64,000 nucleotides of DNA from positions 13,590 through 77,589 of the IMG/VR virus record IMGVR_UViG_3300036828_000771; one strand, written 5' to 3'. Origin of the DNA: a virus. The notes under the pieces are model-generated. The model saw nothing but the letters and a program-made list of their open reading frames with translations, had not been told where the DNA came from and made no database searches. The position numbers were made by a program, and so were the translations under genes. Of this stretch, positions 1 to 64,000 are shown in pieces (the stretch's first letter is position 1; each line of letters starts with the position of its first letter).

Positions 1-29
1 AATCCCACCCCAGCCAACAAAGACTTCGC

Positions 30-1259
30 ATGACCACTGCCCAGCGACAGCCCTTCGCGAGGAACATGAACCGCTTTGCGCGGGACAAGTTCTCTGCCCA
101 GCAGCAGGTGATGAAGAAGTCGCTGCCGGCGACCATCGTCGAGATGGACCCGACCAACACCATCGCCACGGTGCAGTTCGAGATCGACAGCCAGTTCACG
201 CTGCCGCAGGTCAAGATGCCGGTCTATGGGCCGCAGTACGTGCGCTGGCCGCTGAAGAAGGGCGACAAGGGCGTGGTGCTGTCGGGCGATACGGCGCTCG
301 GCGCGATGTCGGGACTGGGCGAGGGTGTGGCGACGCTGGCGACGCAGTTCAACCTGTCGACCGGCGTCTTCTTCCCGATGGGCAACACCGGGTTCGACGA
401 CACCGACGATGCCAAGGCGACACTGGTCTATGCGCCGAACGGCGTGATCCTGCGCGACGACCAGAAGAAGTCGGTGCTGACGCTGACGCCGACGCAGATC
501 GAGTACAAGCTGAACGACTACGTCAACGTCCACATCGACAAGGACAAGCTGCTGCTGTCGTTCAAGAATGCGGGCGGCGACTGCACGATGACCATGGACG
601 CCAACGGAATCCGGCTCGACGCCTTCGGCAACGAGATCAAGATCGACCAGAACGGCGTCACCAACAGCCACGGCAACAACACGCACTTCATGACGCTCAC
701 GGACGGCGGCTTCGTGTTCAGCACACCGGCCAACATTCAGGAGGCCTGTGTCAATTACACGATGAACGCCAGCGCCAATTACACGATGAACGCCAGCGGC
801 GCGGCGGCGCTCACCGCCCCGACCATGAACGTGACGGGCACCTCGACGGCCAACTACAACGGCCCCTCGGGCTACGCGCTCCAGTTCAACGGCAGCAGCG
901 GCACGCTCTACGGCAACGGCACGAACATGCAGGTGGCACCGAGCCAAGCCAGCATCGGTACGCCATGGGCCAACCTCACGATGAACAGCAGCAACGGCCT
1001 CTTGCAGTACGGTGGTGGTCCGTATGTCCAAGTGACCGGCGGGAACGCCACCATGAATGTCAGCGGCGCGACCGTGCAATGTGGGGGGAACGCCATCGCC
1101 CTCAGCAGCGCGGGCACCATCGGCATCAACTCGCCGAACGGTCAGGGAATCAACATGGACCCGGGCCGGGTCGGTATCCAAGGCATGGACTTCAAGCAGC
1201 ACCAGCACGGCGGCATCCAGACGGGCGGCAGCTACACGCAAGGCCCCTCCGGGCCATGA
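30..1259 (+). CDS. Baseplate central spike (gpV/Gp138-like): OB-fold, long beta-helix and HxH apex
   Basis: N-terminal LPATIVEMD...GDKGVV OB-fold, Gly/Asn-rich beta-repeats, C-terminal FKQHQHGGIQTGG metal-binding tip; heads the baseplate cluster. Confidence 0.85.
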   Translation: MTTAQRQPFARNMNRFARDKFSAQQQVMKKSLPATIVEMDPTNTIATVQFEIDSQFTLPQVKMPVYGPQYVRWPLKKGDKGVVLSGDTALGAMSGLGEGVATLATQFNLSTGVFFPMGNTGFDDTDDAKATLVYAPNGVILRDDQKKSVLTLTPTQIEYKLNDYVNVHIDKDKLLLSFKNAGGDCTMTMDANGIRLDAFGNEIKIDQNGVTNSHGNNTHFMTLTDGGFVFSTPANIQEACVNYTMNASANYTMNASGAAALTAPTMNVTGTSTANYNGPSGYALQFNGSSGTLYGNGTNMQVAPSQASIGTPWANLTMNSSNGLLQYGGGPYVQVTGGNATMNVSGATVQCGGNAIALSSAGTIGINSPNGQGINMDPGRVGIQGMDFKQHQHGGIQTGGSYTQGPSGP

Positions 1260-1263
1260 CCTG

Positions 1264-1617
1264 ATGCGCACCTACGGTCGGCCCGACAATCCTGATGGCA
1301 CCAAAGGTCCGTGGACGATGGTCATGACCGACGCCAACGGACTGAACGACATGGTGATGCTGACGACGTTGGCGCAGGTGCTGAAGCTCAACCTCGGCGA
1401 GTCGCCGTTCTTCGCCAACTACGGCATCCCGGCGGTCATGTCGGTGATGACGCAGATACACCCGGACTACAACGTCGCCTTCACCCAGCAGGCGTTCTCG
1501 CGCCAGTTCGCCTCGCTGCTGGTCGCCAAGCGCGACGACCCGACGCCGACCTACGACATCTATGTGACGACGAAGCTGGGCGTTAAGCTCACCGTCTCGA
1601 TCCCCGTCCCGACCTAG
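1264..1617 (+). CDS. Baseplate wedge/gp25-like protein
   Basis: Starts MRTYGR at ATG 1264; LKLNLGESPFFANYGIP motif; lies between spike and J genes. Confidence 0.7.
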   Translation: MRTYGRPDNPDGTKGPWTMVMTDANGLNDMVMLTTLAQVLKLNLGESPFFANYGIPAVMSVMTQIHPDYNVAFTQQAFSRQFASLLVAKRDDPTPTYDIYVTTKLGVKLTVSIPVPT

Positions 1618-1627
1618 AGGCCAGCGC

Positions 1628-3655
1628 ATGGCGAACGACCTCTCCGAAGACATCGGCAATCTGCCTCTGGTCCTCGGACCGGCCGGACTGATGCCGCAAT
1701 CGCCGGCCGATCTGCGCGCCCAACTGATCGCGCTCGTCAGCAAGACCAACCCCGACTACACCGCGAACCTGCCGGGCTCGCTGGTCGAGGACATCGCCTC
1801 GACCGATGTCGCCGCGCTGATCCTGATCGACCGCATGCGAGTCGAGATGCTGAACTCGCTGACGCCGAGGGGGTGCAACGCCTTCGTGCTGAACCAGCTT
1901 GGCCAGATTTACGGCGTGCAGGTCGGCCAGTCGACGAACACCTCGGTCTATGTCCGCTTCACTGGCCTGCCGGGCTTCGTCGTCGGCAAGGGCTTCACCG
2001 TCACCGATGGCAACTTCCAGTACGCCCTGAGCGATGGCGGCGTGTGCGGCTCTGACGGCAACACCCCGCCGCTGTTCGCGCTCGCCACCCAGCCCGGCAT
2101 CTGGGCGGTGCCCGCCGGCACTGTCACAGGAATCATCTCCTCGGTGCCGAGCGGCTTCACGCTCAGCGTCGTCAACGATGAGCCGGGCTTCCCCGGCACC
2201 GATGTCGAGACGATCACGAGCTATCGCTCGCGCGTGCTGATGGCTGGACTCGCGGCCAGCCAAGGCATGGGCCGCTACCTGCGCACGCTGCTGGGCAACG
2301 TCCCCGGCGTCCAGCCGCGACTGATTGGCATCCAGCAGCAGCCGAACGGGCAGTGGTCGATCATCGTGGGCGGCGGCGATCCCTATCAGGTCGCCTACGC
2401 GATCTACACCGCGCTGTTCGACATCAACAATCTGGTGGGCTCGACGCTGGGTGTCGTGACGATCAGCCAAGCCAATCCGGGGCTGGTCACACTCAACCTC
2501 AACCACCTCTACATGCCCGGCCAGCCAGTCACCATCGCCGGGGTGACGCCGCCGACCTACAACGGCAGCTTCGCCGTCATCGACACGCCGACGCAGCAGA
2601 GCTTCCACATCGGCACGCCCTACTCGAACAATGCGATCCAGAGCTTGGTGTGGGCAGCCACTGCGGCACCGGGTGCCAACGGCGCGCTCTCCCAGACGGC
2701 GGGCGGCGCGCTGGCCGCACGAACGCTGTATGTGCGCAGCACATGGGTCACGCCTTTGGGCGAGACGACTGCCGCACCCGAGACTTCGCTCGCTGTGCTG
2801 GCGAACAATCTCCTGAACGTCGCGGCACCAGCGTCGCCACCTTCCGGCGTCACGGGCTGGAACGTCTATGTCTCTAACGCCACCGGCACAGAGACCAAGC
2901 AGAACACCACTCCCATCGCGCTAGGCGCAACTTGGGTTCAGCCCGTTAGCGGCATCATCACCACGGGTTCGGCTTTGCCGTCGAGCAGCACAGCAGGCGG
3001 CGTGGCGACGGCGGTGACGCTCGCACCGCACGGTGTGACGGTCGGCTCGACGTTTGCGATCTCGGGGGCCACGCCGGCCGGCTGGAACAGCACCGCTCTG
3101 GTGGCGACCGCTGGCACAGCCGGGACGACGCTGAACTGGGCGCTGGCGGCCAGCCCGGGAGCGGCGACGGTGAACGGCCAGCTTGTCGCTGGCGTGGCTC
3201 TGTTCAACACCAGCGGCCTCGCGGCCTACGTCAGCGGCGGCGTGGTCACGCCGAACCTGCGCAACAACATCGTGACGCTGTCCGACTACCCGGACACCTA
3301 CCAGATTCCGTTCATCATCCCGCCGCAGCAGACCATCGCCTCGACCGTGCAGTGGCACACGACGAGCCCGAACTTCGTGTCGGCGGCGGCGGTGGCGCAG
3401 TTGGCGATCCCGGCGCTGGTCGACTACATCAACAGCATCCCGGTCGGCCAGCCGATCAATCTCTACGCGATGCAGGACGTGTTCACCGATGCGGTCGAGC
3501 CCGTCCTGCCGGCGTCGCTGATCTCGACCATCATCATCTCGATCTCGATCAACGGCGTCGGCACGCCCGTGACGCCGGGCACGGGCCTGTTCAATGGCGA
3601 CCCGCAGTCGTACTTCTTCGCCACGTCGTCGAACTTCAACATCGTTCAGATATAA
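1628..3655 (+). CDS. Baseplate J-like protein with inserted beta-rich accessory domains
   Basis: LNQLGQIYG, VRFTG..GFVV.KGFTV, GTDVETITSYRSRV and GGGDPYQVAYAIY motifs; ~270-aa insertion. Confidence 0.85.
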   Translation: MANDLSEDIGNLPLVLGPAGLMPQSPADLRAQLIALVSKTNPDYTANLPGSLVEDIASTDVAALILIDRMRVEMLNSLTPRGCNAFVLNQLGQIYGVQVGQSTNTSVYVRFTGLPGFVVGKGFTVTDGNFQYALSDGGVCGSDGNTPPLFALATQPGIWAVPAGTVTGIISSVPSGFTLSVVNDEPGFPGTDVETITSYRSRVLMAGLAASQGMGRYLRTLLGNVPGVQPRLIGIQQQPNGQWSIIVGGGDPYQVAYAIYTALFDINNLVGSTLGVVTISQANPGLVTLNLNHLYMPGQPVTIAGVTPPTYNGSFAVIDTPTQQSFHIGTPYSNNAIQSLVWAATAAPGANGALSQTAGGALAARTLYVRSTWVTPLGETTAAPETSLAVLANNLLNVAAPASPPSGVTGWNVYVSNATGTETKQNTTPIALGATWVQPVSGIITTGSALPSSSTAGGVATAVTLAPHGVTVGSTFAISGATPAGWNSTALVATAGTAGTTLNWALAASPGAATVNGQLVAGVALFNTSGLAAYVSGGVVTPNLRNNIVTLSDYPDTYQIPFIIPPQQTIASTVQWHTTSPNFVSAAAVAQLAIPALVDYINSIPVGQPINLYAMQDVFTDAVEPVLPASLISTIIISISINGVGTPVTPGTGLFNGDPQSYFFATSSNFNIVQI

Positions 3656-3658
3656 GCC

Positions 3659-4738
3659 ATGGCCGAGATTCAAATCTGGCCGCTGGCGATCTCCGAGGTC
3701 CCGGTCGCGTCCAAGCCGGTCACGGTGCTGTACGGCCCCTGCCTCGGCGGCTTCATCCAGAACCCCGCGTCGGCGCGCGATCAGGGACTGGCCATTGTCG
3801 AGGCCCTCTTCGTCAACATGAGCGGCCCGGCGACGCCGTTCGTGACTGGCACGACGTTCGCCGTCCAGCCCGGGCAAATCTGGCAGGTGCCGTTCAACTT
3901 CGCGGGTGATCTCAGCGTGACGGCGGCGTCGTCGCATCACCGCTTCGCTGGCATCGTGATGCAGCCGCAGACGGTGTTCTCCCGTTCCGAGGCCTTCGAG
4001 GAGGGGCTGGTCTTCCCGCCGGCCGGGCCGGTGACGTTGCAGCGGACGATCCCGTCGTACCTCTACCAGCAGTACAACGACGACGACGACTTGCAGGCCT
4101 TCGTCAACGCCTACAACACGATGACCCAGCAGTACGCGCTGTGGATGTCGAACATCAACCTCGCCGTCTACACCGGCGACAACATCTCGGGCGCACTGCT
4201 CGACTGGGTGGCGGAGGGGCTCTACGGCATCAAGCGAGGTGCCCTCAGTACCGGACATGGCCGAACGGTTGGCCCGTTCAACACCTACGCCTTCAACACG
4301 ACAGTGCTGAACGTGCTCAAGAACATCCCGCCGACCGACTACTCGCTGACGAACGACGACATCTTCAAGCGCATCATGACGTGGCACATCGACAAGGGCG
4401 ACGGCAAGGTCTTCGACATCCGCTGGCTGAAACGGCGCGTCCAGCAATTCCTCACCGGCACCAACGGCAGCGAGGGCCAGACCGATACGACCTATCCGGT
4501 GTCGGTCACGTTCGGAGCCGGCAATCAGGTCAACATCAACCTCCAGCCGAACCGCAGGCGCTTCGTCAGAGGGGCGCTCCTCGGCACCTTCCTGATGAAC
4601 AGCGTGCCGCTCAACGACTTCGAGTCGTCTCTGACGCAGGTCCCGGTGAGCCCCTACGCGCCGATCCTGAAAGCAGCCATCGCTGCGGGCGTGTTGGAGC
4701 TACCGTTTCAATTTACGTTTGTGGTCAATATTAGTTAG
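3659..4738 (+). CDS. Baseplate I/DUF2612-like wedge protein with an extra N-terminal domain
   Basis: GALLDWVAEGLYGIKR and NDDIFKRIMTW motifs; follows J; N-terminal 100 aa paralogous to 5930-6238. Confidence 0.7.
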   Translation: MAEIQIWPLAISEVPVASKPVTVLYGPCLGGFIQNPASARDQGLAIVEALFVNMSGPATPFVTGTTFAVQPGQIWQVPFNFAGDLSVTAASSHHRFAGIVMQPQTVFSRSEAFEEGLVFPPAGPVTLQRTIPSYLYQQYNDDDDLQAFVNAYNTMTQQYALWMSNINLAVYTGDNISGALLDWVAEGLYGIKRGALSTGHGRTVGPFNTYAFNTTVLNVLKNIPPTDYSLTNDDIFKRIMTWHIDKGDGKVFDIRWLKRRVQQFLTGTNGSEGQTDTTYPVSVTFGAGNQVNINLQPNRRRFVRGALLGTFLMNSVPLNDFESSLTQVPVSPYAPILKAAIAAGVLELPFQFTFVVNIS

Positions 4739-4752
4739 CGAGGCTCTGACCC

Positions 4753-5916
4753 ATGGCCCAACTGATCTTCAAAAACAACGCCCAGAGCACGCTGGCCGGA
4801 TCGATCAGCAACACTGCCACGTCAATCCAGCTTGCAGCGGGCACTGGCATCCTGTTCCCCAGCCCGGCAGCCGGGCAGTATTTCGTCGCCACCTTGATCG
4901 ACGCCGCGACCGGACTCGTCAACGAGATCGTCTGGTGCACGCAGATGGTTGGCGACATCGCCACCGTGGTGCGCGCGCAGGAAGGCACCACGAACAAGCC
5001 GTGGAACGCCAACGACGCCTTCGCCGAACTGTGGACCGCTGGCCAAGCCGGCCAGATGCTTCAGCAAGGCCAGAACCAAGCGCAGAGCGGCAACTACGGC
5101 ACCGACGTTGGCAGCCAGAATGCCGTGCGTGTCGTGCTCAACCCGCCGCTCACCTCGCCCATCCCGGGCATGCCGATCCGCGTGCTGATCGCGAACACCA
5201 ACACCGGCGACTCCACTCTCGATCCCGGTCCCGGCCCGGCGCAGATCATGCAGGGCAACGGCGTCCCGCTGCCTCCTAACGCGCTGGTTGCCAACTTCAT
5301 CTCGGAGTTCGCGTGGAACGGCACCAAGTACGAACTGATCGCACCGAATCTCGCGCAGGCGATAGCGCCCGGCACGGTCGCGCATTACGCGGGCTCCAAC
5401 CCACCGGGCGGTTGGCTGTTCTGCGATGGCTCATCGCAGGTGCAGGCGAACTTCCCCGCCCTGTTCGCGGTCATCGGCACGATCTACGGCTCGGTCGACG
5501 GCACGCACTTCAATCTGCCCGACGTGCGCGGCCGGGTGATCGCGACGCTTGATGGTGGCGTCGGCCGCCTGACCACTGCATCGATCAATACGCCCAACGC
5601 GCTCGCCGGTGTCGGCGGTGCCCAGTCGAACAGCGCCAGTATCAGCGGTACGGCGAGCGGCACCCTCAGCGTGAGCACGAGTGTGAGCGTGGGTGGTTCC
5701 GGCAGCACCGGCGGCGAGAACGTCGAGAGCAACGCCAACTCCGGGCCGGGCGGCAGCTTCAACTTCCCCGCAGTCGGTCACGCCCACAACTTCAGCGTCA
5801 ATTCCAACGGCAGCGGCTCAGGCAGCGCCAGCGGCAATATGGGCGTGAGCGGTGGGACGGCGAGCTTCATCATCGTCCAGCCGACGATCATGATGAACAC
5901 CATGATCAAGACCTGA
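4753..5916 (+). CDS. Tail fibre protein with tail-collar domain
   Basis: NNAQSTLAGSI N-terminus; collar motif PGGWLFCDG...LFAVIGTIYG...FNLPDVRGRV; ends QPTIMMNTMIKT. Confidence 0.85.
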   Translation: MAQLIFKNNAQSTLAGSISNTATSIQLAAGTGILFPSPAAGQYFVATLIDAATGLVNEIVWCTQMVGDIATVVRAQEGTTNKPWNANDAFAELWTAGQAGQMLQQGQNQAQSGNYGTDVGSQNAVRVVLNPPLTSPIPGMPIRVLIANTNTGDSTLDPGPGPAQIMQGNGVPLPPNALVANFISEFAWNGTKYELIAPNLAQAIAPGTVAHYAGSNPPGGWLFCDGSSQVQANFPALFAVIGTIYGSVDGTHFNLPDVRGRVIATLDGGVGRLTTASINTPNALAGVGGAQSNSASISGTASGTLSVSTSVSVGGSGSTGGENVESNANSGPGGSFNFPAVGHAHNFSVNSNGSGSGSASGNMGVSGGTASFIIVQPTIMMNTMIKT

Positions 5917-5929
5917 GCGGGAGCGCGCC

Positions 5930-6238
5930 ATGGCAGTCAATCCTCAACCCGGCACGAACTCGGTGGTGTCGCAAGCCGGCGTCGCCGTGCAAGCCGTGCC
6001 CGCGAATCCGCAAGGCGGCGGCATCATCACCAACCCGGTGAGCAACACCGATCAGGGTATCACCGGGGCCTCTGAGCCGCTCTACGTCTGCCCGAACGGC
6101 TCGGCAGCGCTACAAGGCAACGGCACGACCTTCGCGCTCGCGCCCGGCCAGTCGTGGAACGTGATCCCCGGCCAGATCACTGCCACCAGCGTCAACGCTG
6201 CCACCGCCGGGCACAAGTTCAGCGTCGTGTGGTGGTAG
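5930..6238 (+). CDS. Small tail/baseplate-associated beta protein
   Basis: Position in the tail module; aligns with the N-terminus of 3659-4738. Confidence 0.6.
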   Translation: MAVNPQPGTNSVVSQAGVAVQAVPANPQGGGIITNPVSNTDQGITGASEPLYVCPNGSAALQGNGTTFALAPGQSWNVIPGQITATSVNAATAGHKFSVVWW

Positions 6239-6241
6239 ACC

Positions 6242-7789
6242 ATGCCTGACGGTAGCCAGAAGGCCTCGCAGTTCCTGAGCGGTGCTGCGCCGGTGGCGAC
6301 GACCACGACCGTGGTCGCCACACCCGGCCCGGGGGCTCCGCCGAGTCCGTGGATACAAAACGGCCCGACTGTCTCCTACGATCAAGGTGGCGCGGTCGTT
6401 CCGAGCAGCGTGCCCGGCGGCACCAAGGGCGTGGGCTCGATCAACGCCGAGGCGATCTACATCAACGGCCAGCCACTCGCGACTTCGGAAGTGACGGTCA
6501 GACTCTTGCAAGGCGTCGGCATCGCCCTCACGCCGAATCCGATCCTCAGCGACGGCACGATTGCGCTGGCGAACACGGTCGTGACACCGAGCAGCTACGG
6601 CGATGCCGGGCACGTCGCAGGCTTCACGGTCGATCAACAGGGCCGGCTGACGGCGGCTGGCAACATCGCGATCACGCCCAGTGCCATCGGCGCGCAGCCC
6701 GCCGGGAATTACGTGGTCGAAGCGCCCTCGGACGGCAACACCTATGGCCGCAGCAATGCTGCGTGGGTTCTCGTTGGTGGCGGGAGCGGTGTGGGCAATA
6801 CGACCGAGTACAGCTTCAACGCCACCACGACATCGCCGCCAAGCAGCGGTCAGATCAGGGCCAATACCACCGACCAGACGCTGGCGACCGCGCTCTATAT
6901 GAGCGGCACCAACGCGCCGGGGGTCAATGTCTACAATTACCTGATGGCCGAGTTGTCTGCTGGCGGAAAGCTCTACCTGCAAACCAAGGACGACAGCACA
7001 AAGTACGTCACCTACCTCATCGCAGGGCCGCCGGTCGGTAACACGACATGGGTGAACGTGCCGGTCACGTACCAAAGTGGACCGGGCGGTGTGGCGGCAG
7101 GTCAGCGCTGTATCATCGTCAACATCAGCAGCGGTGGCGGTGCCAGCATCACGATTTCGGACACTCCCCCGGCTTCACCGACTGCCGGTGCGCTGTGGTG
7201 GAACTCTACCCTTGGGCAGATGTTCATCTGGTTCACAGACCCGACAAGCTCCCAGTGGGTGCCTGCTTCGCCGTCGGCCAGCGCGCAGACGATTCCGCCC
7301 GGCGCGCTCATGGACTTCGCCGGAACGACCGTGCCGACCGGCTGGCTGATGTGCGACGGCTCGCAGGTGAGCCGCACGACCAACGCACCGCTGTTCTCGG
7401 CCATCGGCACGACCTACGGCGCGGGCGACGGCAGCACGACGTTTAACCTGCCCGACTGTCGCGGGCGCGTGACGGCGGGCCTCGATCCGGGTGGGACAGC
7501 GGGACGATTGACGGCGGGCGGCTCGGGCATCGCTGGTCAGACGTTGGGTGCGGCGGGCGGGATCGAGACTGAAACGCTGACGGCGGCACAAATGCCATCG
7601 CACAACCACACGCTCGGCGGTAACACTGTCTCGTTCCTCGCCAGCGGCGGCAATCTTTGGTCAGCCTTGGCAAATGCGCCTGCCGCTATAAATGCTTGGT
7701 ACATCTCCCAAACTGACACTGCTGGCAGCGGCGCTGCGCATCAAAACACCCAGCCGACCATCATCATGAACAAGATCATCAAGACGTAA
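6242..7789 (+). CDS. Tail fibre protein with C-terminal collar domain
   Basis: FTVDQQGRLTAAG and EAPSDGNTYGR fibre motifs; collar PTGWLMCDG...FNLPDCRGRV; ends QPTIIMNKIIKT. Confidence 0.85.
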   Translation: MPDGSQKASQFLSGAAPVATTTTVVATPGPGAPPSPWIQNGPTVSYDQGGAVVPSSVPGGTKGVGSINAEAIYINGQPLATSEVTVRLLQGVGIALTPNPILSDGTIALANTVVTPSSYGDAGHVAGFTVDQQGRLTAAGNIAITPSAIGAQPAGNYVVEAPSDGNTYGRSNAAWVLVGGGSGVGNTTEYSFNATTTSPPSSGQIRANTTDQTLATALYMSGTNAPGVNVYNYLMAELSAGGKLYLQTKDDSTKYVTYLIAGPPVGNTTWVNVPVTYQSGPGGVAAGQRCIIVNISSGGGASITISDTPPASPTAGALWWNSTLGQMFIWFTDPTSSQWVPASPSASAQTIPPGALMDFAGTTVPTGWLMCDGSQVSRTTNAPLFSAIGTTYGAGDGSTTFNLPDCRGRVTAGLDPGGTAGRLTAGGSGIAGQTLGAAGGIETETLTAAQMPSHNHTLGGNTVSFLASGGNLWSALANAPAAINAWYISQTDTAGSGAAHQNTQPTIIMNKIIKT

Positions 7790-7792
7790 TCC

Positions 7793-9055
7793 ATGATCGA
7801 CTTCCCGAACAGCCCTGCCGATCAGGCCATCTTCAACGGCCCTAACGGCGTGATCTATCAGTGGATCGCCGCGTCGAACCTGTGGAAGGCGCTGGGGGTG
7901 GGCCAGCAGAGCATTGTCGTGGGCGACACCGCCCCGGCCAGTCCGTTCAACGGGATGATGTGGTGGAACAGCACACTGGCGCAGTTGTTCATCTACTATA
8001 ACGATGGCAACTCCAGCCAGTGGGTGCCAGCAGTGCCACCCGCCACCCAGCTGCTGACGACTCCGGGCGGCGACTTCTTCGCCTATCACAGCGCGCCGCC
8101 GTCATTGGGTACTGCACTCACGCAGATGATTCCCAATACGATCTACTCGGGAAATTCAGGGAATTGGTATAATCCATCCAATGGCCGTTACACGCCGCCG
8201 CCCGGACGCTATCTGCTGATGGCGGGATATGTGAGTTACGCGGGTTCAGCGACGACCGCTCAGCTTTGGTTGCGCAAGAACGGCGTGAATTTGGGCGGCG
8301 CTGGCAGCACCCTTCTCGGCATTGGCATGCAGGTTCCTGCTGGAGCGAGTTGGCAAGGTGATCCGCAAGGCACGGCCATCGTCGATGCCAATGGCACGGA
8401 TTACTTCGACTACGTTGTCCAGAACAACGCGGCTTCGACCGTCCTTTCTGAGTGGTTCGGTGCCTTCCCGATCTCCGGCGTGCAGGGACCAGCGGGGCCG
8501 CCGGGCGTGGTGGGCACGACGTGGCGGCAGTTGCAGCGCACGGTGATCTCGGCTGCTCAGCCCTCGTTCGACATCACCGGCATCCCCGCCGACATCAACG
8601 AACTGATGTTCACCTACGACCTGACGCCAGTGACAGCCTCTGGCCTCGTCTTCCAGTTCTACAACAACACCGGAACGCTGGACGCCACCGGCCCCTACGG
8701 ATGGGTCGGCAAGTGGGCGAACAATGCGATGGCGGGTGGCGCGGCGGTCGTCACCTACAGCGGCAATTCTCAGGGCTTTACTACAGGTGTCGTCTTCAAT
8801 GGTTCGGTTGCTGGATGGGGCGTCAGCACCACGAGCGGCGGTCGCGGTAGAGGACAGGTGGTCAACATCAGGGACACGACGCGCGGTAAGAACGTGGATT
8901 TCGCGTGCAGTTGGGTCGACCAGACGAACTCCTATCTGGGCACGTTCGATGGCCAAGGCTGGCGCGGTACTGTTGGTGCGATCACCGGCCTGCGCCTGTC
9001 GTTCGGCACCGGCAACATCGCCTCCGGCGCGGTCGAAGTGTGGGGTTCACCATGA
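7793..9055 (+). CDS. Receptor-binding/tail fibre protein (one C1q-like module, collagen-like linker)
   Basis: MIDFPNSP start; NGRYTPPPGRY...VDANGTDYF module; GVQGPAGPPG linker; ends EVWGSP. Confidence 0.7.
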   Translation: MIDFPNSPADQAIFNGPNGVIYQWIAASNLWKALGVGQQSIVVGDTAPASPFNGMMWWNSTLAQLFIYYNDGNSSQWVPAVPPATQLLTTPGGDFFAYHSAPPSLGTALTQMIPNTIYSGNSGNWYNPSNGRYTPPPGRYLLMAGYVSYAGSATTAQLWLRKNGVNLGGAGSTLLGIGMQVPAGASWQGDPQGTAIVDANGTDYFDYVVQNNAASTVLSEWFGAFPISGVQGPAGPPGVVGTTWRQLQRTVISAAQPSFDITGIPADINELMFTYDLTPVTASGLVFQFYNNTGTLDATGPYGWVGKWANNAMAGGAAVVTYSGNSQGFTTGVVFNGSVAGWGVSTTSGGRGRGQVVNIRDTTRGKNVDFACSWVDQTNSYLGTFDGQGWRGTVGAITGLRLSFGTGNIASGAVEVWGSP

Positions 9056-10560
9056 TCGACTTCCCGAACAGCCCATCGGACGGCCAGACGTTCCTCGCAC
9101 CGACCGGCGTGCAGTATCGCTGGGTGGCGGCGTCCGGGCTGTGGCTGGCCACCTCGGGCACGACTCCGGGCGGGGATTTTAGCGCGTTAATACCGTCAGG
9201 CTCTAGTTTGACGACGGCCTACACCACGATCCTCTTTAGCGTCATCACTTCGGGGAACAGCGGGAATTGGTACAACCCAGCCAATGGTCGCTTTACGCCC
9301 CCCGCAGGTCGCTACAATTTGTCGGCCGGTTATACTGGTGGCGGTTCTGCACAGTTGAACCTGCAAGTTCGCAAGAACGGAGTTAATATCGTACCTGCGA
9401 TTTCGTATGGGACCGCCGGAGCGTCGCAAGCTGGTGGCGTTGACATCAACATCAACGTGGATGCCAACGGCACTGATTACTTTGACGTGCAAGCATCGGC
9501 GACTGTAGCGGGGCAGATTTTCAGCGGTTATTTCACTGCCTTCCCGCTCTCCGGCATTCAAGGTCCGCCGGGTCCGGTCGGGCCAGCGTCGGCGGGGGAT
9601 TTCTTTGCGGCTGGAACAGGAACAATCCCGACCACGCAAACACCTGTTGCGCTGCCTGTTCTTACTGGAAATTCGGGCGGCTGGTACAACGCAGCCAATG
9701 GTCGGTTTACGCCACCGGCTGGTCGCTACTTTCTGTATGGCGGAGCAACCGCTAGCAGTTCGGCGTCAGGGGGTGTGGCTATTGGCTATCTTCGTAAGAA
9801 CGGCACTGTCTTCAACCAAGCTAGCAGTAACTATTACACAGCCAATGCGGCCTCCGAGATTTCGGTACAGGCGACAGTCGATGCCAATGGCAGCGACTAT
9901 TTTGAGTTCGCCACAGCAGGCAACATCGCTACCAATGTCGCGCAGCAGATGTTCTTTGGTGCCTTCCCCATCACCGGCATTCAAGGTGTGCAGGGTCCGC
10001 CGGGACCGGGCAATGCGTGGCGCATCCTACAGCGGCAGGTGGTGAGCACGGCACAGGCTTTCGTTGAGTTGCAGAGTATCCCGAGCGACATCAACGAGAT
10101 CGAGGTCCACTTCGATCTGCTGCCGGTGACTAACGCGGTCGATCTTTTTTGCGCGTTCTATGGCGCGAATGGCGTGCTCGATGTGACGGCGAACCACTAC
10201 ATCGGGGTCGTCTACGGCCAGACTAATACAGCGTCAGCTAACACCACTGTCGTTTCTGAAGGTTCTAGTGCTAGTGGTTATAGTACTGCTATGGCGTTGA
10301 GCTACGCATCGGCGGGCAACAACATCTCGAATACGGCAGGCTACGGCATCAAGGGACATTTTATGGTCCCCAACATCAAGGGCGCGGCGCAAAAGGATTT
10401 GATGGGGCAGTCCAGCTATATAGTCACTGGCAATACCTTTTGGTGGATGCTCACCGTCGGCGGTTCTCGGCAGGTCGTCGAGGCGATCACCGGGCTCCGT
10501 CTGTTTTTCACCAGTGGCAACATCGCCAGCGGCAGCTTCGAAGTGTGGGGCTCGCCGTGA
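9052..10560 (+). CDS. Receptor-binding/tail fibre protein paralog (two C1q-like modules)
   Basis: ATG 9052 overlaps the upstream stop; same start and end motifs as 7793-9055; RFTPPAGRY module occurs twice. Confidence 0.7.
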   Translation: MIDFPNSPSDGQTFLAPTGVQYRWVAASGLWLATSGTTPGGDFSALIPSGSSLTTAYTTILFSVITSGNSGNWYNPANGRFTPPAGRYNLSAGYTGGGSAQLNLQVRKNGVNIVPAISYGTAGASQAGGVDININVDANGTDYFDVQASATVAGQIFSGYFTAFPLSGIQGPPGPVGPASAGDFFAAGTGTIPTTQTPVALPVLTGNSGGWYNAANGRFTPPAGRYFLYGGATASSSASGGVAIGYLRKNGTVFNQASSNYYTANAASEISVQATVDANGSDYFEFATAGNIATNVAQQMFFGAFPITGIQGVQGPPGPGNAWRILQRQVVSTAQAFVELQSIPSDINEIEVHFDLLPVTNAVDLFCAFYGANGVLDVTANHYIGVVYGQTNTASANTTVVSEGSSASGYSTAMALSYASAGNNISNTAGYGIKGHFMVPNIKGAAQKDLMGQSSYIVTGNTFWWMLTVGGSRQVVEAITGLRLFFTSGNIASGSFEVWGSP

Positions 10561-10569
10561 GGTCAACGC

Positions 10570-10845
10570 ATGAGCGACAGGCCGCCGTTCGACACGCACC
10601 GCTGGGGCTTCATCCTGCTGTTCACCGTGGTCATCATCTACGGCCTCGTGATCCTGTCGGGCATGGGCGCGTGCATCTGGTTCATGGACAGCGTGGTCAG
10701 CGGCAAGTTCAAGTGCGATGCTGACTCTCGACTGGTCGACTTGCTCGCGCAGTTGCTCGCCGCATCGCTCGGCTACGTCGCGGGTCGCATGCCGCCGCCA
10801 GATCAGAAGCCGCCGCGAGATCGAAACAAAGGAGAGACTCCATGA
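10570..10845 (+). CDS. Small two-TM membrane protein, possible holin
   Basis: Two hydrophobic segments and a charged C-terminal tail; end of the late operon. Confidence 0.35.
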   Translation: MSDRPPFDTHRWGFILLFTVVIIYGLVILSGMGACIWFMDSVVSGKFKCDADSRLVDLLAQLLAASLGYVAGRMPPPDQKPPRDRNKGETP

Positions 10846-11177
10846 CGACGACCTACAAGGTACTCGACGCCGAAGGCCCCAAGCTCACGGTCAAGTACAG
10901 CGATGGCACCCGCTCGATGACTCTCGAACGCATGTGGGACGGCAAGGTCCCCATCGACGAGTTCCTTGGCGGGTTCGATCCGCTGCCGCCCGTGGCCACA
11001 GGTCCGGCCGCCGACACCAGCGGGCTCGTCGGCAAGACCGGCACCGCCCAGATGCCGGTCCCCTTGGCCGCGCCGCCGATCACCCCGCCACCGGCAGCGT
11101 CAGCGCCAAATCCGGCCCCCACGGTGCCGCCGGCCGCCGACGCGCCGCCGCCCACCGCCCCGGCTACCTCCCCCTAA
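10842..11177 (+). CDS. Hypothetical protein with Pro/Ala-rich C-terminus
   Basis: RBS GGAGA, ATGA overlap, typical codon usage. Confidence 0.6.
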   Translation: MTTTYKVLDAEGPKLTVKYSDGTRSMTLERMWDGKVPIDEFLGGFDPLPPVATGPAADTSGLVGKTGTAQMPVPLAAPPITPPPAASAPNPAPTVPPAADAPPPTAPATSP

Positions 11178-11362
11178 AGTCGGCCGAGTTACAGGGGGGA
11201 AATCGATTAAATGTCACAGGGTACAGGAACAAACCCGGACTCCGGGAACGGACCCGGAACCTGATTTCCTCGCCAGAGAGCATCCCCTCGGGTGGCACTA
11301 CACCCTCAAGCCTCTGCGAAATTCGCTCAGGCGGCCCTACCGGGGGCCGGGAAACAGCATCT

Positions 11363-11635
11363 TTAGCGCGGCCCGCCTTCTGGTTTGGCGGGCAAGACGC
11401 CGCCGGGACATTTTCTTGCGTCATTGGCGACGATGATCCGGGCGAGGATGACCTCCTGAAACACCGCCAGCCGCTTGCGCAGGTCGGTGATCGTCTTAAG
11501 CGCCTCAGCGAATCCGTCGACCTGCGGCTGAAGCTCCGAGATCGTCGCCCAGTCCTCGCGTTGGAAGGCCTCGTCCCGGGTCGCGGCGAGCTTGTCGCGC
11601 TGGGCCGCCAGCCAGTCGGTGATGTCGGCCATCAC
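11363..11635 (-). CDS. Hypothetical coiled-coil protein
   Basis: Last ORF of the leftward arm. Confidence 0.55.
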   Translation of the reverse strand: MMADITDWLAAQRDKLAATRDEAFQREDWATISELQPQVDGFAEALKTITDLRKRLAVFQEVILARIIVANDARKCPGGVLPAKPEGGPR

Positions 11636-11867
11636 TTACCTCGGCACCAGCGATAGATCATCCATGTCGTCCAGAATGGCAGCACGAGGAGAGTTGCCAC
11701 GGTCATTGCCATGAGGGTTGCGATCCACAAAACGATCTTCACCGTGACCGACATTACATCACTGACCTCCTCCGAGCATCGCCCACCAGCCAAGGCCGAC
11801 AGCGCTGGCGAAGCCGAACGCGATGATGACCCAGAACACGATGGAGTCGCGGCGGGTGGAGTGCAAC

Positions 11868-12194
11868 CTAGGCACCGGGCACGACCTTGATGTCGGCGTG
11901 CGCACCACGCAGATCGGGCAGCCGGAACTCGCCGGGGCGATACGCATCGGCAGGGCCGGGTAGGCTGAGCAGCCGGCGCAGCCATTGCCTGAACGGCGTC
12001 TCGGGCCACAGCGTGTAGCGCAGGCCGATGACCTCGAACAGTTGCGGGTAGTCTTCGCGTCGCACCACCCGGCCGTCGAACACGATCCAGCCTTCAGGCA
12101 GTGGCGAGCCCTCGATAATGGGCATGATCATGCCGATGGGCTGCCCGGGGTCGCTGGCGTTGCCTGCCGGCGTCAAGGTGATGACTGGTTCCAT
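11868..12194 (-). CDS. Stand-alone phage tail-collar domain protein
   Basis: PIGMIM...PEGWIVFDGRVVRREDYPQLFEVIG...FRLPDLRG matches the collars of the fibre genes. Confidence 0.75.
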   Translation of the reverse strand: MEPVITLTPAGNASDPGQPIGMIMPIIEGSPLPEGWIVFDGRVVRREDYPQLFEVIGLRYTLWPETPFRQWLRRLLSLPGPADAYRPGEFRLPDLRGAHADIKVVPGA

Positions 12195-12199
12195 CTGCG

Positions 12200-12439
12200 T
12201 CAGTTCTTCCTCTCGCTGCGGTGATCGGTCACTTCCAGCCCGGGGATGAGGTCCAAGAACTTCTTGGCCAGCGCGTCCTCGGTCGGCCCCACCACGATGA
12301 CGATCTCACCCTCGTAGCCCAGTTCATCGCCGTGGATGTGGATCGGCAGCCCTTCGCGCATCTTGGTGATGTTGATCTCGGACAAGCCGAGCACGATCAG
12401 ATTGCGCCCGTTCGGCCGCGTGCCGCTGAACTTGATCAT
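12200..12439 (-). CDS. Hypothetical protein
   Basis: Tightly packed ORF in the leftward operon. Confidence 0.6.
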   Translation of the reverse strand: MIKFSGTRPNGRNLIVLGLSEINITKMREGLPIHIHGDELGYEGEIVIVVGPTEDALAKKFLDLIPGLEVTDHRSERKN

Positions 12440-12443
12440 GCGA

Positions 12444-12665
12444 CTAGTCCCAGTACAAGGACACGAAGGCTCCCCCGAGCATGGCGCTGAGGCCCGCCAT
12501 GATCGCAGCGGCCTTCCACCAAGTCATGGACAGCGGCTCGACGCCGTCCACCGGCGGAATCAAGCTGCCGTTATCGTAGCAGTTCCTGATGAACTCATCG
12601 GTGAGCGGCGCGAGCGGCGGGTGCTGGTCGCTGGGCTTCCGGCCGTACCAATCATGCCGTAGCAT
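12444..12665 (-). CDS. Hypothetical protein with C-terminal TM helix
   Basis: WWKAAAIMAGLSAMLGGAFVSLYW. Confidence 0.5.
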   Translation of the reverse strand: MLRHDWYGRKPSDQHPPLAPLTDEFIRNCYDNGSLIPPVDGVEPLSMTWWKAAAIMAGLSAMLGGAFVSLYWD

Positions 12666-12906
12666 TTTCGATCTCTTCCTCCAGCGCCTCGACGCTCGAC
12701 TGGCAGCGGTCGATGATTCGACCGTAGAACTCGACGGCCTGCTGCTTGCTCATCAGGGCTGGCGCGCAGTGAGCATCGACTCCATCCATGGCGTCCTCGA
12801 ACGCTTCATCCAAACTCATCGCGATGAACGGCCGCTTGGTCTTCACCCGCGCCTTGGCCACCTTGCGCTTCGCCTTGGCCTTCGCCTTCTTCTTTCCCTT
12901 CGCCAT
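12652..12906 (-). CDS. Hypothetical protein, basic N-terminus and acidic C-terminus
   Basis: RBS GGGGAG; Lys/Ala-rich start. Confidence 0.6.
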   Translation of the reverse strand: MAKGKKKAKAKAKRKVAKARVKTKRPFIAMSLDEAFEDAMDGVDAHCAPALMSKQQAVEFYGRIIDRCQSSVEALEEEIENATA

Positions 12907-12918
12907 GATGTACTCCCC

Positions 12919-13164
12919 TTACTTCCTCGGTGGAATGATGGTGAAGCCGCCGTTGCTGTCCGGCAGGATCGTGGTGCCGTCCGTGCAGCGCACATTGCCG
13001 AAGCTGTCCTTGATGCAGCGGACGTTCTGCGGCGGCGGCGGGCGGCGTACCTCCGGCACCGGCTGGCGCGGTTGCTGGGCGTGCGCCGCGTTCACGCACT
13101 CGCCGAGGCCGAAGCCGATGAGCGCCACCACGGCAGCCAATAGAGCGGCGCGGATCATCGGCAT
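12919..13164 (-). CDS. Small exported protein
   Basis: Signal-peptide-like MIRAALLAAVVALIG...AHA; CIKDSFGNVRC hairpin. Confidence 0.5.
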   Translation of the reverse strand: MPMIRAALLAAVVALIGFGLGECVNAAHAQQPRQPVPEVRRPPPPQNVRCIKDSFGNVRCTDGTTILPDSNGGFTIIPPRK

Positions 13165-13595
13165 CAGTTGGGTCTCTTCAGCCGGGTGAGATCGCCATCG
13201 AGCGGCTCGATGAACTCGACGATCAGCGCACCGTCCTCGGTGCGCGAAGTCCACGACGGCAGATTCTCCAACGGGTGCTTGAAGCCGAACTCCTGAAGGA
13301 TCACCTGCACCGCTACCGGGTTCGGGCCGAAGCCGGGCTGCGCGTCCTCGACGCTGATGCTGATGTGCGCGCACACGCAGTCCTCGCGCTGCTTCTCCTG
13401 CGTATAGGTCACATGGAAGCCGCGCGGGATCGTGATCGTGAAGGCGTTGTTGGCGTCGTCGGTCTCGACGCCGGCCGCGCGCCGCTCACCACCAGCGCGC
13501 ACGGCCTCCAGCGGTGTGATGTGGCGGCTGGCCTTGTCGATCAGGTGGCTGATGCGCAGGCGAGCGCCGTCGTCGATCAGGAGCGCGCGGGTCAT
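13164..13595 (-). CDS. Hypothetical protein
   Basis: Start MTRALLID; packed between neighbours. Confidence 0.6.
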   Translation of the reverse strand: MTRALLIDDGARLRISHLIDKASRHITPLEAVRAGGERRAAGVETDDANNAFTITIPRGFHVTYTQEKQREDCVCAHISISVEDAQPGFGPNPVAVQVILQEFGFKHPLENLPSWTSRTEDGALIVEFIEPLDGDLTRLKRPN

Positions 13596-13942
13596 CACAG
13601 CGGCTCCGTCAGGCGTTCGCTGATCTTCTTCTCGGTGGTCTCGCCGAGGATATGCTGCACGTCGACCACGTCGCCGTCCTGAAGCTCGTGCCAGTGCTCG
13701 TAGATGTAGTTGTGCGCCGTTGCATAGGTGCGCGCGTTGCCGCGCCAGCCATACGGGTCGTTCCAGATGGGAGCGCCTGACAGGTCGAGATGCGTCATGG
13801 CGACGTTCGGCCGACCGTCGAGCGGGAAGCCCAAGCGGCGCAGGTAGTAGCGCTGGGCCTCGTTCGCCGGGTCGTTCATGTTCACGCAGAGGACGGGGAC
13901 GCACGTCGCCTCGTCCCTGATCTCCAGAATCTTGATGTCCAT
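13595..13942 (-). CDS. Hypothetical phage protein
   Basis: MDIKILEIRD...DPYGW...LQDGDVVDV; typical codon usage. Confidence 0.65.
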   Translation of the reverse strand: MDIKILEIRDEATCVPVLCVNMNDPANEAQRYYLRRLGFPLDGRPNVAMTHLDLSGAPIWNDPYGWRGNARTYATAHNYIYEHWHELQDGDVVDVQHILGETTEKKISERLTEPL

Positions 13943-13944
13943 GT

Positions 13945-14292
13945 TCAGTGCTTCTTCTCGGTAGGAGGAGTTTCGGCCTGCCCTTCCATGAGGGCGATCA
14001 TCGGCCCGGCGATCATCGAGCCGTACAGCCGGCAGATGTCGTCCCTGAGCGCCATCATCAGGTCGAGCGGCACGTCGATGTCCGCGCCGTCCTTGTCCTT
14101 CAGGGCGTGAATCTGCTTGGCCAGCATGTGCCGCAGCATGTGCTCGTCGCGCGAGCGCGGCGGCTTGGTGGGATCGCCGGGCTGCACGGCGGCGTTGATC
14201 AGCACGAGCCCCACCGTCCAGATGGTCTTGCCGTCCGGCGTCCGCATCGGCTGGCCGTCGAAGTCGACCAGCGTCTTGTTCTTCACGATCAT
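13945..14292 (-). CDS. Hypothetical protein
   Basis: Overlapping start/stop with neighbours. Confidence 0.6.
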   Translation of the reverse strand: MIVKNKTLVDFDGQPMRTPDGKTIWTVGLVLINAAVQPGDPTKPPRSRDEHMLRHMLAKQIHALKDKDGADIDVPLDLMMALRDDICRLYGSMIAGPMIALMEGQAETPPTEKKH

Positions 14293-14624
14293 GCCGCAAG
14301 CCTTTCCGCCGCGCGCTGCTGTGCACGCTGTGCGGCGCGCTCCTCCTTCTCGACCTCGGCGACCTTGACGTTCAGATCGTTCTGCACGCCAGCAACGATG
14401 TCGGCGTGCTTGTCGAGCTTGTCCTTCAGCATCCGCCAGTAGTCGCGCTGGAACGTCGACTTGCCGGCGACCCAGCGGCGGCTGGTGCGCAGGTTGACCT
14501 TGAGCGACCGCCCGAGGTCGGACTTCCAGCGCTTGCCGAAGATAGCCTTCCCCACCCGCGTCAGAAGTTGGATGTCGGCACGCTTACTCATTTCGGAATC
14601 CTTGTCGTTCATCAGAGGGTACAT
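14289..14624 (-). CDS. HTH DNA-binding protein, candidate repressor
   Basis: FGKRWKSDLGRSLKVNLRTSRRWVAG HTH plus coiled coil; a palindromic operator abuts the 5' end. Confidence 0.65.
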   Translation of the reverse strand: MYPLMNDKDSEMSKRADIQLLTRVGKAIFGKRWKSDLGRSLKVNLRTSRRWVAGKSTFQRDYWRMLKDKLDKHADIVAGVQNDLNVKVAEVEKEERAAQRAQQRAAERLAA

Positions 14625-14640
14625 GCCCTAATATAAGGCT
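14625..14640. promoter_or_regulatory. Operator-like palindrome GCCCT-AATATA-AGGCT
   Basis: Near match to the genome-wide GYCCT-N6-AGGRC consensus. Confidence 0.55.
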
Positions 14641-14688
14641 CCCGCTGCCCTGTAAACAGGGCCGCCGTGCTGATGAGCCGCATTTTCT

Positions 14689-15222
14689 CTACGCGACCTT
14701 GGCGACAGCCAGAGCCTGCTTCGCCTCGGTCAGTGCCCGGCGCAGCTTCGCCTTGATCTCGGCGAAGTAGGCGCAGCGCACTTCGGCGCGCACCAGCATC
14801 AGCGACCGGCCGAGGTTGTTCGCGCCGACACCGTTGCAGACTCCCCAGCAGGTGTCGTTCCACGTATTGCCCTCGATCAGGTGGGCCTCGTCGGTCGACA
14901 TCAGCTTGCCAGCCAGTTCGGCATCGCTGAACTTGATGCGCAGCAGGTCGATCATGATGTCGTACTTCACGGTCTCCCAGTCGCGGCGCAATGCGATGCC
15001 GAAGCGGTCGAACTGCCGGGCCTGTCCCAGCCACTTCGCCTGACCCGGCGTTTCGGCGAGGCGGATTTTCTGCTGGTAGTTCGTGTCGTGCGTCTTCGCC
15101 GCCTGATAGGCGTGCTCGGTCGTTGGCCAAAGCTGGCCCCGCCATTCGATGCGGTGCAGGTAGAAGTTCGACAGCCACTCGTAGGGCGGGGCGTCGAAGT
15201 AATCGATGGTCTTCTCAGTCAT
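14689..15222 (-). CDS. NADAR (YbiA-like) family N-glycosidase/ADP-ribosylhydrolase
   Basis: WLSNFY, WPTTEHAYQAAK, KF, LIEGNTWNDTCWG and GANNLGRSLM motifs. Confidence 0.9.
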   Translation of the reverse strand: MTEKTIDYFDAPPYEWLSNFYLHRIEWRGQLWPTTEHAYQAAKTHDTNYQQKIRLAETPGQAKWLGQARQFDRFGIALRRDWETVKYDIMIDLLRIKFSDAELAGKLMSTDEAHLIEGNTWNDTCWGVCNGVGANNLGRSLMLVRAEVRCAYFAEIKAKLRRALTEAKQALAVAKVA

Positions 15223-15236
15223 TGTCTTGTCCTTTT

Positions 15237-15563
15237 TCAAATGTCGTCCATGAACTCGTTGTCGCCGAACAGCACCACGACCGGACCGGCGAGCCAGTCG
15301 TCGATGGGATGCGGCAAGCCGCGCTGCCACACCGTGGTCGCCACGACGTTGAGCCGCAGCCCCTTGTTCTTGCCGTCCTCGTCGCAGAACGCGACACAGC
15401 GGTGCACTGCGCCGCCGAGACTGATCTTGTCGAAGTAGGGCACGATCTCCAGCGAGCCGCCGTCGAGCCCGCCCTTGATGATGTCGAGTTCCGGTCGGCC
15501 GTCGATGTCGACGCGCTTTGTCGCGAAGCTCGCCGGATAGATCACCAGCATAGTGCCCTTCAT
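15237..15563 (-). CDS. DUF3846-like protein
   Basis: GGSLEIV...CDEDGKNKGLRLN..AT...LAGPVVV. Confidence 0.65.
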   Translation of the reverse strand: MKGTMLVIYPASFATKRVDIDGRPELDIIKGGLDGGSLEIVPYFDKISLGGAVHRCVAFCDEDGKNKGLRLNVVATTVWQRGLPHPIDDWLAGPVVVLFGDNEFMDDI

Positions 15564-16822
15564 GGAATCCTCGCTTGGTGGTCGAGCTTGACCACGTAAT
15601 CCTTTTTCACCCATCCTAAGCTGGCATCGCCTCGGACGTGCTCGTGGATGAACCGGCCGTAGGCCATGCACTTGCCGCACAGGCGATAGCCGTCGACATG
15701 GTCGTACTCCCAGTCGTGCTGCTCGGCCGCGCAGTGCTGCTCGTGCAGGTACGTGCGCCAGTGGCCACGCACCTCGTGCGCCCGGTGCTTGCGCTCGACG
15801 TTACTGAGGTAGCGTTCGAGGTACGGGATCGGCCTCGTCTTCGGCAGCCGCAGCGTGCACTTGTGGTAGTCGACGAAGTTGTGGCGCGTCGCACCGGCAC
15901 GCATCGAGTGACTGGGCTGGATGTGATCGGTGCGCACCGGCACTTCGTTCAGCATCCCGAGCGCCGCGACCAGCCAGCGAATCTGGCCCATGAACTCGCG
16001 GGCCTCGATGACCGTCGCCCGATTCAGATTGTCTTCCTGTCCGCGATGGACGAACACGTCGAAGAACGAGGCATGCAATCGGCTGAGGCCCAGAACACCA
16101 TGGCGTTCCAGAAAGACCGGCGTCTTCAGTCCTCGCGGATCGAGAAGCTCGCTGACGCTGCCAGCCCTCTTGCGTGTCTCCAGCTTGCCGTCAGCGTAGC
16201 CCCACAGGGCCGCCGTCCGCAGGAAGGCAGGAAGGCTGGGAGAGAATGGCGTACAACCGAAATGGTCGGTGGTGAAGTCGCGCTCGACCGTCGAGAAGAA
16301 GTAGGACACCTGATGCGGCAGCACTCCGTTCGCGATCTCGCTGACCAGCGAGCACACCGCGTCGGTGTCGTTGATCCGCTGGATCAGCATCCCGAGTCTC
16401 GGCGGAACATCGCTCAGGTCTGATGGGGTGCCCGCGATCTCATTCGCGACGCGCACCTTCACCCGGCAATCGAACTCGATCCACGTCGTCTCGTAGGGCA
16501 GCGTGGCGTACTGCAATCGCGCGAGCGTCTTCTCCGCCGTGGCAGCGGCCATGCGGGTGACGTACTCGGTGAACTCGTTGTCGAGCACGAAGCGGTGGGC
16601 CTTGCGCATGTCGATGCGGTACTGCAACAGCGCGGCCTCGGCCTGCCTCTTGTATCGCCCGGGCATCCCGATGAAGGGAGTAGGCAGCTTGTAGGTGGCG
16701 GCCATGAACTGGTCGGCCAGCGTCGGCTCCTCCTTCCCCATGTTGCCGAGGATGTGCGAAGCAACCGCCAAGGCTGGCGATTGCTTGAACAGTTCTTTAT
16801 CGATTGGCAGAGGCGGCTTCAT
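15560..16822 (-). CDS. Conserved phage protein with C-terminal HxVRGHWR motif
   Basis: RAHEVRGHWR...CGKC...HEHVRGD; probable start ATG 16822 just downstream of a promoter. Confidence 0.7.
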   Translation of the reverse strand: MKPPLPIDKELFKQSPALAVASHILGNMGKEEPTLADQFMAATYKLPTPFIGMPGRYKRQAEAALLQYRIDMRKAHRFVLDNEFTEYVTRMAAATAEKTLARLQYATLPYETTWIEFDCRVKVRVANEIAGTPSDLSDVPPRLGMLIQRINDTDAVCSLVSEIANGVLPHQVSYFFSTVERDFTTDHFGCTPFSPSLPAFLRTAALWGYADGKLETRKRAGSVSELLDPRGLKTPVFLERHGVLGLSRLHASFFDVFVHRGQEDNLNRATVIEAREFMGQIRWLVAALGMLNEVPVRTDHIQPSHSMRAGATRHNFVDYHKCTLRLPKTRPIPYLERYLSNVERKHRAHEVRGHWRTYLHEQHCAAEQHDWEYDHVDGYRLCGKCMAYGRFIHEHVRGDASLGWVKKDYVVKLDHQARIP

Positions 16823-16823
16823 G

Positions 16824-16860
16824 ATGTCCCTAATATAGGGCACCCTATATTAGTTCTCAA
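16824..16860 (-). promoter_or_regulatory. Leftward sigma70-type promoter overlapped by operator/inverted repeat
   Basis: Minus strand TTGAGA-N17-TATATT; perfect 11-bp inverted repeat 16830-16853. Confidence 0.6.
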
Positions 16861-16871
16861 GGGCTCGTCGC

Positions 16872-17261
16872 TCATGGCGACACTATCCCCAGCGCCATCG
16901 CGAAGAACCATCCGACCGGCAGGAGCACGATCAGGCTCACCGCGATGAGAGCAAGGCTGCCGGTGCTGGCGGCGGGCGACGGCGGGACCACCACCGCCTT
17001 GCCACCAGAAGCCGCCACGGCGGCCAGAAGCTCGCGGTGCTGTTGGTCGCGCTTGGCGACCTCGGCGTTGGTCTCACCCGAGCACGCCCAGATGAAGGCG
17101 ATGAACCAGCCGATCAGAGTCCAGCCGAGGCACAGGTTGACGAAGAACACGCCAGTCGTGCCGTTGGCCTTGCCGCGCACCGTCGCGATGACGGTCGGCA
17201 GGAAGTAGCAGGCCAGCGCGATCAGAATCAGGATCAGGCCGCCCGTTGCGTCGGCGTTCAT
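16872..17261 (-). CDS. imm: Superinfection immunity protein (T4 Imm-like family)
   Basis: YFLPTVIA..RG...VFFVNLCLGWTLIGWFIAFIWA signature. Confidence 0.85.
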   Translation of the reverse strand: MNADATGGLILILIALACYFLPTVIATVRGKANGTTGVFFVNLCLGWTLIGWFIAFIWACSGETNAEVAKRDQQHRELLAAVAASGGKAVVVPPSPAASTGSLALIAVSLIVLLPVGWFFAMALGIVSP

Positions 17262-17586
17262 GGCCGGCTCCACGCGCTCAGGTCGGCCGGCAAGTTGAGC
17301 GAGTCAAACCCCGCAGGCATGCTGCCATGGTAGCTGCTGATAGCAGCCGCCAGCGCCACGACAGCGACAGCGACAGCAAGAAAGGTCAGAAACGCGCGCC
17401 CTTCTACGCGCTTGTTGTAAAACACAGGTCTCTCCAGTTGACAGTTAATGGGCGGAATTGCCCTTCGACTCCGTGCGAGCACCGCACGGTTCAGCGCCTC
17501 GACCGAGCCTTGCCCGAAGTCCGGGTGCGGTTCGGTCGCGCGGTCCTGACGTGCCCGAATCTCGGCCATCACTTCGTCGATCTTTT

Positions 17587-17952
17587 TCACGCAGCGGCCT
17601 GCCAAGCGTCGGCAAGGTTGCTGCTCGATGGCGCGAGAATGTTGTACCAGTCACACTCATAGACACGCTCGCGCTCAGCGTCGGGGTCGACGCCGGGCGG
17701 CATGTAGCCCGGGCGGCCCGTCTCTCTGGCGACCACCAGACAGTTGAGCAGCGGCAGGTCGTTCTGCTGGCAGTATTGCAGGATGCAGCCAAGGATTTCG
17801 TCGAGCACGCCATGGCTGCGGCGGTGGAACATCAACTCGCCCAGTTGGGCGTAGGTGATGGTCTGTCGGTTCATGCCGTGTCCAATGAGGATTTGCCACG
17901 CCTGAACGGCCCGCACGGGCCGCACGCTGCTCGGATTGAAACGTACACTCAT
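17587..17952 (-). CDS. Winged-helix-like hypothetical protein
   Basis: ITYAQLGELM...LGCILQYC...LPLLNCLVV..TGRPG pattern. Confidence 0.55.
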   Translation of the reverse strand: MSVRFNPSSVRPVRAVQAWQILIGHGMNRQTITYAQLGELMFHRRSHGVLDEILGCILQYCQQNDLPLLNCLVVARETGRPGYMPPGVDPDAERERVYECDWYNILAPSSSNLADAWQAAA

Positions 17953-17985
17953 CTCGACACTCCCTTTCTATCGGGCGGAATTGCC

Positions 17986-18040
17986 CTTCGACTCCTAAAG
18001 CCCGCGCCAGCTTTTCAGGGCTGGGCGGGCTGGTAGGGCG
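17986..18040 (-). repeat. Bulged leader hairpin, copy 1
   Basis: AGCCCGC-g-CCAGC-loop-GCTGG-GCGGGCT preceded by CTTCGACTCC on the + strand. Confidence 0.6.
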
Positions 18041-18216
18041 GGGGAACCAACTTGCCTTCAATGCAGACGGTCTGGCAGAAGACCGCCGCGTGACTCGGTT
18101 TGACCATGGCCTCGTCCAACGACTAGGGGAGGGAAACGAGGCTTAGGCAGCAGTGGCTTGGTGTTCCGGGCTGCCCCCGGGCAACCCTGAAAGCGTCACG
18201 CCCCTCCTGAAGAAGT

Positions 18217-18240
18217 GACCCGGGGCCGTAACCCCGGGCC
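18217..18240 (-). terminator. GC-rich hairpin, possible weak intrinsic terminator
   Basis: GGCCCGGGG-loop-CCCCGGGTC followed by ACTTCTT, just after the DUF932 stop. Confidence 0.45.
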
Positions 18241-18246
18241 GTCGCG

Positions 18247-19335
18247 TTACTGGGCCAGTTCGAGGAGCTTGCCGCCCTCCTTCTCCAGTTCGACGCGGGC
18301 GTCCTGATGGACGATGCCGCGCGCCTTGGCCGTCACTGCCGTGGCCGCATCGAACAGGGTCTCAATCGGGCGACCCTCTTCGAGCTTGTGGACCTCCTGA
18401 AGCTGGGCAGCCATGCCGCGCGAGAAGCGCTTGGCCAGCCACTCATCGACGTTGTCGATGCGCTTTTCCTTGGCGGCCTCGATAGCCTTCACGACGTTCG
18501 TCGCCGAGGAGTTCGCGTAGCTCGTCAGAGCCGGGGCCATCTGCTCCAGCCACTTGTCGGGAGCGCTCACCGTGTGGCGGATGGTGATCTGCTTGTACTC
18601 GGCAGCACCCCACACGATGCGGTTCATGCAGACGTAGTCGAACAGGAAGGTCGCCACGCCGAAGGTCTTGTCGCCGACCTCCGAGTTCCACACGAAGAAC
18701 CCGCGAGCCATCGCGCCGGTCTCGCCGTTGCGGCGATTCGGAATCTCGATGCGGTTCTGCTCGTCGGCGAGGAACACGAACATATCGCGGTCGCCGGCAT
18801 AGAGCGTGGTGTTGGACTTGTTGACCGTCACGGCCTTGCCGAACTCGCCCGGCACCTTGAACCGGCCGGTGACGCCATCGCCCACCGCCTGAATCAGGCC
18901 GCGCACGATGCCAGAGTTCCAGATGCGGCCATAGTTCGGGCCGGTGGCGCAGCGCAGGATGTTGCTGCCGTTCTGCTGGAGCAGGACGCCAACGTCTTCC
19001 ACGTCGCGCTTGTACTGGAGTCCGTAGTTGATGCAGTCGGCGGCCAGAGGGGCCGGCAACGTGCGGAGGTAGCCGCCCGGCGACTTCGCGAGGCTCGCGA
19101 GTTGGCCGAAGGCGTGGTTGGTGGGAGCGTAGGCGTGCCCGTTGGGGCCGACTACCATGAGCGCCTTGCTGTCGCTCGGGACAGGCTGCAACTCGATCTT
19201 GCGGCTCGACACCGTCAGGGCGCGAGACTGCTCACGGACCCGGTCGAAATGCTCCTGCATCTCGGGAAGGGACGTAAACCGCTCGTCATCCGGTCGGCTC
19301 GACCACTGGTGGCTGGCTTGCATTAACGTAGACAA
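18247..19335 (-). CDS. DUF932-like phage/plasmid protein
   Basis: QWSSRPDDERF, LYAGDRDMFVFL, RGFFVWNSEVG, DYVCMNRIVWG and IRH motifs. Confidence 0.75.
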   Translation of the reverse strand: MSTLMQASHQWSSRPDDERFTSLPEMQEHFDRVREQSRALTVSSRKIELQPVPSDSKALMVVGPNGHAYAPTNHAFGQLASLAKSPGGYLRTLPAPLAADCINYGLQYKRDVEDVGVLLQQNGSNILRCATGPNYGRIWNSGIVRGLIQAVGDGVTGRFKVPGEFGKAVTVNKSNTTLYAGDRDMFVFLADEQNRIEIPNRRNGETGAMARGFFVWNSEVGDKTFGVATFLFDYVCMNRIVWGAAEYKQITIRHTVSAPDKWLEQMAPALTSYANSSATNVVKAIEAAKEKRIDNVDEWLAKRFSRGMAAQLQEVHKLEEGRPIETLFDAATAVTAKARGIVHQDARVELEKEGGKLLELAQ

Positions 19336-19372
19336 CTGATCTTCTCCTTGGTGGGCGGAAATGCCCGTTTCG

Positions 19373-19425
19373 ATGTCCTCTATTTAGGGTGTCCACGTCC
19401 TGATTGCAAGCCCTAATTTTAGGGC
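19373..19425 (-). promoter_or_regulatory. Leftward promoter with two operators
   Basis: Minus strand TTGCAA-N17-TAAATA; palindromes at 19375-19390 and 19410-19425. Confidence 0.7.
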
Positions 19426-19440
19426 CGGTTTTACGGGGTT

Positions 19441-19860
19441 TCACTCGCCTCGCAGGTCGACCGACGCGGGTTCCTGTTGCGGCTCCTCGTCGTCGAGCGC
19501 CGACTGGAACGACTGGCCGATGTATTCCTTGATGAAGTTGCGGTCGCGCCCGGAGACCGAAAGATGGAAGCAAAACGCCAGACTGGGCAGCACCGTCACG
19601 GTGTGCTCGGTCCAGCCGTCGTACATGCCGTTCTCGTCCATGTGATGGAACGAGGTCGTGAAGACGAGCTTGTCCCCATTGGACTTGTCGAGATCGATCT
19701 TGGTGCCGGCGTCGAAGCCTCCGCCGCTCGGCAGGTGATCGCGCACCAGCTTGAGCAGCCGCTCCTCGTGGCGCTCTCGCCATTCCGCCTTGTCGGTATC
19801 GATGCAGGCCTTGCGGGCCATCACCAGACTGGCCAACGCTTGGTAAAGTTTCCTTCTCAT
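19441..19860 (-). CDS. Hypothetical phage protein
   Basis: HLPSGGGFD...FHHMDENGMYDGW. Confidence 0.65.
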   Translation of the reverse strand: MRRKLYQALASLVMARKACIDTDKAEWRERHEERLLKLVRDHLPSGGGFDAGTKIDLDKSNGDKLVFTTSFHHMDENGMYDGWTEHTVTVLPSLAFCFHLSVSGRDRNFIKEYIGQSFQSALDDEEPQQEPASVDLRGE

Positions 19861-20138
19861 GGTGTCGCCTCATCCTCGGCATAGGCCGATTCGATGCGCT
19901 GGCCTGTGTCGGAACAGAACAGCGCCGGGTCCTCCCAGTTGATGTCGACGCCGGCCGGCAGCCAGCCGTCGTTGTCGTGGTCGCGGATCGATTCGAGGAT
20001 CAGCCGGCGGTTCGTCTTCGCTGACTCGAAGCTCAGCGCCTCGCCGTCAGCCATCACGAAGTAGCGCGGGTAGCCACCGGGCCACGCCCATTTGCCGTAG
20101 CGCATGTCGCGCCGGAAGTCGGAGATGGTGTAGGTCAT
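19857..20138 (-). CDS. Hypothetical phage protein
   Basis: WAWPGGYP...DGEALS...INWED...RIESAY; ATGA overlaps on both sides. Confidence 0.65.
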   Translation of the reverse strand: MTYTISDFRRDMRYGKWAWPGGYPRYFVMADGEALSFESAKTNRRLILESIRDHDNDGWLPAGVDINWEDPALFCSDTGQRIESAYAEDEATP

Positions 20139-20419
20139 GCGTCCCTCCGGGCCGTCCGGGCATCGACCTGAGCGCTGATGTTCAGGGCGATAGCCAGAAG
20201 CTCGCTGCGCACTTTCTCCAGCGCGGCGATGCGCGCGGCGTGCTGGGCGAAGGCCGTCGAGGCGGCCTCGCTGCTGATCGGGTAGTAGTCCCGACCGTGG
20301 CAGGTGATGGCCTTCGTGAAGTCGATGGCCGTCTGGACGGCATCCATGGCGAGCATGTATTCGGCCAGCAGTTGCGGACCATGGGTGCCGTTCAGGTTGA
20401 TGCGGGGGAATTGGGTCAT
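20135..20419 (-). CDS. Hypothetical phage protein
   Basis: PRINLNGT...HGRDYYP. Confidence 0.6.
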   Translation of the reverse strand: MTQFPRINLNGTHGPQLLAEYMLAMDAVQTAIDFTKAITCHGRDYYPISSEAASTAFAQHAARIAALEKVRSELLAIALNISAQVDARTARRDA

Positions 20420-20422
20420 GGC

Positions 20423-21046
20423 TTAGACCTCGCCCGGATCGGCGTTGATCGCTTCGTCGCGCGCGTCGGAGAGCTTCGACTCGTACTCTTCGTCGGCTTC
20501 GCGCTGGCGCTCGGCGCAGTCGCTCTGGTAGTCCTCCCACAGGAGGTACGCCCATTCGATCAGGTCGCCCAGTTCGGCCGGCTGCGGCGTCGCATCGTTG
20601 TCGAGGAACTCCTCAAACGCCGGATGCTCCGCTTCCTCGCGCGTGACTTCATCGAGGTTCTCGATGTCGCTCGCCCATGATTCGCAGTTGTCGATGCGCT
20701 CCTGCAACATCTCGCCGGTCGCGCCCTGCTGGAGTCCTTCCGGCATATTGTCCAGCGACGACTGGCACTCCTCGCCAAGCTCGCGGATGCGGCCGGCGAT
20801 GTCCTGAAGCGAGTCGCTCAAGGTTTCGTCGAGCGCCAGTTCGGCGATCTCCTCTTGGAAGCCGCGCCACTGCGACTTGAAGTTTGAACGCGTCAATTGG
20901 CTGGGCTTGGGGTACGTCTTGCTGACGACCTTGGTCCCCGGGCCAGTCTGATTCTTGAACGTCCACCAGAAATAGCTGTCGCCCGGCACGACGCCGATGC
21001 TCGGTATGGCCTTGCGGGCCTTCTCGACTTTGTTGACTCTCGGCAT
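20423..21046 (-). CDS. Early protein with basic N-terminus and very acidic helical C-terminus
   Basis: First gene after a regulated promoter; RBS AGGA; SLDNMPEGLQ motif. Confidence 0.65.
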   Translation of the reverse strand: MPRVNKVEKARKAIPSIGVVPGDSYFWWTFKNQTGPGTKVVSKTYPKPSQLTRSNFKSQWRGFQEEIAELALDETLSDSLQDIAGRIRELGEECQSSLDNMPEGLQQGATGEMLQERIDNCESWASDIENLDEVTREEAEHPAFEEFLDNDATPQPAELGDLIEWAYLLWEDYQSDCAERQREADEEYESKLSDARDEAINADPGEV

Positions 21047-21070
21047 TGATGAAAATTCCTGTTTCCTTTG

Positions 21071-21113
21071 CTGCCCTAGATGTAGGACATGCAATGTCCT
21101 AAATCAAGCCCTG
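21071..21113 (-). promoter_or_regulatory. Leftward promoter with tandem operators over -10 and -35
   Basis: Minus strand TTGATT-N17-TACATC; palindromes at 21073-21088 and 21096-21111. Confidence 0.7.
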
Positions 21114-21262
21114 CAACCGTTCTAGGGTGCCGAGGTAGTTAGCGGGCCTGAAGCCGCCGCGATCAATCCACACCGCGAGATCGAGCAAGCCTAGCGTCGC
21201 TTCCTCGAAGTCGCGGTCGGAGATCGCTCGCTCGATGCGCTCCATGCAGGCGTTGGGGTCCA

Positions 21263-21877
21263 TTACTTCCACCTCTTGAGCCAGCTAGGGCCGAACTGGT
21301 TGCGGACTTGCCGCAGCAGGTGGCCGTTCGGCTCGCGCGCGTCGGCACCGTTCATCCAGCAGGTGATCAGGTGCTCTTTCCAGCCGCCACTTTTGGTCGC
21401 GTATTTGACGGCGAAGGCCTGCACGGCTTGAAGCTGCTCCGGGGTCGGGGTCTGGCTCAGGTCGGTGTCGTTGGCGTTCACGATCATCGCCATGGAGTAG
21501 TTGCCGAACGGCTTGAACTGCTCGACGCCCTCGTAGACGTACAGCCGGCGCTTGACGATCTTGCCATCCACCTCGGTGGTGATGGTCTTGTCCGTGCGGG
21601 CCTTGATCGGGAAGTGCGCGAAAAGCTGACTGTCGCCAGTGAAGCTGTCGCTGTAGGTCTTGCCGACCTCGAAGCGTTTGACGGTCGGCGGGTTCACCAT
21701 TTCTTCCGGCGCATTGATGCCGTAGCCGCCGCGATGCACCTTGTCCGGGTCGACCTTCTCGCGCTCGGCGATCCAGTCCTCGGCTTGCTTCACGGTGTCG
21801 ACGCGGGCGACGACCACCAGCCGGTCGCCCGGTTTGGTCGCGCTCTCTTCGTCGGTGATAGTCACTTGCTTGCGCAT
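21263..21877 (-). CDS. Hypothetical composite protein
   Basis: RBS GAAAGGA; three apparent small domains. Confidence 0.6.
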   Translation of the reverse strand: MRKQVTITDEESATKPGDRLVVVARVDTVKQAEDWIAEREKVDPDKVHRGGYGINAPEEMVNPPTVKRFEVGKTYSDSFTGDSQLFAHFPIKARTDKTITTEVDGKIVKRRLYVYEGVEQFKPFGNYSMAMIVNANDTDLSQTPTPEQLQAVQAFAVKYATKSGGWKEHLITCWMNGADAREPNGHLLRQVRNQFGPSWLKRWK

Positions 21878-21884
21878 GTCATTG

Positions 21885-21940
21885 TCCTTTCGACGCCTCG
21901 ACCCCGCACCGGGTTCTCAGGCCCGGGCGGGGTTGGCTTC
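21885..21940 (-). repeat. Bulged leader hairpin, copy 2
   Basis: GACCCCGC-a-CCGGG-loop-CCCGG-GCGGGGTT adjoining the RBS. Confidence 0.75.
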
Positions 21941-22012
21941 AGATGTGGATCACTGCGTCGAGCAGGATCATCAGCAGGGTGAGGACGAGCGCGGCCATCA
22001 GCATGGGACTCC

Positions 22013-22216
22013 TTACTGCCGGATCGTCTCGACGAAGGTGGCGATACGGTCGCCCAGCACTTCGTCGGTGACGCCCTCGGCGATGGCCTTGTGGCCCTCG
22101 CGGAAGACCTTGCCGATGTCCATCACACTGATCTGGACACCGCAGCAGCGGGTTCTGTAGGCCTCCTCGATTCGCAGGTCGTCGCGCTTGGCCTGAGCCT
22201 TGGTCGGTTTACGCAT
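22013..22216 (-). CDS. Hypothetical protein
   Basis: RBS GAGGAG; coupled to the upstream ORF. Confidence 0.6.
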   Translation of the reverse strand: MRKPTKAQAKRDDLRIEEAYRTRCCGVQISVMDIGKVFREGHKAIAEGVTDEVLGDRIATFVETIRQ

Positions 22217-22415
22217 TGGCCGACTCCTCGTTGAACTTGCGACCCGTGCCTTCCCAGTAGGTCGCCGTCACTTGGAAACCCTCGCTCTCGGGGAACCGAT
22301 GGCGGATCGAGGCGAGCACGTCCAAGACGTGAGCGCGGTCGGTGCCGCTGCGGGGCGCGGTAGCGAAAAAGTGTCGGCCGTTCAGGCTGACGTTGATCTC
22401 GACGTGGCTTTGCAT
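22209..22415 (-). CDS. Hypothetical protein
   Basis: EINVSLNGRHFFAT...RFPESEGF; RBS GAAAGGA. Confidence 0.65.
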   Translation of the reverse strand: MQSHVEINVSLNGRHFFATAPRSGTDRAHVLDVLASIRHRFPESEGFQVTATYWEGTGRKFNEESANA

Positions 22416-22422
22416 GGTGTAG

Positions 22423-22472
22423 TCCTTTCGACTCCTCGACCCCGCTCACGGGTCCTAGCCGTGGCGGGGTTG
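22423..22472 (-). repeat. Bulged leader hairpin, copy 3
   Basis: GACCCCGC-t-CACGG-loop-CCGTG-GCGGGGTT adjoining the RBS. Confidence 0.75.
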
Positions 22473-22478
22473 TTGGGG

Positions 22479-22676
22479 TTACTGCGCGTCGACCTGAGCC
22501 TGAAGCTCCTCGACCTTGGCCTCGGCTTCCTGCCAGAGCATCACGATGCTCGACAGGCTGGGCCGGTGGCCGGTCTCGGTCTTGTACCGGGCGATGAAGT
22601 CGAACGCGGCTTGCGCCTTGCTGACCTGCGAGACCACGTTGAAGGCCTCGACCGCTGCCACGATTTTGTCGTTCAC
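22479..22676 (-). CDS. Hypothetical protein
   Basis: RBS GAAAGGA then GTG 22676; start uncertain. Confidence 0.5.
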   Translation of the reverse strand: MNDKIVAAVEAFNVVSQVSKAQAAFDFIARYKTETGHRPSLSSIVMLWQEAEAKVEELQAQVDAQ

Positions 22677-22706
22677 TTGATTGACCATCCTTTCGTTGTT
22701 GCTACT

Positions 22707-22756
22707 GACTCCTTGACCCCGCTCAGCGGTGTCATGCGCTGGCGGGGTTGAGGGTC
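22707..22756 (-). repeat. Bulged leader hairpin, copy 4
   Basis: GACCCCGC-t-CAGCG-loop-CGCTG-GCGGGGTT. Confidence 0.75.
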
Positions 22757-22905
22757 GGACAGGAGAGGCTGGAGCAGGCGGGGCTTTTCGCGTTTCCAAA
22801 TGTTAAGGCGAAGTAGCCGGTCGGCTTTTCTCCTGATCTCTCACTGGGAGGGACCGTGCCGGGGTCGCCGGCCGCTTCGTCCCTCCCCACTAAGATGGGG
22901 ATGGC

Positions 22906-22972
22906 ATGCCCTAAATCAAGGGCATGTGGATAACCTTTCCTGCCGTTTGCACATGCCCTGCATTTAGGGCAC
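22906..22972. promoter_or_regulatory. Two operator palindromes flanking a DnaA-box match
   Basis: GCCCTAAATCAAGGGC 22908-22923, GCCCTGCATTTAGGGC 22955-22970, TGTGGATAA 22925-22933. Confidence 0.6.
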
Positions 22973-23489
22973 GGGCCAGCCCGCGCTCCCGGGCACGTAG
23001 CTTGCGCAGCGCCGTCGCTGCGCGCTTGGCCTTGGTCTCCCAGCGCTTGATGGATGCCCGGGTGGCGTCGAGCTTGGCCGAGCGGGCCTCGACCGGGCTG
23101 GGCTTGGGCGGCGCAGCCTTGACCGGCTTGGGCAGGTGCCAGCCCTTGGCCAGCACATGCTGAATCATCTCCAGTTCGAGGGCGGCGTGCCGGGCGCTGT
23201 GCGCCTTGAACCACCTCTTGCCGTGCCGCCGCTCGAACACCCAATGCGAGGCGTCGTGCACCATGCGCGGCAGACCGTTGCCTCGGGCGTACTGGGTGTC
23301 GGTGCCCTTCGGCGCAGCCCACGCGCGGTTCACGCGGTGACTCCACCATGGCCCTCGCAGGTGCTTGCCGCCGAATTTCTTCAGCAGCTTGTCGAAGATC
23401 GGCTTGGCCTCGGCGGCGGTGACGGGAGGCAACTTGACGTTGCCCCACGCATCGTTCACGTCGCTGTAGGAGGTGAGCGATTCCATCAC
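22911..23489 (-). CDS. Hypothetical basic protein (HDxxH, SprT-like?)
   Basis: MVHDASHW...AHSARH; C-terminal coiled coil. Confidence 0.55.
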   Translation of the reverse strand: MMESLTSYSDVNDAWGNVKLPPVTAAEAKPIFDKLLKKFGGKHLRGPWWSHRVNRAWAAPKGTDTQYARGNGLPRMVHDASHWVFERRHGKRWFKAHSARHAALELEMIQHVLAKGWHLPKPVKAAPPKPSPVEARSAKLDATRASIKRWETKAKRAATALRKLRARERGLARALNAGHVQTAGKVIHMPLI

Positions 23490-23818
23490 GACACCTTCCT
23501 GCCCTTGGCGATCAGCAGTCGCCAGTCGGCCATGCTGATCGTGACCTCATGCGTGCCGTCGCGGATGTGCATCTTGGCCGAGCCGTCTTCGGCTTCCGCC
23601 GCCCACACGAGGCGCTTGCCTGAGCCGAGCTTGGCCAGAGCGCTGGCCTTGGTGTTCGTGATGAACACTTCCCACCGCTCGGCATCGGCCCATCGCTCGC
23701 CTTCCGGCCGTGCGGCCTTCGGGAGCTTCTTCCATCTCCGCTCCTTCACCTTCTTCGCTGGCCCGCTGCGGATCAGGAAGGTGGGGATCGTGAGATCGTC
23801 GTTCGATTGAAATAGCAA
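23486..23818 (-). CDS. Hypothetical protein
   Basis: DDLTIPTFLIR N-terminal motif; RBS GGAG. Confidence 0.55.
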   Translation of the reverse strand: MLFQSNDDLTIPTFLIRSGPAKKVKERRWKKLPKAARPEGERWADAERWEVFITNTKASALAKLGSGKRLVWAAEAEDGSAKMHIRDGTHEVTISMADWRLLIAKGRKVS

Positions 23819-23836
23819 CTTAGACTCCGTTTGTTG

Positions 23837-23911
23837 ATGTCCACATTATAGGGCATGTCAACAACAAAGTCCATCCGCTGCATTTTGTGGTGTGTCCTAA
23901 TTTAAGGGCAC
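23837..23911 (-). promoter_or_regulatory. Leftward promoter with two operators
   Basis: Minus strand TGGACT-N17-TATAAT; palindromes at 23839-23854 and 23894-23909. Confidence 0.7.
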
Positions 23912-24127
23912 TATCGTTGGGATGACTTGGAGTTCCTGCTCGAACTCGCGCAGCTTCTCCTCGTCATCGGTCTGCGGCTGCAACGCCATCACGAACACCA
24001 CACAGGCAATGCCGCTGTCGGTCATGCCGTGCCAGATGCGACATGGGGTGAACTCCATGCCCTCATCAACGAGCAGGCTCGTCGGAATCTCAACGAAGTC
24101 TTCGGTCGATTCGATTACGATCTTCAT
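23897..24127 (-). CDS. Hypothetical acidic protein
   Basis: RBS GAGG; MKIVIEST...CRIWHG. Confidence 0.55.
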   Translation of the reverse strand: MKIVIESTEDFVEIPTSLLVDEGMEFTPCRIWHGMTDSGIACVVFVMALQPQTDDEEKLREFEQELQVIPTIVPLN

Positions 24128-24153
24128 GATTGCTACCTCTTGGTCGTCATGCG

Positions 24154-24516
24154 TCACACCATGATCTTGGGCGGCAGTGGGATCGTCGCACGATGGGGTC
24201 GCCAGATGTGCAAGACATTCGGGTGGATGTTGATGTGATCGTCGACCGGCACATGGAGTTGCATCGCCACTTCGGTCGGCTTGAAGAACATCCGCTTGAC
24301 GTACTCCATCTCCGCCCACGTCGGCGTGCGACCAGCGACGCTGACGCTGACGTGGTCCCAGCCCTCGCCGTTGCTCGCGATGCAGCGCATGTAGAACAGG
24401 CCACACGGAATCGCGAACGCGCCGCCACGGTCGTTGCCCTTGCCGCCGTACCTCCACGGCTCCGGGCAGTCTTTCAACGGCACCCGGTACTGTTCGAGTT
24501 CGCTGAGCTTCTTCAT
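24154..24516 (-). CDS. Conserved phage hypothetical protein
   Basis: GWDHVSVS...RTPTWAEM..VKRMFF...HINIHPNVLHIW. Confidence 0.7.
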   Translation of the reverse strand: MKKLSELEQYRVPLKDCPEPWRYGGKGNDRGGAFAIPCGLFYMRCIASNGEGWDHVSVSVAGRTPTWAEMEYVKRMFFKPTEVAMQLHVPVDDHINIHPNVLHIWRPHRATIPLPPKIMV

Positions 24517-24709
24517 TGCTTGGGCTCGAACTGTGACGGTGCCGGTGCATTCGCTCGTCTTTCCCCGGCCGCCATCCGCAGATATCTCAGGTATCTCAGT
24601 ACCTGCTCGACGGTGATTCCGACCTCAAGGCAGAGCGCCAATTCCTCGGCGATCTCGTCCGCCAGCTTTTCCGGCTCTGTGATAGGCTCGCTCATTGGAG
24701 GACTCCATC

Positions 24710-25156
24710 ATGCCAACCGAAATGCTCAGTCCCCATTTCGCCCTCAGCGAGTTCACGATCAGCGAGACCGCAGGCCGTCACGGTCTCGACAATACGCCGC
24801 CGCCCGAGATCGTCGAGGAACTGCGCAAGATGGCGGCGCTGATGGAGAGGGTGCGCACCTTGCTCGGCGACAAGCCGATCCAGATCACCAGCGGCTACCG
24901 TGCGCCTGCGGTCAACGCTGCGGTCGGCTCCAGTGCGTTCTCGCACCACTGCAAGGGACAGGCCGTCGATTTCATCTGCCCGGGATTCGGGACGCCGCGT
25001 GAGATCGCCGAGGCGTTGCTGCCGCACCTGCACACCCTCGAAATCGATCAACTGATCTGGGAGTTCGGATCGTGGGTCCATCTCAGCCACCATGACACGC
25101 CCCGCAAGATGGCGCTGACGATTGATCATGGTGGCACCCGGTCAGGGATCGGCTGA
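24710..25156 (+). CDS. Endolysin, peptidase M15 (Zn D-Ala-D-Ala/L-Ala-D-Glu peptidase fold)
   Basis: LSPHFALSEF, ITSGYR..VN.AVG..SHH..G.AVD and WVHLS motifs; RBS GGAGGA. Confidence 0.85.
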   Translation: MPTEMLSPHFALSEFTISETAGRHGLDNTPPPEIVEELRKMAALMERVRTLLGDKPIQITSGYRAPAVNAAVGSSAFSHHCKGQAVDFICPGFGTPREIAEALLPHLHTLEIDQLIWEFGSWVHLSHHDTPRKMALTIDHGGTRSGIG

Positions 25157-25158
25157 CT

Positions 25159-25443
25159 TCACGGCTCGACCGGCTGCTCTCCTTCATCCAGTTCTGGCGG
25201 TTGGTTCTTGTGCAAGCGCCACACCTCCATGTGCTCGGCGCACACCAGCGCTTCCTTGACCTGAGCCTCGTCGTCGGCAGGCTTTTCGCCCGCGTCGATG
25301 GCCTCCTGCCGGCGGACCGCCCACAGGCGCACGAGATTGGCGGCAGCAGGATCGCGCCCCATCAGCAGGAAGTAGGGCTCGTCCGGTTCGAGGTTGGCGT
25401 AGCAGTCGTAGGGACTCGGCCTTGCCTTGGTTCCCATGGTCAT
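25159..25443 (-). CDS. Conserved phage hypothetical protein
   Basis: DCYANLEPDEPYFLLMGRDPAA motif. Confidence 0.65.
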   Translation of the reverse strand: MTMGTKARPSPYDCYANLEPDEPYFLLMGRDPAAANLVRLWAVRRQEAIDAGEKPADDEAQVKEALVCAEHMEVWRLHKNQPPELDEGEQPVEP

Positions 25444-27227
25444 CCCTCCTTCAGAAAACAGATGCTGGTGGCGGCAACAGTCTGCGGCGTCGGGTAGTCG
25501 AGTACGCCCATGGCGCGCAGCCGGCCGAGGTTCTGGGCGAACGAGCCCGAGCCCGGCGACACGCCGACCGTCTCCGCGAGGTCCTGCTTGCCCGGCGCGC
25601 GCGGCCAGACCCGGATCAGTTCCCGCATGATGCTGGCCCTTGCAGGCGTCAGGCGGGAGAACAGCGCTGCGTGGACCTCCTCCTGCGAGGCGGTGGTCCT
25701 GCGGGCCTGTATCTCGCCCTGTGGCGTCAGCGCCGCCGTGTCGGGGCTTGGGTAGGCCAGCAGACCCGAGGCCTTCAGGGCGGCCAGATTCTGGGCGTAG
25801 CTGCCCGATCCCGGGCTCACCCCGGACCACAGCGCCACCTGAGCCTTGGTCGGCTGACCGACCCGCATGGCGGCGAAGAAGGCCAGCATGTTGAGGATGC
25901 GCTGCTGGGCCGGCGGCAGGCTGCCGTCGCCGTGAGCAACTTTCTTTTCCGTAGCTCGGGATGCAGTAGCTGGGCGCAGCACCTCGGGCGGCTCGCCAGT
26001 CCATGGCGTGTCGGGCACCGGGTGCGCCGGCCGCTCACCTTTTCCCCCGGCGCGGTGGTACTGAGGATTCTCTTCTCTGTGAGCGGGCTCTGCGGTCGCG
26101 CCGGCCGTGATGCCGACGCGCATCGTGTGGGAGATGACCTTGATCTCCTCCTCGATCTTGTCGCGCAGCGCGAACAGCTTCTCCCGGGCATCGTTGAACG
26201 CCGGGATCGCGGCCTCCATGGCCAGTCGCCGACCGTGCTCGCGGACGCTGGCGATCAGCTTGTCGTCCAGCATGGGCGGCACCGGGGCCTTCAGTCGCGC
26301 CTCCAGTTCGGCGACGCGACGGCGCAACTCGGTGGGATCGTTGGCCTTGAACTCGGCCTCGATCTGCGGCAGTTCGCCGAGCAGCTTGGTGACGAAGCTC
26401 TCGACGTTCACCGGCTGGGTTTTGACCTTGACCTCGCCGCGCAGCACCCGGCGATCCGGGTGGAAGGAATCCTTGGGCGGCACCTTCACCAGCACCGGCT
26501 TGTCGGAGCGCTCCAGCCACACCCAGCACTGGCCGGTCGGCAGCGTGGCCAGAGTCTTGATGATTGGCTTGGCGTCCTGCACATCGGCGATGTCGAACCA
26601 CTTCGACAAATTCATTAGCGAGTTGCGGCCTTTCTGCCGGTGCAGGAACAGGTTGTCGCACAGTTCGAGGACGGATTTGTTCACCTCTTCGGAGCGCTGG
26701 TTGATCAGCGTGCAGCCCAGCCGCTGATTGCCGCCCAGCCGCACCAGCCGCTCCACCTCGGCGTAGACCAGCCCGTCGTTGATCCGCTGCGGCACGAACT
26801 CGGCCGCCTCCTCGATGAAGACATGACGCAGGCCATGGTCATGGTTCTTGTTCATAAGCAGGCGCACGCAGTCGCGCACGATGCGCCGCCAGTCGGCCTT
26901 GCTGAGATCGCCGGCAAGGTTCAGCACCAACGACACGCCGCTCTGGAGCGCGGCCTCGACGATCTTCGGAGCCGTCATCGGATTGAGCGGCATGTCACCA
27001 TGCTCACCGACCACCACGACAGGCCGACCCTTGCCTTTCCCGGGCACACGCAGGAAGCGCCAGACGCCGGTCGGATCGAAGACGGTCAGCGGGATTCCGG
27101 CGTCGTACAGATGCTCGGCGATCTCCGTCCCGGTGTATGTTTTCCCTGAATCCCGTATCCCGAGGATGCCATTGGCGCGGCTGCCGATCTCGACTGGGTC
27201 GAGCTTCAGGCTGCCGAACTTGAACAC
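25440..27227 (-). CDS. HerA/FtsK-like (DUF87) ATPase with tandem C-terminal wHTH
   Basis: Walker A GIRDSGKT, VFDPTG, Walker B VFIEEA, NQRS; duplicated GVSPGSGS(Y/F)AQNL units. Confidence 0.8.
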   Translation of the reverse strand: MFKFGSLKLDPVEIGSRANGILGIRDSGKTYTGTEIAEHLYDAGIPLTVFDPTGVWRFLRVPGKGKGRPVVVVGEHGDMPLNPMTAPKIVEAALQSGVSLVLNLAGDLSKADWRRIVRDCVRLLMNKNHDHGLRHVFIEEAAEFVPQRINDGLVYAEVERLVRLGGNQRLGCTLINQRSEEVNKSVLELCDNLFLHRQKGRNSLMNLSKWFDIADVQDAKPIIKTLATLPTGQCWVWLERSDKPVLVKVPPKDSFHPDRRVLRGEVKVKTQPVNVESFVTKLLGELPQIEAEFKANDPTELRRRVAELEARLKAPVPPMLDDKLIASVREHGRRLAMEAAIPAFNDAREKLFALRDKIEEEIKVISHTMRVGITAGATAEPAHREENPQYHRAGGKGERPAHPVPDTPWTGEPPEVLRPATASRATEKKVAHGDGSLPPAQQRILNMLAFFAAMRVGQPTKAQVALWSGVSPGSGSYAQNLAALKASGLLAYPSPDTAALTPQGEIQARRTTASQEEVHAALFSRLTPARASIMRELIRVWPRAPGKQDLAETVGVSPGSGSFAQNLGRLRAMGVLDYPTPQTVAATSICFLKEG

Positions 27228-27228
27228 G

Positions 27229-27588
27229 TCAGAACCACACCTTGGCGTCGAACAGCACGGCCGGGCCGTAGATCGCAGGCGGATCGATCAGCGCCGGATT
27301 CTCCGGGTCGTGCGTGCGCATGTTGTTGAGGTAGATTTTGGTTGCCTTGTCGTTGCGCGGCAGCCCCTTCAGAGCGCTCATCTCGTCCACGAACATATCG
27401 AGGTACTGGCCGGTCCAGAACACGTTGACATGCTCGTACTCCTCCGCCGGTTCGAGCGCCGTCAGGATGTAGGGCTTCAGGAGTTCAAACACCGGCGTGC
27501 CGTCCGGGTTCAGTTCGACCGAGATCAGTTTCCCGGTCTTCTTCCCGGCCGCCGTCATCACGATCATCTGCAACAGCGTTTGCGCCAT
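27229..27588 (-). CDS. DUF3846-like protein, paralog of 15237-15563
   Basis: MFVDE...KGLPRN.KAT...IYGPAVLF. Confidence 0.6.
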   Translation of the reverse strand: MAQTLLQMIVMTAAGKKTGKLISVELNPDGTPVFELLKPYILTALEPAEEYEHVNVFWTGQYLDMFVDEMSALKGLPRNDKATKIYLNNMRTHDPENPALIDPPAIYGPAVLFDAKVWF

Positions 27589-27730
27589 CTCACGCCTCCC
27601 CGGATAAATCGGCCCGACCTAACCGCATCGGGGTTCTTTCTACCCCTTAGCGGGCTACTGGGCCGGGCCGACTCGTCCACCGGGGCCGTTGTCAGGTCCC
27701 CGGTAGCTAGTGACGGGTGTACCCGACCCG

Positions 27731-28006
27731 TCAGTGTTTCGTTTCTACCGCTTCGCCAACCTCGACGCCCGCCGCTTTGAACATCTCTTTGTTGCCGGCG
27801 ATGTCGTCGTCCTGCAATTCCTTCCACTCGCCCTCAGTATAGGGCAGGGAAGGATGATAGGGCATGCGTCCCGTCAAGGTCATGACGCCCTTCCGCTTCT
27901 CGTAGATCAGCGCCGTGCGCGGACAGCACCACACCCCGCCCTCTTGCAGCGAGTCGAACAGTTTCTCCGCCCATGCGATGCAGGCCGGATTGGTTGGGTA
28001 AATCAT
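27731..28006 (-). CDS. Hypothetical protein
   Basis: Coupled to the upstream ATPase gene. Confidence 0.6.
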   Translation of the reverse strand: MIYPTNPACIAWAEKLFDSLQEGGVWCCPRTALIYEKRKGVMTLTGRMPYHPSLPYTEGEWKELQDDDIAGNKEMFKAAGVEVGEAVETKH

Positions 28007-29034
28007 TGCTCGCTCGCGCGCGGCGGCTCAGCGCCGGGCTTGCCGCCAGCGCGCAGGTGCAAGCGCCAAGCGTTGGCCACGTCGAACAGGCGCTTGTGCT
28101 CGGGCGGCCGGTTCTTCGCCAGCCACTGCACCTGCTTCTGGACCTGCGGTTCGGCCATGATCGCGTCGACCTTCTCCCCGGTGTCCTGCTCTTTGATGCG
28201 CTTCAATAACTCGGTGACGCCCTGCGTGATCTTGTCGGGCGCACCTTTTGCCCACAGTGCCAGATACGCGCCGGGCTGCTCGCCGATCTGCACGCCGTCA
28301 GGAAAGTAGCCGAGATGGTCCTCGTGAATCTTGCGCGGCAGCTTGTAGTCGACGACACCCGGTGCGGCGCTGCTCAGCGTGATCAGCGTCGTCAACTCGA
28401 ACATGAAACGCTGATCGCCGATGGGCTGCCAGCCCAGCGACTGGATGCCGCCGCCGGTGGTCGGCTTCACCCGCTCCTCGGCGCGGAAGCAGAAGATGAT
28501 CGGGATTTTCCTCTGAAGGAAGCTGTTCACCATCGACTTGTGCGCCGACTTCGGCTTGATCCACGCGCGCATGTTCTGGCGCTCACGCTTGGCCTCGTCT
28601 TCGCCTGCGAACCTGTCGAGTTCGTGGTCATGCCATTCCAGCACGCCGCCATCGCCCGCCCACTCATGGCTCATCGAATCGATGATCAGGCAGTCGTACT
28701 TGGCAGCCTCGGCGTCCTCGGCCAGCTTGCGGAAGACCGGCGGCTCGAACGGCGGCAGGATGTCGGTGACATCGAACTTGTCGTGACCGGCGTAGTAGCT
28801 CATGCGGCGGCCCTCGGTGTCGCCCGCTGCAATCCTGCCGTTCGGCCCAACCATGCCACGCGCCAGCCTGAGCGCTGACTTGGTCTTACCCGAGCCGGTG
28901 CCACCGGCCAATCCGACGAACACATTGATGTTCTCGCGCTTGGCCGGCTGGAAGTTGTAGCGAATGACGTTGCTGTTGGTGTTGGTTGGCGGAGGGGATT
29001 GCTGCTCTTTCGGTGGTGTTGGTGTCTTGGCCAT
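28003..29034 (-). CDS. AAA_24/Sak4-like recombination ATPase
   Basis: GGTGSGKTKSAL, DTE, IIDSMSHEW; downstream of RecE-like nuclease. Confidence 0.8.
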   Translation of the reverse strand: MAKTPTPPKEQQSPPPTNTNSNVIRYNFQPAKRENINVFVGLAGGTGSGKTKSALRLARGMVGPNGRIAAGDTEGRRMSYYAGHDKFDVTDILPPFEPPVFRKLAEDAEAAKYDCLIIDSMSHEWAGDGGVLEWHDHELDRFAGEDEAKRERQNMRAWIKPKSAHKSMVNSFLQRKIPIIFCFRAEERVKPTTGGGIQSLGWQPIGDQRFMFELTTLITLSSAAPGVVDYKLPRKIHEDHLGYFPDGVQIGEQPGAYLALWAKGAPDKITQGVTELLKRIKEQDTGEKVDAIMAEPQVQKQVQWLAKNRPPEHKRLFDVANAWRLHLRAGGKPGAEPPRASEQ

Positions 29035-29045
29035 GCGAGTCCTCT

Positions 29046-29351
29046 TCATGCGTTGCCTTCCGCTGGGCTGTCGAGGGCGAGGAACATGGCGCGGTAGCGT
29101 GCCACCGCCGCCTCGTCGCCCTTGACCGTATGATCGAAGAAGTGCCGGCACGCCGCGATCATGCTGGCACGGTCGTCGTCGGTCTCGGAGGTGCAGATGC
29201 GCGTGTAGATCACGCCCAGCAGGGCATTGATCTCGACATCAGCCTCGGGCTTCTGGTTCCGACAGATGCCGTACACGTCGAGGATCACCATCAGGTGCTC
29301 GCCCAGCGCCTTGACCTCGACCTCGTCAGGGAACGTGACCTCTTTCTTCAC
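29046..29351 (-). CDS. Hypothetical protein
   Basis: GTGA overlap with the nuclease stop. Confidence 0.55.
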   Translation of the reverse strand: MKKEVTFPDEVEVKALGEHLMVILDVYGICRNQKPEADVEINALLGVIYTRICTSETDDDRASMIAACRHFFDHTVKGDEAAVARYRAMFLALDSPAEGNA

Positions 29352-30307
29352 TGCGGCCTCTGCCAAAGGGCGATGCGGTTCAGTGCGTCGAGCCGGCGCT
29401 GCTCCTTCAGGTTCGAGCGCCAGAACGCGGGATCGAGCGGCGCGGCGTCGCTGTCGTAGCCGGGCCATTCGTTCTTGGCCATGCAGACCGACCACATATC
29501 GATGCCGACCTCGACCAGTGTCGAGGCTTCGAGCGCCGCCTGATTGCCCATCCTGACGATGGACAGCCCGTAGGGCGGCTTCTGTTCGAGCACGATCCAC
29601 ATGAACTCGACCGTTTGGATGCTCGGCAGCAGTGCCTTCAGGCCGCGCTCGTAGAATCCCGCCTGATAGTCGTAGGCTTGGTCGAAGAATACCGACTGCC
29701 AGTCCAGCGGGTGCGCAGAGCCGGCCGTCGTCTTCAGTTCTGGCACCGTGATGTGAGTGCCGCCCTTGCGCACTTCGTCGTGCAGGTAGTCGAGCCGACT
29801 GCGGCACCACACGCCGCCGCGATCCTTCCACGCCATGGTGAGTTCGGCCTGTCCGCCGGTGAACAGCTTGTCGAGACCTTCGTTGGCCAGTTGCTCCTTG
29901 GCCGCCTTCTCGATCTCCAGCACGATCTCCATGTCCGGGTTCACGAGCGGGATGAGCCCGGCGTCGCGCGCCTCGTCGCGTTCGTCCTGCGCGTCATGCT
30001 TCTTGTAATCATCGTAGGGGATCACGGCGATGTTCGCGCCCTCGCCGAGGATCAGCGAGTGAACCGCCGACCCGATGTCCCTCACCCGGTTGGTTTTCTC
30101 TTCTGTCTCCAGAATGTTCGGGTTGAGTCTTGGGTGCCAGTAGCGTGCGTGGCGCGGCGAGCGGTTCACCATCATCTTGCAGATGGTGTTGTTGAGCGAC
30201 GGCTCGACCACCGGGTCCTCCAGATAGCGGGGCTCGGAGATGCCCGGGTAGAAGCCGGGCTTGTCGATGACCTTGGGTGGTTTGGGTGGGCGCTTGGTTC
30301 TTGCCAT
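29348..30307 (-). CDS. RecE/exonuclease VIII-like PD-(D/E)XK nuclease (DUF3799)
   Basis: GSAVHSLIL, CRSRLD, ELKTT and YDYQAGFY motifs. Confidence 0.85.
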   Translation of the reverse strand: MARTKRPPKPPKVIDKPGFYPGISEPRYLEDPVVEPSLNNTICKMMVNRSPRHARYWHPRLNPNILETEEKTNRVRDIGSAVHSLILGEGANIAVIPYDDYKKHDAQDERDEARDAGLIPLVNPDMEIVLEIEKAAKEQLANEGLDKLFTGGQAELTMAWKDRGGVWCRSRLDYLHDEVRKGGTHITVPELKTTAGSAHPLDWQSVFFDQAYDYQAGFYERGLKALLPSIQTVEFMWIVLEQKPPYGLSIVRMGNQAALEASTLVEVGIDMWSVCMAKNEWPGYDSDAAPLDPAFWRSNLKEQRRLDALNRIALWQRPQ

Positions 30308-30316
30308 GGTTCACAT

Positions 30317-30838
30317 TTAGGGCATCTGCCAGTTTCTGTCACTGTGGACAGTTTCCGGCTGCTGGCGTGAGCGCGTGCTCACTTTGGGCCGCCCGAAGTA
30401 GCGCCATGGCTTCTCCGACCTGTCGACGCGAAGCATGAGGCCCAGCATCGCAGCGTTGTCCTGAAAGCTGATCGCCTGCCAACCCAGCACCGGCAGCATT
30501 TCGGGGCGGGTCACGCCTTCAGGACGCATCAAGTGGCGCTCGATCATCTTCATCTTGCTGCCGCGTGTGGTCTTCAGGGGCTCCTCGGGCTCCTCGGGGA
30601 GCGGCTCGTCCTTGCGGCCTTTCAGGTAGCTCTCGATCAACGGCAGGCAATGCCGGCAGAAGTGGCTGACCGTCGTGGTGTCGATCAGTTTGTCGGGCCG
30701 GTCGACTTTGGTGGTCTCGACGCGCAGCCAGCCTCGTGGGAGTCGGACAAATGACTTGTCGTCCGTTAGCTTGATGCCGTCGCTCTCGATGACCTTGCAG
30801 CCATCACAGCGGAAGCGGCCGATAGACTTGAAACTCAT
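30317..30838 (-). CDS. Zn-finger plus DUF3489-like wHTH protein
   Basis: CDGC...CRHC; LMRPEGVT..EM...LGWQ. Confidence 0.55.
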   Translation of the reverse strand: MSFKSIGRFRCDGCKVIESDGIKLTDDKSFVRLPRGWLRVETTKVDRPDKLIDTTTVSHFCRHCLPLIESYLKGRKDEPLPEEPEEPLKTTRGSKMKMIERHLMRPEGVTRPEMLPVLGWQAISFQDNAAMLGLMLRVDRSEKPWRYFGRPKVSTRSRQQPETVHSDRNWQMP

Positions 30839-30940
30839 CTCATCCTCCAGAAAAAATTGCCGGTCGCGAGTAGCTTCCCACGCCAACTCCACCGGCCCTC
30901 GACTCCACGGCACACCCATATCGTGGCGTCGAGCAGTCCA

Positions 30941-31144
30941 TCATGGGCGCTTCTCGAAATCGAAGACCTTGTTGTTGTCGTCCGTGATCGACACGCGCGG
31001 CCGACCGGCCCGCAACTGCCGGCGCACCTTGCGCCGCACGGAGCGCTTGGCGTTGATCTTCAGGTCGGTCCATGCCCGCTTGACCGATGGGAAATACTCG
31101 CCGTTGACGAGGACTTTGATGCGCGATCTGTCAAAGTCCATCAT
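30941..31144 (-). CDS. Small basic hypothetical protein
   Basis: VNGEYFPSVKRAW, resembling a NUMOD-type DNA-binding motif. Confidence 0.45.
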   Translation of the reverse strand: MMDFDRSRIKVLVNGEYFPSVKRAWTDLKINAKRSVRRKVRRQLRAGRPRVSITDDNNKVFDFEKRP

Positions 31145-31336
31145 GAGGTTCCTTGATCAGCGTTGCACACTCCTGCACCATCAGGTCGCGGCCGGCTCCG
31201 AACGGCAGGAAGCACGGGGCATGGCGGACCTGCCAGACCATCAGGATGACGATCAGCAGGGCGATAATCGCGAGTTGCAGGAACCGATATGTCATAGTCC
31301 ACAATGCCCCAAATATGGGGCATCATACCGACAGGA

Positions 31337-32008
31337 TCAAGTGTGCGGCTTGGTAGCGATCTCGATAGTCTGGCCATCTGGTGAGCGAAGCACCGTCTTC
31401 GTCATGCCCGTGGCGCTCGGCTCGCCCTCGAACTCGACGGTATAGGCCAGCCTGTCTACGAGCTTGTTGATCCGGGTCTGCTTCATCTCGGGACTCGCTT
31501 TCGAGTCTCTTTCGTACCAGCCCTCGCCGGTCAGGCTGGGCGGCGCGAGGAAGATGGAATCTCGTTCATTGAACCGGATCAGGGCGGCCTTGCGCTGACG
31601 GTCGATGTAGCGCCGCAGCGCCGGATCACGGTGCGCGTCGGGGTAGTCCGGGTCGACCCATATCTGGATGACTTCCATCTCAATCGTCTCGCCAGTGTCG
31701 TGGCGCACCATCTCGACGAGGTCCGGCATGATGTCGATCACGTAGTGCACGCGGTCCGGGCGTTGCATGTCGTGCGTGTCGTTGTTCACCAGCCAGCGGC
31801 AGTTCCAGATCGAGCACGAGTACGGCATGGCCTTGGTGCCATGGAGCTTGCAGCCCACACCGTGCTTCTGGTGCGGGCAGCGCTGTCCCGCCTTCTTGTT
31901 CAGCGCTCCCGGCATCTGTAGCGTCCTGCCGTCGCTGGTGATGATGTTCGCGCCATCGGCAACCGGCAGCAGGACGCAGCAAAGCTGACAGTCGCCGCAC
32001 TTACGCAT
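31337..32008 (-). CDS. YkgJ-like Cys-cluster (CxxCxxCC) protein
   Basis: CGDCQLCC...CPHQ...GC...CSIWNCRW. Confidence 0.7.
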   Translation of the reverse strand: MRKCGDCQLCCVLLPVADGANIITSDGRTLQMPGALNKKAGQRCPHQKHGVGCKLHGTKAMPYSCSIWNCRWLVNNDTHDMQRPDRVHYVIDIMPDLVEMVRHDTGETIEMEVIQIWVDPDYPDAHRDPALRRYIDRQRKAALIRFNERDSIFLAPPSLTGEGWYERDSKASPEMKQTRINKLVDRLAYTVEFEGEPSATGMTKTVLRSPDGQTIEIATKPHT

Positions 32009-32522
32009 CGGTGCGAAGTCCTTCGAGAAGACGGGGTGTACGGTCGGTGATTTGGCAGCAGACCCACAGCGTCGTCTCAGCGCTGTTGGCTCCCCTATAG
32101 CGAGCATAATAGACATTGTCTTTCAACTCTTTCAGTTCACGCTCCAGCATCTTGCGCGTTGCCTTCCACATCGTTTTGACGTGGTCATTGAAGTCTGGCT
32201 GCCATGTCGAGTCGAAGGTCCATCTTCGATATCTTTTTGTCCCGCGCTGTTGCCACTTGAAGGTCGGCTCATTCACCAGCACCTTGGGCGCGGGAGGTAA
32301 CACCATGGCTTTGAGTTCTGCCTTCAGCCGAGCGATCTTCGGGGCGTACTTCTGCTCAACGATGACTTGCGTTACACCCAGAAAATTGTACCGAGAGCGA
32401 CCGCCGTACCACGCATCTCGCTGACCTGAAGACCATCTGCTACACGCCTCATAACATGATTTGCAGAGGCCGAACCGCTCAGGTCTTCCCGGTGTACGGC
32501 AGACAACGCAATAGCGTCTCAC
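32001..32522 (-). CDS. Hypothetical protein with N-terminal Zn finger
   Basis: CVVC...CKSC; more AT-rich codon usage. Confidence 0.5.
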   Translation of the reverse strand: MRRYCVVCRTPGRPERFGLCKSCYEACSRWSSGQRDAWYGGRSRYNFLGVTQVIVEQKYAPKIARLKAELKAMVLPPAPKVLVNEPTFKWQQRGTKRYRRWTFDSTWQPDFNDHVKTMWKATRKMLERELKELKDNVYYARYRGANSAETTLWVCCQITDRTPRLLEGLRTDA

Positions 32523-32782
32523 TCGCCTGATTCCTCTGTGACGAGGTTGATCGTCTTGACTTCACCGATACCGCGTCGCGCATACTCCAGATCAAGGTAG
32601 GCCGCCGAAATGATCTGAGCGCTCACCTGCGCCATGACGCGAGCGCGATTCCAGTCTCCGATTCCCGCCCCCAATAAATCCAACTGATGGAACAATGCTT
32701 CGCGCAATCCGTCGCTGGTGCGCCTTACCCGGTTCACGACAACAGACGGCGCAGACGGCGGGGATGATGATGGCTTACGCAT
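32519..32782 (-). CDS. Hypothetical protein
   Basis: LREALFHQLDLL...AQIISAA; coupled ORFs. Confidence 0.55.
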   Translation of the reverse strand: MRKPSSSPPSAPSVVVNRVRRTSDGLREALFHQLDLLGAGIGDWNRARVMAQVSAQIISAAYLDLEYARRGIGEVKTINLVTEESGE

Positions 32783-33242
32783 CGGCGAGAGCCCTGAACA
32801 GGCCCGGTCCCTTCGGCGCGTTCGCGCGCACGTTGTCGATGAAGTGCATCACCTTGGGCTGGCGGCCGGTCTGGCCCAGCTTGCCTCTGGGCTTGACGTG
32901 CGCCCCCAGTTTCTCGATGCCTTTTGGTGCTCTGAGGATGAAGTCGCCGGCTTCCATGCGACCGCCCCGGTCGAAGATCATCAACTCGGTGTAGAGATTG
33001 CCCGGCGTGATGAAGCGCAACCAGTAGCCGTCCCGGCGCTCGACGTAGGTCTTCGTCTTGTAGACCATCGCCTGCCTGAAATGCTCCTGCCGGCACAGGG
33101 CGTTGGCGGCGGCGCAGGCCGCGTTGTCGCGCCGCTTGGCCGACTTGATATCGGATTCTGTGACGGTGACGATGAGATCGCGCGTGGCATCCTTCAAGGG
33201 TGCGTTGGGGTTGGGCCGCTGAGGTCTCGGTGATCGTGCCAA
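32775..33242 (-). CDS. Hypothetical protein
   Basis: VTESDIK...CAAANAL. Confidence 0.6.
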   Translation of the reverse strand: MARSPRPQRPNPNAPLKDATRDLIVTVTESDIKSAKRRDNAACAAANALCRQEHFRQAMVYKTKTYVERRDGYWLRFITPGNLYTELMIFDRGGRMEAGDFILRAPKGIEKLGAHVKPRGKLGQTGRQPKVMHFIDNVRANAPKGPGLFRALADA

Positions 33243-33431
33243 GGGTTCGCCTATGTGATTGTGGAGGAGAAGTTCTGCTAGTTTTTTGCAATACCCTAAA
33301 TTGTAGCCACGGGCAACTGGTGCAGTTTCACATCCGTCGTTCGCTTGGGTAATAGGTCCAGCCCTGATCGACGCAGGCGTAGACGAAGGCCAGCAGCATC
33401 ACGACAAGGCACAGGTTGACGAAGAGGGGTT

Positions 33432-33686
33432 TCATTCGACCTTGCGCCACGTTTTGTAGATGGAGCGCCAGTGCTGCCACACGCTCTCGGTGTGCGGCCG
33501 GTCGGGCAGTTCGGGGATTATCGGTGTACCCGTCAACGTCAGGGCATGGCTGCCGGCCGCGACCTTGAGCAAGGCGGCGCGCATTTCGACGGCCTGCGGG
33601 CTGGTGTCGTACTTGAGCAGGATGAGCGTATAAATCATGGCCTCGCCGCGCACTTTGGCGGCCTGCCACGCCGGGACCTGCCTCAT
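33432..33686 (-). CDS. Hypothetical protein
   Basis: RBS GGAGG; overlap with upstream stop. Confidence 0.5.
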   Translation of the reverse strand: MRQVPAWQAAKVRGEAMIYTLILLKYDTSPQAVEMRAALLKVAAGSHALTLTGTPIIPELPDRPHTESVWQHWRSIYKTWRKVE

Positions 33687-34042
33687 TGGGCTTCCTCCAC
33701 GATCATCGGCAACTGGCGCAGCTTGGCGCGCACCATCGCCACCGCCGAATTGTGCATGTTGATCGCTTGATCCCACGTCGCGCAGCGCGTCTGGTAGCGG
33801 TCCCACTGATCGGTTGGGAAGATCATGGTCTCGAACAGGATCGGCGGAGCGTCGGCGTCGCCGTGGATGATCGCCGCGTGATTGTGATCGAGGCCGAGGA
33901 ACGTCGTGCTGACAAACGCGCCACCGATCTCGTCGCCGGCCACATGCCGGTCGTCACCGAACGTCATCGCCCAGTCCACCACGTCGTCGCCGCACGGGAC
34001 CGCGAGCTTGCCGAGCAACTTGTAGAACATCGGACGGTGCAC
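33683..34042 (-). CDS. Conserved phage hypothetical protein
   Basis: VSTTFLGLDHN...PILFETMIF...RCATW..A..H. Confidence 0.7.
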   Translation of the reverse strand: MHRPMFYKLLGKLAVPCGDDVVDWAMTFGDDRHVAGDEIGGAFVSTTFLGLDHNHAAIIHGDADAPPILFETMIFPTDQWDRYQTRCATWDQAINMHNSAVAMVRAKLRQLPMIVEEAQ

Positions 34043-34043
34043 G

Positions 34044-34304
34044 TTATCGTCCCTCGACGACCTCGTCGTCGGCTTCGCCGTTCAGAGCCCGAACCTTGGT
34101 GATCAGCGACTTCACGGAATCGCGCAGCGTCTCGGATACCTGCAAGAGGGTGCTGAAGTCGATCTCGTCCGGGGTCTTGAACTCGACGCGCCGGAGGACC
34201 GTGCCGTTCTGGAAGAACTCGAACGCCTTGACGCGCGGGCAGGCCATGTCGCCGTGCGTGGACTGGCCGCACCACTGGCAGCGAGGCTGGGGGGCTGTGG
34301 TCAT
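34044..34304 (-). CDS. Small Zn-ribbon protein
   Basis: CQWCG...H...CPRVKAFEF...G..RRVEF. Confidence 0.55.
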   Translation of the reverse strand: MTTAPQPRCQWCGQSTHGDMACPRVKAFEFFQNGTVLRRVEFKTPDEIDFSTLLQVSETLRDSVKSLITKVRALNGEADDEVVEGR

Positions 34305-34357
34305 GAGGACAAGAGGGTGCCGGACCCGGCAGGAACCGGGTCCGACCTCTGACAGAA

Positions 34358-35050
34358 TCAGGGTTTCGCTTGCGGTGTCGGCACGGCACCACCGGATGGC
34401 GGATTGTACGGAGGGCCGACTTTCTGGACCGCCCACCGCAGACCTTCCGGCGTCTTGACGATCACCAGAACAGTTCCGACCGGCACGCTGTCGGGCGGCG
34501 GCAAGGTCGGCGGCTGGTTGGGCGGCGGCAGCACGATGGGATGCTCGGGAACCGGCGGCGATCCACCCGGCGCAATCGGATGACCGACGCTGACATTGGG
34601 TGGCCACACCACGGGCGGCGGCAGCACGATGGGATGCGACGGCACGCCGGGTGAAACGGCATCCGGAGGGATCACGATGGGATGCGCCGGCTGACCGGGG
34701 CCGGGCCAGACTTCGGGTGGCAGCGGCGGCAGCACAATCGGGTGCGTCGGCACGCCGGGGCCAATCGCCTCGGGCGGGATCACAATGGGGTGGCCCGGTT
34801 GAACCGGAATGTAGATCGGATGGCTCGGTGTGCCGGGCGCAATCGCATCGGGCGGAATCGGCAGCACGATGGGCTGGGTCGGAAAGCCGGGGCCTTGGCT
34901 CGGGCCGGGCGGCGGGCCGCCGGGGGCGATGGGATGCGCGGGGTAGCCGGGGCTCGGCCAGATTCCGGGCGGCGGTCCACCCGGGGCAATCGGGTGGGTC
35001 GGTTCACCGCCGCTGGCGAGCGGAACAATATAGGCGAGAAATGCATTCAT
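34358..35050 (-). CDS. Proline-rich HPI-repeat protein
   Basis: Nine HPI units plus one QPI unit; RBS AGGAG. Confidence 0.7.
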   Translation of the reverse strand: MNAFLAYIVPLASGGEPTHPIAPGGPPPGIWPSPGYPAHPIAPGGPPPGPSQGPGFPTQPIVLPIPPDAIAPGTPSHPIYIPVQPGHPIVIPPEAIGPGVPTHPIVLPPLPPEVWPGPGQPAHPIVIPPDAVSPGVPSHPIVLPPPVVWPPNVSVGHPIAPGGSPPVPEHPIVLPPPNQPPTLPPPDSVPVGTVLVIVKTPEGLRWAVQKVGPPYNPPSGGAVPTPQAKP

Positions 35051-35299
35051 TGAGGTCTCCTGTTCAGGTCGGTACGATTTTAGGGCGCGGTCTCATCTCT
35101 CCCTTACCCTAGGGCCGCTTGGAACGCACGCCCCTCTTCTTCGCCTGCGGTGGATGAGGGAAGACAATATCGAGGGCAGACACGCTAATGTCATACGCGC
35201 GACGGCACGCCAGCAACCGACGATATCGGCGATGGAAATCGCGGATGAGCACCGCAAGCTCCATCGCCTGTGCGCGGTGCCACTTCGGCTTCGGCCGCA

Positions 35300-36346
35300 C
35301 TAGACCGCAACGAACTCGGGCGGTGTATTCGGCAGCTTCGGCAGCTTCGGATAATCGGAATCCGGTTCAACCGACTTCCCTAAATCATTCGGCCCGAGCG
35401 TGTGCCCGGTCATGGACTTGCTTAGCGCCCGTGCGATCATGATGTTGCGGATGTTCTCGTGCAGTCGACCCTCAGCCCTCTGCATGCGCTCGTGCACACG
35501 CTTCACCAGCTTGGCGGCGTTCGAGCGAGCCCGTGTGCCTTCCGTCATCATGCTGTTGGCGAACTCCACGACGCGGCCCCAGTGCGAAGCGCTGACGCTG
35601 CCATAGAGGTAGAAGAATGCCGCCAGCGCACCGGCCGGGAAATTGCGCTGGCCCTTGAGCATGGTTTCCTTGGAGACTGTGCGAGCAAGTTCAATGGACC
35701 GTGCGAACAACTTGTCCGCCTGATAGCGATCTTCCCAGTAGGCCCGCATCTCCTCGTTCTGGATCACGAGACCACGATTGTGCGGCGTCTCGGACGACAG
35801 GATGGTGAGCCAGCGAATCGCACCGGCAACCGTGCCAGCGTTGGTGACGCCAAGCGCTTCGAGCACGTTGGCGTTGGTCCGCTTGCGGCCCATGTCGAGG
35901 AAGCTGAAGGCGCTGTCCTCGACGCCGAACACGGCGAGCACCCGCAGTTTCTTGCCCGACATCGCCGTTGCAGCCAGCCGTTGGTAGCCGTCGAGCAGCA
36001 CGCCCGTCTTCGAGAAGATGATGGTCTGGCCGGTAAGGCCGAACCAATCGTTGCTGATCATCGCCTCAGCATACTGCTTGATCTTGGCCGCCGAGGTCTT
36101 GCGATTCAGCCGCTTGAAGTCGTCGAGGATGTGCTGGGCGAGTTGTGGGGTGACGGTGATGGTTCGAGCGAAGGGCTCGACCTTGCCGTGCCACCCGCCG
36201 GCATCGACCATGTGCGCCAGCATGGTCTTCTGTTCGTCGATAGTCTGGTTGGTGGGATTGAGATAGAGCTTAGGACGCAGCGCATTTTCGTGCATTGGCA
36301 CGGTGTTGCCGTCAGGCATGGGACGTACTCCAAATGCCGCTGACAT
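35300..36346 (-). CDS. ParB-like N-terminal domain protein
   Basis: VTPQLA...NR...YAEAM...W...IIFSKTGVLLDGYQRLAA. Confidence 0.7.
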   Translation of the reverse strand: MSAAFGVRPMPDGNTVPMHENALRPKLYLNPTNQTIDEQKTMLAHMVDAGGWHGKVEPFARTITVTPQLAQHILDDFKRLNRKTSAAKIKQYAEAMISNDWFGLTGQTIIFSKTGVLLDGYQRLAATAMSGKKLRVLAVFGVEDSAFSFLDMGRKRTNANVLEALGVTNAGTVAGAIRWLTILSSETPHNRGLVIQNEEMRAYWEDRYQADKLFARSIELARTVSKETMLKGQRNFPAGALAAFFYLYGSVSASHWGRVVEFANSMMTEGTRARSNAAKLVKRVHERMQRAEGRLHENIRNIMIARALSKSMTGHTLGPNDLGKSVEPDSDYPKLPKLPNTPPEFVAV

Positions 36347-36449
36347 GCCCAGCGGCGTGGCGGCGTCAAATTAGGGCGTCCGCCAAGTTCTGGCAATCAA
36401 CAAAATAGGGCGTGCCTAAAGTAGGCGGTGAAGTGCTATAGGTAGCCCC

Positions 36450-36689
36450 ATGCCAGCACCACGAGAATTTCGCCGGGCCGTGCGCCTGCTCGGCGGATCA
36501 CACCGTACTGCCAAGATGTCCGGGGTCGGCCGCACGCGCATCGACTACTGGCTCAACAAGAACGTCCCGCGCTGGGCGAAAGACGATGTCGAGCGTATCA
36601 TCAGCTTGGCGCAAGATGCCAAGAACTGGAAAGAGGGGAACTGCCATGGCGAAACGCAAGGCAAGGCCAAAGACAAAGCGCGCCACTGA
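36450..36689 (+). CDS. Cro-like HTH regulator
   Basis: AVRLLGGSHRTAKMSGVGRTRIDYW; first gene right of the divergent junction. Confidence 0.65.
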   Translation: MPAPREFRRAVRLLGGSHRTAKMSGVGRTRIDYWLNKNVPRWAKDDVERIISLAQDAKNWKEGNCHGETQGKAKDKARH

Positions 36690-37323
36690 CCACGCCGACT
36701 TCGCGGGGTCGAAGGCCGACAAAGCCGAGGTCAAGCGGCTGGCCGCCGCTGGCGAGGCCAAGAACCGCAAGGGTCGTAAGAAGGCCAACGGTTCCAGTCC
36801 GGGCCTGCCGCTCACCGGCGGTGGTAACGTCGGCCAGCCCAGCGTCGAGTCCGTCAGCCGGCACATCAAGGACATCCGAGGCGCGATCAATCGCTACAAC
36901 AAGGCGTCGCAGACTGCTCGCGATCTCAAGAAGGTCGTGAACAACTACTTCAAGACCGCCGAGACCGATGGCCTCGACATCAAGGCGCTGAAGAAGAAGT
37001 TCGCCGACGAGAATCGCCCAGTCGGTGAGGTCATCGCCGAACGCCGCAACATCGCCCGCTACGAGAAGATCGACGGCGGTGGGATCGGCACCCAGTGGAA
37101 TCTGCTCAACGACGAGGGCGTGGCGAACAAGATCGACGCCTACGCTTCGGGCGAGCACGCCGGCATGAACGGTGAGCCGCGCGACAACAACCCCAACATC
37201 CCGGGCTCCGATGACGCCCAGCGCTGGTCAGCCGGCCATGCTGCTGGAGCAGCCAAGGCCGACGCGGTCTTCGACAATGCTCGGCCGCCGCAGGAGCCGC
37301 CGCCCGAACCCGAAGCCGCGTGA
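36646..37323 (+). CDS. GapR(DUF2312)-like domain plus Rmf/CrpP-like C-terminus
   Basis: FKTAETDGLDIKALKK; AYASG..AG.NG....NP...W.AGH. Confidence 0.5.
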   Translation: MAKRKARPKTKRATDHADFAGSKADKAEVKRLAAAGEAKNRKGRKKANGSSPGLPLTGGGNVGQPSVESVSRHIKDIRGAINRYNKASQTARDLKKVVNNYFKTAETDGLDIKALKKKFADENRPVGEVIAERRNIARYEKIDGGGIGTQWNLLNDEGVANKIDAYASGEHAGMNGEPRDNNPNIPGSDDAQRWSAGHAAGAAKADAVFDNARPPQEPPPEPEAA

Positions 37324-37811
37324 GCGGCCGGCTCCTCGCCCTCGACCCCTCGAAGCAGGTCGGCTGGTGCCTGATGCTGCGCGATGAGACGCCGGATTTC
37401 GGCACCGTCGACTTGGAGAAGTATCCAACCCTGCACGAGCGGCTCGGCCGCTTCGGCGACTGGCTGATCGGCTTCCACCGCACCAGACCGTTCTCTGCGA
37501 TGTCGTGGGAAGCCCCGCTGCTCATGCCGCATGACAAGATGGAGCAACTGCTCCTGCTGTACGGCCTGCAAGCGCTCTGCCGTCACTTCGTGTGGACCCA
37601 TCACATGCCATGGCAGACTGTCACGCCCAGCATCGTCAAGGCCACGCTCACGGGCATGGCACGGGCTCCCAAGGGCGAGAAGATCGACAAAGACGCGATG
37701 ATCGCCGCCGCCTATAAGCTCGGCTGGGAAGTCCTCGATCACCATCAGGCCGACGCCGGTGGGGTCGGGCTCGCGACCTACTCGCTGATTTTCCCCAAGG
37801 TCGAAGCATGA
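37320..37811 (+). CDS. RuvC-like Holliday junction resolvase
   Basis: LLALDPS..VGW, WEAP, PSIVKATLTG and HQADA motifs. Confidence 0.75.
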   Translation: MSGRLLALDPSKQVGWCLMLRDETPDFGTVDLEKYPTLHERLGRFGDWLIGFHRTRPFSAMSWEAPLLMPHDKMEQLLLLYGLQALCRHFVWTHHMPWQTVTPSIVKATLTGMARAPKGEKIDKDAMIAAAYKLGWEVLDHHQADAGGVGLATYSLIFPKVEA

Positions 37812-38035
37812 TGGAGAGAACGATGGATTGGGCAGATATGGCATTTCTGGCAGGCGGCGTCGCGCTCGGAGTCGTGATCGCCATCGTCGCCTTCTTCGGT
37901 CTGGTGGCACTCGCTATGCCCGGCAATCCCGGCCGGCGCGACCCAGCGGAATACGAGCCGAGGAGCCGGCGTCGCTCGGTCTACTTCGACCCAAAAGAGG
38001 GGCCGCCGTGGAATCGCAAGCGCCCGATCCGCTGA
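37808..38035 (+). CDS. Small membrane protein
   Basis: Single TM segment. Confidence 0.45.
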   Translation: MMERTMDWADMAFLAGGVALGVVIAIVAFFGLVALAMPGNPGRRDPAEYEPRSRRRSVYFDPKEGPPWNRKRPIR

Positions 38036-38211
38036 CCGAGCGCGAGAAGAAACTGGAGGCGGTCCTGCGTCTAGGGCAAGAGATGCGGCGCGCACAGACC
38101 GACTACTTCAGCCTGCGCTCCCAAGCACTGCTGATCCGGTCGAAAGAGCTTGAGCGCCAATTCGACTATGAGGCTGCCGAAGCCCTCGACGAACCCGACC
38201 TATTCGGCTAG
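38008..38211 (+). CDS. Hypothetical protein
   Basis: MRRAQTDYF..RS...L..SKELERQFD...DLF; the ending resembles a clamp-binding motif. Confidence 0.55.
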   Translation: MESQAPDPLTEREKKLEAVLRLGQEMRRAQTDYFSLRSQALLIRSKELERQFDYEAAEALDEPDLFG

Positions 38212-38348
38212 ACCCTAAATTGTGCGGACAACGACCTGTCCATTGGTCGCTGCCCGGTGGGATAAGCAGGTCGTGGTTATCCCCAATGACCGCGCACCTT
38301 CTCCCCCTCCTGCCGGGCTAACGCACAGCCAGTCGACATGATATAAAA

Positions 38349-38391
38349 CTGCCGCGTCCTCCAGTTTGTCGACCGGGTTGGGACGCGGCAG
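38349..38391 (-). terminator. Intrinsic terminator
   Basis: 11-bp stem CTGCCGCGTCC/GGACGCGGCAG followed on the minus strand by TTTTATAT; between convergent genes. Confidence 0.65.
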
Positions 38392-38402
38392 GTAGTGGTT
38401 TT

Positions 38403-38942
38403 CTAAGCGGCGCGTTGCATCTCACGAATGAGCGCGTCTGCTTTCTTCTCGATCTTCACAAAGTCGGCTGCAATCTCGGCCATGCGACGCCTTACCGGCA
38501 TCGATGGTGCAGTCCGCGACACCGCTTCCAGCGCCTTCGACTCGTTGGCGCTCTTGCGATGCACTTCGCGTAGGGTACTGACGATACCAGCGTCGATGTG
38601 GCGTTTGTGATCTTCGTTGAAGATCGTATCCTTGTCGTCCCACAGGACAGCGTTGAAGCGATCCTCGTCGCCCTTCACCAGCACCTCGCGACCGTCCGCC
38701 ATATGCACTTTTCGAGTCGGTCTAGGCTGGCCGCGTCTCACATGCGGGATCGTCCATCCGTACTGCTCGGGATGCCTCCGCAGATACACTATGGCGTTAT
38801 CGACAACACCCTTCGAGATGCGCTCACCCAGATGGCGGCTGACCTTGCGAGCGAGTCCCTTGAGGGTTGTCGCAGGCAGGCAGTGCCATATAGCGTCGAT
38901 GATCGCATCACGACGAGTAGTCGGCTCGATTTTGTCTGTCAT
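38403..38942 (-). CDS. Hypothetical wHTH-like protein
   Basis: TLKGLARKV...ISKGVVDNAIVYLR. Confidence 0.55.
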   Translation of the reverse strand: MTDKIEPTTRRDAIIDAIWHCLPATTLKGLARKVSRHLGERISKGVVDNAIVYLRRHPEQYGWTIPHVRRGQPRPTRKVHMADGREVLVKGDEDRFNAVLWDDKDTIFNEDHKRHIDAGIVSTLREVHRKSANESKALEAVSRTAPSMPVRRRMAEIAADFVKIEKKADALIREMQRAA

Positions 38943-38988
38943 TTTCTCTCTTCACCTCCCTTCCCGGTCGAGTGATCGCGGCAGGCCT

Positions 38989-39819
38989 TCAGCCCGTCGC
39001 GACGTACAAGTGACCGCGCTTGTTCGGGCTCGCCTTGGCGAGCTTGTCCACAATTCCTTTCAGCAGGTTCATCGCCGTCAGCGCGTCCTCGCGGTACACG
39101 TCGAGCGCCGACTCACGCACACTGGAGAGAAGTTCCGTGGTCAACTTCCTGTCGATCTGCTTCACCAGTACGACCAGACCACCGAGGTCCGCCGACACAC
39201 CCGATTCGATGACCGCCTGCGGTTCGACTTCCTCGGTGATGATGCCGGTACGTGCGGGCGGCGGGCGGCGGGCCGCGATCTTCGCGGCTTCCAGCTTCTC
39301 AGCTTGCTCGGCGAGTTTGGCGCGAGCAGCGGCCTTGTCGGTCGCTTTGATGACGGCTTCGCGTGCCTCCTTGACGGCCTTCTTCTGCCGTTCGAGTTCG
39401 CGCTGAGTGCGCTCACGTTCGGCCTCGCGCTCCTTCTCTTCGACCCGGCGCTGGGCTGCGCGGACAGAGAGGATGTAAGGACCACCGATTTTCTTGCCCC
39501 TCGCGCCCTTCCTGATGGCGTCGAGCATGTCAGGCGTGCCTGCTACCCGGTGTGCATAGAAGGACAGGTCGGGATGACGCCGCGACTTTGGAAAGTCGTG
39601 GGCTGTTTGGCGGATGAAGCCTAGGGCGCGAGGATCGTAGTCCTCATAACCATGCAGTTCGAGGTAGGCGGCAGCAGCCGTCAGCTTCTCATAGCTGCCG
39701 TCATTCATATTCTGTTCGCTTGGCTTGCCGACTTCGGCCAGCAGTGCATCACCGATGGCCCACTTGGACTGTTGCTCCTTCTTCACCGCAGCGAGAAGCA
39801 GCGGATACTCTTTCTTCAT
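38989..39819 (-). CDS. Hypothetical coiled-coil protein
   Basis: WAIGDAL and LSFYAHR motifs; RBS AAGGAG. Confidence 0.6.
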   Translation of the reverse strand: MKKEYPLLLAAVKKEQQSKWAIGDALLAEVGKPSEQNMNDGSYEKLTAAAAYLELHGYEDYDPRALGFIRQTAHDFPKSRRHPDLSFYAHRVAGTPDMLDAIRKGARGKKIGGPYILSVRAAQRRVEEKEREAERERTQRELERQKKAVKEAREAVIKATDKAAARAKLAEQAEKLEAAKIAARRPPPARTGIITEEVEPQAVIESGVSADLGGLVVLVKQIDRKLTTELLSSVRESALDVYREDALTAMNLLKGIVDKLAKASPNKRGHLYVATG

Positions 39820-40078
39820 CTCTTAATCTCCTTCCGAGGACGATCGTGTCGATGGTCCTCTATAACCCGTTGAAAAACCTTAGAAACCTCTAAGTGGCGA
39901 ACTACTTAGGGTGTTAAGGCACCCCGTCAACTCGTCGAGGTACGATGTAGGGCACGCCCTATATATCGTCAAGCTAACGATTGCCAGTTTTTTGCAGGAT
40001 TGGCCTTGTGCCGGTCAGACGACCAGCCTACATGGAGGCGGCCCTATTTTTGGGGCATAACACTTATGGAGACCACCG

Positions 40079-41173
40079 TTGTCTGAACTTCAGGATACCT
40101 ACGCCGCCGAATTGCGGCACTCTGTGCAGCAGAAAAACCGCTGGCACAGAATCGTCTTGGCCACCTGCTCAGTCGTGCAGGGCACCGCCGTCTACTTCGG
40201 CCTCGGCGGTCTGATGACCGACACCGGATTCGCCGGCACCACCATTCCCATCGTCGTCGGGCTCGGCACCGCCATCGTGCTCTACATGACATGGGACATC
40301 TTTTTCACCAATTTCCCGCTGCTCCACTCGCCAGTGCGTCAGGTTATGGCCGCCGCCTTCGCCATCGTCATGGGGCTGGCAACGGTCGGTATGTCGTCGT
40401 GGTTCATCGCCGCCGCCATCGGCGGGGATCAGGCCATCGTCGCCCACCAGCAGGACTACGTGAAGGAAGCGACGCGCCAGTTCGAGACCGCGCTGCACAA
40501 TTCCAAGCACGAGGATGCGGTGCAGACCAAGGCGTTGGAGATCAGCGCCTACTGGCGAGCCAAGGCCGAGGGCGAGGAGAAGTTCGGCTCCAGCAAGACC
40601 AAACCGGGTGCCGGTCCCGATGCGCTGCTGCTGACCAAGGTTGCAGCGAACGCTCAGGCGTTTGCCGCTCACGTTCAGGCGAAGCGCGACGAAGCCGACG
40701 CCTTGTACGCTCAGGGCAGTACGTTGATCGCCGACATGGGCAACATCACCGAGCCACACAAGTTCATCGCCGAAGCCGCCAAGCTCAAGGCGCTGCTGGT
40801 CAAGCTCGATGCCACCACGGCGGCACCTGATGCGATGAATCTCGGTATCGTCATCCCCGAGAGCAGGAGCGATGATCACTACTCCATCGAGAAGCAGACC
40901 ACCGACCTTCGCAAGGTCGCCAAGGAAGTCATCGGTGAGCACGAGAAGATCGTATTCGACGCCTTCGTGCCGATGTCACCCGCCATCGCCGTCATCCGCC
41001 ACGCTGGCGCGGCCCCCGGCGGCTGGATCGTCGGCGTCGTGCTCGACCTCGTACCCATGATCCTGCTGCTCGCCATGATGATGCTGCACGGCGAGGCGCG
41101 CGAGCCGTTCGTTCGGCGCACGCCCTTTGCCCCGTCAGCCGACGTGGTGCCGATGCGCCGGCCGGCGGAGTAG
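40079..41173 (+). CDS. Membrane protein with large coiled-coil domain
   Basis: Three N-terminal TMs, a helical region and a C-terminal TM. Confidence 0.65.
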   Translation: MSELQDTYAAELRHSVQQKNRWHRIVLATCSVVQGTAVYFGLGGLMTDTGFAGTTIPIVVGLGTAIVLYMTWDIFFTNFPLLHSPVRQVMAAAFAIVMGLATVGMSSWFIAAAIGGDQAIVAHQQDYVKEATRQFETALHNSKHEDAVQTKALEISAYWRAKAEGEEKFGSSKTKPGAGPDALLLTKVAANAQAFAAHVQAKRDEADALYAQGSTLIADMGNITEPHKFIAEAAKLKALLVKLDATTAAPDAMNLGIVIPESRSDDHYSIEKQTTDLRKVAKEVIGEHEKIVFDAFVPMSPAIAVIRHAGAAPGGWIVGVVLDLVPMILLLAMMMLHGEAREPFVRRTPFAPSADVVPMRRPAE

Positions 41174-41176
41174 ACC

Positions 41177-41365
41177 ATGCCCAACCCCATCATGACGGTC
41201 GCCAACTTGCGCTCGGTGCTCAGCAAGATCGGCCCAGAGTTCGATAACTGCCCGGTGGCCATCTGGCTCCCGGACAGCCGGGTCGATCTTCATCAGTTGA
41301 TCAGCAGGAAGCCAGTGCAAGGCTCGATCTTGATCGAAGGCAACCTGCGCCCCGGTGGCCGATGA
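41177..41365 (+). CDS. Hypothetical protein
   Basis: Packed ORF. Confidence 0.5.
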   Translation: MPNPIMTVANLRSVLSKIGPEFDNCPVAIWLPDSRVDLHQLISRKPVQGSILIEGNLRPGGR

Positions 41366-41595
41366 CCCCCGCCGCTCTCACCAACGTCATCGCCACGCTG
41401 CTTGAGCTTGCCGGTGATGCCATCACGGTTGATGTCTTCACCACGGAATCCAACGGCTGTTACACCGGGTTGGTTGTGCCACGCATCAACGACGGCACCG
41501 TGCTGGTGCTGAGGGATGCCAACGACGTGACCCGCGACTACGAGTGGTACATCGCCTGCGAGCACATCGTCGCGATCAGGATGGCCCAGCCATGA
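41362..41595 (+). CDS. Hypothetical small beta protein
   Basis: ATGA overlaps; WYIACEHIVAIR ending reminiscent of Sm-like folds. Confidence 0.5.
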   Translation: MTPAALTNVIATLLELAGDAITVDVFTTESNGCYTGLVVPRINDGTVLVLRDANDVTRDYEWYIACEHIVAIRMAQP

Positions 41596-41867
41596 CCCGC
41601 CTGATCGAGTGGCTGTTCCTCAGCCTCGTCCCCATCTTGCTGATCGCCGGCATCGCTGACCACGCCCACGCCCGGGATCGCAAGGTGGCGCAGGAGTTCG
41701 AGCGCCTCAACCCGTGCCCATCGACCGGCCGCACCCATGGCGCGTGCCCGGGCTACGTCCGAGACCATGTCATACCGCTCTGCAAGGGCGGCCCGGACTC
41801 CGTCGACAACATGCAGTGGCAGACCGTCGCCGAGGGCAAAGCCAAGGACAAATGGGAGTGCAAATGA
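41592..41867 (+). CDS. HNH-motif protein with signal-peptide-like N-terminus
   Basis: NPCPSTG...CPGYVRDHVIPLCKGGPDSVDNMQW. Confidence 0.75.
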   Translation: MTRLIEWLFLSLVPILLIAGIADHAHARDRKVAQEFERLNPCPSTGRTHGACPGYVRDHVIPLCKGGPDSVDNMQWQTVAEGKAKDKWECK

Positions 41868-41914
41868 CGCGCGAGGCAGCGCGCTGATTTCCCCAGAACA
41901 TACAGGAGACATCA

Positions 41915-42090
41915 AACCTTAACAGTCTTGATCCTGCTCCCAAAAGGCGCAGGGTCAGCGCTGCCGGGGACAAGAGGGCGACGGTCCTTTTCCCCAACCC
42001 ACCAGCCAGCCGACAGCGCTTCGGACCCCGACGCTGTTGGGTGCTGTTGGTGGAAGGATACCCGGCGGCGTCTCTACTGTTGAGGGGTTC
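41915..42090 (+). ncRNA. Putative structured RNA/leader upstream of proQ
   Basis: Four nested or adjacent stems identified by eye (see findings). Confidence 0.5.
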
Positions 42091-42091
42091 G

Positions 42092-42430
42092 ATGTCCGAG
42101 TTTCATCGCGCATTGGAGCTTTTAGCGGACCTCGGACACCCGTTGTTCATGCGCATGAACGCCGAACACCGCGCCGTGCCGATGGCCATCGGCATCGCCA
42201 AGACCGTCCTCGACAACATCGACACGCTGCGCCGCCCGGCCGTCAAGCGCTCGATCAGATCGCTGACCAACTCCTACCAGTATCTCGATGCGCTCAAGGC
42301 CGAGGGAGCCAAGCGCCACGATCTCGCCGGCAATCCGGTCGGGCCGGTCTCGTCTGACCATCAGACTGCCGCGCGCGAGCGGCTCAAGATCATGCACCGG
42401 AGGAAGCACCCACCCCAACCCAAGGGATAG
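42092..42430 (+). CDS. ProQ/FinO-domain RNA chaperone
   Basis: HPLF...PMAIGI...LTNSYQYL...GAKRHDLAGNPVGPVS..HQ.AA signature. Confidence 0.85.
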   Translation: MSEFHRALELLADLGHPLFMRMNAEHRAVPMAIGIAKTVLDNIDTLRRPAVKRSIRSLTNSYQYLDALKAEGAKRHDLAGNPVGPVSSDHQTAARERLKIMHRRKHPPQPKG

Positions 42431-42435
42431 ATGCA

Positions 42436-43587
42436 GTGCAGTACCATCCGCTTGCCAACATCTTCCCGCTGATCGACGGCGAAGCCTTCGACGCCCTGAA
42501 GGCCGACATCAAAGCGAAGGGCCTGCGCGAGCCCATCGCTCTCTACCAGAAGCAGATACTGGACGGCCGGAATCGTTTCCGCGCCTGCAAGGCCGTTCGC
42601 GTGCGCCCGAAGTTCGAGACCTATCGGGGCAAGGACCCGCTCGGCTACGTCATCAGCCTGAACGTCAAGCGCCGGCACCTCGACGAATCCCAGCGCGCCA
42701 TGGCCGGCGCGCGCGTCGCCACGCTGCCATGGGGTGTCCGCAAGGATCGGCAACAGGGACCAATTGGTCCCTCTATGACCATGCCCGAAGCGGCGAAGAT
42801 GATGAACGTCGGCACGATGTCGCTGAAGCGCGCCCGGCTGGTGCTGGACAAGGGCGACAAGGACATCATCGCCGCTGTCGAAGCTGGCGACCTCGCCGTC
42901 GATGCTGCTGCCGAAGCCATCAAGCTGGAGATCGAGGAGCGCCGCGAGATCGCCAAGCTGGCCCGCCTGAAGTCGGGACAGGGCCGCAAGCTCGTGCGCA
43001 AGGTCATCAAGCGTAGCAAGCGCCGCAAGGTCGAGGAGGCGCTCGCCGAGCAGATCGCCGCGCTGCCCGACAAGAAGTACGGCGTCATCCTCGCCGACCC
43101 GGAATGGAAGTTCGAGACGTGGTCGGACGATGGGCAGAACAAGAACGCCGCCCTCCACTATGCCGTGAGCGACCTCTCCGACATCAAGGCGCGCGACGTG
43201 CCCTCAATTGCGGCCAAGGACTGCGTACTGTTCCTGTGGGCAACCGTGCCCATGCTGCCGCAGGCACTGGAGGTCATGGCAGCGTGGGACTTCGAGTACA
43301 AGACCCACTTCGCGTGGGTGAAGGACAAGACTGGCACCGGCTACTGGAACAAGAACCAACACGAGCTTCTCCTGCTCGGCACCAAGGGCAACATCCCGTC
43401 GCCAGCCGATGGCACCCAATGGTCGACCGTCATCCATGCACCACGCGCCCGACACAGCGAGAAGCCCGAGAAGGCCCTCGAACTGATCGAGGCTTACTTC
43501 CCCAACCTGCCCAAGATCGAACTCAACCGGCGCGGCCCCGCTCGACCCGGCTGGGATGCTTGGGGAGCGGAGGCCGAGCATGCCTGA
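42436..43587 (+). CDS. ParB-like domain fused to MT-A70 adenine methyltransferase
   Basis: GLREPI...ILDGRNR; ILADPEW, LFLWAT, TGYW, HELLL and HSEKP motifs. Confidence 0.85.
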   Translation: MQYHPLANIFPLIDGEAFDALKADIKAKGLREPIALYQKQILDGRNRFRACKAVRVRPKFETYRGKDPLGYVISLNVKRRHLDESQRAMAGARVATLPWGVRKDRQQGPIGPSMTMPEAAKMMNVGTMSLKRARLVLDKGDKDIIAAVEAGDLAVDAAAEAIKLEIEERREIAKLARLKSGQGRKLVRKVIKRSKRRKVEEALAEQIAALPDKKYGVILADPEWKFETWSDDGQNKNAALHYAVSDLSDIKARDVPSIAAKDCVLFLWATVPMLPQALEVMAAWDFEYKTHFAWVKDKTGTGYWNKNQHELLLLGTKGNIPSPADGTQWSTVIHAPRARHSEKPEKALELIEAYFPNLPKIELNRRGPARPGWDAWGAEAEHA

Positions 43588-44179
43588 AGCCTATTCGATT
43601 CGCGGACTGCCCAACGACCGACAGAAGCATCTGATCCGGCTCACCGAGTTCGAGGAGACTGTCGCAGCGCGCATCGCGCACGACCGGCGCTCCATCAACA
43701 ACCGCTTCACCGTCCACCAGAATCCCGACCAGCAGTTACTGGGCGCTCGCGCCGAGATGGCGTTCTGCAAGGGCATGAACGTGTCGATCAAGCACCTCAA
43801 CGTCATAGAGGACTACGACGCCATCCTGTGCGGCCAGCGCTGCGACATCAAAGGCTACCGGCCGCACTACCAATACCATCATGTGGCAAAAACGCTGCGC
43901 CAAGTGTTCGAGCAGCGCGCGTTCGACTGGTACATGGCGATGGTCGCCCACGACGACGGCGCACTCGAATGGATCGGCGGCATGACCAAGGCCAGATTCG
44001 CCGCCTGCTATCACATCTCACCCGGACCCGAGCACGGCCATGATCTCGACGAAGGTACGCCGTGCGTGCCGTTCAGCATGCTGACCAAGCCGCAGCGTTG
44101 GTGCACCGCCGTCCAGTGCGGCCAGCGCTGCGACAAGCGCTGCCCGTGGAACGCAGAGGCTCAACAACCAACCCCGTGA
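43580..44179 (+). CDS. Putative PD-(D/E)XK nuclease-like protein
   Basis: GARAEMAF...DYD...CDIK pattern. Confidence 0.45.
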   Translation: MPEAYSIRGLPNDRQKHLIRLTEFEETVAARIAHDRRSINNRFTVHQNPDQQLLGARAEMAFCKGMNVSIKHLNVIEDYDAILCGQRCDIKGYRPHYQYHHVAKTLRQVFEQRAFDWYMAMVAHDDGALEWIGGMTKARFAACYHISPGPEHGHDLDEGTPCVPFSMLTKPQRWCTAVQCGQRCDKRCPWNAEAQQPTP

Positions 44180-44188
44180 GAAGGGACC

Positions 44189-44707
44189 ATGTGTAACCTG
44201 CATGCCGAACTGCATCGTGCGAATCTGCATTCCAGAAATCGGATGGTCGATGGCCTGCTAGCCACGCTGGTATCGCCCAAGCTGCGCACCGTGGTCGGTA
44301 TCGACCACGTCGAAATTTACGACGGCCACTATACGCCGTTGGCCGGCGGCTCGTTCGGCCTGATCATCGGTGTCGTCGAGTTCGGTGATCTCGTCGACCT
44401 CGCCGCCCTCGATCTTGACAGCGAGCGAATCGGCACCCGCCTCGGTGTCGGTCGTGCACTGGGCCATGATGCGCTGGACTACGCCCGCCACAATGGCACT
44501 ACGGTTTACCTGCGCGAGCGCGTGGTCGACTGGCTACACGAACCTGACGCCGCCGCCTTCATCCTCGACTGGTCGCTCGCCGGTCCGCTGCTCGGTGCTG
44601 ACATCGGTGACTGGCGGCTGCGCTGTGCAAGCTGGGACCTCGCCCACGTTGTCGCCAAGGTACTCGACCGGCCGTTGCCCCGGCCGCGCATCGAGGTTCA
44701 GCGATGA
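44189..44707 (+). CDS. Hypothetical replication-region protein
   Basis: DLVDLAA...G..RALG; coupled to the helicase gene. Confidence 0.6.
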   Translation: MCNLHAELHRANLHSRNRMVDGLLATLVSPKLRTVVGIDHVEIYDGHYTPLAGGSFGLIIGVVEFGDLVDLAALDLDSERIGTRLGVGRALGHDALDYARHNGTTVYLRERVVDWLHEPDAAAFILDWSLAGPLLGADIGDWRLRCASWDLAHVVAKVLDRPLPRPRIEVQR

Positions 44708-45978
44708 GCGCCGACGACGAATGGGACGACTATGATCAGGCCACTGGCGGCTCGAAGCGCTTCAAGGTCGTGCCCGGTTCGCCCGAGGGCAAGGGCTTTC
44801 CTCAGCCTCGTGTCATCACCGACGAAGACCTCGACGAAGACACGCTACCGCCTCGACGATGGCTCAAGGGCCGTAGTCTTATTCGCGGCGATCTCACTGG
44901 CATCGTCGGCGATGGCGGTGTCGGCAAGTCGAGCCTCGAACTGATGACCGCTATTTCCCTCATCACTGGCCGCGAAACACTGGTCGGCGAAATGATATAC
45001 GAGAACGGCCCGGTGTGGCTGCACAACTGCGAGGACTCCGTCGAGGAGGTCCGTCGCCGCCTGATCGCCATCCTCAAACACTTCAATATCCCGAACGATG
45101 ATGTCGTCAACCGGCTGTTCATCACCAGCGGCCTCGACAACGAGTTCATCGTCATGCGGCGCGACCGCTTCAGCGGTCTACTGGTCCCGACCCCGCATGT
45201 CGCGAACTGCATCGAACACATCAAAGACCTCGGCATCATCTACGCCAGCTTCGATCCGTTCGGCGGGTTGGTCGAGGACACCAACGAGAACAGCAATCTC
45301 GAAGTCCGCAAGGGTCTCACTCAGTTTAAGCAGATCGCCTACCAGACCAGCGCATCCATCGCCGTCGACCATCACACCGGCAAGGCACCGCGCGGCTACA
45401 AGAGCGATCCCACTGACCCCAACGTCGCACGCGGCGGCAGAGCCTTCGTCGACACTTGCCGAATCGTCCAGCAGATCACCACCATCACCGAGGCTGACGC
45501 CGATAAGTTCGAGATTCATACCGACGACAGGCATCTCTACCTGCGGCGCGACAACGGCAAGATCAATCTCTCGCTGCTCGATGGCAAAGCACTCGGCTGG
45601 TACAAGCGCGAGACCATCACCTTGCGCAACGGCGATGATGTCGGTGTCATCGTCCCGCACAAGTTCGGCAAAGGCGAGACCATCGAGGGCATCGAGGACG
45701 AGCGCGACGAGAACCTCATCCTCGCGCTGGTCGAACGCCGCTTCTCCGAAGGCCAGCCCTTGTCGTCCACGCCGCAGGCCGCCATGCGCTACCTGCCCGT
45801 CGTGATCGCCCAGTTGCCTATCGGCGAGAGAGTCGCCGAAGGCAGGGCCAAAAGGATCATGACCAAGCTCTATGCCCATGACCGAATCTGGGTCGTCACG
45901 ACCAGCAAGAAGGACAAGACCAAGGGCCTCTGCACAGCCCAGCAAGCCCGCACGCTCAACTTGCAAAAGGAGGAATAG
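44704..45978 (+). CDS. AAA_25 (RepA/DnaB-like) replicative helicase
   Basis: PPRRWL, Walker A GDGGVGKS, NCED, FDP, HHTGK and ARGG motifs. Confidence 0.85.
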   Translation: MSADDEWDDYDQATGGSKRFKVVPGSPEGKGFPQPRVITDEDLDEDTLPPRRWLKGRSLIRGDLTGIVGDGGVGKSSLELMTAISLITGRETLVGEMIYENGPVWLHNCEDSVEEVRRRLIAILKHFNIPNDDVVNRLFITSGLDNEFIVMRRDRFSGLLVPTPHVANCIEHIKDLGIIYASFDPFGGLVEDTNENSNLEVRKGLTQFKQIAYQTSASIAVDHHTGKAPRGYKSDPTDPNVARGGRAFVDTCRIVQQITTITEADADKFEIHTDDRHLYLRRDNGKINLSLLDGKALGWYKRETITLRNGDDVGVIVPHKFGKGETIEGIEDERDENLILALVERRFSEGQPLSSTPQAAMRYLPVVIAQLPIGERVAEGRAKRIMTKLYAHDRIWVVTTSKKDKTKGLCTAQQARTLNLQKEE

Positions 45979-46002
45979 TATTTTCAACCATCGGCTAGCG
46001 GA

Positions 46003-46113
46003 GCGGAAGTTCCAAGAGGGTCGCGGAAGTAGTTCCGGGGCCGTTGATAACAAAGCGGAAGTTCGCGGCGGAAGTTTCTCCCTAGAACCCTAGTGTGAGT
46101 CTTCGTCTCACAC
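46003..46113. repeat. Iteron-like repeats, candidate replication origin
   Basis: GCGGAAGT at 46003, 46023, 46055 and 46068; hairpin GTGTGAG/CTCACAC. Confidence 0.55.
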
Positions 46114-46191
46114 ACTCCCTACGGTCGTGTGAGATCGACTCACCCCGGCGATTACCAGAGTAATTTTATTACCCACTCGAAAGGATACCCC

Positions 46192-46398
46192 ATGACCCGC
46201 CTCGACCAGTACGACACCCTCCTCGATCTCCTCGTCCAAGCCGTCCGCACCCTCCATGCCCCGGTCGACGATGGCGAACCCTCGCCCATGATCGAGCACT
46301 ACCGCCACCACATCGGTCTCCAGCTTCAACTCACCGAGCGACTCGTCCACGACTACTTCGACATGCTTGACGTGACCAAAGCCGATGCCCCACATTAA
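46192..46398 (+). CDS. Hypothetical protein
   Basis: RBS GAAAGGA. Confidence 0.55.
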   Translation: MTRLDQYDTLLDLLVQAVRTLHAPVDDGEPSPMIEHYRHHIGLQLQLTERLVHDYFDMLDVTKADAPH

Positions 46399-46822
46399 GG
46401 GCATCTTGAAAGTCGTCGGCTGGCTCTGTGCCATCGCCTTTGCCCTGTGGGGATTCGCCATGCTCGACAGCCAGACCGCCTGCCAGTTGGCCTGCCAATG
46501 AACAGCGAAGCCCTGCGCGGCAGCACCAAGGTCGACGCTGGCGGACACATGCCCCACTTCGGCGACACCGAAAGGTTCGATGAACCAATGCTCGCCGGCC
46601 TGCTGTTCTCCGCCATCGCCCTCATCGTCATCGCCCTCATCGCCCTGCGGAGAAAACACCGATGAGCAAAATCGTCTACCAAGTCACCATCGAAACCAAA
46701 GGCAACGAGCCCGAGCCCGATGACGAACTCGCCGGCACTCTCGAATTTGTAATCCTCGAAGCCTACGCATCCGGCGATCCCATCACCGTCAAAGTCAAAG
46801 TCCTCGAACGCACCGACACGCC

Positions 46823-47086
46823 ATGACCCAACCCATCACCCGCAACGACGGCCAGCCGCTCCGCCTCAGCTTCTACGAAGCCATGCTCTACACCGGACTC
46901 GACCGAGCCCTCCTCAGCTTCATCCTCATCAACCATCTCAGCCTCAACGCCGTCGAACGCCGCAGCATCGCCATCGAAACCCTCGACCGCGCCACCCTCA
47001 TCGCCCGCCGATATCCCACCGGACCACCCCACAAATCCCAACCCGCAAGGCCCCTCCATCCGCGACAGATCGCACGTCGCGCTTGA
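46823..47086 (+). CDS. Hypothetical protein
   Basis: Packed ORF in the C-rich segment. Confidence 0.45.
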   Translation: MTQPITRNDGQPLRLSFYEAMLYTGLDRALLSFILINHLSLNAVERRSIAIETLDRATLIARRYPTGPPHKSQPARPLHPRQIARRA

Positions 47087-47209
47087 CAGGCACCCCGATG
47101 TTGTGGCTGGAATCCGCCCTGTCGCAAACTGTGGAACTGTCGGGGAGGCTCCAATGAGGGGTTCGTAGCACAAAGCGCACATTGCACTGTCCGGCAGGCG
47201 TGTACGGAG

Positions 47210-47229
47210 ATGTCCTAATTTAAGGGCAG
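47210..47229. promoter_or_regulatory. Operator palindrome upstream of the nusG paralog
   Basis: Core GTCCTAATTTAAGGGC is identical to 23894-23909. Confidence 0.65.
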
Positions 47230-47260
47230 GAGGTTCCCCCACCAACAGTAGTTCAGTTCA

Positions 47261-47797
47261 ATGTTCGCGTGGCATGTCGCTACCACAAGACCATTCTCCG
47301 AACTCATCGCAGAGAGACACCTCGAACAGCAACGCTTCCAAGCGTTCAACCCCAAGTGCCTCGATATGCGAATCGTCCGGGGTCGCCGTGTCACCGTCGA
47401 AAAGCCCTACATCCCCGGTTATATCTTCATCAATTTCGACGACACCGCCGAAAACTGGCAGTCCATCAACTACACGCGCGGCATCATCTCCCTCATCTAC
47501 GCCTCGCCCGAGCATCCCGCCGTCGTCAAACCCGACGCCATGCAAATCCTCATCGACCGATGCTCCGGTGGCCAGTACATCACCGAGCACGAGATCGACC
47601 AGCACATCGCCAAGCTCGTCCCCATCGCCGCTACCGTCCGCATCACCAGCGGCCCGTTCGACGGCCTCCACGGCATCGTCAAGTGGTCCCACCACCACAG
47701 AGTCGCCGTCCTCATGCGCTTCCTCGGCGTCGTCCGCGAAATTGACATCTCCGCCAAGGCTGTAGAGGTTATCTCCCCTCTGCCACCACGATCCTAA
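47261..47797 (+). CDS. NusG/RfaH-family transcription antiterminator
   Basis: NGN domain WHVATT..., PYIPGYIFI, INYTRGI; KOW VRITSGPFDGLHG. Confidence 0.88.
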   Translation: MFAWHVATTRPFSELIAERHLEQQRFQAFNPKCLDMRIVRGRRVTVEKPYIPGYIFINFDDTAENWQSINYTRGIISLIYASPEHPAVVKPDAMQILIDRCSGGQYITEHEIDQHIAKLVPIAATVRITSGPFDGLHGIVKWSHHHRVAVLMRFLGVVREIDISAKAVEVISPLPPRS

Positions 47798-47816
47798 ATG
47801 TAGTCGCGAGTAGATC

Positions 47817-48281
47817 ATGGCTCAGACCAGCGTTGTCCCGCTGCCCAAGCCTCGACCCGGTCCACCGAAAGGCGTCCGCTACGGCGGCAGGCAGAAAGGC
47901 ACACCGAACAAGCGCACACCCGAGATGGTGCTGCTCGCGCGGCAGTACGGACCAGAGGTGCTCGCCAAGTTCATCAACCTGCTGCGCAAAAGCGACGACG
48001 AGGACATTGTCCTAAGAGCAGGGCAGGAGATTCTCAACCGAGGCTTCGGCCGACCTCCAACCGCTGTTGCTTTGACCGGCCCACAAGGCGAGCCGCTCGA
48101 CTTCACGAGGCTCGATGATGGACAACTCCAACGGCTTCTCGCCCACCTCGAACAGTTTGTCCTTGGAACGGGCGAGGAGAGTCATCCCATACTTGAAGGC
48201 CGAGCTACAGAAGCGCGAACGATTGGCGAGGGAACGGCAGGACCTCGCGAACCGACTGGAGGAGATTCGCGAGAGGTGTGA
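47817..48281 (+). CDS. terS: Terminase small subunit
   Basis: GGRQKGTPNKRT, EILNRGFGRP, LTGPQGEPL; upstream of terL. Confidence 0.75.
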   Translation: MAQTSVVPLPKPRPGPPKGVRYGGRQKGTPNKRTPEMVLLARQYGPEVLAKFINLLRKSDDEDIVLRAGQEILNRGFGRPPTAVALTGPQGEPLDFTRLDDGQLQRLLAHLEQFVLGTGEESHPILEGRATEARTIGEGTAGPREPTGGDSREV

Positions 48282-49752
48282 GAACTTCGTCGGCTTCATC
48301 AAGGAAGCGTGGAACAAGCTCGAACCGACCACCAACTACAAGCCTTCGTTCCACCACGACGCCATCGGCGATCACCTGCACGCCGTCAATCTCGGCCAGA
48401 TACAGCGCCTCGTCATCAACCAGCCACCCGGCACGATGAAGTCGCTCACCGTCTCCGTGCTGTTGCAGGCATGGGAATGGGGACCGCGCAAAGCACCCGG
48501 CTTACGCTACCTCACTACCTCGTATCGCGAAGACTGGGCGCGGCGAGACTCGCGCAAGAGCCGCGATCTCATCCAGAGCGAATGGTATCGCACGCTCTAC
48601 CCAGAGATCGTGCTGATCCGCGACGGCGAGACCGACTTCGAGAACACCTTCCTCGGCACCCGCAAAGCGGTGCCCTTCAAGTCCCTCACCGCCGGGCGCG
48701 GCAATCGTGTCGTGGTCGACGATCCTCACTCCACCGAACAGGCTGAGTCGGATGCTGACCGCGAAGTAGCGACTCGTGTCTTTCGTGAATCGGTGACTAG
48801 TCGACTCAACGATCCCGAAAAGGACTGCATCATCATCTGCATGCACCGACTGCATCCAGACGATGTGTGCGGGGTCATCGAACGGCTCGGCCTGCCCTAC
48901 ACCAAGCTCGTGCTGCCCATGGAGTACAGCCGCAGCCTCGAAGTGCGCACGCCATGGTTCAAGGACCCGCGCACCAAGGAGAACGAGCTTCTCTGCCCCA
49001 ACCGCATCAACCGCGAGACCGTCGAGCAGAACAAGATCGAACTCGGCGACCACGCCTACGCCACCCAGTACCAGCAGCAGGCCAAGGCCCGCGAGGGCAG
49101 TTTCTTCTTCAACCCCGAGCACTTCCTCGTCGAGGTCACGCGCGAGGACGGCTCGAAGTTCTTCGCGCCGGCAGCAACGCCCACGATCTGCGATTCGGTG
49201 TTCGCCGTGATCGACACCGCGAGCAAGGTCGGCAAGGCGCGCGACGGCACAGGCTGCGGCTGGTACGCCTACACCAAGTATCCCGAGGAGCAACTGCGGC
49301 TCTTGGACTGGGACCTCATCCAGATCGAGGCGGCGGTGCTGGAGCACTGGCTGCCCGGCGTGCTGGAGCGCTGCGAGGAACTGGCCGCGCTCACCCACGC
49401 GCGCTACGGCCACACCGGCGCGTGGATCGAGGACAAGGACTCGGGCATCGTGCTGTTGCAGCAGGCAGCCAATCGCGACCTGCTCGCTCAGCCGATTGAG
49501 ACCAAGCTCACCGGCATGGGCAAGGATGCCCGGGCGCTGTACTGCTCGGGCGATATCTACAAGGGTAAATTCAAAGTGTGTCAGGAGGCTTACGACAAGA
49601 CGACCAGCTATCATGGTCGCACGCGCAATCACTTCTGGTGGCAGGCCACCAACTTCCGCATCGGCCACGGCACGCCGACCGACGAAGACGAAATGTTCGA
49701 CGTTTTGTGCTATGGAGCCGCCATTGCATTCGGGAACCCAGATCAACTCTGA
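48115..49752 (+). CDS. terL: Terminase large subunit (start uncertain, possibly TTG near 48163)
   Basis: NQPPGTMKS, VVDDPH, MHRLH, QYQQ, VIDTASK, IEDKDSG and DEMFD motifs. Confidence 0.92.
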   Translation: MMDNSNGFSPTSNSLSLERARRVIPYLKAELQKRERLARERQDLANRLEEIRERCENFVGFIKEAWNKLEPTTNYKPSFHHDAIGDHLHAVNLGQIQRLVINQPPGTMKSLTVSVLLQAWEWGPRKAPGLRYLTTSYREDWARRDSRKSRDLIQSEWYRTLYPEIVLIRDGETDFENTFLGTRKAVPFKSLTAGRGNRVVVDDPHSTEQAESDADREVATRVFRESVTSRLNDPEKDCIIICMHRLHPDDVCGVIERLGLPYTKLVLPMEYSRSLEVRTPWFKDPRTKENELLCPNRINRETVEQNKIELGDHAYATQYQQQAKAREGSFFFNPEHFLVEVTREDGSKFFAPAATPTICDSVFAVIDTASKVGKARDGTGCGWYAYTKYPEEQLRLLDWDLIQIEAAVLEHWLPGVLERCEELAALTHARYGHTGAWIEDKDSGIVLLQQAANRDLLAQPIETKLTGMGKDARALYCSGDIYKGKFKVCQEAYDKTTSYHGRTRNHFWWQATNFRIGHGTPTDEDEMFDVLCYGAAIAFGNPDQL

Positions 49753-50176
49753 TCTGCCGACTGCCGGGCGGGGCGAATCATTCCATGGACTACCGGGACG
49801 TGCTGGCGGCGATTGCCATCGTCGTGGTCTTGGTTATGCTCATCGTGTCGGTGAAGTTGATCTTCGAGGATGATGGGAACGGGAAGACATGAACCCAGCC
49901 AACGAGCGCGGCACGGTCGAGCAGGTGATGGCCTTTGCGAATAGGCTGCGTCCGCCGCAGGCTGGTGTCCATGTCCTAAATTGCTGGCATGATGGCGGTG
50001 ATCCGCACGACCTCGCCTACATGCTCGACGGCCTGATGTATCATCAATGGATTGAGCGGCATGGATTACGACAGTGACCTACTAGCCGGCATCATCTTCA
50101 TCCTGCTCTGTCTGGGCGTCGTGCTGGCTCTCCCTCTGGCCGACGACGAGAAGGATGATGAGAACGGCCCAGCGTC

Positions 50177-50434
50177 GTGGTGAACACCGAGGACGGCAAG
50201 CCGCTCGACTGCGAGACGCAGGGCGTCAAGACCATCGTGGCGCTCGACGAGAAGGGCGATGAGATCGGCCGCTGGCTGGTGGCCGCGAACGAGTTCCGCA
50301 TCTTCCTCGGCAGCGAGTGCAAGGCTTTCACGCAGCACAACGAGGGCGCGGTCCAACTGACGGTGCGCCACATGCCGCCGGTCAGCGCGCATACAGCCTC
50401 GCTGCTGGCGGCAGAGGAATCGATCAAGCACTGA
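50177..50434 (+). CDS. Hypothetical protein
   Basis: Good codon usage; between terL and portal. Confidence 0.5.
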   Translation: MVNTEDGKPLDCETQGVKTIVALDEKGDEIGRWLVAANEFRIFLGSECKAFTQHNEGAVQLTVRHMPPVSAHTASLLAAEESIKH

Positions 50435-50444
50435 GGAGCGAGCC

Positions 50445-50633
50445 ATGCCAGACCCCAAGCCCACCGCCAAGCCCGCCGCACAGCCCAAGCGGCGCTATGA
50501 GCCCATCAAGGACTATCGCACGCTGCCGCGCCATCGGATGGAGTTCGGTCGCGAGATCAGTGCGACCAACTACTGGAAGGACAAGATGCCCGAGACCAGT
50601 TCGATCAACCCTGAGCGGGTGCCGCGCCGGTGA
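50445..50633 (+). CDS. Hypothetical protein
   Basis: RBS GAGGAG. Confidence 0.5.
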   Translation: MPDPKPTAKPAAQPKRRYEPIKDYRTLPRHRMEFGREISATNYWKDKMPETSSINPERVPRR

Positions 50634-51772
50634 CGCCTCCCTACAAGCTGGTCGACCAAGCGACCGGCGAGGAAGTGTTCACCGACATGGACACCGCGCC
50701 CGGCCAGTTCATCGAAGTGTGGAGCGGACCGACGCCGTCGAATCCCGACAGTCGCATCAGTCCCGGTGCGCTCGAACGGCCCGGTGGCGAGACGCCACCT
50801 CAGCCCATCCCACCCGACCCCGGCCCCGATCCGATTCCTCCAACCCCCGGAGACAACGGCATGGACAGCGTCACCAATGAGACCCAACTGCGCGATGCGT
50901 TGCAGACCTACGCCAACGAGTCGCGCGTCGGCTCGCTGGGCAACAAGACGCCGATCACCATGACCCAACCTATCGTCATCAAACAGTTGAGCACGGACGG
51001 CTTCCCGTGGGGCGTCAACGCCAACTTCCTGCGCGTGCTGTGGAAGGGCGATGGCGGGCGCGACATGATCACCTACCAAGGAGTCGACGGCATCGGAAAC
51101 CGCTGCCTCTACGTCGAGAAGCTGTGCATGGATGGCAACGGCTGGGGCGCAGCGCCGGCCGGCTCGTGCCTCAAGCTCTATGCGCCAGACGGCGACCCGG
51201 GTTCGATCTACAAGTTCACGCTCAGGGACATCTTCACCGGCTACGCCACGCATGGCGTCACGTTGTCCGGGGCAGTGTTCGAGGGCCTGATGGAGAACAT
51301 CCACGCCGAGAACCACATCGGCGATGGCATCTTCATGGAGCACCTCGGGCTCGACGGCATGAGCCCGTGGAGCATCGTCTCGAACATCATGATCGTGCAC
51401 CCGAACTCTAGCCGCAACTTCGGCGCGGGCATGCGGCAGGTCTACAGCGTCAACAGCATCATGGGCAGCTACGTGCTCAACGCCGCAGGCGGAATCGTTG
51501 CGCCCGATGGCCTGCGCTCCGTGCTGGCCAGCAACGGCGAGAACACCGGCGAGCAACTGTTCGTGCTCGGCTCCAACGGCTACGGCTCGGTGGTCGAAGG
51601 CTGCGAGGCCTCGACCGATGCCAATACGCGGTGCCGCAAGTACGAGAACGGCCAGTGGGTCGATGTCGGCAAGCCGCTGCTCTACGGCATGAACGATGTC
51701 GGCGCGCACGAGGAAGGCAGCCACATCAGCTACTACGGCGACGGCACGCAGAACCCGCGCTGGATGAAGTAG
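50630..51772 (+). CDS. Right-handed beta-helix (pectin-lyase-like) protein
   Basis: Pro-rich linker then repeats such as LCMDGN, HGVTL, ENHIGDGIF, NFGAGM and NAAGGI. Confidence 0.6.
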   Translation: MTPPYKLVDQATGEEVFTDMDTAPGQFIEVWSGPTPSNPDSRISPGALERPGGETPPQPIPPDPGPDPIPPTPGDNGMDSVTNETQLRDALQTYANESRVGSLGNKTPITMTQPIVIKQLSTDGFPWGVNANFLRVLWKGDGGRDMITYQGVDGIGNRCLYVEKLCMDGNGWGAAPAGSCLKLYAPDGDPGSIYKFTLRDIFTGYATHGVTLSGAVFEGLMENIHAENHIGDGIFMEHLGLDGMSPWSIVSNIMIVHPNSSRNFGAGMRQVYSVNSIMGSYVLNAAGGIVAPDGLRSVLASNGENTGEQLFVLGSNGYGSVVEGCEASTDANTRCRKYENGQWVDVGKPLLYGMNDVGAHEEGSHISYYGDGTQNPRWMK

Positions 51773-51800
51773 GAACGACCACGCGAAGCACGCAACGGTC

Positions 51801-51844
51801 GGGGTAGGGGGCGAACCGCTCGCGTCAGAGCGCCCGCCTACCCC
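51801..51844. other. Stem-loop after the beta-helix gene
   Basis: GGGGTAGG...CCTACCCC arms with an inner CGCTC/GAGCG stem. Confidence 0.5.
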
Positions 51845-52056
51845 ATGGAGGGCGTCATGCATGAGCGCTCGATCTCACCCACTTGGGGATTCACGTTCTA
51901 CGCGCACCGCTCAGTCGTCGAGCAGGGCGTTGCCATGGTCGAGGAAACCATGCGCGACGCTGCGCCGGGCACTGACCTGAGCGGTGTCGACCCGGTCGCG
52001 GTGACGCTGCATGCGCAGGCGCACGCGCTGTGGACGGCAGACATCGCGGGGACGGC

Positions 52057-52317
52057 ATGACGAAGCCTGCTTTCCGCCTTGCCATGCGGAGCGAAGGCGA
52101 GTGGTGGGTCGCCTCGTTGGCCGCGATTGGCACGATGGAGGGCGCAAAGGAACTGTCGCGCATGCGCGTGACACTGGCGACAGACGAGACGGTCAAACAG
52201 ATGTTCATCGACTTCAACACGAAGGTGATGGCGCGCATCATCGAGCGCAGCGGCTCGAAGGTCGAGTATTGGGATGTCCACCAAGCGCCTGAACACGAGC
52301 GCAACGGGACAGGCTAA
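52057..52317 (+). CDS. Hypothetical protein
   Basis: RLAMRSEGEWW...APEHER. Confidence 0.6.
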   Translation: MTKPAFRLAMRSEGEWWVASLAAIGTMEGAKELSRMRVTLATDETVKQMFIDFNTKVMARIIERSGSKVEYWDVHQAPEHERNGTG

Positions 52318-52320
52318 GCC

Positions 52321-53937
52321 ATGGCGACACCGACGACCGTCATCATCAACTCGTCGGCGATGGGCTCGGCTTTGTCGTCGATGCTGACGACGAACGACGA
52401 CATCCAGCCGGGGAGTTCGCCGGGCTACGAGCTTTGCAAGACGATCTACCAGTACCATCCGCTGGGCGCGAAGCTGGTCGAGCGGCCCATCGAGATCGCG
52501 CAGAGCCAAGAGCGCGAGATCAGCGTGCCGGACTCGCCCGAGTCGCGCGTGGTCGAGGCGTTCAAGAACGAGCAGACGCGGCTCGGTGTGAACAACCACA
52601 TCAGGAACGTGATGCGGCTGGCGCGGGTCTACGGCGTGGCATCGCTCGGCGTGGTCGAGGACGGCAAGAAGTTCGCCGATCCGCTCGACTTTGAGAATCT
52701 GTTCAAGTCGCAGATCACCTTCAACGTCTACGATCCGCTGAACACGGCGGGCTCGCTGGTGCTGCATCAGGACCCGCTGGCCATCGACTTCCAGCATGTC
52801 ATGCAGATCGCGGTGAACGGCCAGCCGTTCCATCGCAGCCGGTCCATCGTGGTGATGAACGAGGAGCCGATCTACATCAGCTACACCAGTTCGGCGTTCG
52901 GCTTCGTCGGCCGCAGCGTCTACCAGCGCTCGCTGTTCCCGCTGAAGTCGTTCCTGCAATGCGTGATCACCGACGATCTGGTGGCGCGCAAGGTCGGCGT
53001 GCTGGTGGCGAAGATCAAGCAGCCCGGCTCGATCATCAACAACGCGATGATCAAGCTGTTCGGCCAGAAGCGCGCGGTGGTGAAGGAGGCGGAGACCGGC
53101 GGCGTGATCTCGATCTCGCCCGAGGAAGACATCGCCTCGCTGAACTTCCAGAACGCGGACGGCCCTTACGAGGTGGCGCGCAAGAACATCATGGAGAACA
53201 TCGCCAGTGCGGCGGGCATGCCGGCGAAGCTCTTGACCGAGGAGACATTCGCCGAGGGCTTCGGTGAAGGCACCGAGGACGCCAAGGCCATCGCGCGCTA
53301 CATCGACAGCGTGCGGACCTCGATGCAGCCGCTGTACGACTTCTTCGACCGGATCGTGATGTACCGGGCGTGGAATCCGAACTTCTACAAGATCATCCAG
53401 AGCCAGTACCCGGAGTACAAAACCATCCCGTATCAGCAGGCGTTCTATCGGTGGAAGAACAGCTTCTCGTGCAAGTGGCCGTCGCTGCTGACCGAGCCCG
53501 ATTCGGAACTGGTGAAGGTCGACGAGGTGCGGCTGCGCGCGGTGATGGCGTGGGTGCAGTTGATGATGCCGATAGCCGATCCCGACAACAAGGCGCGGGT
53601 CATCGAATGGGCGGTCGACAACTTCAACGCGCTCAAGTTCCTGTTCGATACGCCGCTGGTGATGGACTACGAGGAGCTTGCGAACTACGAGCCACCGCAG
53701 CCGGCGATGGGCATGCAGCCGCCCGGGCAGAAGCCCGGGCAGCCGGGCCAGCAACCGGGGCAGGGCGGGCAGAAGCAGAACATGATGGGAGGCATGGGCG
53801 GCGGCAACTTTGCGACGCTGCCCAAGAGCCACGCCAACGATGAGGCTGTGGCGGAGTTCACCAAGGCGGTCTCGCGCATGCTGGAGTCGAAGGGCCAGCG
53901 TCGCCTGAAACTGATCGAGAGCAAGCGCGAGAAGTAG
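52321..53937 (+). CDS. Portal protein (DUF1073-type)
   Basis: HPLGAKL, ARVYG, FHRSR, GRSVYQR, IASAAGMPAKLL and GTED motifs; position after terL. Confidence 0.88.
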   Translation: MATPTTVIINSSAMGSALSSMLTTNDDIQPGSSPGYELCKTIYQYHPLGAKLVERPIEIAQSQEREISVPDSPESRVVEAFKNEQTRLGVNNHIRNVMRLARVYGVASLGVVEDGKKFADPLDFENLFKSQITFNVYDPLNTAGSLVLHQDPLAIDFQHVMQIAVNGQPFHRSRSIVVMNEEPIYISYTSSAFGFVGRSVYQRSLFPLKSFLQCVITDDLVARKVGVLVAKIKQPGSIINNAMIKLFGQKRAVVKEAETGGVISISPEEDIASLNFQNADGPYEVARKNIMENIASAAGMPAKLLTEETFAEGFGEGTEDAKAIARYIDSVRTSMQPLYDFFDRIVMYRAWNPNFYKIIQSQYPEYKTIPYQQAFYRWKNSFSCKWPSLLTEPDSELVKVDEVRLRAVMAWVQLMMPIADPDNKARVIEWAVDNFNALKFLFDTPLVMDYEELANYEPPQPAMGMQPPGQKPGQPGQQPGQGGQKQNMMGGMGGGNFATLPKSHANDEAVAEFTKAVSRMLESKGQRRLKLIESKREK

Positions 53938-54128
53938 GGCATGCCGACGATGGTGTTCGCTGACCTCTACAACGGCTGCTCGGCGGCGTGGGTGCACGAC
54001 AGCTATCGCTGGCGCGGCAAGCTGTTGCTGGGCAGGTACGCGCACTGGTGCGACAACTGGGACGGCCTGCCGATTGACGAGACCTGCTTGGAATGGCCCT
54101 GCGGCTGTAGCCTCGCGGACGAAGACTG

Positions 54129-54968
54129 ATGGCGTCCGCATCTGCCGAGTTCATGGAGGTGCTGACCGAAGCCATCGCCGACTTCACCGAGCATGGCTTC
54201 GACAATATCGAGCGGCTGGTGATGTGGCAGGAGAAGCTGCGCGATGCGGCGCTGCGCTCGACGACACCGCCCAAGGTGATGGTCGACCTGCTGCGGGCGG
54301 CGCTGCGCAAGGTCTACGAGAAGCTGGTCGAGCAGGGGCGCGTCGTGAAGATGCACCCGGGGATTGGCCAGTTCACGCTGTCGAAGCTGAAGCCCGAACT
54401 GCACGCTGTGCTCGACCGTCACATCCATGCGTCGGCCGACCTGATCAAGCTCAATCGCGAGACGAGGATTGAACAGACATTACAGCGGTTCAGCGGCTGG
54501 GCATCATCGATTCCGGCGGGTGGCACGGATCAGGCGGATAAGCGCAAGACGGTGAAGGAGATCAAGCGCGGCATTGCTGGATTACAGTTCGAGGAGCGGC
54601 GGGTGCTGATCGATCAGGGCCACAAGCTCAACGCGGCGATCTCGCGCACCATCGCGGAAGGTGGTGGGGCGCTGGGCGGCTACTGGTTCAGCCACTGGCG
54701 TCAGCCGGGCTACGACTATCGTGAGGACCACAAGGAGCGCGACGGCGTGTTCTACGTGCAGCGCGACAACTGGGCGATGGAGCAGGGGCTGATGAAGCTG
54801 GGGGGACATGAGTACACCGACGAGATCACGCAGCCCGGCGAAGAGGTCTACTGCCGCTGCCTGTACCGCTACGCCTACAGCCTGCGCGACATTCCCGAGG
54901 AGTGCATGACGGCGCTGGGCACCAAGAAGCTGGCCGAGGTCCGCGCCTACATCGCGGGCGAACTTTAA
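54129..54968 (+). CDS. MuF/gp7-like head morphogenesis protein
   Basis: IDQGHKL, W.SHWR, REDHKERDG and QPGEEVYCRC motifs. Confidence 0.88.
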   Translation: MASASAEFMEVLTEAIADFTEHGFDNIERLVMWQEKLRDAALRSTTPPKVMVDLLRAALRKVYEKLVEQGRVVKMHPGIGQFTLSKLKPELHAVLDRHIHASADLIKLNRETRIEQTLQRFSGWASSIPAGGTDQADKRKTVKEIKRGIAGLQFEERRVLIDQGHKLNAAISRTIAEGGGALGGYWFSHWRQPGYDYREDHKERDGVFYVQRDNWAMEQGLMKLGGHEYTDEITQPGEEVYCRCLYRYAYSLRDIPEECMTALGTKKLAEVRAYIAGEL

Positions 54969-54983
54969 CCGCAGGAGACGATC

Positions 54984-55247
54984 ATGAGCGACACAGGACC
55001 GACCAAGACGCTGGCCGAGTGGATGGACTACGAGAAGACCGAGGCGGCGAAGCCAGCGACGGACGAACCCGAGGCAACGGCACCCAGCGAACCGATCAGC
55101 GACGAGCAGGCCGCGAAGTTCATGCATCACTACGGGGTGGGCGCGGAGCAGAAGATGGATCGCGCGACGCTCGACGCGCGCATGAAGGCGCTCAAAGACC
55201 TGCCCGACCCGGAGCCGCCACAGCCAGCCGCCGCGCCATCGGCCTAG
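54984..55247 (+). CDS. Hypothetical head-region protein
   Basis: RBS AGGAG. Confidence 0.6.
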   Translation: MSDTGPTKTLAEWMDYEKTEAAKPATDEPEATAPSEPISDEQAAKFMHHYGVGAEQKMDRATLDARMKALKDLPDPEPPQPAAAPSA

Positions 55248-55249
55248 CC

Positions 55250-55483
55250 ATGGCGATCTTCGCAGGCGCGGCCACGCCGGTGGTGATCATGGCGGTGGGC
55301 ACGACACCGCTGGCCGGCAAGGCGTCGCCCTATGCGGTGGTCAGCGGCAGGCCGATCAAGCCCGGCAAGCCGATGCCGATTGTCGTGGTGGCGGGCACCG
55401 TGCCGCTGCTGGCGGGCAATCAGATTCCGGTGACGGCGGTGGCCGGGCCGCCGAAGCCCGGCAAGCCGACGCCTGTTCGCTAG
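55250..55483 (+). CDS. Small internally duplicated protein
   Basis: Two copies of P(V/I)V..GT.PL..G...KPGKP.P. Confidence 0.55.
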   Translation: MAIFAGAATPVVIMAVGTTPLAGKASPYAVVSGRPIKPGKPMPIVVVAGTVPLLAGNQIPVTAVAGPPKPGKPTPVR

Positions 55484-55493
55484 GGAGGATGCC

Positions 55494-55805
55494 ATGCCGC
55501 TGACCGACAAGGGCGAGAAGATCATGTCCTCAATGAAGGGCACCTACCCGAGCGACAAGAAGGCGAAGGAGGTTTTCTATGCCTCGAAGAACGCCGGCAA
55601 GATCAGCGGTGTCGACGAGGGCGACATGGGCGTCGATGCGGGCGAGGTGCAGCACGCCTTCGACGAGACCGTGGACAAGACGCACAAGCTGGCGGCGCGG
55701 GTGAGCGCGATTGAAGCGCATGATGATCGGTCGGCCGAGGAGCACGCGAAGGCGGCGGAGTTCCACGAGGAAGAAGCCGAGCGGGGCGATGACTGCGCCA
55801 CCTGA
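55494..55805 (+). CDS. Small head-region protein carrying the heptad tag
   Basis: MPLTDKGEKIM...VFYASKNAGKI; RBS GGAGG. Confidence 0.7.
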   Translation: MPLTDKGEKIMSSMKGTYPSDKKAKEVFYASKNAGKISGVDEGDMGVDAGEVQHAFDETVDKTHKLAARVSAIEAHDDRSAEEHAKAAEFHEEEAERGDDCAT

Positions 55806-58800
55806 TCTTGAGGTTGCGGCCGGTCTGTTCGAGGTGTTCGACCGTCGTCTGGATGGACTGCTCGCGCGCCTCGACTTCGATCCGAGCGAGCCACGCGACG
55901 AGTCAGGGAAATGGACGGACGGCGGTGGCGGTGCTGCTGCCCTAAAAACCGGCATGAAGCCTGCCGAGCCCGAGGCGTTCGTCAAAGCGCGCGACAGATC
56001 GACACGCCAGCAGTTCCTGTCGGCTCACCCGGCGTCTGAACTTGCCGACCACACGCTGTTCACGAACGAAGAAGGAACGGTCGGAATATCGGTCGACCCC
56101 AAGGGCGACATCCAGAACGTGTTCAACAATGGCGGCCCTAAAGGTGGGGCATCAAAGGCTATGGTGGCGGCGATTGCGGCAGGCGGTCGCACGCTCGATT
56201 GCTACGACGGCTTCCTGCCAGCCTATTACAGCCAGTTCGGCTTTGCCGAAGACCAGCGCATGAAGTTCAACCGGGACTTCGCGCCGCCGGGCTGGGACTT
56301 CGCGAAGGCCGGCACCCCTGACATTGTATTCATGTCATGGCGTGGCTATATGGGGGATGGAGGTGCGCAAGGTGCCCTAAATAGTGCCGCATCGCACAGG
56401 AAGCCGCCGCCTCCAGAAAGGAGCGAGGTCTATGGCGACGATTGGGATGCAGCCAAAGAGCGCAGCCGAACAGCCGCAGCCGCAGCGGACTCCGGAAGAA
56501 CTCGCTCTGATAGCGTGGCTGGAATCGGGCGGGCGGAAGCTGACGGAGCAGGAGATCAACGTGGCTCTGGAGCAGGCGCGGGCGCTGGGCGAAATCTAGG
56601 GCTTCGCGCCGACGACGATCCGACCGACAGCGACCTGACGGTTGCTGCGGATGCCATCAGTGGGATGATGGCCCGGCTGGACGCATGGGACGAGAGCAGC
56701 CACCCGCGCGGCCAGCCGGACAATAAGGGCCAGTTCGTCACCAAGGGCGGTGAGACGGCTGGCGGGCTGACCATCCAGAAGACCGGGCAAGGCATGTACG
56801 ACGCGCGGGTCAACGGCGACTACGCCGGGCATGCGCACGTCGCCGAGGGCCATCCGTTCCTGTCGTCGATGCACGTCCATGAGGATCATGCCGGCAAGGG
56901 CATCGGCGCGGCGCTGCACGATCACGTCGAGAAGGAGCTTGGTCGGCCGCTGGTGCCGAATCCGCTGCACATGACCGACGAGCACAAGGAGATGTGGCAG
57001 AAGCGGCTGGCCGAGATGCCGCCCACGGATGCGGCGGCGCGCCTGACCGAGGCACGCAAGATCGGCAGCGACAAGTTCGGGCGCAAGCAGACCGACATCG
57101 ACAAGCTGCACAACAACCTGCGCGCCGTGGTCGGCGGCATGCAGCATCCCGGCGAAGGTTATAGCGCCCAGAGCTACATCGATGCGCTGGGCCGCATCCA
57201 CACCAGCAATGTGCAAGACGCGGCGCGCGCGCTGTACGAGAAGAAGTCGGTGGTGCTGAGCCAGCCTCGGCAGGTGTCGACGCTGATTGAGCACCTTGGC
57301 AAGGTGGCGGCCGAGTTCATCCGGCTGGGCGGCAAGGCCCCGACATTCGATCTGTGCAAGGTGAGCGTCGAGGGCACCAACCTGTTCTGCGCCGAGTCGA
57401 AGGGCATCCCGCGCGTGCAGATGCCGCAACTGGACAAGGAAGCGACCAAGCGGTTCCGCAAGTACCTCGAAGCCAAGGGCTTCAAGATCACGCGCGAGAA
57501 GGAGAAGGCGAGCTACCTGCGCGCGACGCAGGACGAACTGAACGGCGCGAAGGTGGCGGCGAACGCAGCGTCCTACGACAAGGGCAAGGAGCCGCGCCGC
57601 ATCATCGTGAGCCGCGACAACTACATCCTCGACGGCCATCACAAGTGGGCCGCGATGCTGGGCATCGACTCGCGTGACGGCAAGTTCGGCGACAAGGACA
57701 TGAAGGTCTCGCGGGTCGACGCATCGATCACGGAGTTGCTGGCGGAGACGCAGGCGTTCGGGGCGACCACCGGGGCGAGCGTCGAATCGGGAACACCCGG
57801 CGGCGCTCAGCCAGCAGCGCGTACCGATGAAGGGCTGACGTTCGACATCCCCGACTTGCGCGGGCGGGTTCGCCCGCTCCAGTTCATGCGCACCGACGCC
57901 TACAATCCGAACGAGGCGCGCATCCCCAAGGGCGAGCCCGGTGGCGGGCAGTGGACATCAGGCGGCGGCGGGCTGGGCTTCACCAAGAACGAGAGCAAGA
58001 GCGGCCCGTCGTACACCATCTGGAACCATGATGAGGGCAATCTGTCGGTCCAGACCGCCACGGGAAAATGGCGTTGGAGCGGGAAAGAGGGCGGCGACAT
58101 CGAGACGACGTATGGCGACGACGAGGAGTCGCTGAACAAGTTCATCAACGCGCACAAGGACGCGCTGAAGGTCAAGCCGCACGACATCAATATGGAAGTC
58201 GCCGATGTCGGCGGCGACGAATGGAACAAGGCGACCGGCAAGCGGATGGAGTTCGAGTACGTGAAGGCGGCGCATCACCTCGACAAGCTGGTGCGCGACA
58301 AGGTCGCGTCGGGCGAGGTCGACCCCGCGCCCGCACCCGAGAAGGACGAGGACGAGGAGCCGCCTGAGAACGAGTACGGCTATTCGTACCCGCCCGATGA
58401 CTGGGACATGCTGTCGGGCGAGCATCAGTCGGACGCAGAGAAGCAGTGGATCGAGAACAACAAGAGCGACTACGTCGAGAGCGAGGAGCAGAACTGGCAC
58501 GAGAACGGCGACGCCAAGGCGCAGGCCGCGAGCCAGTTGGCCGACGACATCACCAACGGCAACCCGGGCGGTGAGTTCTTCGAGGACGCGACCGAGGAAT
58601 GGGTCAAGGAGTGGAACGAGGAGCACCCAGACGATCCGGTGCGCTACACGCCGCACGACCTGTTCATGTCGACGGTCGTCGAGGACGGCAGCAAGTACAA
58701 GGACTGGGGCGCGGGCAGCAGCAACGCCGGCCAGCCGGACATCTCGTTCACCGACGATATGCTCGACAAGCCGCTGGGCTACGAGCCGCCGGACCCGGCG

Positions 58801-61800
58801 CAGATGAACCTGCCCGGTGTGCCCGAGCACATCCCGCCGAAGCCCGGCCAGTTTTTCACCGACGATCAGAAGGCATCGCTGACCGCGCATTTGGAGAAGG
58901 CGTTCGACGATGAGGCCGACAAGCAGGAATACAATCTCGAAGCGCCTGACTACATCAGCGAGCAGGCCGAAGAACAGATGGGCGAAGTCTGGGATCAGAT
59001 GGACGACAAGCAGAAGTTCAAGATCGCAAAGGACGTGCTCACCAGCGGCATCTTCGAGGAGCCCGGCCCGGCGCAGCAGGACGAGGAGGTCGACGAGGAT
59101 TCGGACGCGATCATCGCCGAGCCGCCGAAGCACTACGACCCGCTGAACACCGGGCACGACATGACCGACTACCGGCGCACGCAGGCGCTCGCGCGCACGG
59201 TGTCCATCGACCGGGGTGTCGAGCTTCTGATGGAGCGCGGCGTGCTCAAGACGGGCAAGCCGCACACATGGCAGGACACGGCGAAGATACTGAAGGACGG
59301 CGAGCGCTTCACACCACAGCAGATCGCCGATGCAGTGGGCCGGAATGCAAACCCGGAGTTGGCTGAGCAACAGGGCGAGCATGGCTTGGCCATGCAGTTG
59401 CGGCTGACCAAGGAATTGGCGAACACATCTGTGGCGCTGGGTCTTGCGATGACGCCCTACGCTGTGGCGCTTCAGCTAGACGGGCCGGGAAAGACCAAGC
59501 TGTCGCGCGACTTCGCGGCGAAGGTGGTGAACGCGATGAAGCCCAACATCGAAGGCGAAGGCGAGAACACCTACCTGAACGGCGTCGGCTTCGACGAGGA
59601 GAAGCTGAAGGAGTCGCTGGGCAGGCCCGGCGCAAGGGAATACTTCGACGCGGTGAAAGACGACATCGGCGCGAAGCTGAACGCCTACCTCAATGATCGG
59701 CACCATGAACTGGCGGCAAAGGGCGCGCAGTACAATTTAGGGCGCGAGCACACCATCGGCGATACGCTTGCCAAGTTTACCGAGGCGCAGGCTAAGTGGG
59801 ATGCGGAGTCGCTGGGCAAGCTGATCGATCAGGGGACACCCAGCACCTCGGTGTCGCCGGACCTGCAAGAGGCGGCGCGTTACGCCTACACGCTGTACTC
59901 GTCAGGACCCGTCGAGGACATCGCCTACAAGGCCAAGGGCTACCCGAACCCGAAGCCGATGCCGACCGAAGCGAAGCGCGCCTCGGCCATGTACGCCGGG
60001 AAGCTGGCGATGGCGCTGCGCATGAGGCGCGGGGTGGACGACAAGCCGACCGAAGTGACGTTCGATCAGCCGACCCTCGACAAGGAGATGCACGATCCGT
60101 GGGAGCGCGACTACTTCCAGCAGAACAAGGAGAAGCTGGTGCAGGCGGCCTCGCAGTACCTGTACGACCGGCACAATGCGCTGGCCGAAGACACCGGCAA
60201 GGGTGTCGCCGATCTGCGCGCGGCGGTGAAGCGGCGCGACCGTGAGATGTGGGAAGCGTGGAAGGGAAGCTCGACCTCGACGCTGGGCAAGCTGATCCAG
60301 ATCGGCTCGGCGGATGAACTGGGCGGCCGGGTGCGCATGCCCCAGAGAGTCAAGCTCGACTTCGACGAGGACAAGGTCGAGATGCCGAACTTCGGCGAGG
60401 TGCTGGCCGCCAATGCGGTGCCAGCCGCGACGCTCCCCGGCGGCCATGTGGTGAACGTCAAGGCAGCGCTGACCGAGCAACTGAGCAACAACGTCATGGA
60501 CCTGCCGGTCGCGGATCGCATGACGTTGAACGACAAGTTTGTGAAACTCTCGAAAGAGCAGGGCCATCCATACGAGAAGCTGGACTGGTCTTTGACGACG
60601 GCGGAGTTGGTTGGCCACGCCAAGCTCAGCTACAACCCGGAGAAGGGACCGACGACCGGCGGGCTCGTGATCAAGGTGAACGAGGACGACCTGTCGCCGC
60701 CCGCGAAGTTCCTGTGGCAGTCGCGACGGCCTGAGATCAAGACAGCGATGCTGAAGGGCATGCTGTCCGAGGCGAACGCGGTGCATAGGGATCGCGTCAC
60801 CGTGGCGAAGAGAGCGGCGATCCTGAAGGCTGGCGGCTACAAGCCGCTGCCGCTGTCGAGCACGCTGGACGCCGCCAAGAGCGGAGTCGGTTCGGCCACG
60901 TCGCGCATCCGCAACCAGTTGGATGATGTTCTGAGGGGGATACCGGAGATCAAGCCGGACTACGCCCACGATATATCGACGAAGCTCGGCGATCCGTCAT
61001 CGTGGTCGACGGCGGTGAAGATCGGCGACGACGACAAGTTCCATTTCGATGGCGACAAGGTGATCGCCAACTTCTTGGCGAGGAACCCGAACTACAACCC
61101 CGAGACCAATCCGGCCACCGGCCCTGTGCGCGAGGCAATGACGACCTCGCTGAACGCGCTGAAGGAGCGCAAGGCGGAGATCGAGAAGGCACTCCAGACG
61201 GGGATGCAGGTCTACCAGTCCGTGCGCGAGGACAACGCCAAGTCGGCGGCGGAGCAGAAGTACCTCGATGCGAATCAGTACGCATGGGAGCCGAAGGAGG
61301 AACTGATCGCGACGGCCGACAAGACCCTGAAGGACATCGGCGGCTACGCGGGCCTGAAGGCACTGCTGCGGGCGAAGTGGGAGACCACGCAGTGGCTGCT
61401 CGACAAGGCGGGCATCCACACAGTGAAGGTCTACCGGGGCATGGAGATTCCATCGCTCGACAATACCCGCGAGAAGGCGGTGATCGGCAAGAGCGGGCAT
61501 GACTACAAGAGCCTGCCCGAGGCCAACATCATTCGGCCCGGCGCGCACTCGACCTCGCTCGACGCCAAGGTCTCGAACGGCTGGCGCGGCAACAACCGCA
61601 TCGTGCTGCGCATGGAAGTGCCGCGCACGGCAGTGCTCTCGATCCCGGCCTATGGCATCAACGTCCACGGCGAACACGAACTGGTGGTGACGGGCACGGC
61701 GTGGAAGAACTGGGACGCATGGCGCACGACCGCGCCGACGTTCGATCAGATTCCGATAGCGTCGCATGTGCACAAGCCCGAGGGCGTACCAGCGACGCCA

Positions 61801-61815
61801 ACCGAGAGTCAGTGA
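55789..61815 (+). CDS. Large polyvalent protein: GNAT-like, GNAT, ParB-like, acidic region and C-terminal R-S-E ADP-ribosyltransferase
   Basis: LDCYDGFLPAYYSQFGF; VHEDHAGKGIGAAL; ATQ...IIVSRDNYILDGHHKWAA; VYRG...STS...GEHELVV; downstream of MuF. Confidence 0.8.
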   Translation: MTAPPDLEVAAGLFEVFDRRLDGLLARLDFDPSEPRDESGKWTDGGGGAAALKTGMKPAEPEAFVKARDRSTRQQFLSAHPASELADHTLFTNEEGTVGISVDPKGDIQNVFNNGGPKGGASKAMVAAIAAGGRTLDCYDGFLPAYYSQFGFAEDQRMKFNRDFAPPGWDFAKAGTPDIVFMSWRGYMGDGGAQGALNSAASHRKPPPPERSEVYGDDWDAAKERSRTAAAAADSGRTRSDSVAGIGRAEADGAGDQRGSGAGAGAGRNLGLRADDDPTDSDLTVAADAISGMMARLDAWDESSHPRGQPDNKGQFVTKGGETAGGLTIQKTGQGMYDARVNGDYAGHAHVAEGHPFLSSMHVHEDHAGKGIGAALHDHVEKELGRPLVPNPLHMTDEHKEMWQKRLAEMPPTDAAARLTEARKIGSDKFGRKQTDIDKLHNNLRAVVGGMQHPGEGYSAQSYIDALGRIHTSNVQDAARALYEKKSVVLSQPRQVSTLIEHLGKVAAEFIRLGGKAPTFDLCKVSVEGTNLFCAESKGIPRVQMPQLDKEATKRFRKYLEAKGFKITREKEKASYLRATQDELNGAKVAANAASYDKGKEPRRIIVSRDNYILDGHHKWAAMLGIDSRDGKFGDKDMKVSRVDASITELLAETQAFGATTGASVESGTPGGAQPAARTDEGLTFDIPDLRGRVRPLQFMRTDAYNPNEARIPKGEPGGGQWTSGGGGLGFTKNESKSGPSYTIWNHDEGNLSVQTATGKWRWSGKEGGDIETTYGDDEESLNKFINAHKDALKVKPHDINMEVADVGGDEWNKATGKRMEFEYVKAAHHLDKLVRDKVASGEVDPAPAPEKDEDEEPPENEYGYSYPPDDWDMLSGEHQSDAEKQWIENNKSDYVESEEQNWHENGDAKAQAASQLADDITNGNPGGEFFEDATEEWVKEWNEEHPDDPVRYTPHDLFMSTVVEDGSKYKDWGAGSSNAGQPDISFTDDMLDKPLGYEPPDPAQMNLPGVPEHIPPKPGQFFTDDQKASLTAHLEKAFDDEADKQEYNLEAPDYISEQAEEQMGEVWDQMDDKQKFKIAKDVLTSGIFEEPGPAQQDEEVDEDSDAIIAEPPKHYDPLNTGHDMTDYRRTQALARTVSIDRGVELLMERGVLKTGKPHTWQDTAKILKDGERFTPQQIADAVGRNANPELAEQQGEHGLAMQLRLTKELANTSVALGLAMTPYAVALQLDGPGKTKLSRDFAAKVVNAMKPNIEGEGENTYLNGVGFDEEKLKESLGRPGAREYFDAVKDDIGAKLNAYLNDRHHELAAKGAQYNLGREHTIGDTLAKFTEAQAKWDAESLGKLIDQGTPSTSVSPDLQEAARYAYTLYSSGPVEDIAYKAKGYPNPKPMPTEAKRASAMYAGKLAMALRMRRGVDDKPTEVTFDQPTLDKEMHDPWERDYFQQNKEKLVQAASQYLYDRHNALAEDTGKGVADLRAAVKRRDREMWEAWKGSSTSTLGKLIQIGSADELGGRVRMPQRVKLDFDEDKVEMPNFGEVLAANAVPAATLPGGHVVNVKAALTEQLSNNVMDLPVADRMTLNDKFVKLSKEQGHPYEKLDWSLTTAELVGHAKLSYNPEKGPTTGGLVIKVNEDDLSPPAKFLWQSRRPEIKTAMLKGMLSEANAVHRDRVTVAKRAAILKAGGYKPLPLSSTLDAAKSGVGSATSRIRNQLDDVLRGIPEIKPDYAHDISTKLGDPSSWSTAVKIGDDDKFHFDGDKVIANFLARNPNYNPETNPATGPVREAMTTSLNALKERKAEIEKALQTGMQVYQSVREDNAKSAAEQKYLDANQYAWEPKEELIATADKTLKDIGGYAGLKALLRAKWETTQWLLDKAGIHTVKVYRGMEIPSLDNTREKAVIGKSGHDYKSLPEANIIRPGAHSTSLDAKVSNGWRGNNRIVLRMEVPRTAVLSIPAYGINVHGEHELVVTGTAWKNWDAWRTTAPTFDQIPIASHVHKPEGVPATPTESQ
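56432..56599 (+). CDS. Nested out-of-frame small gene inside the polyprotein linker
   Basis: RBS AAAGGAG/GAGG, ATG, GC3-rich codons and an amphipathic helical product. Confidence 0.55.
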   Translation: MATIGMQPKSAAEQPQPQRTPEELALIAWLESGGRKLTEQEINVALEQARALGEI

Positions 61816-61816
61816 C

Positions 61817-62026
61817 ATGGCTGACAACGACATCGACATCGCGCTGGCCGACACCATCGCGGGACGACACTGGCTGCATCCGGCGGTGCGCCATCACGGC
61901 AACCCGCGCATGGAGGCGATCCGCGCGAAGTACCGGGCGCTGCATCAGGCTGGCAAGATGATGGGCAAGATCGGCGACAAGACCGACAAGCTGACGAAGC
62001 GGCTCGACACGCTGGATGACAAATGA
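61817..62026 (+). CDS. Small head-region protein carrying the heptad tag
   Basis: Ends MGKIGDKTDKLTKRLDTLDDK; ATGA overlap with the next gene. Confidence 0.6.
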   Translation: MADNDIDIALADTIAGRHWLHPAVRHHGNPRMEAIRAKYRALHQAGKMMGKIGDKTDKLTKRLDTLDDK

Positions 62027-63960
62027 TTCGCGCAGCCGGCGTCATGATCGTGAGCGCTGGCGGCAAGGTGCTGTTTCTGAAGCGGTCGAAGTCGGGCGAT
62101 CAGGCTGGCAAATGGTGCTTTCCGGGCGGCGGCATCGAAGGCAACGAAACGCCAAAGGAAGCGGCGATCAGAGAACTGGACGAGGAGGCAGGAGTCCGGG
62201 CGGAGCCTGAGCATCTGACGTTCTGGACGCGGCGGGTGAAGGACGACGTGGACTTCACGACGTTCATCGTGCGCAACGTGGTCGAGTTCGAGCCCTACCT
62301 CAACGCCGAGCACACCCAGTACCTGTGGGCCGAGCCGCACCGGGCACCGCGCCCGCTCCATCCCGGCTGCGAGGTCTGCCTCGACAAGCTGGAGAGTGAC
62401 GAGCTTTGGGTGGCGCGGCAGATGCGCGACGGCGAGCTTCACGGCCCGCAGCAGTACGAGAATCTGTGGCTGTTCGCGCTGCGCATCACCGGCACCGGGC
62501 AGGCGTTCCGGCACAAGTGGGACGAGTACGTCATCCGTGATCCGGCGCTCTACCTGAACGAGGACTTTCTCGCGCGCTGCGCCGGCCTGCCGGTAATCCT
62601 CGAACATCCCGAGACCTCGGTGCTGAACACCGAAGAGTTCAAGGACCGCACGGTTGGTACGATCATGCTGCCCTATATCAAGGGCGACGAAGTCTGGGGC
62701 ATCGCGAAGATTTACGATGCCGATGCCGTCAACATCATGCTGAACGAGCAGTTGTCCACGTCACCGGCGGTGGTGTGGAGAGACCCAGACGTGAACTCCG
62801 AGCAGGAACTTGAGAACGGACTGACATCCCTGCGCGAAGGAAAGCCGACTTTGGTGGATCACCTCGCCATCTGCAAGGTCGGCGTCTGGGACAAAGGCGG
62901 GAAACCCGAGGGCATAGACTTAGGAGGCCTAATCATGCCTGATAATGCGAAGCCAAAAGTCGCCGCCGATGATGCAGACAAGGGCGGCATGGGAAGATTG
63001 CTGAAGGGCCTCGAAGCGCTCAACAGCAAGATCGATTCCATCTTCACGCGCGTCGACTCCATCGAGGCCAAGCAGGCCAAGAAGAAGGCGCGCGCCGATG
63101 ATGACGATGAAGGGGGCGGCGAGGACAAGCCGAAGCCGCCGCTGCCGACGCCCGGTGCTGAAGGCGAGCCGTCTCCTGTCGCGGCCGACAAGAAGCGGAA
63201 GGACGACGATCAAGCCGTCCCGCCGAAGGCGAAGGCTGCGCCAGTGCCACCGATGCCACCGCCCAAGCTCGATGACGATGATGACGACGAGGGCGAGGAC
63301 AAGAAGATGCCGCCGGAGTTCCTGAAGAACATCAAGAAGGACGACGACGACGATGAAGGCGACGACAAGGAGGAGAAGGAAGAGGAGGAGAAGGAAGTCG
63401 CCGACGACGCCGGTGGGAAGAAGGTCGCATGGGGCAAGGGCAAGTCGCGCGCCGATGGCACGGTGCGCGTCAAGACCACCGACCTGAACGCCCTGCGGCG
63501 CGAACTCGCCGAGGTCCGGTCTCGCCTGCCCAAGGATCGCGGCGACGAGGACGCGGCTGCCATGGCCGAGGATCAGGCGCGCTGCGATTCGGTGGCGCTG
63601 ATGTTCGGTGCGTCGGCCCCTCGGCCGCTCGCCGGTGAGGCGCGCGCTGCCTACCGGCTGCGCATGTTGGAGCCGTACAAGAAGTACAGCGCCAACTGGA
63701 AGGACGTGCCGCTTGAAGTGGTGGCCGTCGATGAGGCCGCATTGGGCGTGGTCGAGAAGCAGATTTACGACACTGCTCGACTGGCCGCGCGCGATCCCGC
63801 CAGCGTCCCGGTGGGCACGCTGCGGGCTGTTCAAACCCGCACGCCCACGGGTCATCTTGAGACCCGCTTCATGGGCAGCCCGAGCGTCTGGCTGAACCGT
63901 GGCACCCCCAACCGGCGCTACGTCAAAGCCATCAACCTGATGAAGGATAACCGGCCATGA
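62023..63960 (+). CDS. Nudix hydrolase - DUF2213 prohead protease - scaffold fusion
   Basis: Intact Nudix box GGIEGNETPKEAAIRELDEEAGV; PVILEHP, LSTSP, DHLAIC..GVWD; acidic, charged scaffold tail. Confidence 0.85.
   Translation: MIRAAGVMIVSAGGKVLFLKRSKSGDQAGKWCFPGGGIEGNETPKEAAIRELDEEAGVRAEPEHLTFWTRRVKDDVDFTTFIVRNVVEFEPYLNAEHTQYLWAEPHRAPRPLHPGCEVCLDKLESDELWVARQMRDGELHGPQQYENLWLFALRITGTGQAFRHKWDEYVIRDPALYLNEDFLARCAGLPVILEHPETSVLNTEEFKDRTVGTIMLPYIKGDEVWGIAKIYDADAVNIMLNEQLSTSPAVVWRDPDVNSEQELENGLTSLREGKPTLVDHLAICKVGVWDKGGKPEGIDLGGLIMPDNAKPKVAADDADKGGMGRLLKGLEALNSKIDSIFTRVDSIEAKQAKKKARADDDDEGGGEDKPKPPLPTPGAEGEPSPVAADKKRKDDDQAVPPKAKAAPVPPMPPPKLDDDDDDEGEDKKMPPEFLKNIKKDDDDDEGDDKEEKEEEEKEVADDAGGKKVAWGKGKSRADGTVRVKTTDLNALRRELAEVRSRLPKDRGDEDAAAMAEDQARCDSVALMFGASAPRPLAGEARAAYRLRMLEPYKKYSANWKDVPLEVVAVDEAALGVVEKQIYDTARLAARDPASVPVGTLRAVQTRTPTGHLETRFMGSPSVWLNRGTPNRRYVKAINLMKDNRP
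62935..63960 (+). CDS. Probable in-frame nested scaffold protein
   Basis: Strong internal RBS TAGGAGG upstream of in-frame ATG (MPDNAKPK). Confidence 0.6.
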   Translation: MPDNAKPKVAADDADKGGMGRLLKGLEALNSKIDSIFTRVDSIEAKQAKKKARADDDDEGGGEDKPKPPLPTPGAEGEPSPVAADKKRKDDDQAVPPKAKAAPVPPMPPPKLDDDDDDEGEDKKMPPEFLKNIKKDDDDDEGDDKEEKEEEEKEVADDAGGKKVAWGKGKSRADGTVRVKTTDLNALRRELAEVRSRLPKDRGDEDAAAMAEDQARCDSVALMFGASAPRPLAGEARAAYRLRMLEPYKKYSANWKDVPLEVVAVDEAALGVVEKQIYDTARLAARDPASVPVGTLRAVQTRTPTGHLETRFMGSPSVWLNRGTPNRRYVKAINLMKDNRP

Positions 63961-64000
63961 CGATCAGCATCTCTCCCCAGATCACCAAGACGGCGGCGGG
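63957..64000 (+). CDS. Start of next head gene (partial; decoration or capsid protein expected)
   Basis: ATGA overlap; MTISISPQITKTAA truncated by the window end. Confidence 0.45.
   Translation, partial: MTISISPQITKTAA

Follow-up and report, generated by a model that had tools for sequence, protein, structure and literature searches.

A probable nested gene in a linker of a phage polyvalent protein and the predicted docking of its product on the adjacent acetyltransferase domain

In the lambda spanin pair Rz/Rz1 a small gene sits entirely within a larger phage gene, in its +1 frame and on its strand; the two genes have their own starts and their products bind each other. In the type II GNAT toxin-antitoxin pairs (TacT/TacA, AtaT/AtaR, KacT/KacA), the genes of which are adjacent and co-expressed, the acetyltransferase is neutralised by a small helical protein that binds to its acetyl-CoA or active site or nearby. 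NatA-HYPK (PDB 6c95) is a further case of a GNAT catalytic subunit under the control of a small helical protein, which sits close to the active site. For the MuF polymorphic toxins it was described that a small ORF (<150 aa, no known domain) follows 89.4% of the toxin genes, and a role in neutralising the effector was proposed for it (Jamet et al., 2017; PMC5576092). Two GNAT families were described in the polyvalent proteins that phages and conjugative elements encode (Iyer, Burroughs, Anand, de Souza and Aravind, 2017; PMC5512222), a paper in which overlapping or frameshifted genes are not mentioned (zero occurrences of either word).

The window analysed here, 64,000 nucleotides of the virus record IMGVR_UViG_3300036828_000771, was found in soil metagenomes; no RNA run is listed among the sequencing runs that contain its DNA. 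The long host ORF of Table 1 has a portal gene (52321..53937) on one side and a Nudix-fused gene (62023..63960) on the other; it is open from a TTG and has its likely start at an ATG near 55789. A first acetyltransferase domain (GNAT1), a Pfam GNAT domain (residues 357-410) and a ParB-like domain (phrog_2859) are combined in this single 2034-aa ORF adjoining the portal gene. With several effector-type domains encoded among virion and packaging genes it is a polyvalent protein, and it shares with those of PMC5512222 a multidomain, virion-delivered organization in which RimI-like GNAT, ParB-like and other effector domains are encoded beside portal or head genes. Lysine is encoded in the polyprotein by 10 AAA and 133 AAG codons, AAA being rare.

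Table 1. Positions in the window of the host ORF, its first acetyltransferase domain and the nested ORF with its signals
Feature	Position	Strand	Remarks
Host ORF, polyvalent head-associated polyprotein	55711..61815	+	2034 codons, open
GNAT1, divergent GNAT-fold (RimI-like) acetyltransferase domain, main frame	55960..56358	+	phrog_2563, AF2, VIA-align
GNAT1 C-terminal extension, main frame	56359..56469	+	Overlapping the nested ORF at its variable N-terminus
Shine-Dalgarno-like AAGGAG	56418..56423	+	8-nt spacer to the nested ATG
Probable nested gene, 55 codons + TAG, +1 frame of the polyprotein	56432..56599	+	ATG 56432, TAG 56597-56599
Nested protein, conserved core (residues 20-55)	56489..56596	+	Predicted two-helix hairpin (alignments and AF2)
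Main-frame 'passenger' linker TAAAAADSGRTRSDSVAGIGRAEADGAGDQRGSGAGAGAGRNL	56470..56599	+	Stop-free, protein sequence not conserved

The original prediction had placed the nested ORF right after a first GNAT domain. The presence of a GNAT fold upstream of the ORF was sustained by structure, but the Pfam GNAT models do not reach GNAT1 and the Pfam GNAT match falls on the second domain. The AF2 model of GNAT1 had a pLDDT of 94. Its top 50 matches in VIA-align were all GNATs (Z 8.5-10.3), RimI and PA4794 being matched with Z 10.3 and an rmsd of 2.4-3.0 over 119-120 aligned residues; Foldseek gave probabilities of 0.94-1.0 but an E value of about 2e-3. The domain contains an NNGGPKG loop and the motif DCYDGFLPxYYxQFGF. 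With an alpha/beta fold, a beta4-alpha3 pyrophosphate loop and a beta5-alpha4 motif, it is confidently predicted to belong to the GNAT superfamily; its alpha4 is short in the AF2 model. The C-terminal extension is closed by the conserved motif Y-x-x-D-W-D-x-A-K-x-x-S-R (56431..56469). Homologues of GNAT1 are found among the 'acetyltransferase' proteins of Streptomyces phages. In the Streptomyces phage Zemlya a GNAT1-like gp76 is followed by the 39-aa gp75, which was considered as a member of the small-protein family and rejected, being unrelated to it.

The main frame at 56371-56610 reads ...GRAEADGAGDQRGSGAGAGAGRN..., and the nested ORF ends ...LTEQEINVALEQARALGEI. The ribosome-binding site, the ATG and the 55-aa +1-frame ORF were seen as originally described. 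The helical nature of the product was recovered by AF2, which placed helices at residues 21-32 and 39-52, with a core pLDDT of about 90 and a disordered N-terminus; the core motif is TPEE..LI..LE...GRKLTEQEI.LALEQAR.LGE[LI]. The '-10-like/operator' sequence GTGCCCTAAAT noted at 56372 did not hold up, as a promoter and terminator scan of 56000-57000 found neither, and no sigma-70-like site. On a late polycistronic mRNA a separate promoter is not needed for the nested gene. The ORF 56432..56599, wholly within the longer ORF 55711..61815 of the same strand and in its +1 frame, has the architecture of a nested gene. It would resemble lambda Rz/Rz1 in being wholly embedded in the +1 frame on the same strand, with an own start and partner binding predicted here. 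Unlike Rz/Rz1, the nested ORF has no lipoprotein signal or lysis role, its host is a 2,000-aa polyvalent head protein, it overlaps a non-conserved linker instead of a functional domain, and its family clearly pre-exists as free genes. With the MuF toxins (PMC5576092) it shares the order of a phage head-associated effector followed by a small ORF; however, the MuF toxin is C-terminal and its small ORF separate and downstream, whereas here the domain is internal, the ORF lies inside a continuing frame, and toxicity and immunity are putative.

A search for homologues near GNAT domains had been proposed with the original prediction, and it was positive. A homologous +1-frame ORF lies directly after GNAT1 in 20 distinct uncultivated phage loci, the main frame being open far past it, and it was recovered whether the loci were retrieved by GNAT1 or by the peptide alone. 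The identity of GNAT1 across loci is 46-76%, so that these are not a single recent clone. Locus L013 has GNAT1 without the nested ORF. Among 22 informative loci on viral contigs, 20 had the nested form and one a convergent form with GNAT1; the linkage of the small gene to GNAT1 in viral contigs is near-obligatory. In the convergent locus (L012) the GNAT1 ORF stops at 3465 and the small homologue is the C-terminus of a convergent 163-aa ORF. At three loci (L028, L031 and L032) the small homologue is standalone or in tandem. The family, which has no name, comprises 167 called proteins and, at E<=1e-3, 606 cluster representatives; the best 150 of these 606 are all 38-210 aa long, with no polyprotein among them. 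A solo GNAT1 of 218 aa (P0252) and a 53-aa member (P0077) come from source contigs of the same length, and there is exactly one register in which their termini can form a +1 overlap, which supports a two-gene form with a short overlap. From the comparison of sequences, a small gene older than the fusion and independent of it is likewise supported. No family model for the peptide was found in Pfam or PHROGs, and no match in named phages (tblastn), in plasmids (searched with the standalone member P0078) or in GTDB genomes (two pattern scans); a fold search with the 55-aa model gave nothing meaningful (best E 3.3) and the ESM Atlas only unnamed clusters (0.77).

A complex model of the nested protein with GNAT1 scored 0.78, against 0.49 for the best of three controls; 58 of 80 solved complexes and 2 of 110 mismatched pairs attain the score mark, counts that are rough here since own alignments were used. 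The runs had a contact agreement of at least 96% and the partner a pLDDT of at least 74. In the modelled interface residues 25-54 of the partner face residues 14-20, 54-64, 81-89, 116-120 and 146-154 of GNAT1, on conserved residues of its catalytic face. The best control was the peptide with an unrelated protein replacing GNAT1, and the peptide is therefore 'sticky' in the complex model. Binding of the nested protein to GNAT1 is fairly probable on these grounds, and the model supports this protein as the candidate cognate partner. The original prediction held that a GNAT effector and its cognate inhibitor had been captured whole, with the main frame kept open. The separate, tandem, convergent and short-overlap forms fit such a capture; the cognate pairing is a prediction of the complex model.

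Like the antitoxins of the type II GNAT pairs, the nested protein is small and helical, is predicted near the GNAT active site and is encoded by an adjacent gene. It differs from them in that it has no RHH DNA-binding domain and that the gene order is reversed, and the nearest structural neighbours listed for GNAT1 are, unlike the type II toxins, RimI and NatA-type enzymes. Homology of the small protein to TacA/DUF1778 was considered and rejected: a single one of 58 members matched Pfam TacA1 (E=0.0027), about as often as expected by chance, the match was not recovered in a repeat scan of 10 members, PF08681 was absent from the phage genome, and no TacA was found among the PDB profile matches of the small protein. 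The likeness to NatA-HYPK, a GNAT catalytic subunit with a small helical regulator, is an analogy only, as that pair is eukaryotic, unrelated in sequence and without gene overlap.

The nested gene could be real and its product not an inhibitor of GNAT1. It might be a subunit, structural or activating, that GNAT1 requires for a complete acetyl-CoA or substrate site. It might also be a small adaptor of general use or an HTH-like module, directed at some other target (DNA, a capsid component or a host protein) and simply carried along in the linker. The alpha4 of GNAT1 is truncated, and for that reason the hairpin could complete the enzyme instead of blocking it. Some members of the family are tandem repeats, carry unrelated N-terminal fusions or lie on contigs without GNAT1, and about half of the peptide-side metagenome matches have no GNAT1 on their short contigs; members away from GNAT1 suggest a more general binding module. 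The docking of the peptide on an unrelated protein (0.49) points the same way. An HTH-like module is indicated by weak profile matches to OmpR/NarL-type DNA-binding domains, extending over helix 1 and into the beginning of helix 2, and by one source that labels a member 'CsgD family regulator'. These matches are, however, below significance (E 0.03-1), and whereas an HTH or winged-helix domain has a tri-helical core with a recognition helix, the small protein has two predicted helices only and no recognition helix or wing. Against this alternative stand the near-obligatory linkage to GNAT1 at the informative viral loci and the complex score, which passes the controls with an interface predicted on conserved catalytic-face residues. 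We consider it unlikely, but the most probable of the alternatives.

An ATG that leaves 52-66 codons was present in 20 of 20 loci, in at least three different main-frame codon contexts, and in three loci (L025, L026 and L027) a nested-frame stop immediately precedes it. The duplex of AAGGAG with the anti-Shine-Dalgarno sequence has an energy of -7.9 kcal/mol. The identical AAGGAG occurs in L003 and weaker GGAG or TGGA motifs in other loci; roughly half of the loci have a weak Shine-Dalgarno sequence. Initiation of its own is likely for the nested ORF. With programmed +1 ribosomal frameshifting no independent initiation would take place: some of the ribosomes that translate GNAT1 would slip and stop at 56597, giving GNAT1 as a free protein, with a regulatory hairpin at its C-terminus, beside the full polyprotein. 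The frames do overlap on the same strand, at the conserved 'AK' the window has the rare AAA with a G after it (a potentially slippery AAA-G), and in one database protein (P0162) the small domain shares its frame with a segment that resembles the GNAT1 tail. The slip site is not conserved, however, since five loci have AAG at the 'AK' site, and the ATG kept at different positions, the stops right before it and the own starts of the separate-gene homologues all argue against frameshifting, which is accordingly very improbable.

The codon-position entropy of the 29-codon core in 19 loci was 1.19, 0.83 and 1.42 at nested positions 1, 2 and 3, a phase shifted by +1, so that in the main frame it is position 3 that varies least (Wilcoxon p=2.7e-6). 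In GNAT1, taken as control, the main frame had the normal pattern (0.56/0.53/1.36). With its third codon position the least variable, the polyprotein linker would therefore be a passenger. Over the last 19 codons of nine close pairs, compared ungapped and anchored on the stop, 61 of 103 differences were nested-synonymous versus 12 of 103 main-synonymous, the random expectations being 0.25 (nested) and 0.29 (main); between L010 and L014 the numbers were 7/7 and 0/7. The per-frame comparison that had been proposed thus agreed with the initial reading of the linker as an off-frame translation, the substitutions following the nested frame. These patterns indicate that purifying selection acts on the nested frame. 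They support an in-frame linker that is essentially off-frame read-through of the nested gene, set by the nested frame and kept stop-free. That there is no gene, but a chance-open ORF in GC-rich sequence (the GC content of the window is 65% and long off-frame ORFs are frequent there) or conservation stemming from an RNA element or the main frame, is effectively refuted by codon-position and synonymous/non-synonymous patterns specific to the +1 frame and by the 606 homologous representatives with the best 150 all small proteins; the non-overlapping copies and the AF2 core pLDDT of about 90 also speak against it. Judged by its sequence conservation, the nested ORF is far beyond chance and almost certainly a real protein-coding gene.

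The reading that we favour, on balance and with some reserve, is that of a separately translated nested partner gene, the product of which masks GNAT1, in a cassette that was fused into the polyprotein. Ribosomes would start at the nested Shine-Dalgarno sequence and ATG on the late mRNA and produce the 55-aa protein. Its N-terminal approximately 19 residues would be disordered, with a sequence dictated by the conserved main-frame motif YGDDWDAAKERSR, and its C-terminal approximately 35 residues would form the conserved helical hairpin. This hairpin would dock on the catalytic face of GNAT1, at the beta4-alpha3 'P-loop', at the alpha1-alpha2 and beta6-beta7 loops and at the beta5-alpha4 junction, beside which lies an invariant Tyr. 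By the nesting, the partner would be made from the same mRNA as the domain that it binds, and up to the packaging and injection of the polyprotein the acetyltransferase would most likely be kept masked inside the cell that produces it. The direction of the effect is tentative, and that the nested protein is an inhibitor is possible rather than probable; a putative inhibitor ('immunity') role is plausible, and an activating subunit no less so. In a lytic producer cell there is little obvious need for immunity, which counts against an inhibitor role. As to its origin, a GNAT-plus-small-gene cassette would have been fused into the polyprotein by loss of the GNAT stop codon, and therefore the main frame would read through the small gene as a passenger linker. 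We infer that the cassette preceded the fusion.

It is a more doubtful generalization that polyvalent effectors contain linker-nested 'keeper' genes, separately translated, the products of which bind and silence (or complete) the adjacent enzyme until delivery. The hairpin of about 38 residues might then be the first of a widespread unannotated class (606 clusters), its linker having arisen when a gene that already existed was read through in a foreign frame (reverse overprinting). Fully nested genes on the same strand are forbidden by gene callers, which makes the nested-peptide family invisible in the genomes where it is most constrained, and standard annotation overlooks nested genes such as the one at 56432..56599. 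As a dual-coding case replicated in 20 lineages, in which the short frame would be the selected one and the long frame the passenger, the locus may serve as a benchmark when overlapping genes are to be detected. It suggests an ability of injected polyvalent effectors to bear their own regulators or partners in linkers, which would alter the expression, assay and annotation of such proteins. Through the nested partner, the function of a widespread and uncharacterised phage GNAT family becomes accessible to tests.

The linker that follows GNAT1, the first and divergent GNAT-fold domain of the polyvalent head-associated polyprotein, had been proposed to hide a small gene in its +1 frame. The start codon, Shine-Dalgarno-like element, length and stop codon of this ORF are exactly as stated in that original prediction (see table), and the main-frame translation across it is rich in Gly, Ala, Arg and Ser. 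Relatives were collected with the GNAT1-containing protein segment as IMG/VR query (14 loci), with the peptide alone (alignment A2; 7 further IMG/VR loci and 8 from a metagenome scan) and with a solo-GNAT1 query (one extra lineage). The homologues downstream of similar GNAT domains, proposed as a check, were found: in 20 distinct loci a peptide homologue lies directly 3' of GNAT1, every time in the +1 frame with respect to that domain, and hundreds of main-frame codons follow it without a stop. These loci share 46-76% identity in GNAT1 and so do not represent one clone. The nested ORF is absent from locus L013. In locus L012 GNAT1 is the last domain of the polyprotein (stop at 3465), and the hairpin homologue makes up the C-terminal end of an ORF of 163 aa (3470-3961, - strand) that is convergent to it and ends 5 nt away; the N-terminal ~110 residues of this ORF have no Pfam match. 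That the hidden gene is real is strongly supported.

Features of the polyprotein region and of the predicted GNAT1 interface (nucleotide positions in the window; interface residues numbered from window 55960)
Feature	Position	Strand	Remark
Portal gene	52321..53937		one flank of polyprotein ORF; Pfam Phage_portal_3
Polyprotein ORF	55711 (TTG; probable ATG near 55789) to 61815	+	single ORF
First domain (GNAT1)	residues ~106-210		phrog_2563 match
Second GNAT	residues 357-410		Pfam-detectable
ParB-like region			phrog_2859
Shine-Dalgarno-like AAGGAG	56418-56423	+	precedes nested ATG
Nested ORF	ATG 56432, TAG 56597-56599	+	55 codons; +1 frame of polyprotein
Nudix-fused gene	62023..63960		645-aa ORF directly after polyprotein, head-morphogenesis block; Nudix domain N-terminal (Pfam E=4e-18)
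GNAT1 interface	residues 14-20		predicted; alpha1-alpha2 region
GNAT1 interface	residues 54-64		predicted; beta4 and NNGGPKGG loop
GNAT1 interface	residues 81-89		predicted; beta5 and start of alpha4, beside invariant Tyr90
GNAT1 interface	residues 116-120 and 146-154		predicted

Three measures, namely entropy, synonymous differences and identity, agree that the nested frame is the selected one. Nucleotide entropy at nested codon positions 1/2/3 was 1.19/0.83/1.42 (19 loci, 29 gap-free core codons), so that the third position of the polyprotein, which is the second nested position, is the least variable in the core (Wilcoxon p=2.7e-6). As a control, the GNAT1 domain of these loci gave the normal main-frame pattern (0.56/0.53/1.36). 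Pairs were compared over the 19 codons that precede the nested stop, with this stop as anchor and without gaps, so that the comparison does not depend on any peptide-guided alignment. Among nine close pairs, 61/103 differences were synonymous in the nested frame versus 12/103 in the main frame (random expectations 0.25 and 0.29); the seven differences between L010 and L014 are all synonymous in the nested frame, and each of them alters the polyprotein. Mean amino-acid identity was 0.36 in the nested versus 0.245 in the main frame. It is the nested frame, not the polyprotein frame, that is constrained here, and the reading of the linker as an off-frame translation is borne out by these differences and by the peptide having a family of its own. 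Judged by these sequence patterns, the main-frame stretch under the nested core is merely held stop-free. A conserved main-frame motif, W..[NH]E.S..Y..DWD.AK..SR, coincides with the variable N-terminal part of the nested protein. The sequence is shared out between the frames, the main-frame motif lying over the nested N-terminus and the nested core over the passenger stretch.

An ATG leaving 52-66 codons is present in 20/20 overlapped loci. Main-frame contexts of at least three kinds give rise to them, TAT-GGx (Tyr-Gly), xAT-GAx (Asn/His-Glu) and GAT-GCA (Asp-Ala), and a nested-frame stop lies directly 5' of the ATG in L025, L026 and L027. The Shine-Dalgarno interaction is strong (-6.4 to -7.9 kcal/mol) in the window, L003, L002, L001, L009 and L026 and weaker in the other loci. 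A promoter scan around the nested ORF gave no promoter-like site, which leaves the proposed '-10-like' element unsupported; a promoter is not needed here. Entry by a +1 frameshift from the main frame was considered, as in the window the conserved Lys of DWDAAK (56455-56457) is encoded by AAA, rare in the polyprotein (10 AAA versus 133 AAG), followed by G. However, of 17 loci with an identified motif, 12 have AAA and five have AAG, so that there is no conserved slip site; the choice of AAA may reflect a Lys/Arg choice in the nested frame. Independent initiation at the nested ATG is favoured as the likely mode of translation.

The window belongs to a 77.6-kb virus record, and the same DNA occurs in soil metagenomes. 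The domain layout of the polyprotein is the 'polyvalent protein' architecture (PMC5512222). The GNAT identity claimed for the upstream domain was upheld by structure prediction: the AF2 model of GNAT1 (pLDDT 94.2) had GNATs as its best 50 VIA-align matches (50/50), with PA4794 and E. coli RimI at the top (Z 10.3; rmsd 3.0 over 120 and 2.4 over 119 residues). Foldseek gave the same answer with an E of only about 2e-3. By its model, GNAT1 is a genuine GNAT fold. Linker motifs of the form D/E-x-x-(H/E)PR-x-x-x-G-(K/Q)-(F/W)-(T/S)-x-GGG, repeated at window 56600-56760, 55870-55920 and 57890-57960, border polyprotein segments and are seen again in all relatives (e.g. 'EPRDESGKWTDGGGG' and 'SSHPRGQPDNKGQF'). 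The nested gene occupies the whole spacer from GNAT1 to the next such motif.

The product was expected to be helical, and AF2 (58 sequences) indeed gave helices at residues 21-32 and 39-52 (core pLDDT about 90) behind a disordered N-terminus. No weighty match was found in Pfam, PHROG, PDB or fold searches; the best profile matches are OmpR/NarL-type domains (helix 1-turn-helix 2), at sub-significant E of 0.03-1. A complex with GNAT1, predicted from alignments of 20 (GNAT1) and 57 (peptide) rows, scored 0.78 versus 0.49 for the best of three controls; the mark used is reached by 58/80 solved complexes and 2/110 mismatched pairs, a calibration that is only rough here because our own alignments were used. 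The runs showed at least 96% contact agreement and a partner pLDDT of at least 74. As no solved structure is closely related to either chain, a pass from memorised structures is unlikely. In the 0.49 control an unrelated protein took the place of GNAT1, and the peptide is therefore somewhat sticky in the model. On the partner side the predicted interface comprises residues 25-54, including invariant Gln48/Ala49; on GNAT1 it covers the acetyl-CoA and acceptor face of GNATs. Linkage and the controlled model together suggest that the nested protein is rather probably the cognate partner of GNAT1. Binding on that predicted face would most simply mask the enzyme, and an inhibitor or immunity role is put forward tentatively. 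Because alpha4 of GNAT1 is unusually short in the AF2 model, the nested protein might instead act as a subunit that completes or activates the enzyme.

A profile of 12 nested peptides matched 167 called proteins (5.8-billion-protein set) and 606 representatives at E<=1e-3 (50%-identity library). The best-scoring 150 of these 606 are all 38-210 aa and include no polyprotein; in several representatives a ~38-residue unit occurs two or three times in tandem. Free ORFs without GNAT1 occur on (short) metagenome contigs: L028 (tandem copies), L029/31/33/35, L032 and L036. Proteins P0125, P0003, P0126, P0133 and P0127 and locus L028:254-724 are free-standing, with two or three tandem hairpin units, and P0168, P0175, P0176 and P0185 have a single unit fused to unrelated N-terminal regions. 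In these sequence contexts the unit behaves as a mobile C-terminal module. About 0.9 kb from the free-standing gene of L031 lies a serine recombinase (1452-2228; Pfam Resolvase, E=1e-30), which suggests that this copy sits on another mobile element. A two-gene form is found in P0252 (solo GNAT1, 218 aa) and P0077 (53 aa), from Logan contigs both of 12,379 nt: a single DNA can encode, in a +1 overlap, the C-terminal 19 residues of P0252 with its stop together with the N-terminal 20 residues of P0077, and exactly one register of seven tried fits. P0162 (135 aa) has a GNAT1-tail-like segment (FMSHQGYPEGG...) and the hairpin domain in a single frame, which implies an indel or a frameshifted variant in its contig. 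P0289, P0292, P0293, P0309, P0263 and P0271 are solo or C-terminal GNAT1 with a stop right after beta7 (…PDVVFMKLKG*), without the helical extension carrying the DWD.AK..SR motif. The separate, tandem and two-gene forms indicate that the small gene is older than the nesting, and on this comparison the polyprotein linker appears as the derived reading. The proposed capture of a whole effector-inhibitor pair thus holds as to the gene predating its nesting; the partnership is drawn from linkage and the predicted complex.

In lambda Rz/Rz1, one gene is embedded in the +1 frame of another and its product binds that of the host ORF; this is the nearest analogue in gene architecture. In logic, GNAT1 and the nested gene resemble GNAT toxin-antitoxin pairs, as well as MuF polymorphic toxins, which a small ORF follows in 89.4% of cases (PMC5576092). 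A test for homology between the nested protein and TacA-type antitoxins gave none. Overlapping genes are not mentioned in the polyvalent-protein survey (PMC5512222), and our literature search turned up no account of a nested partner gene of this sort. What this locus adds is a conserved gene inside a polyvalent protein, drawn from an unannotated family of small proteins.
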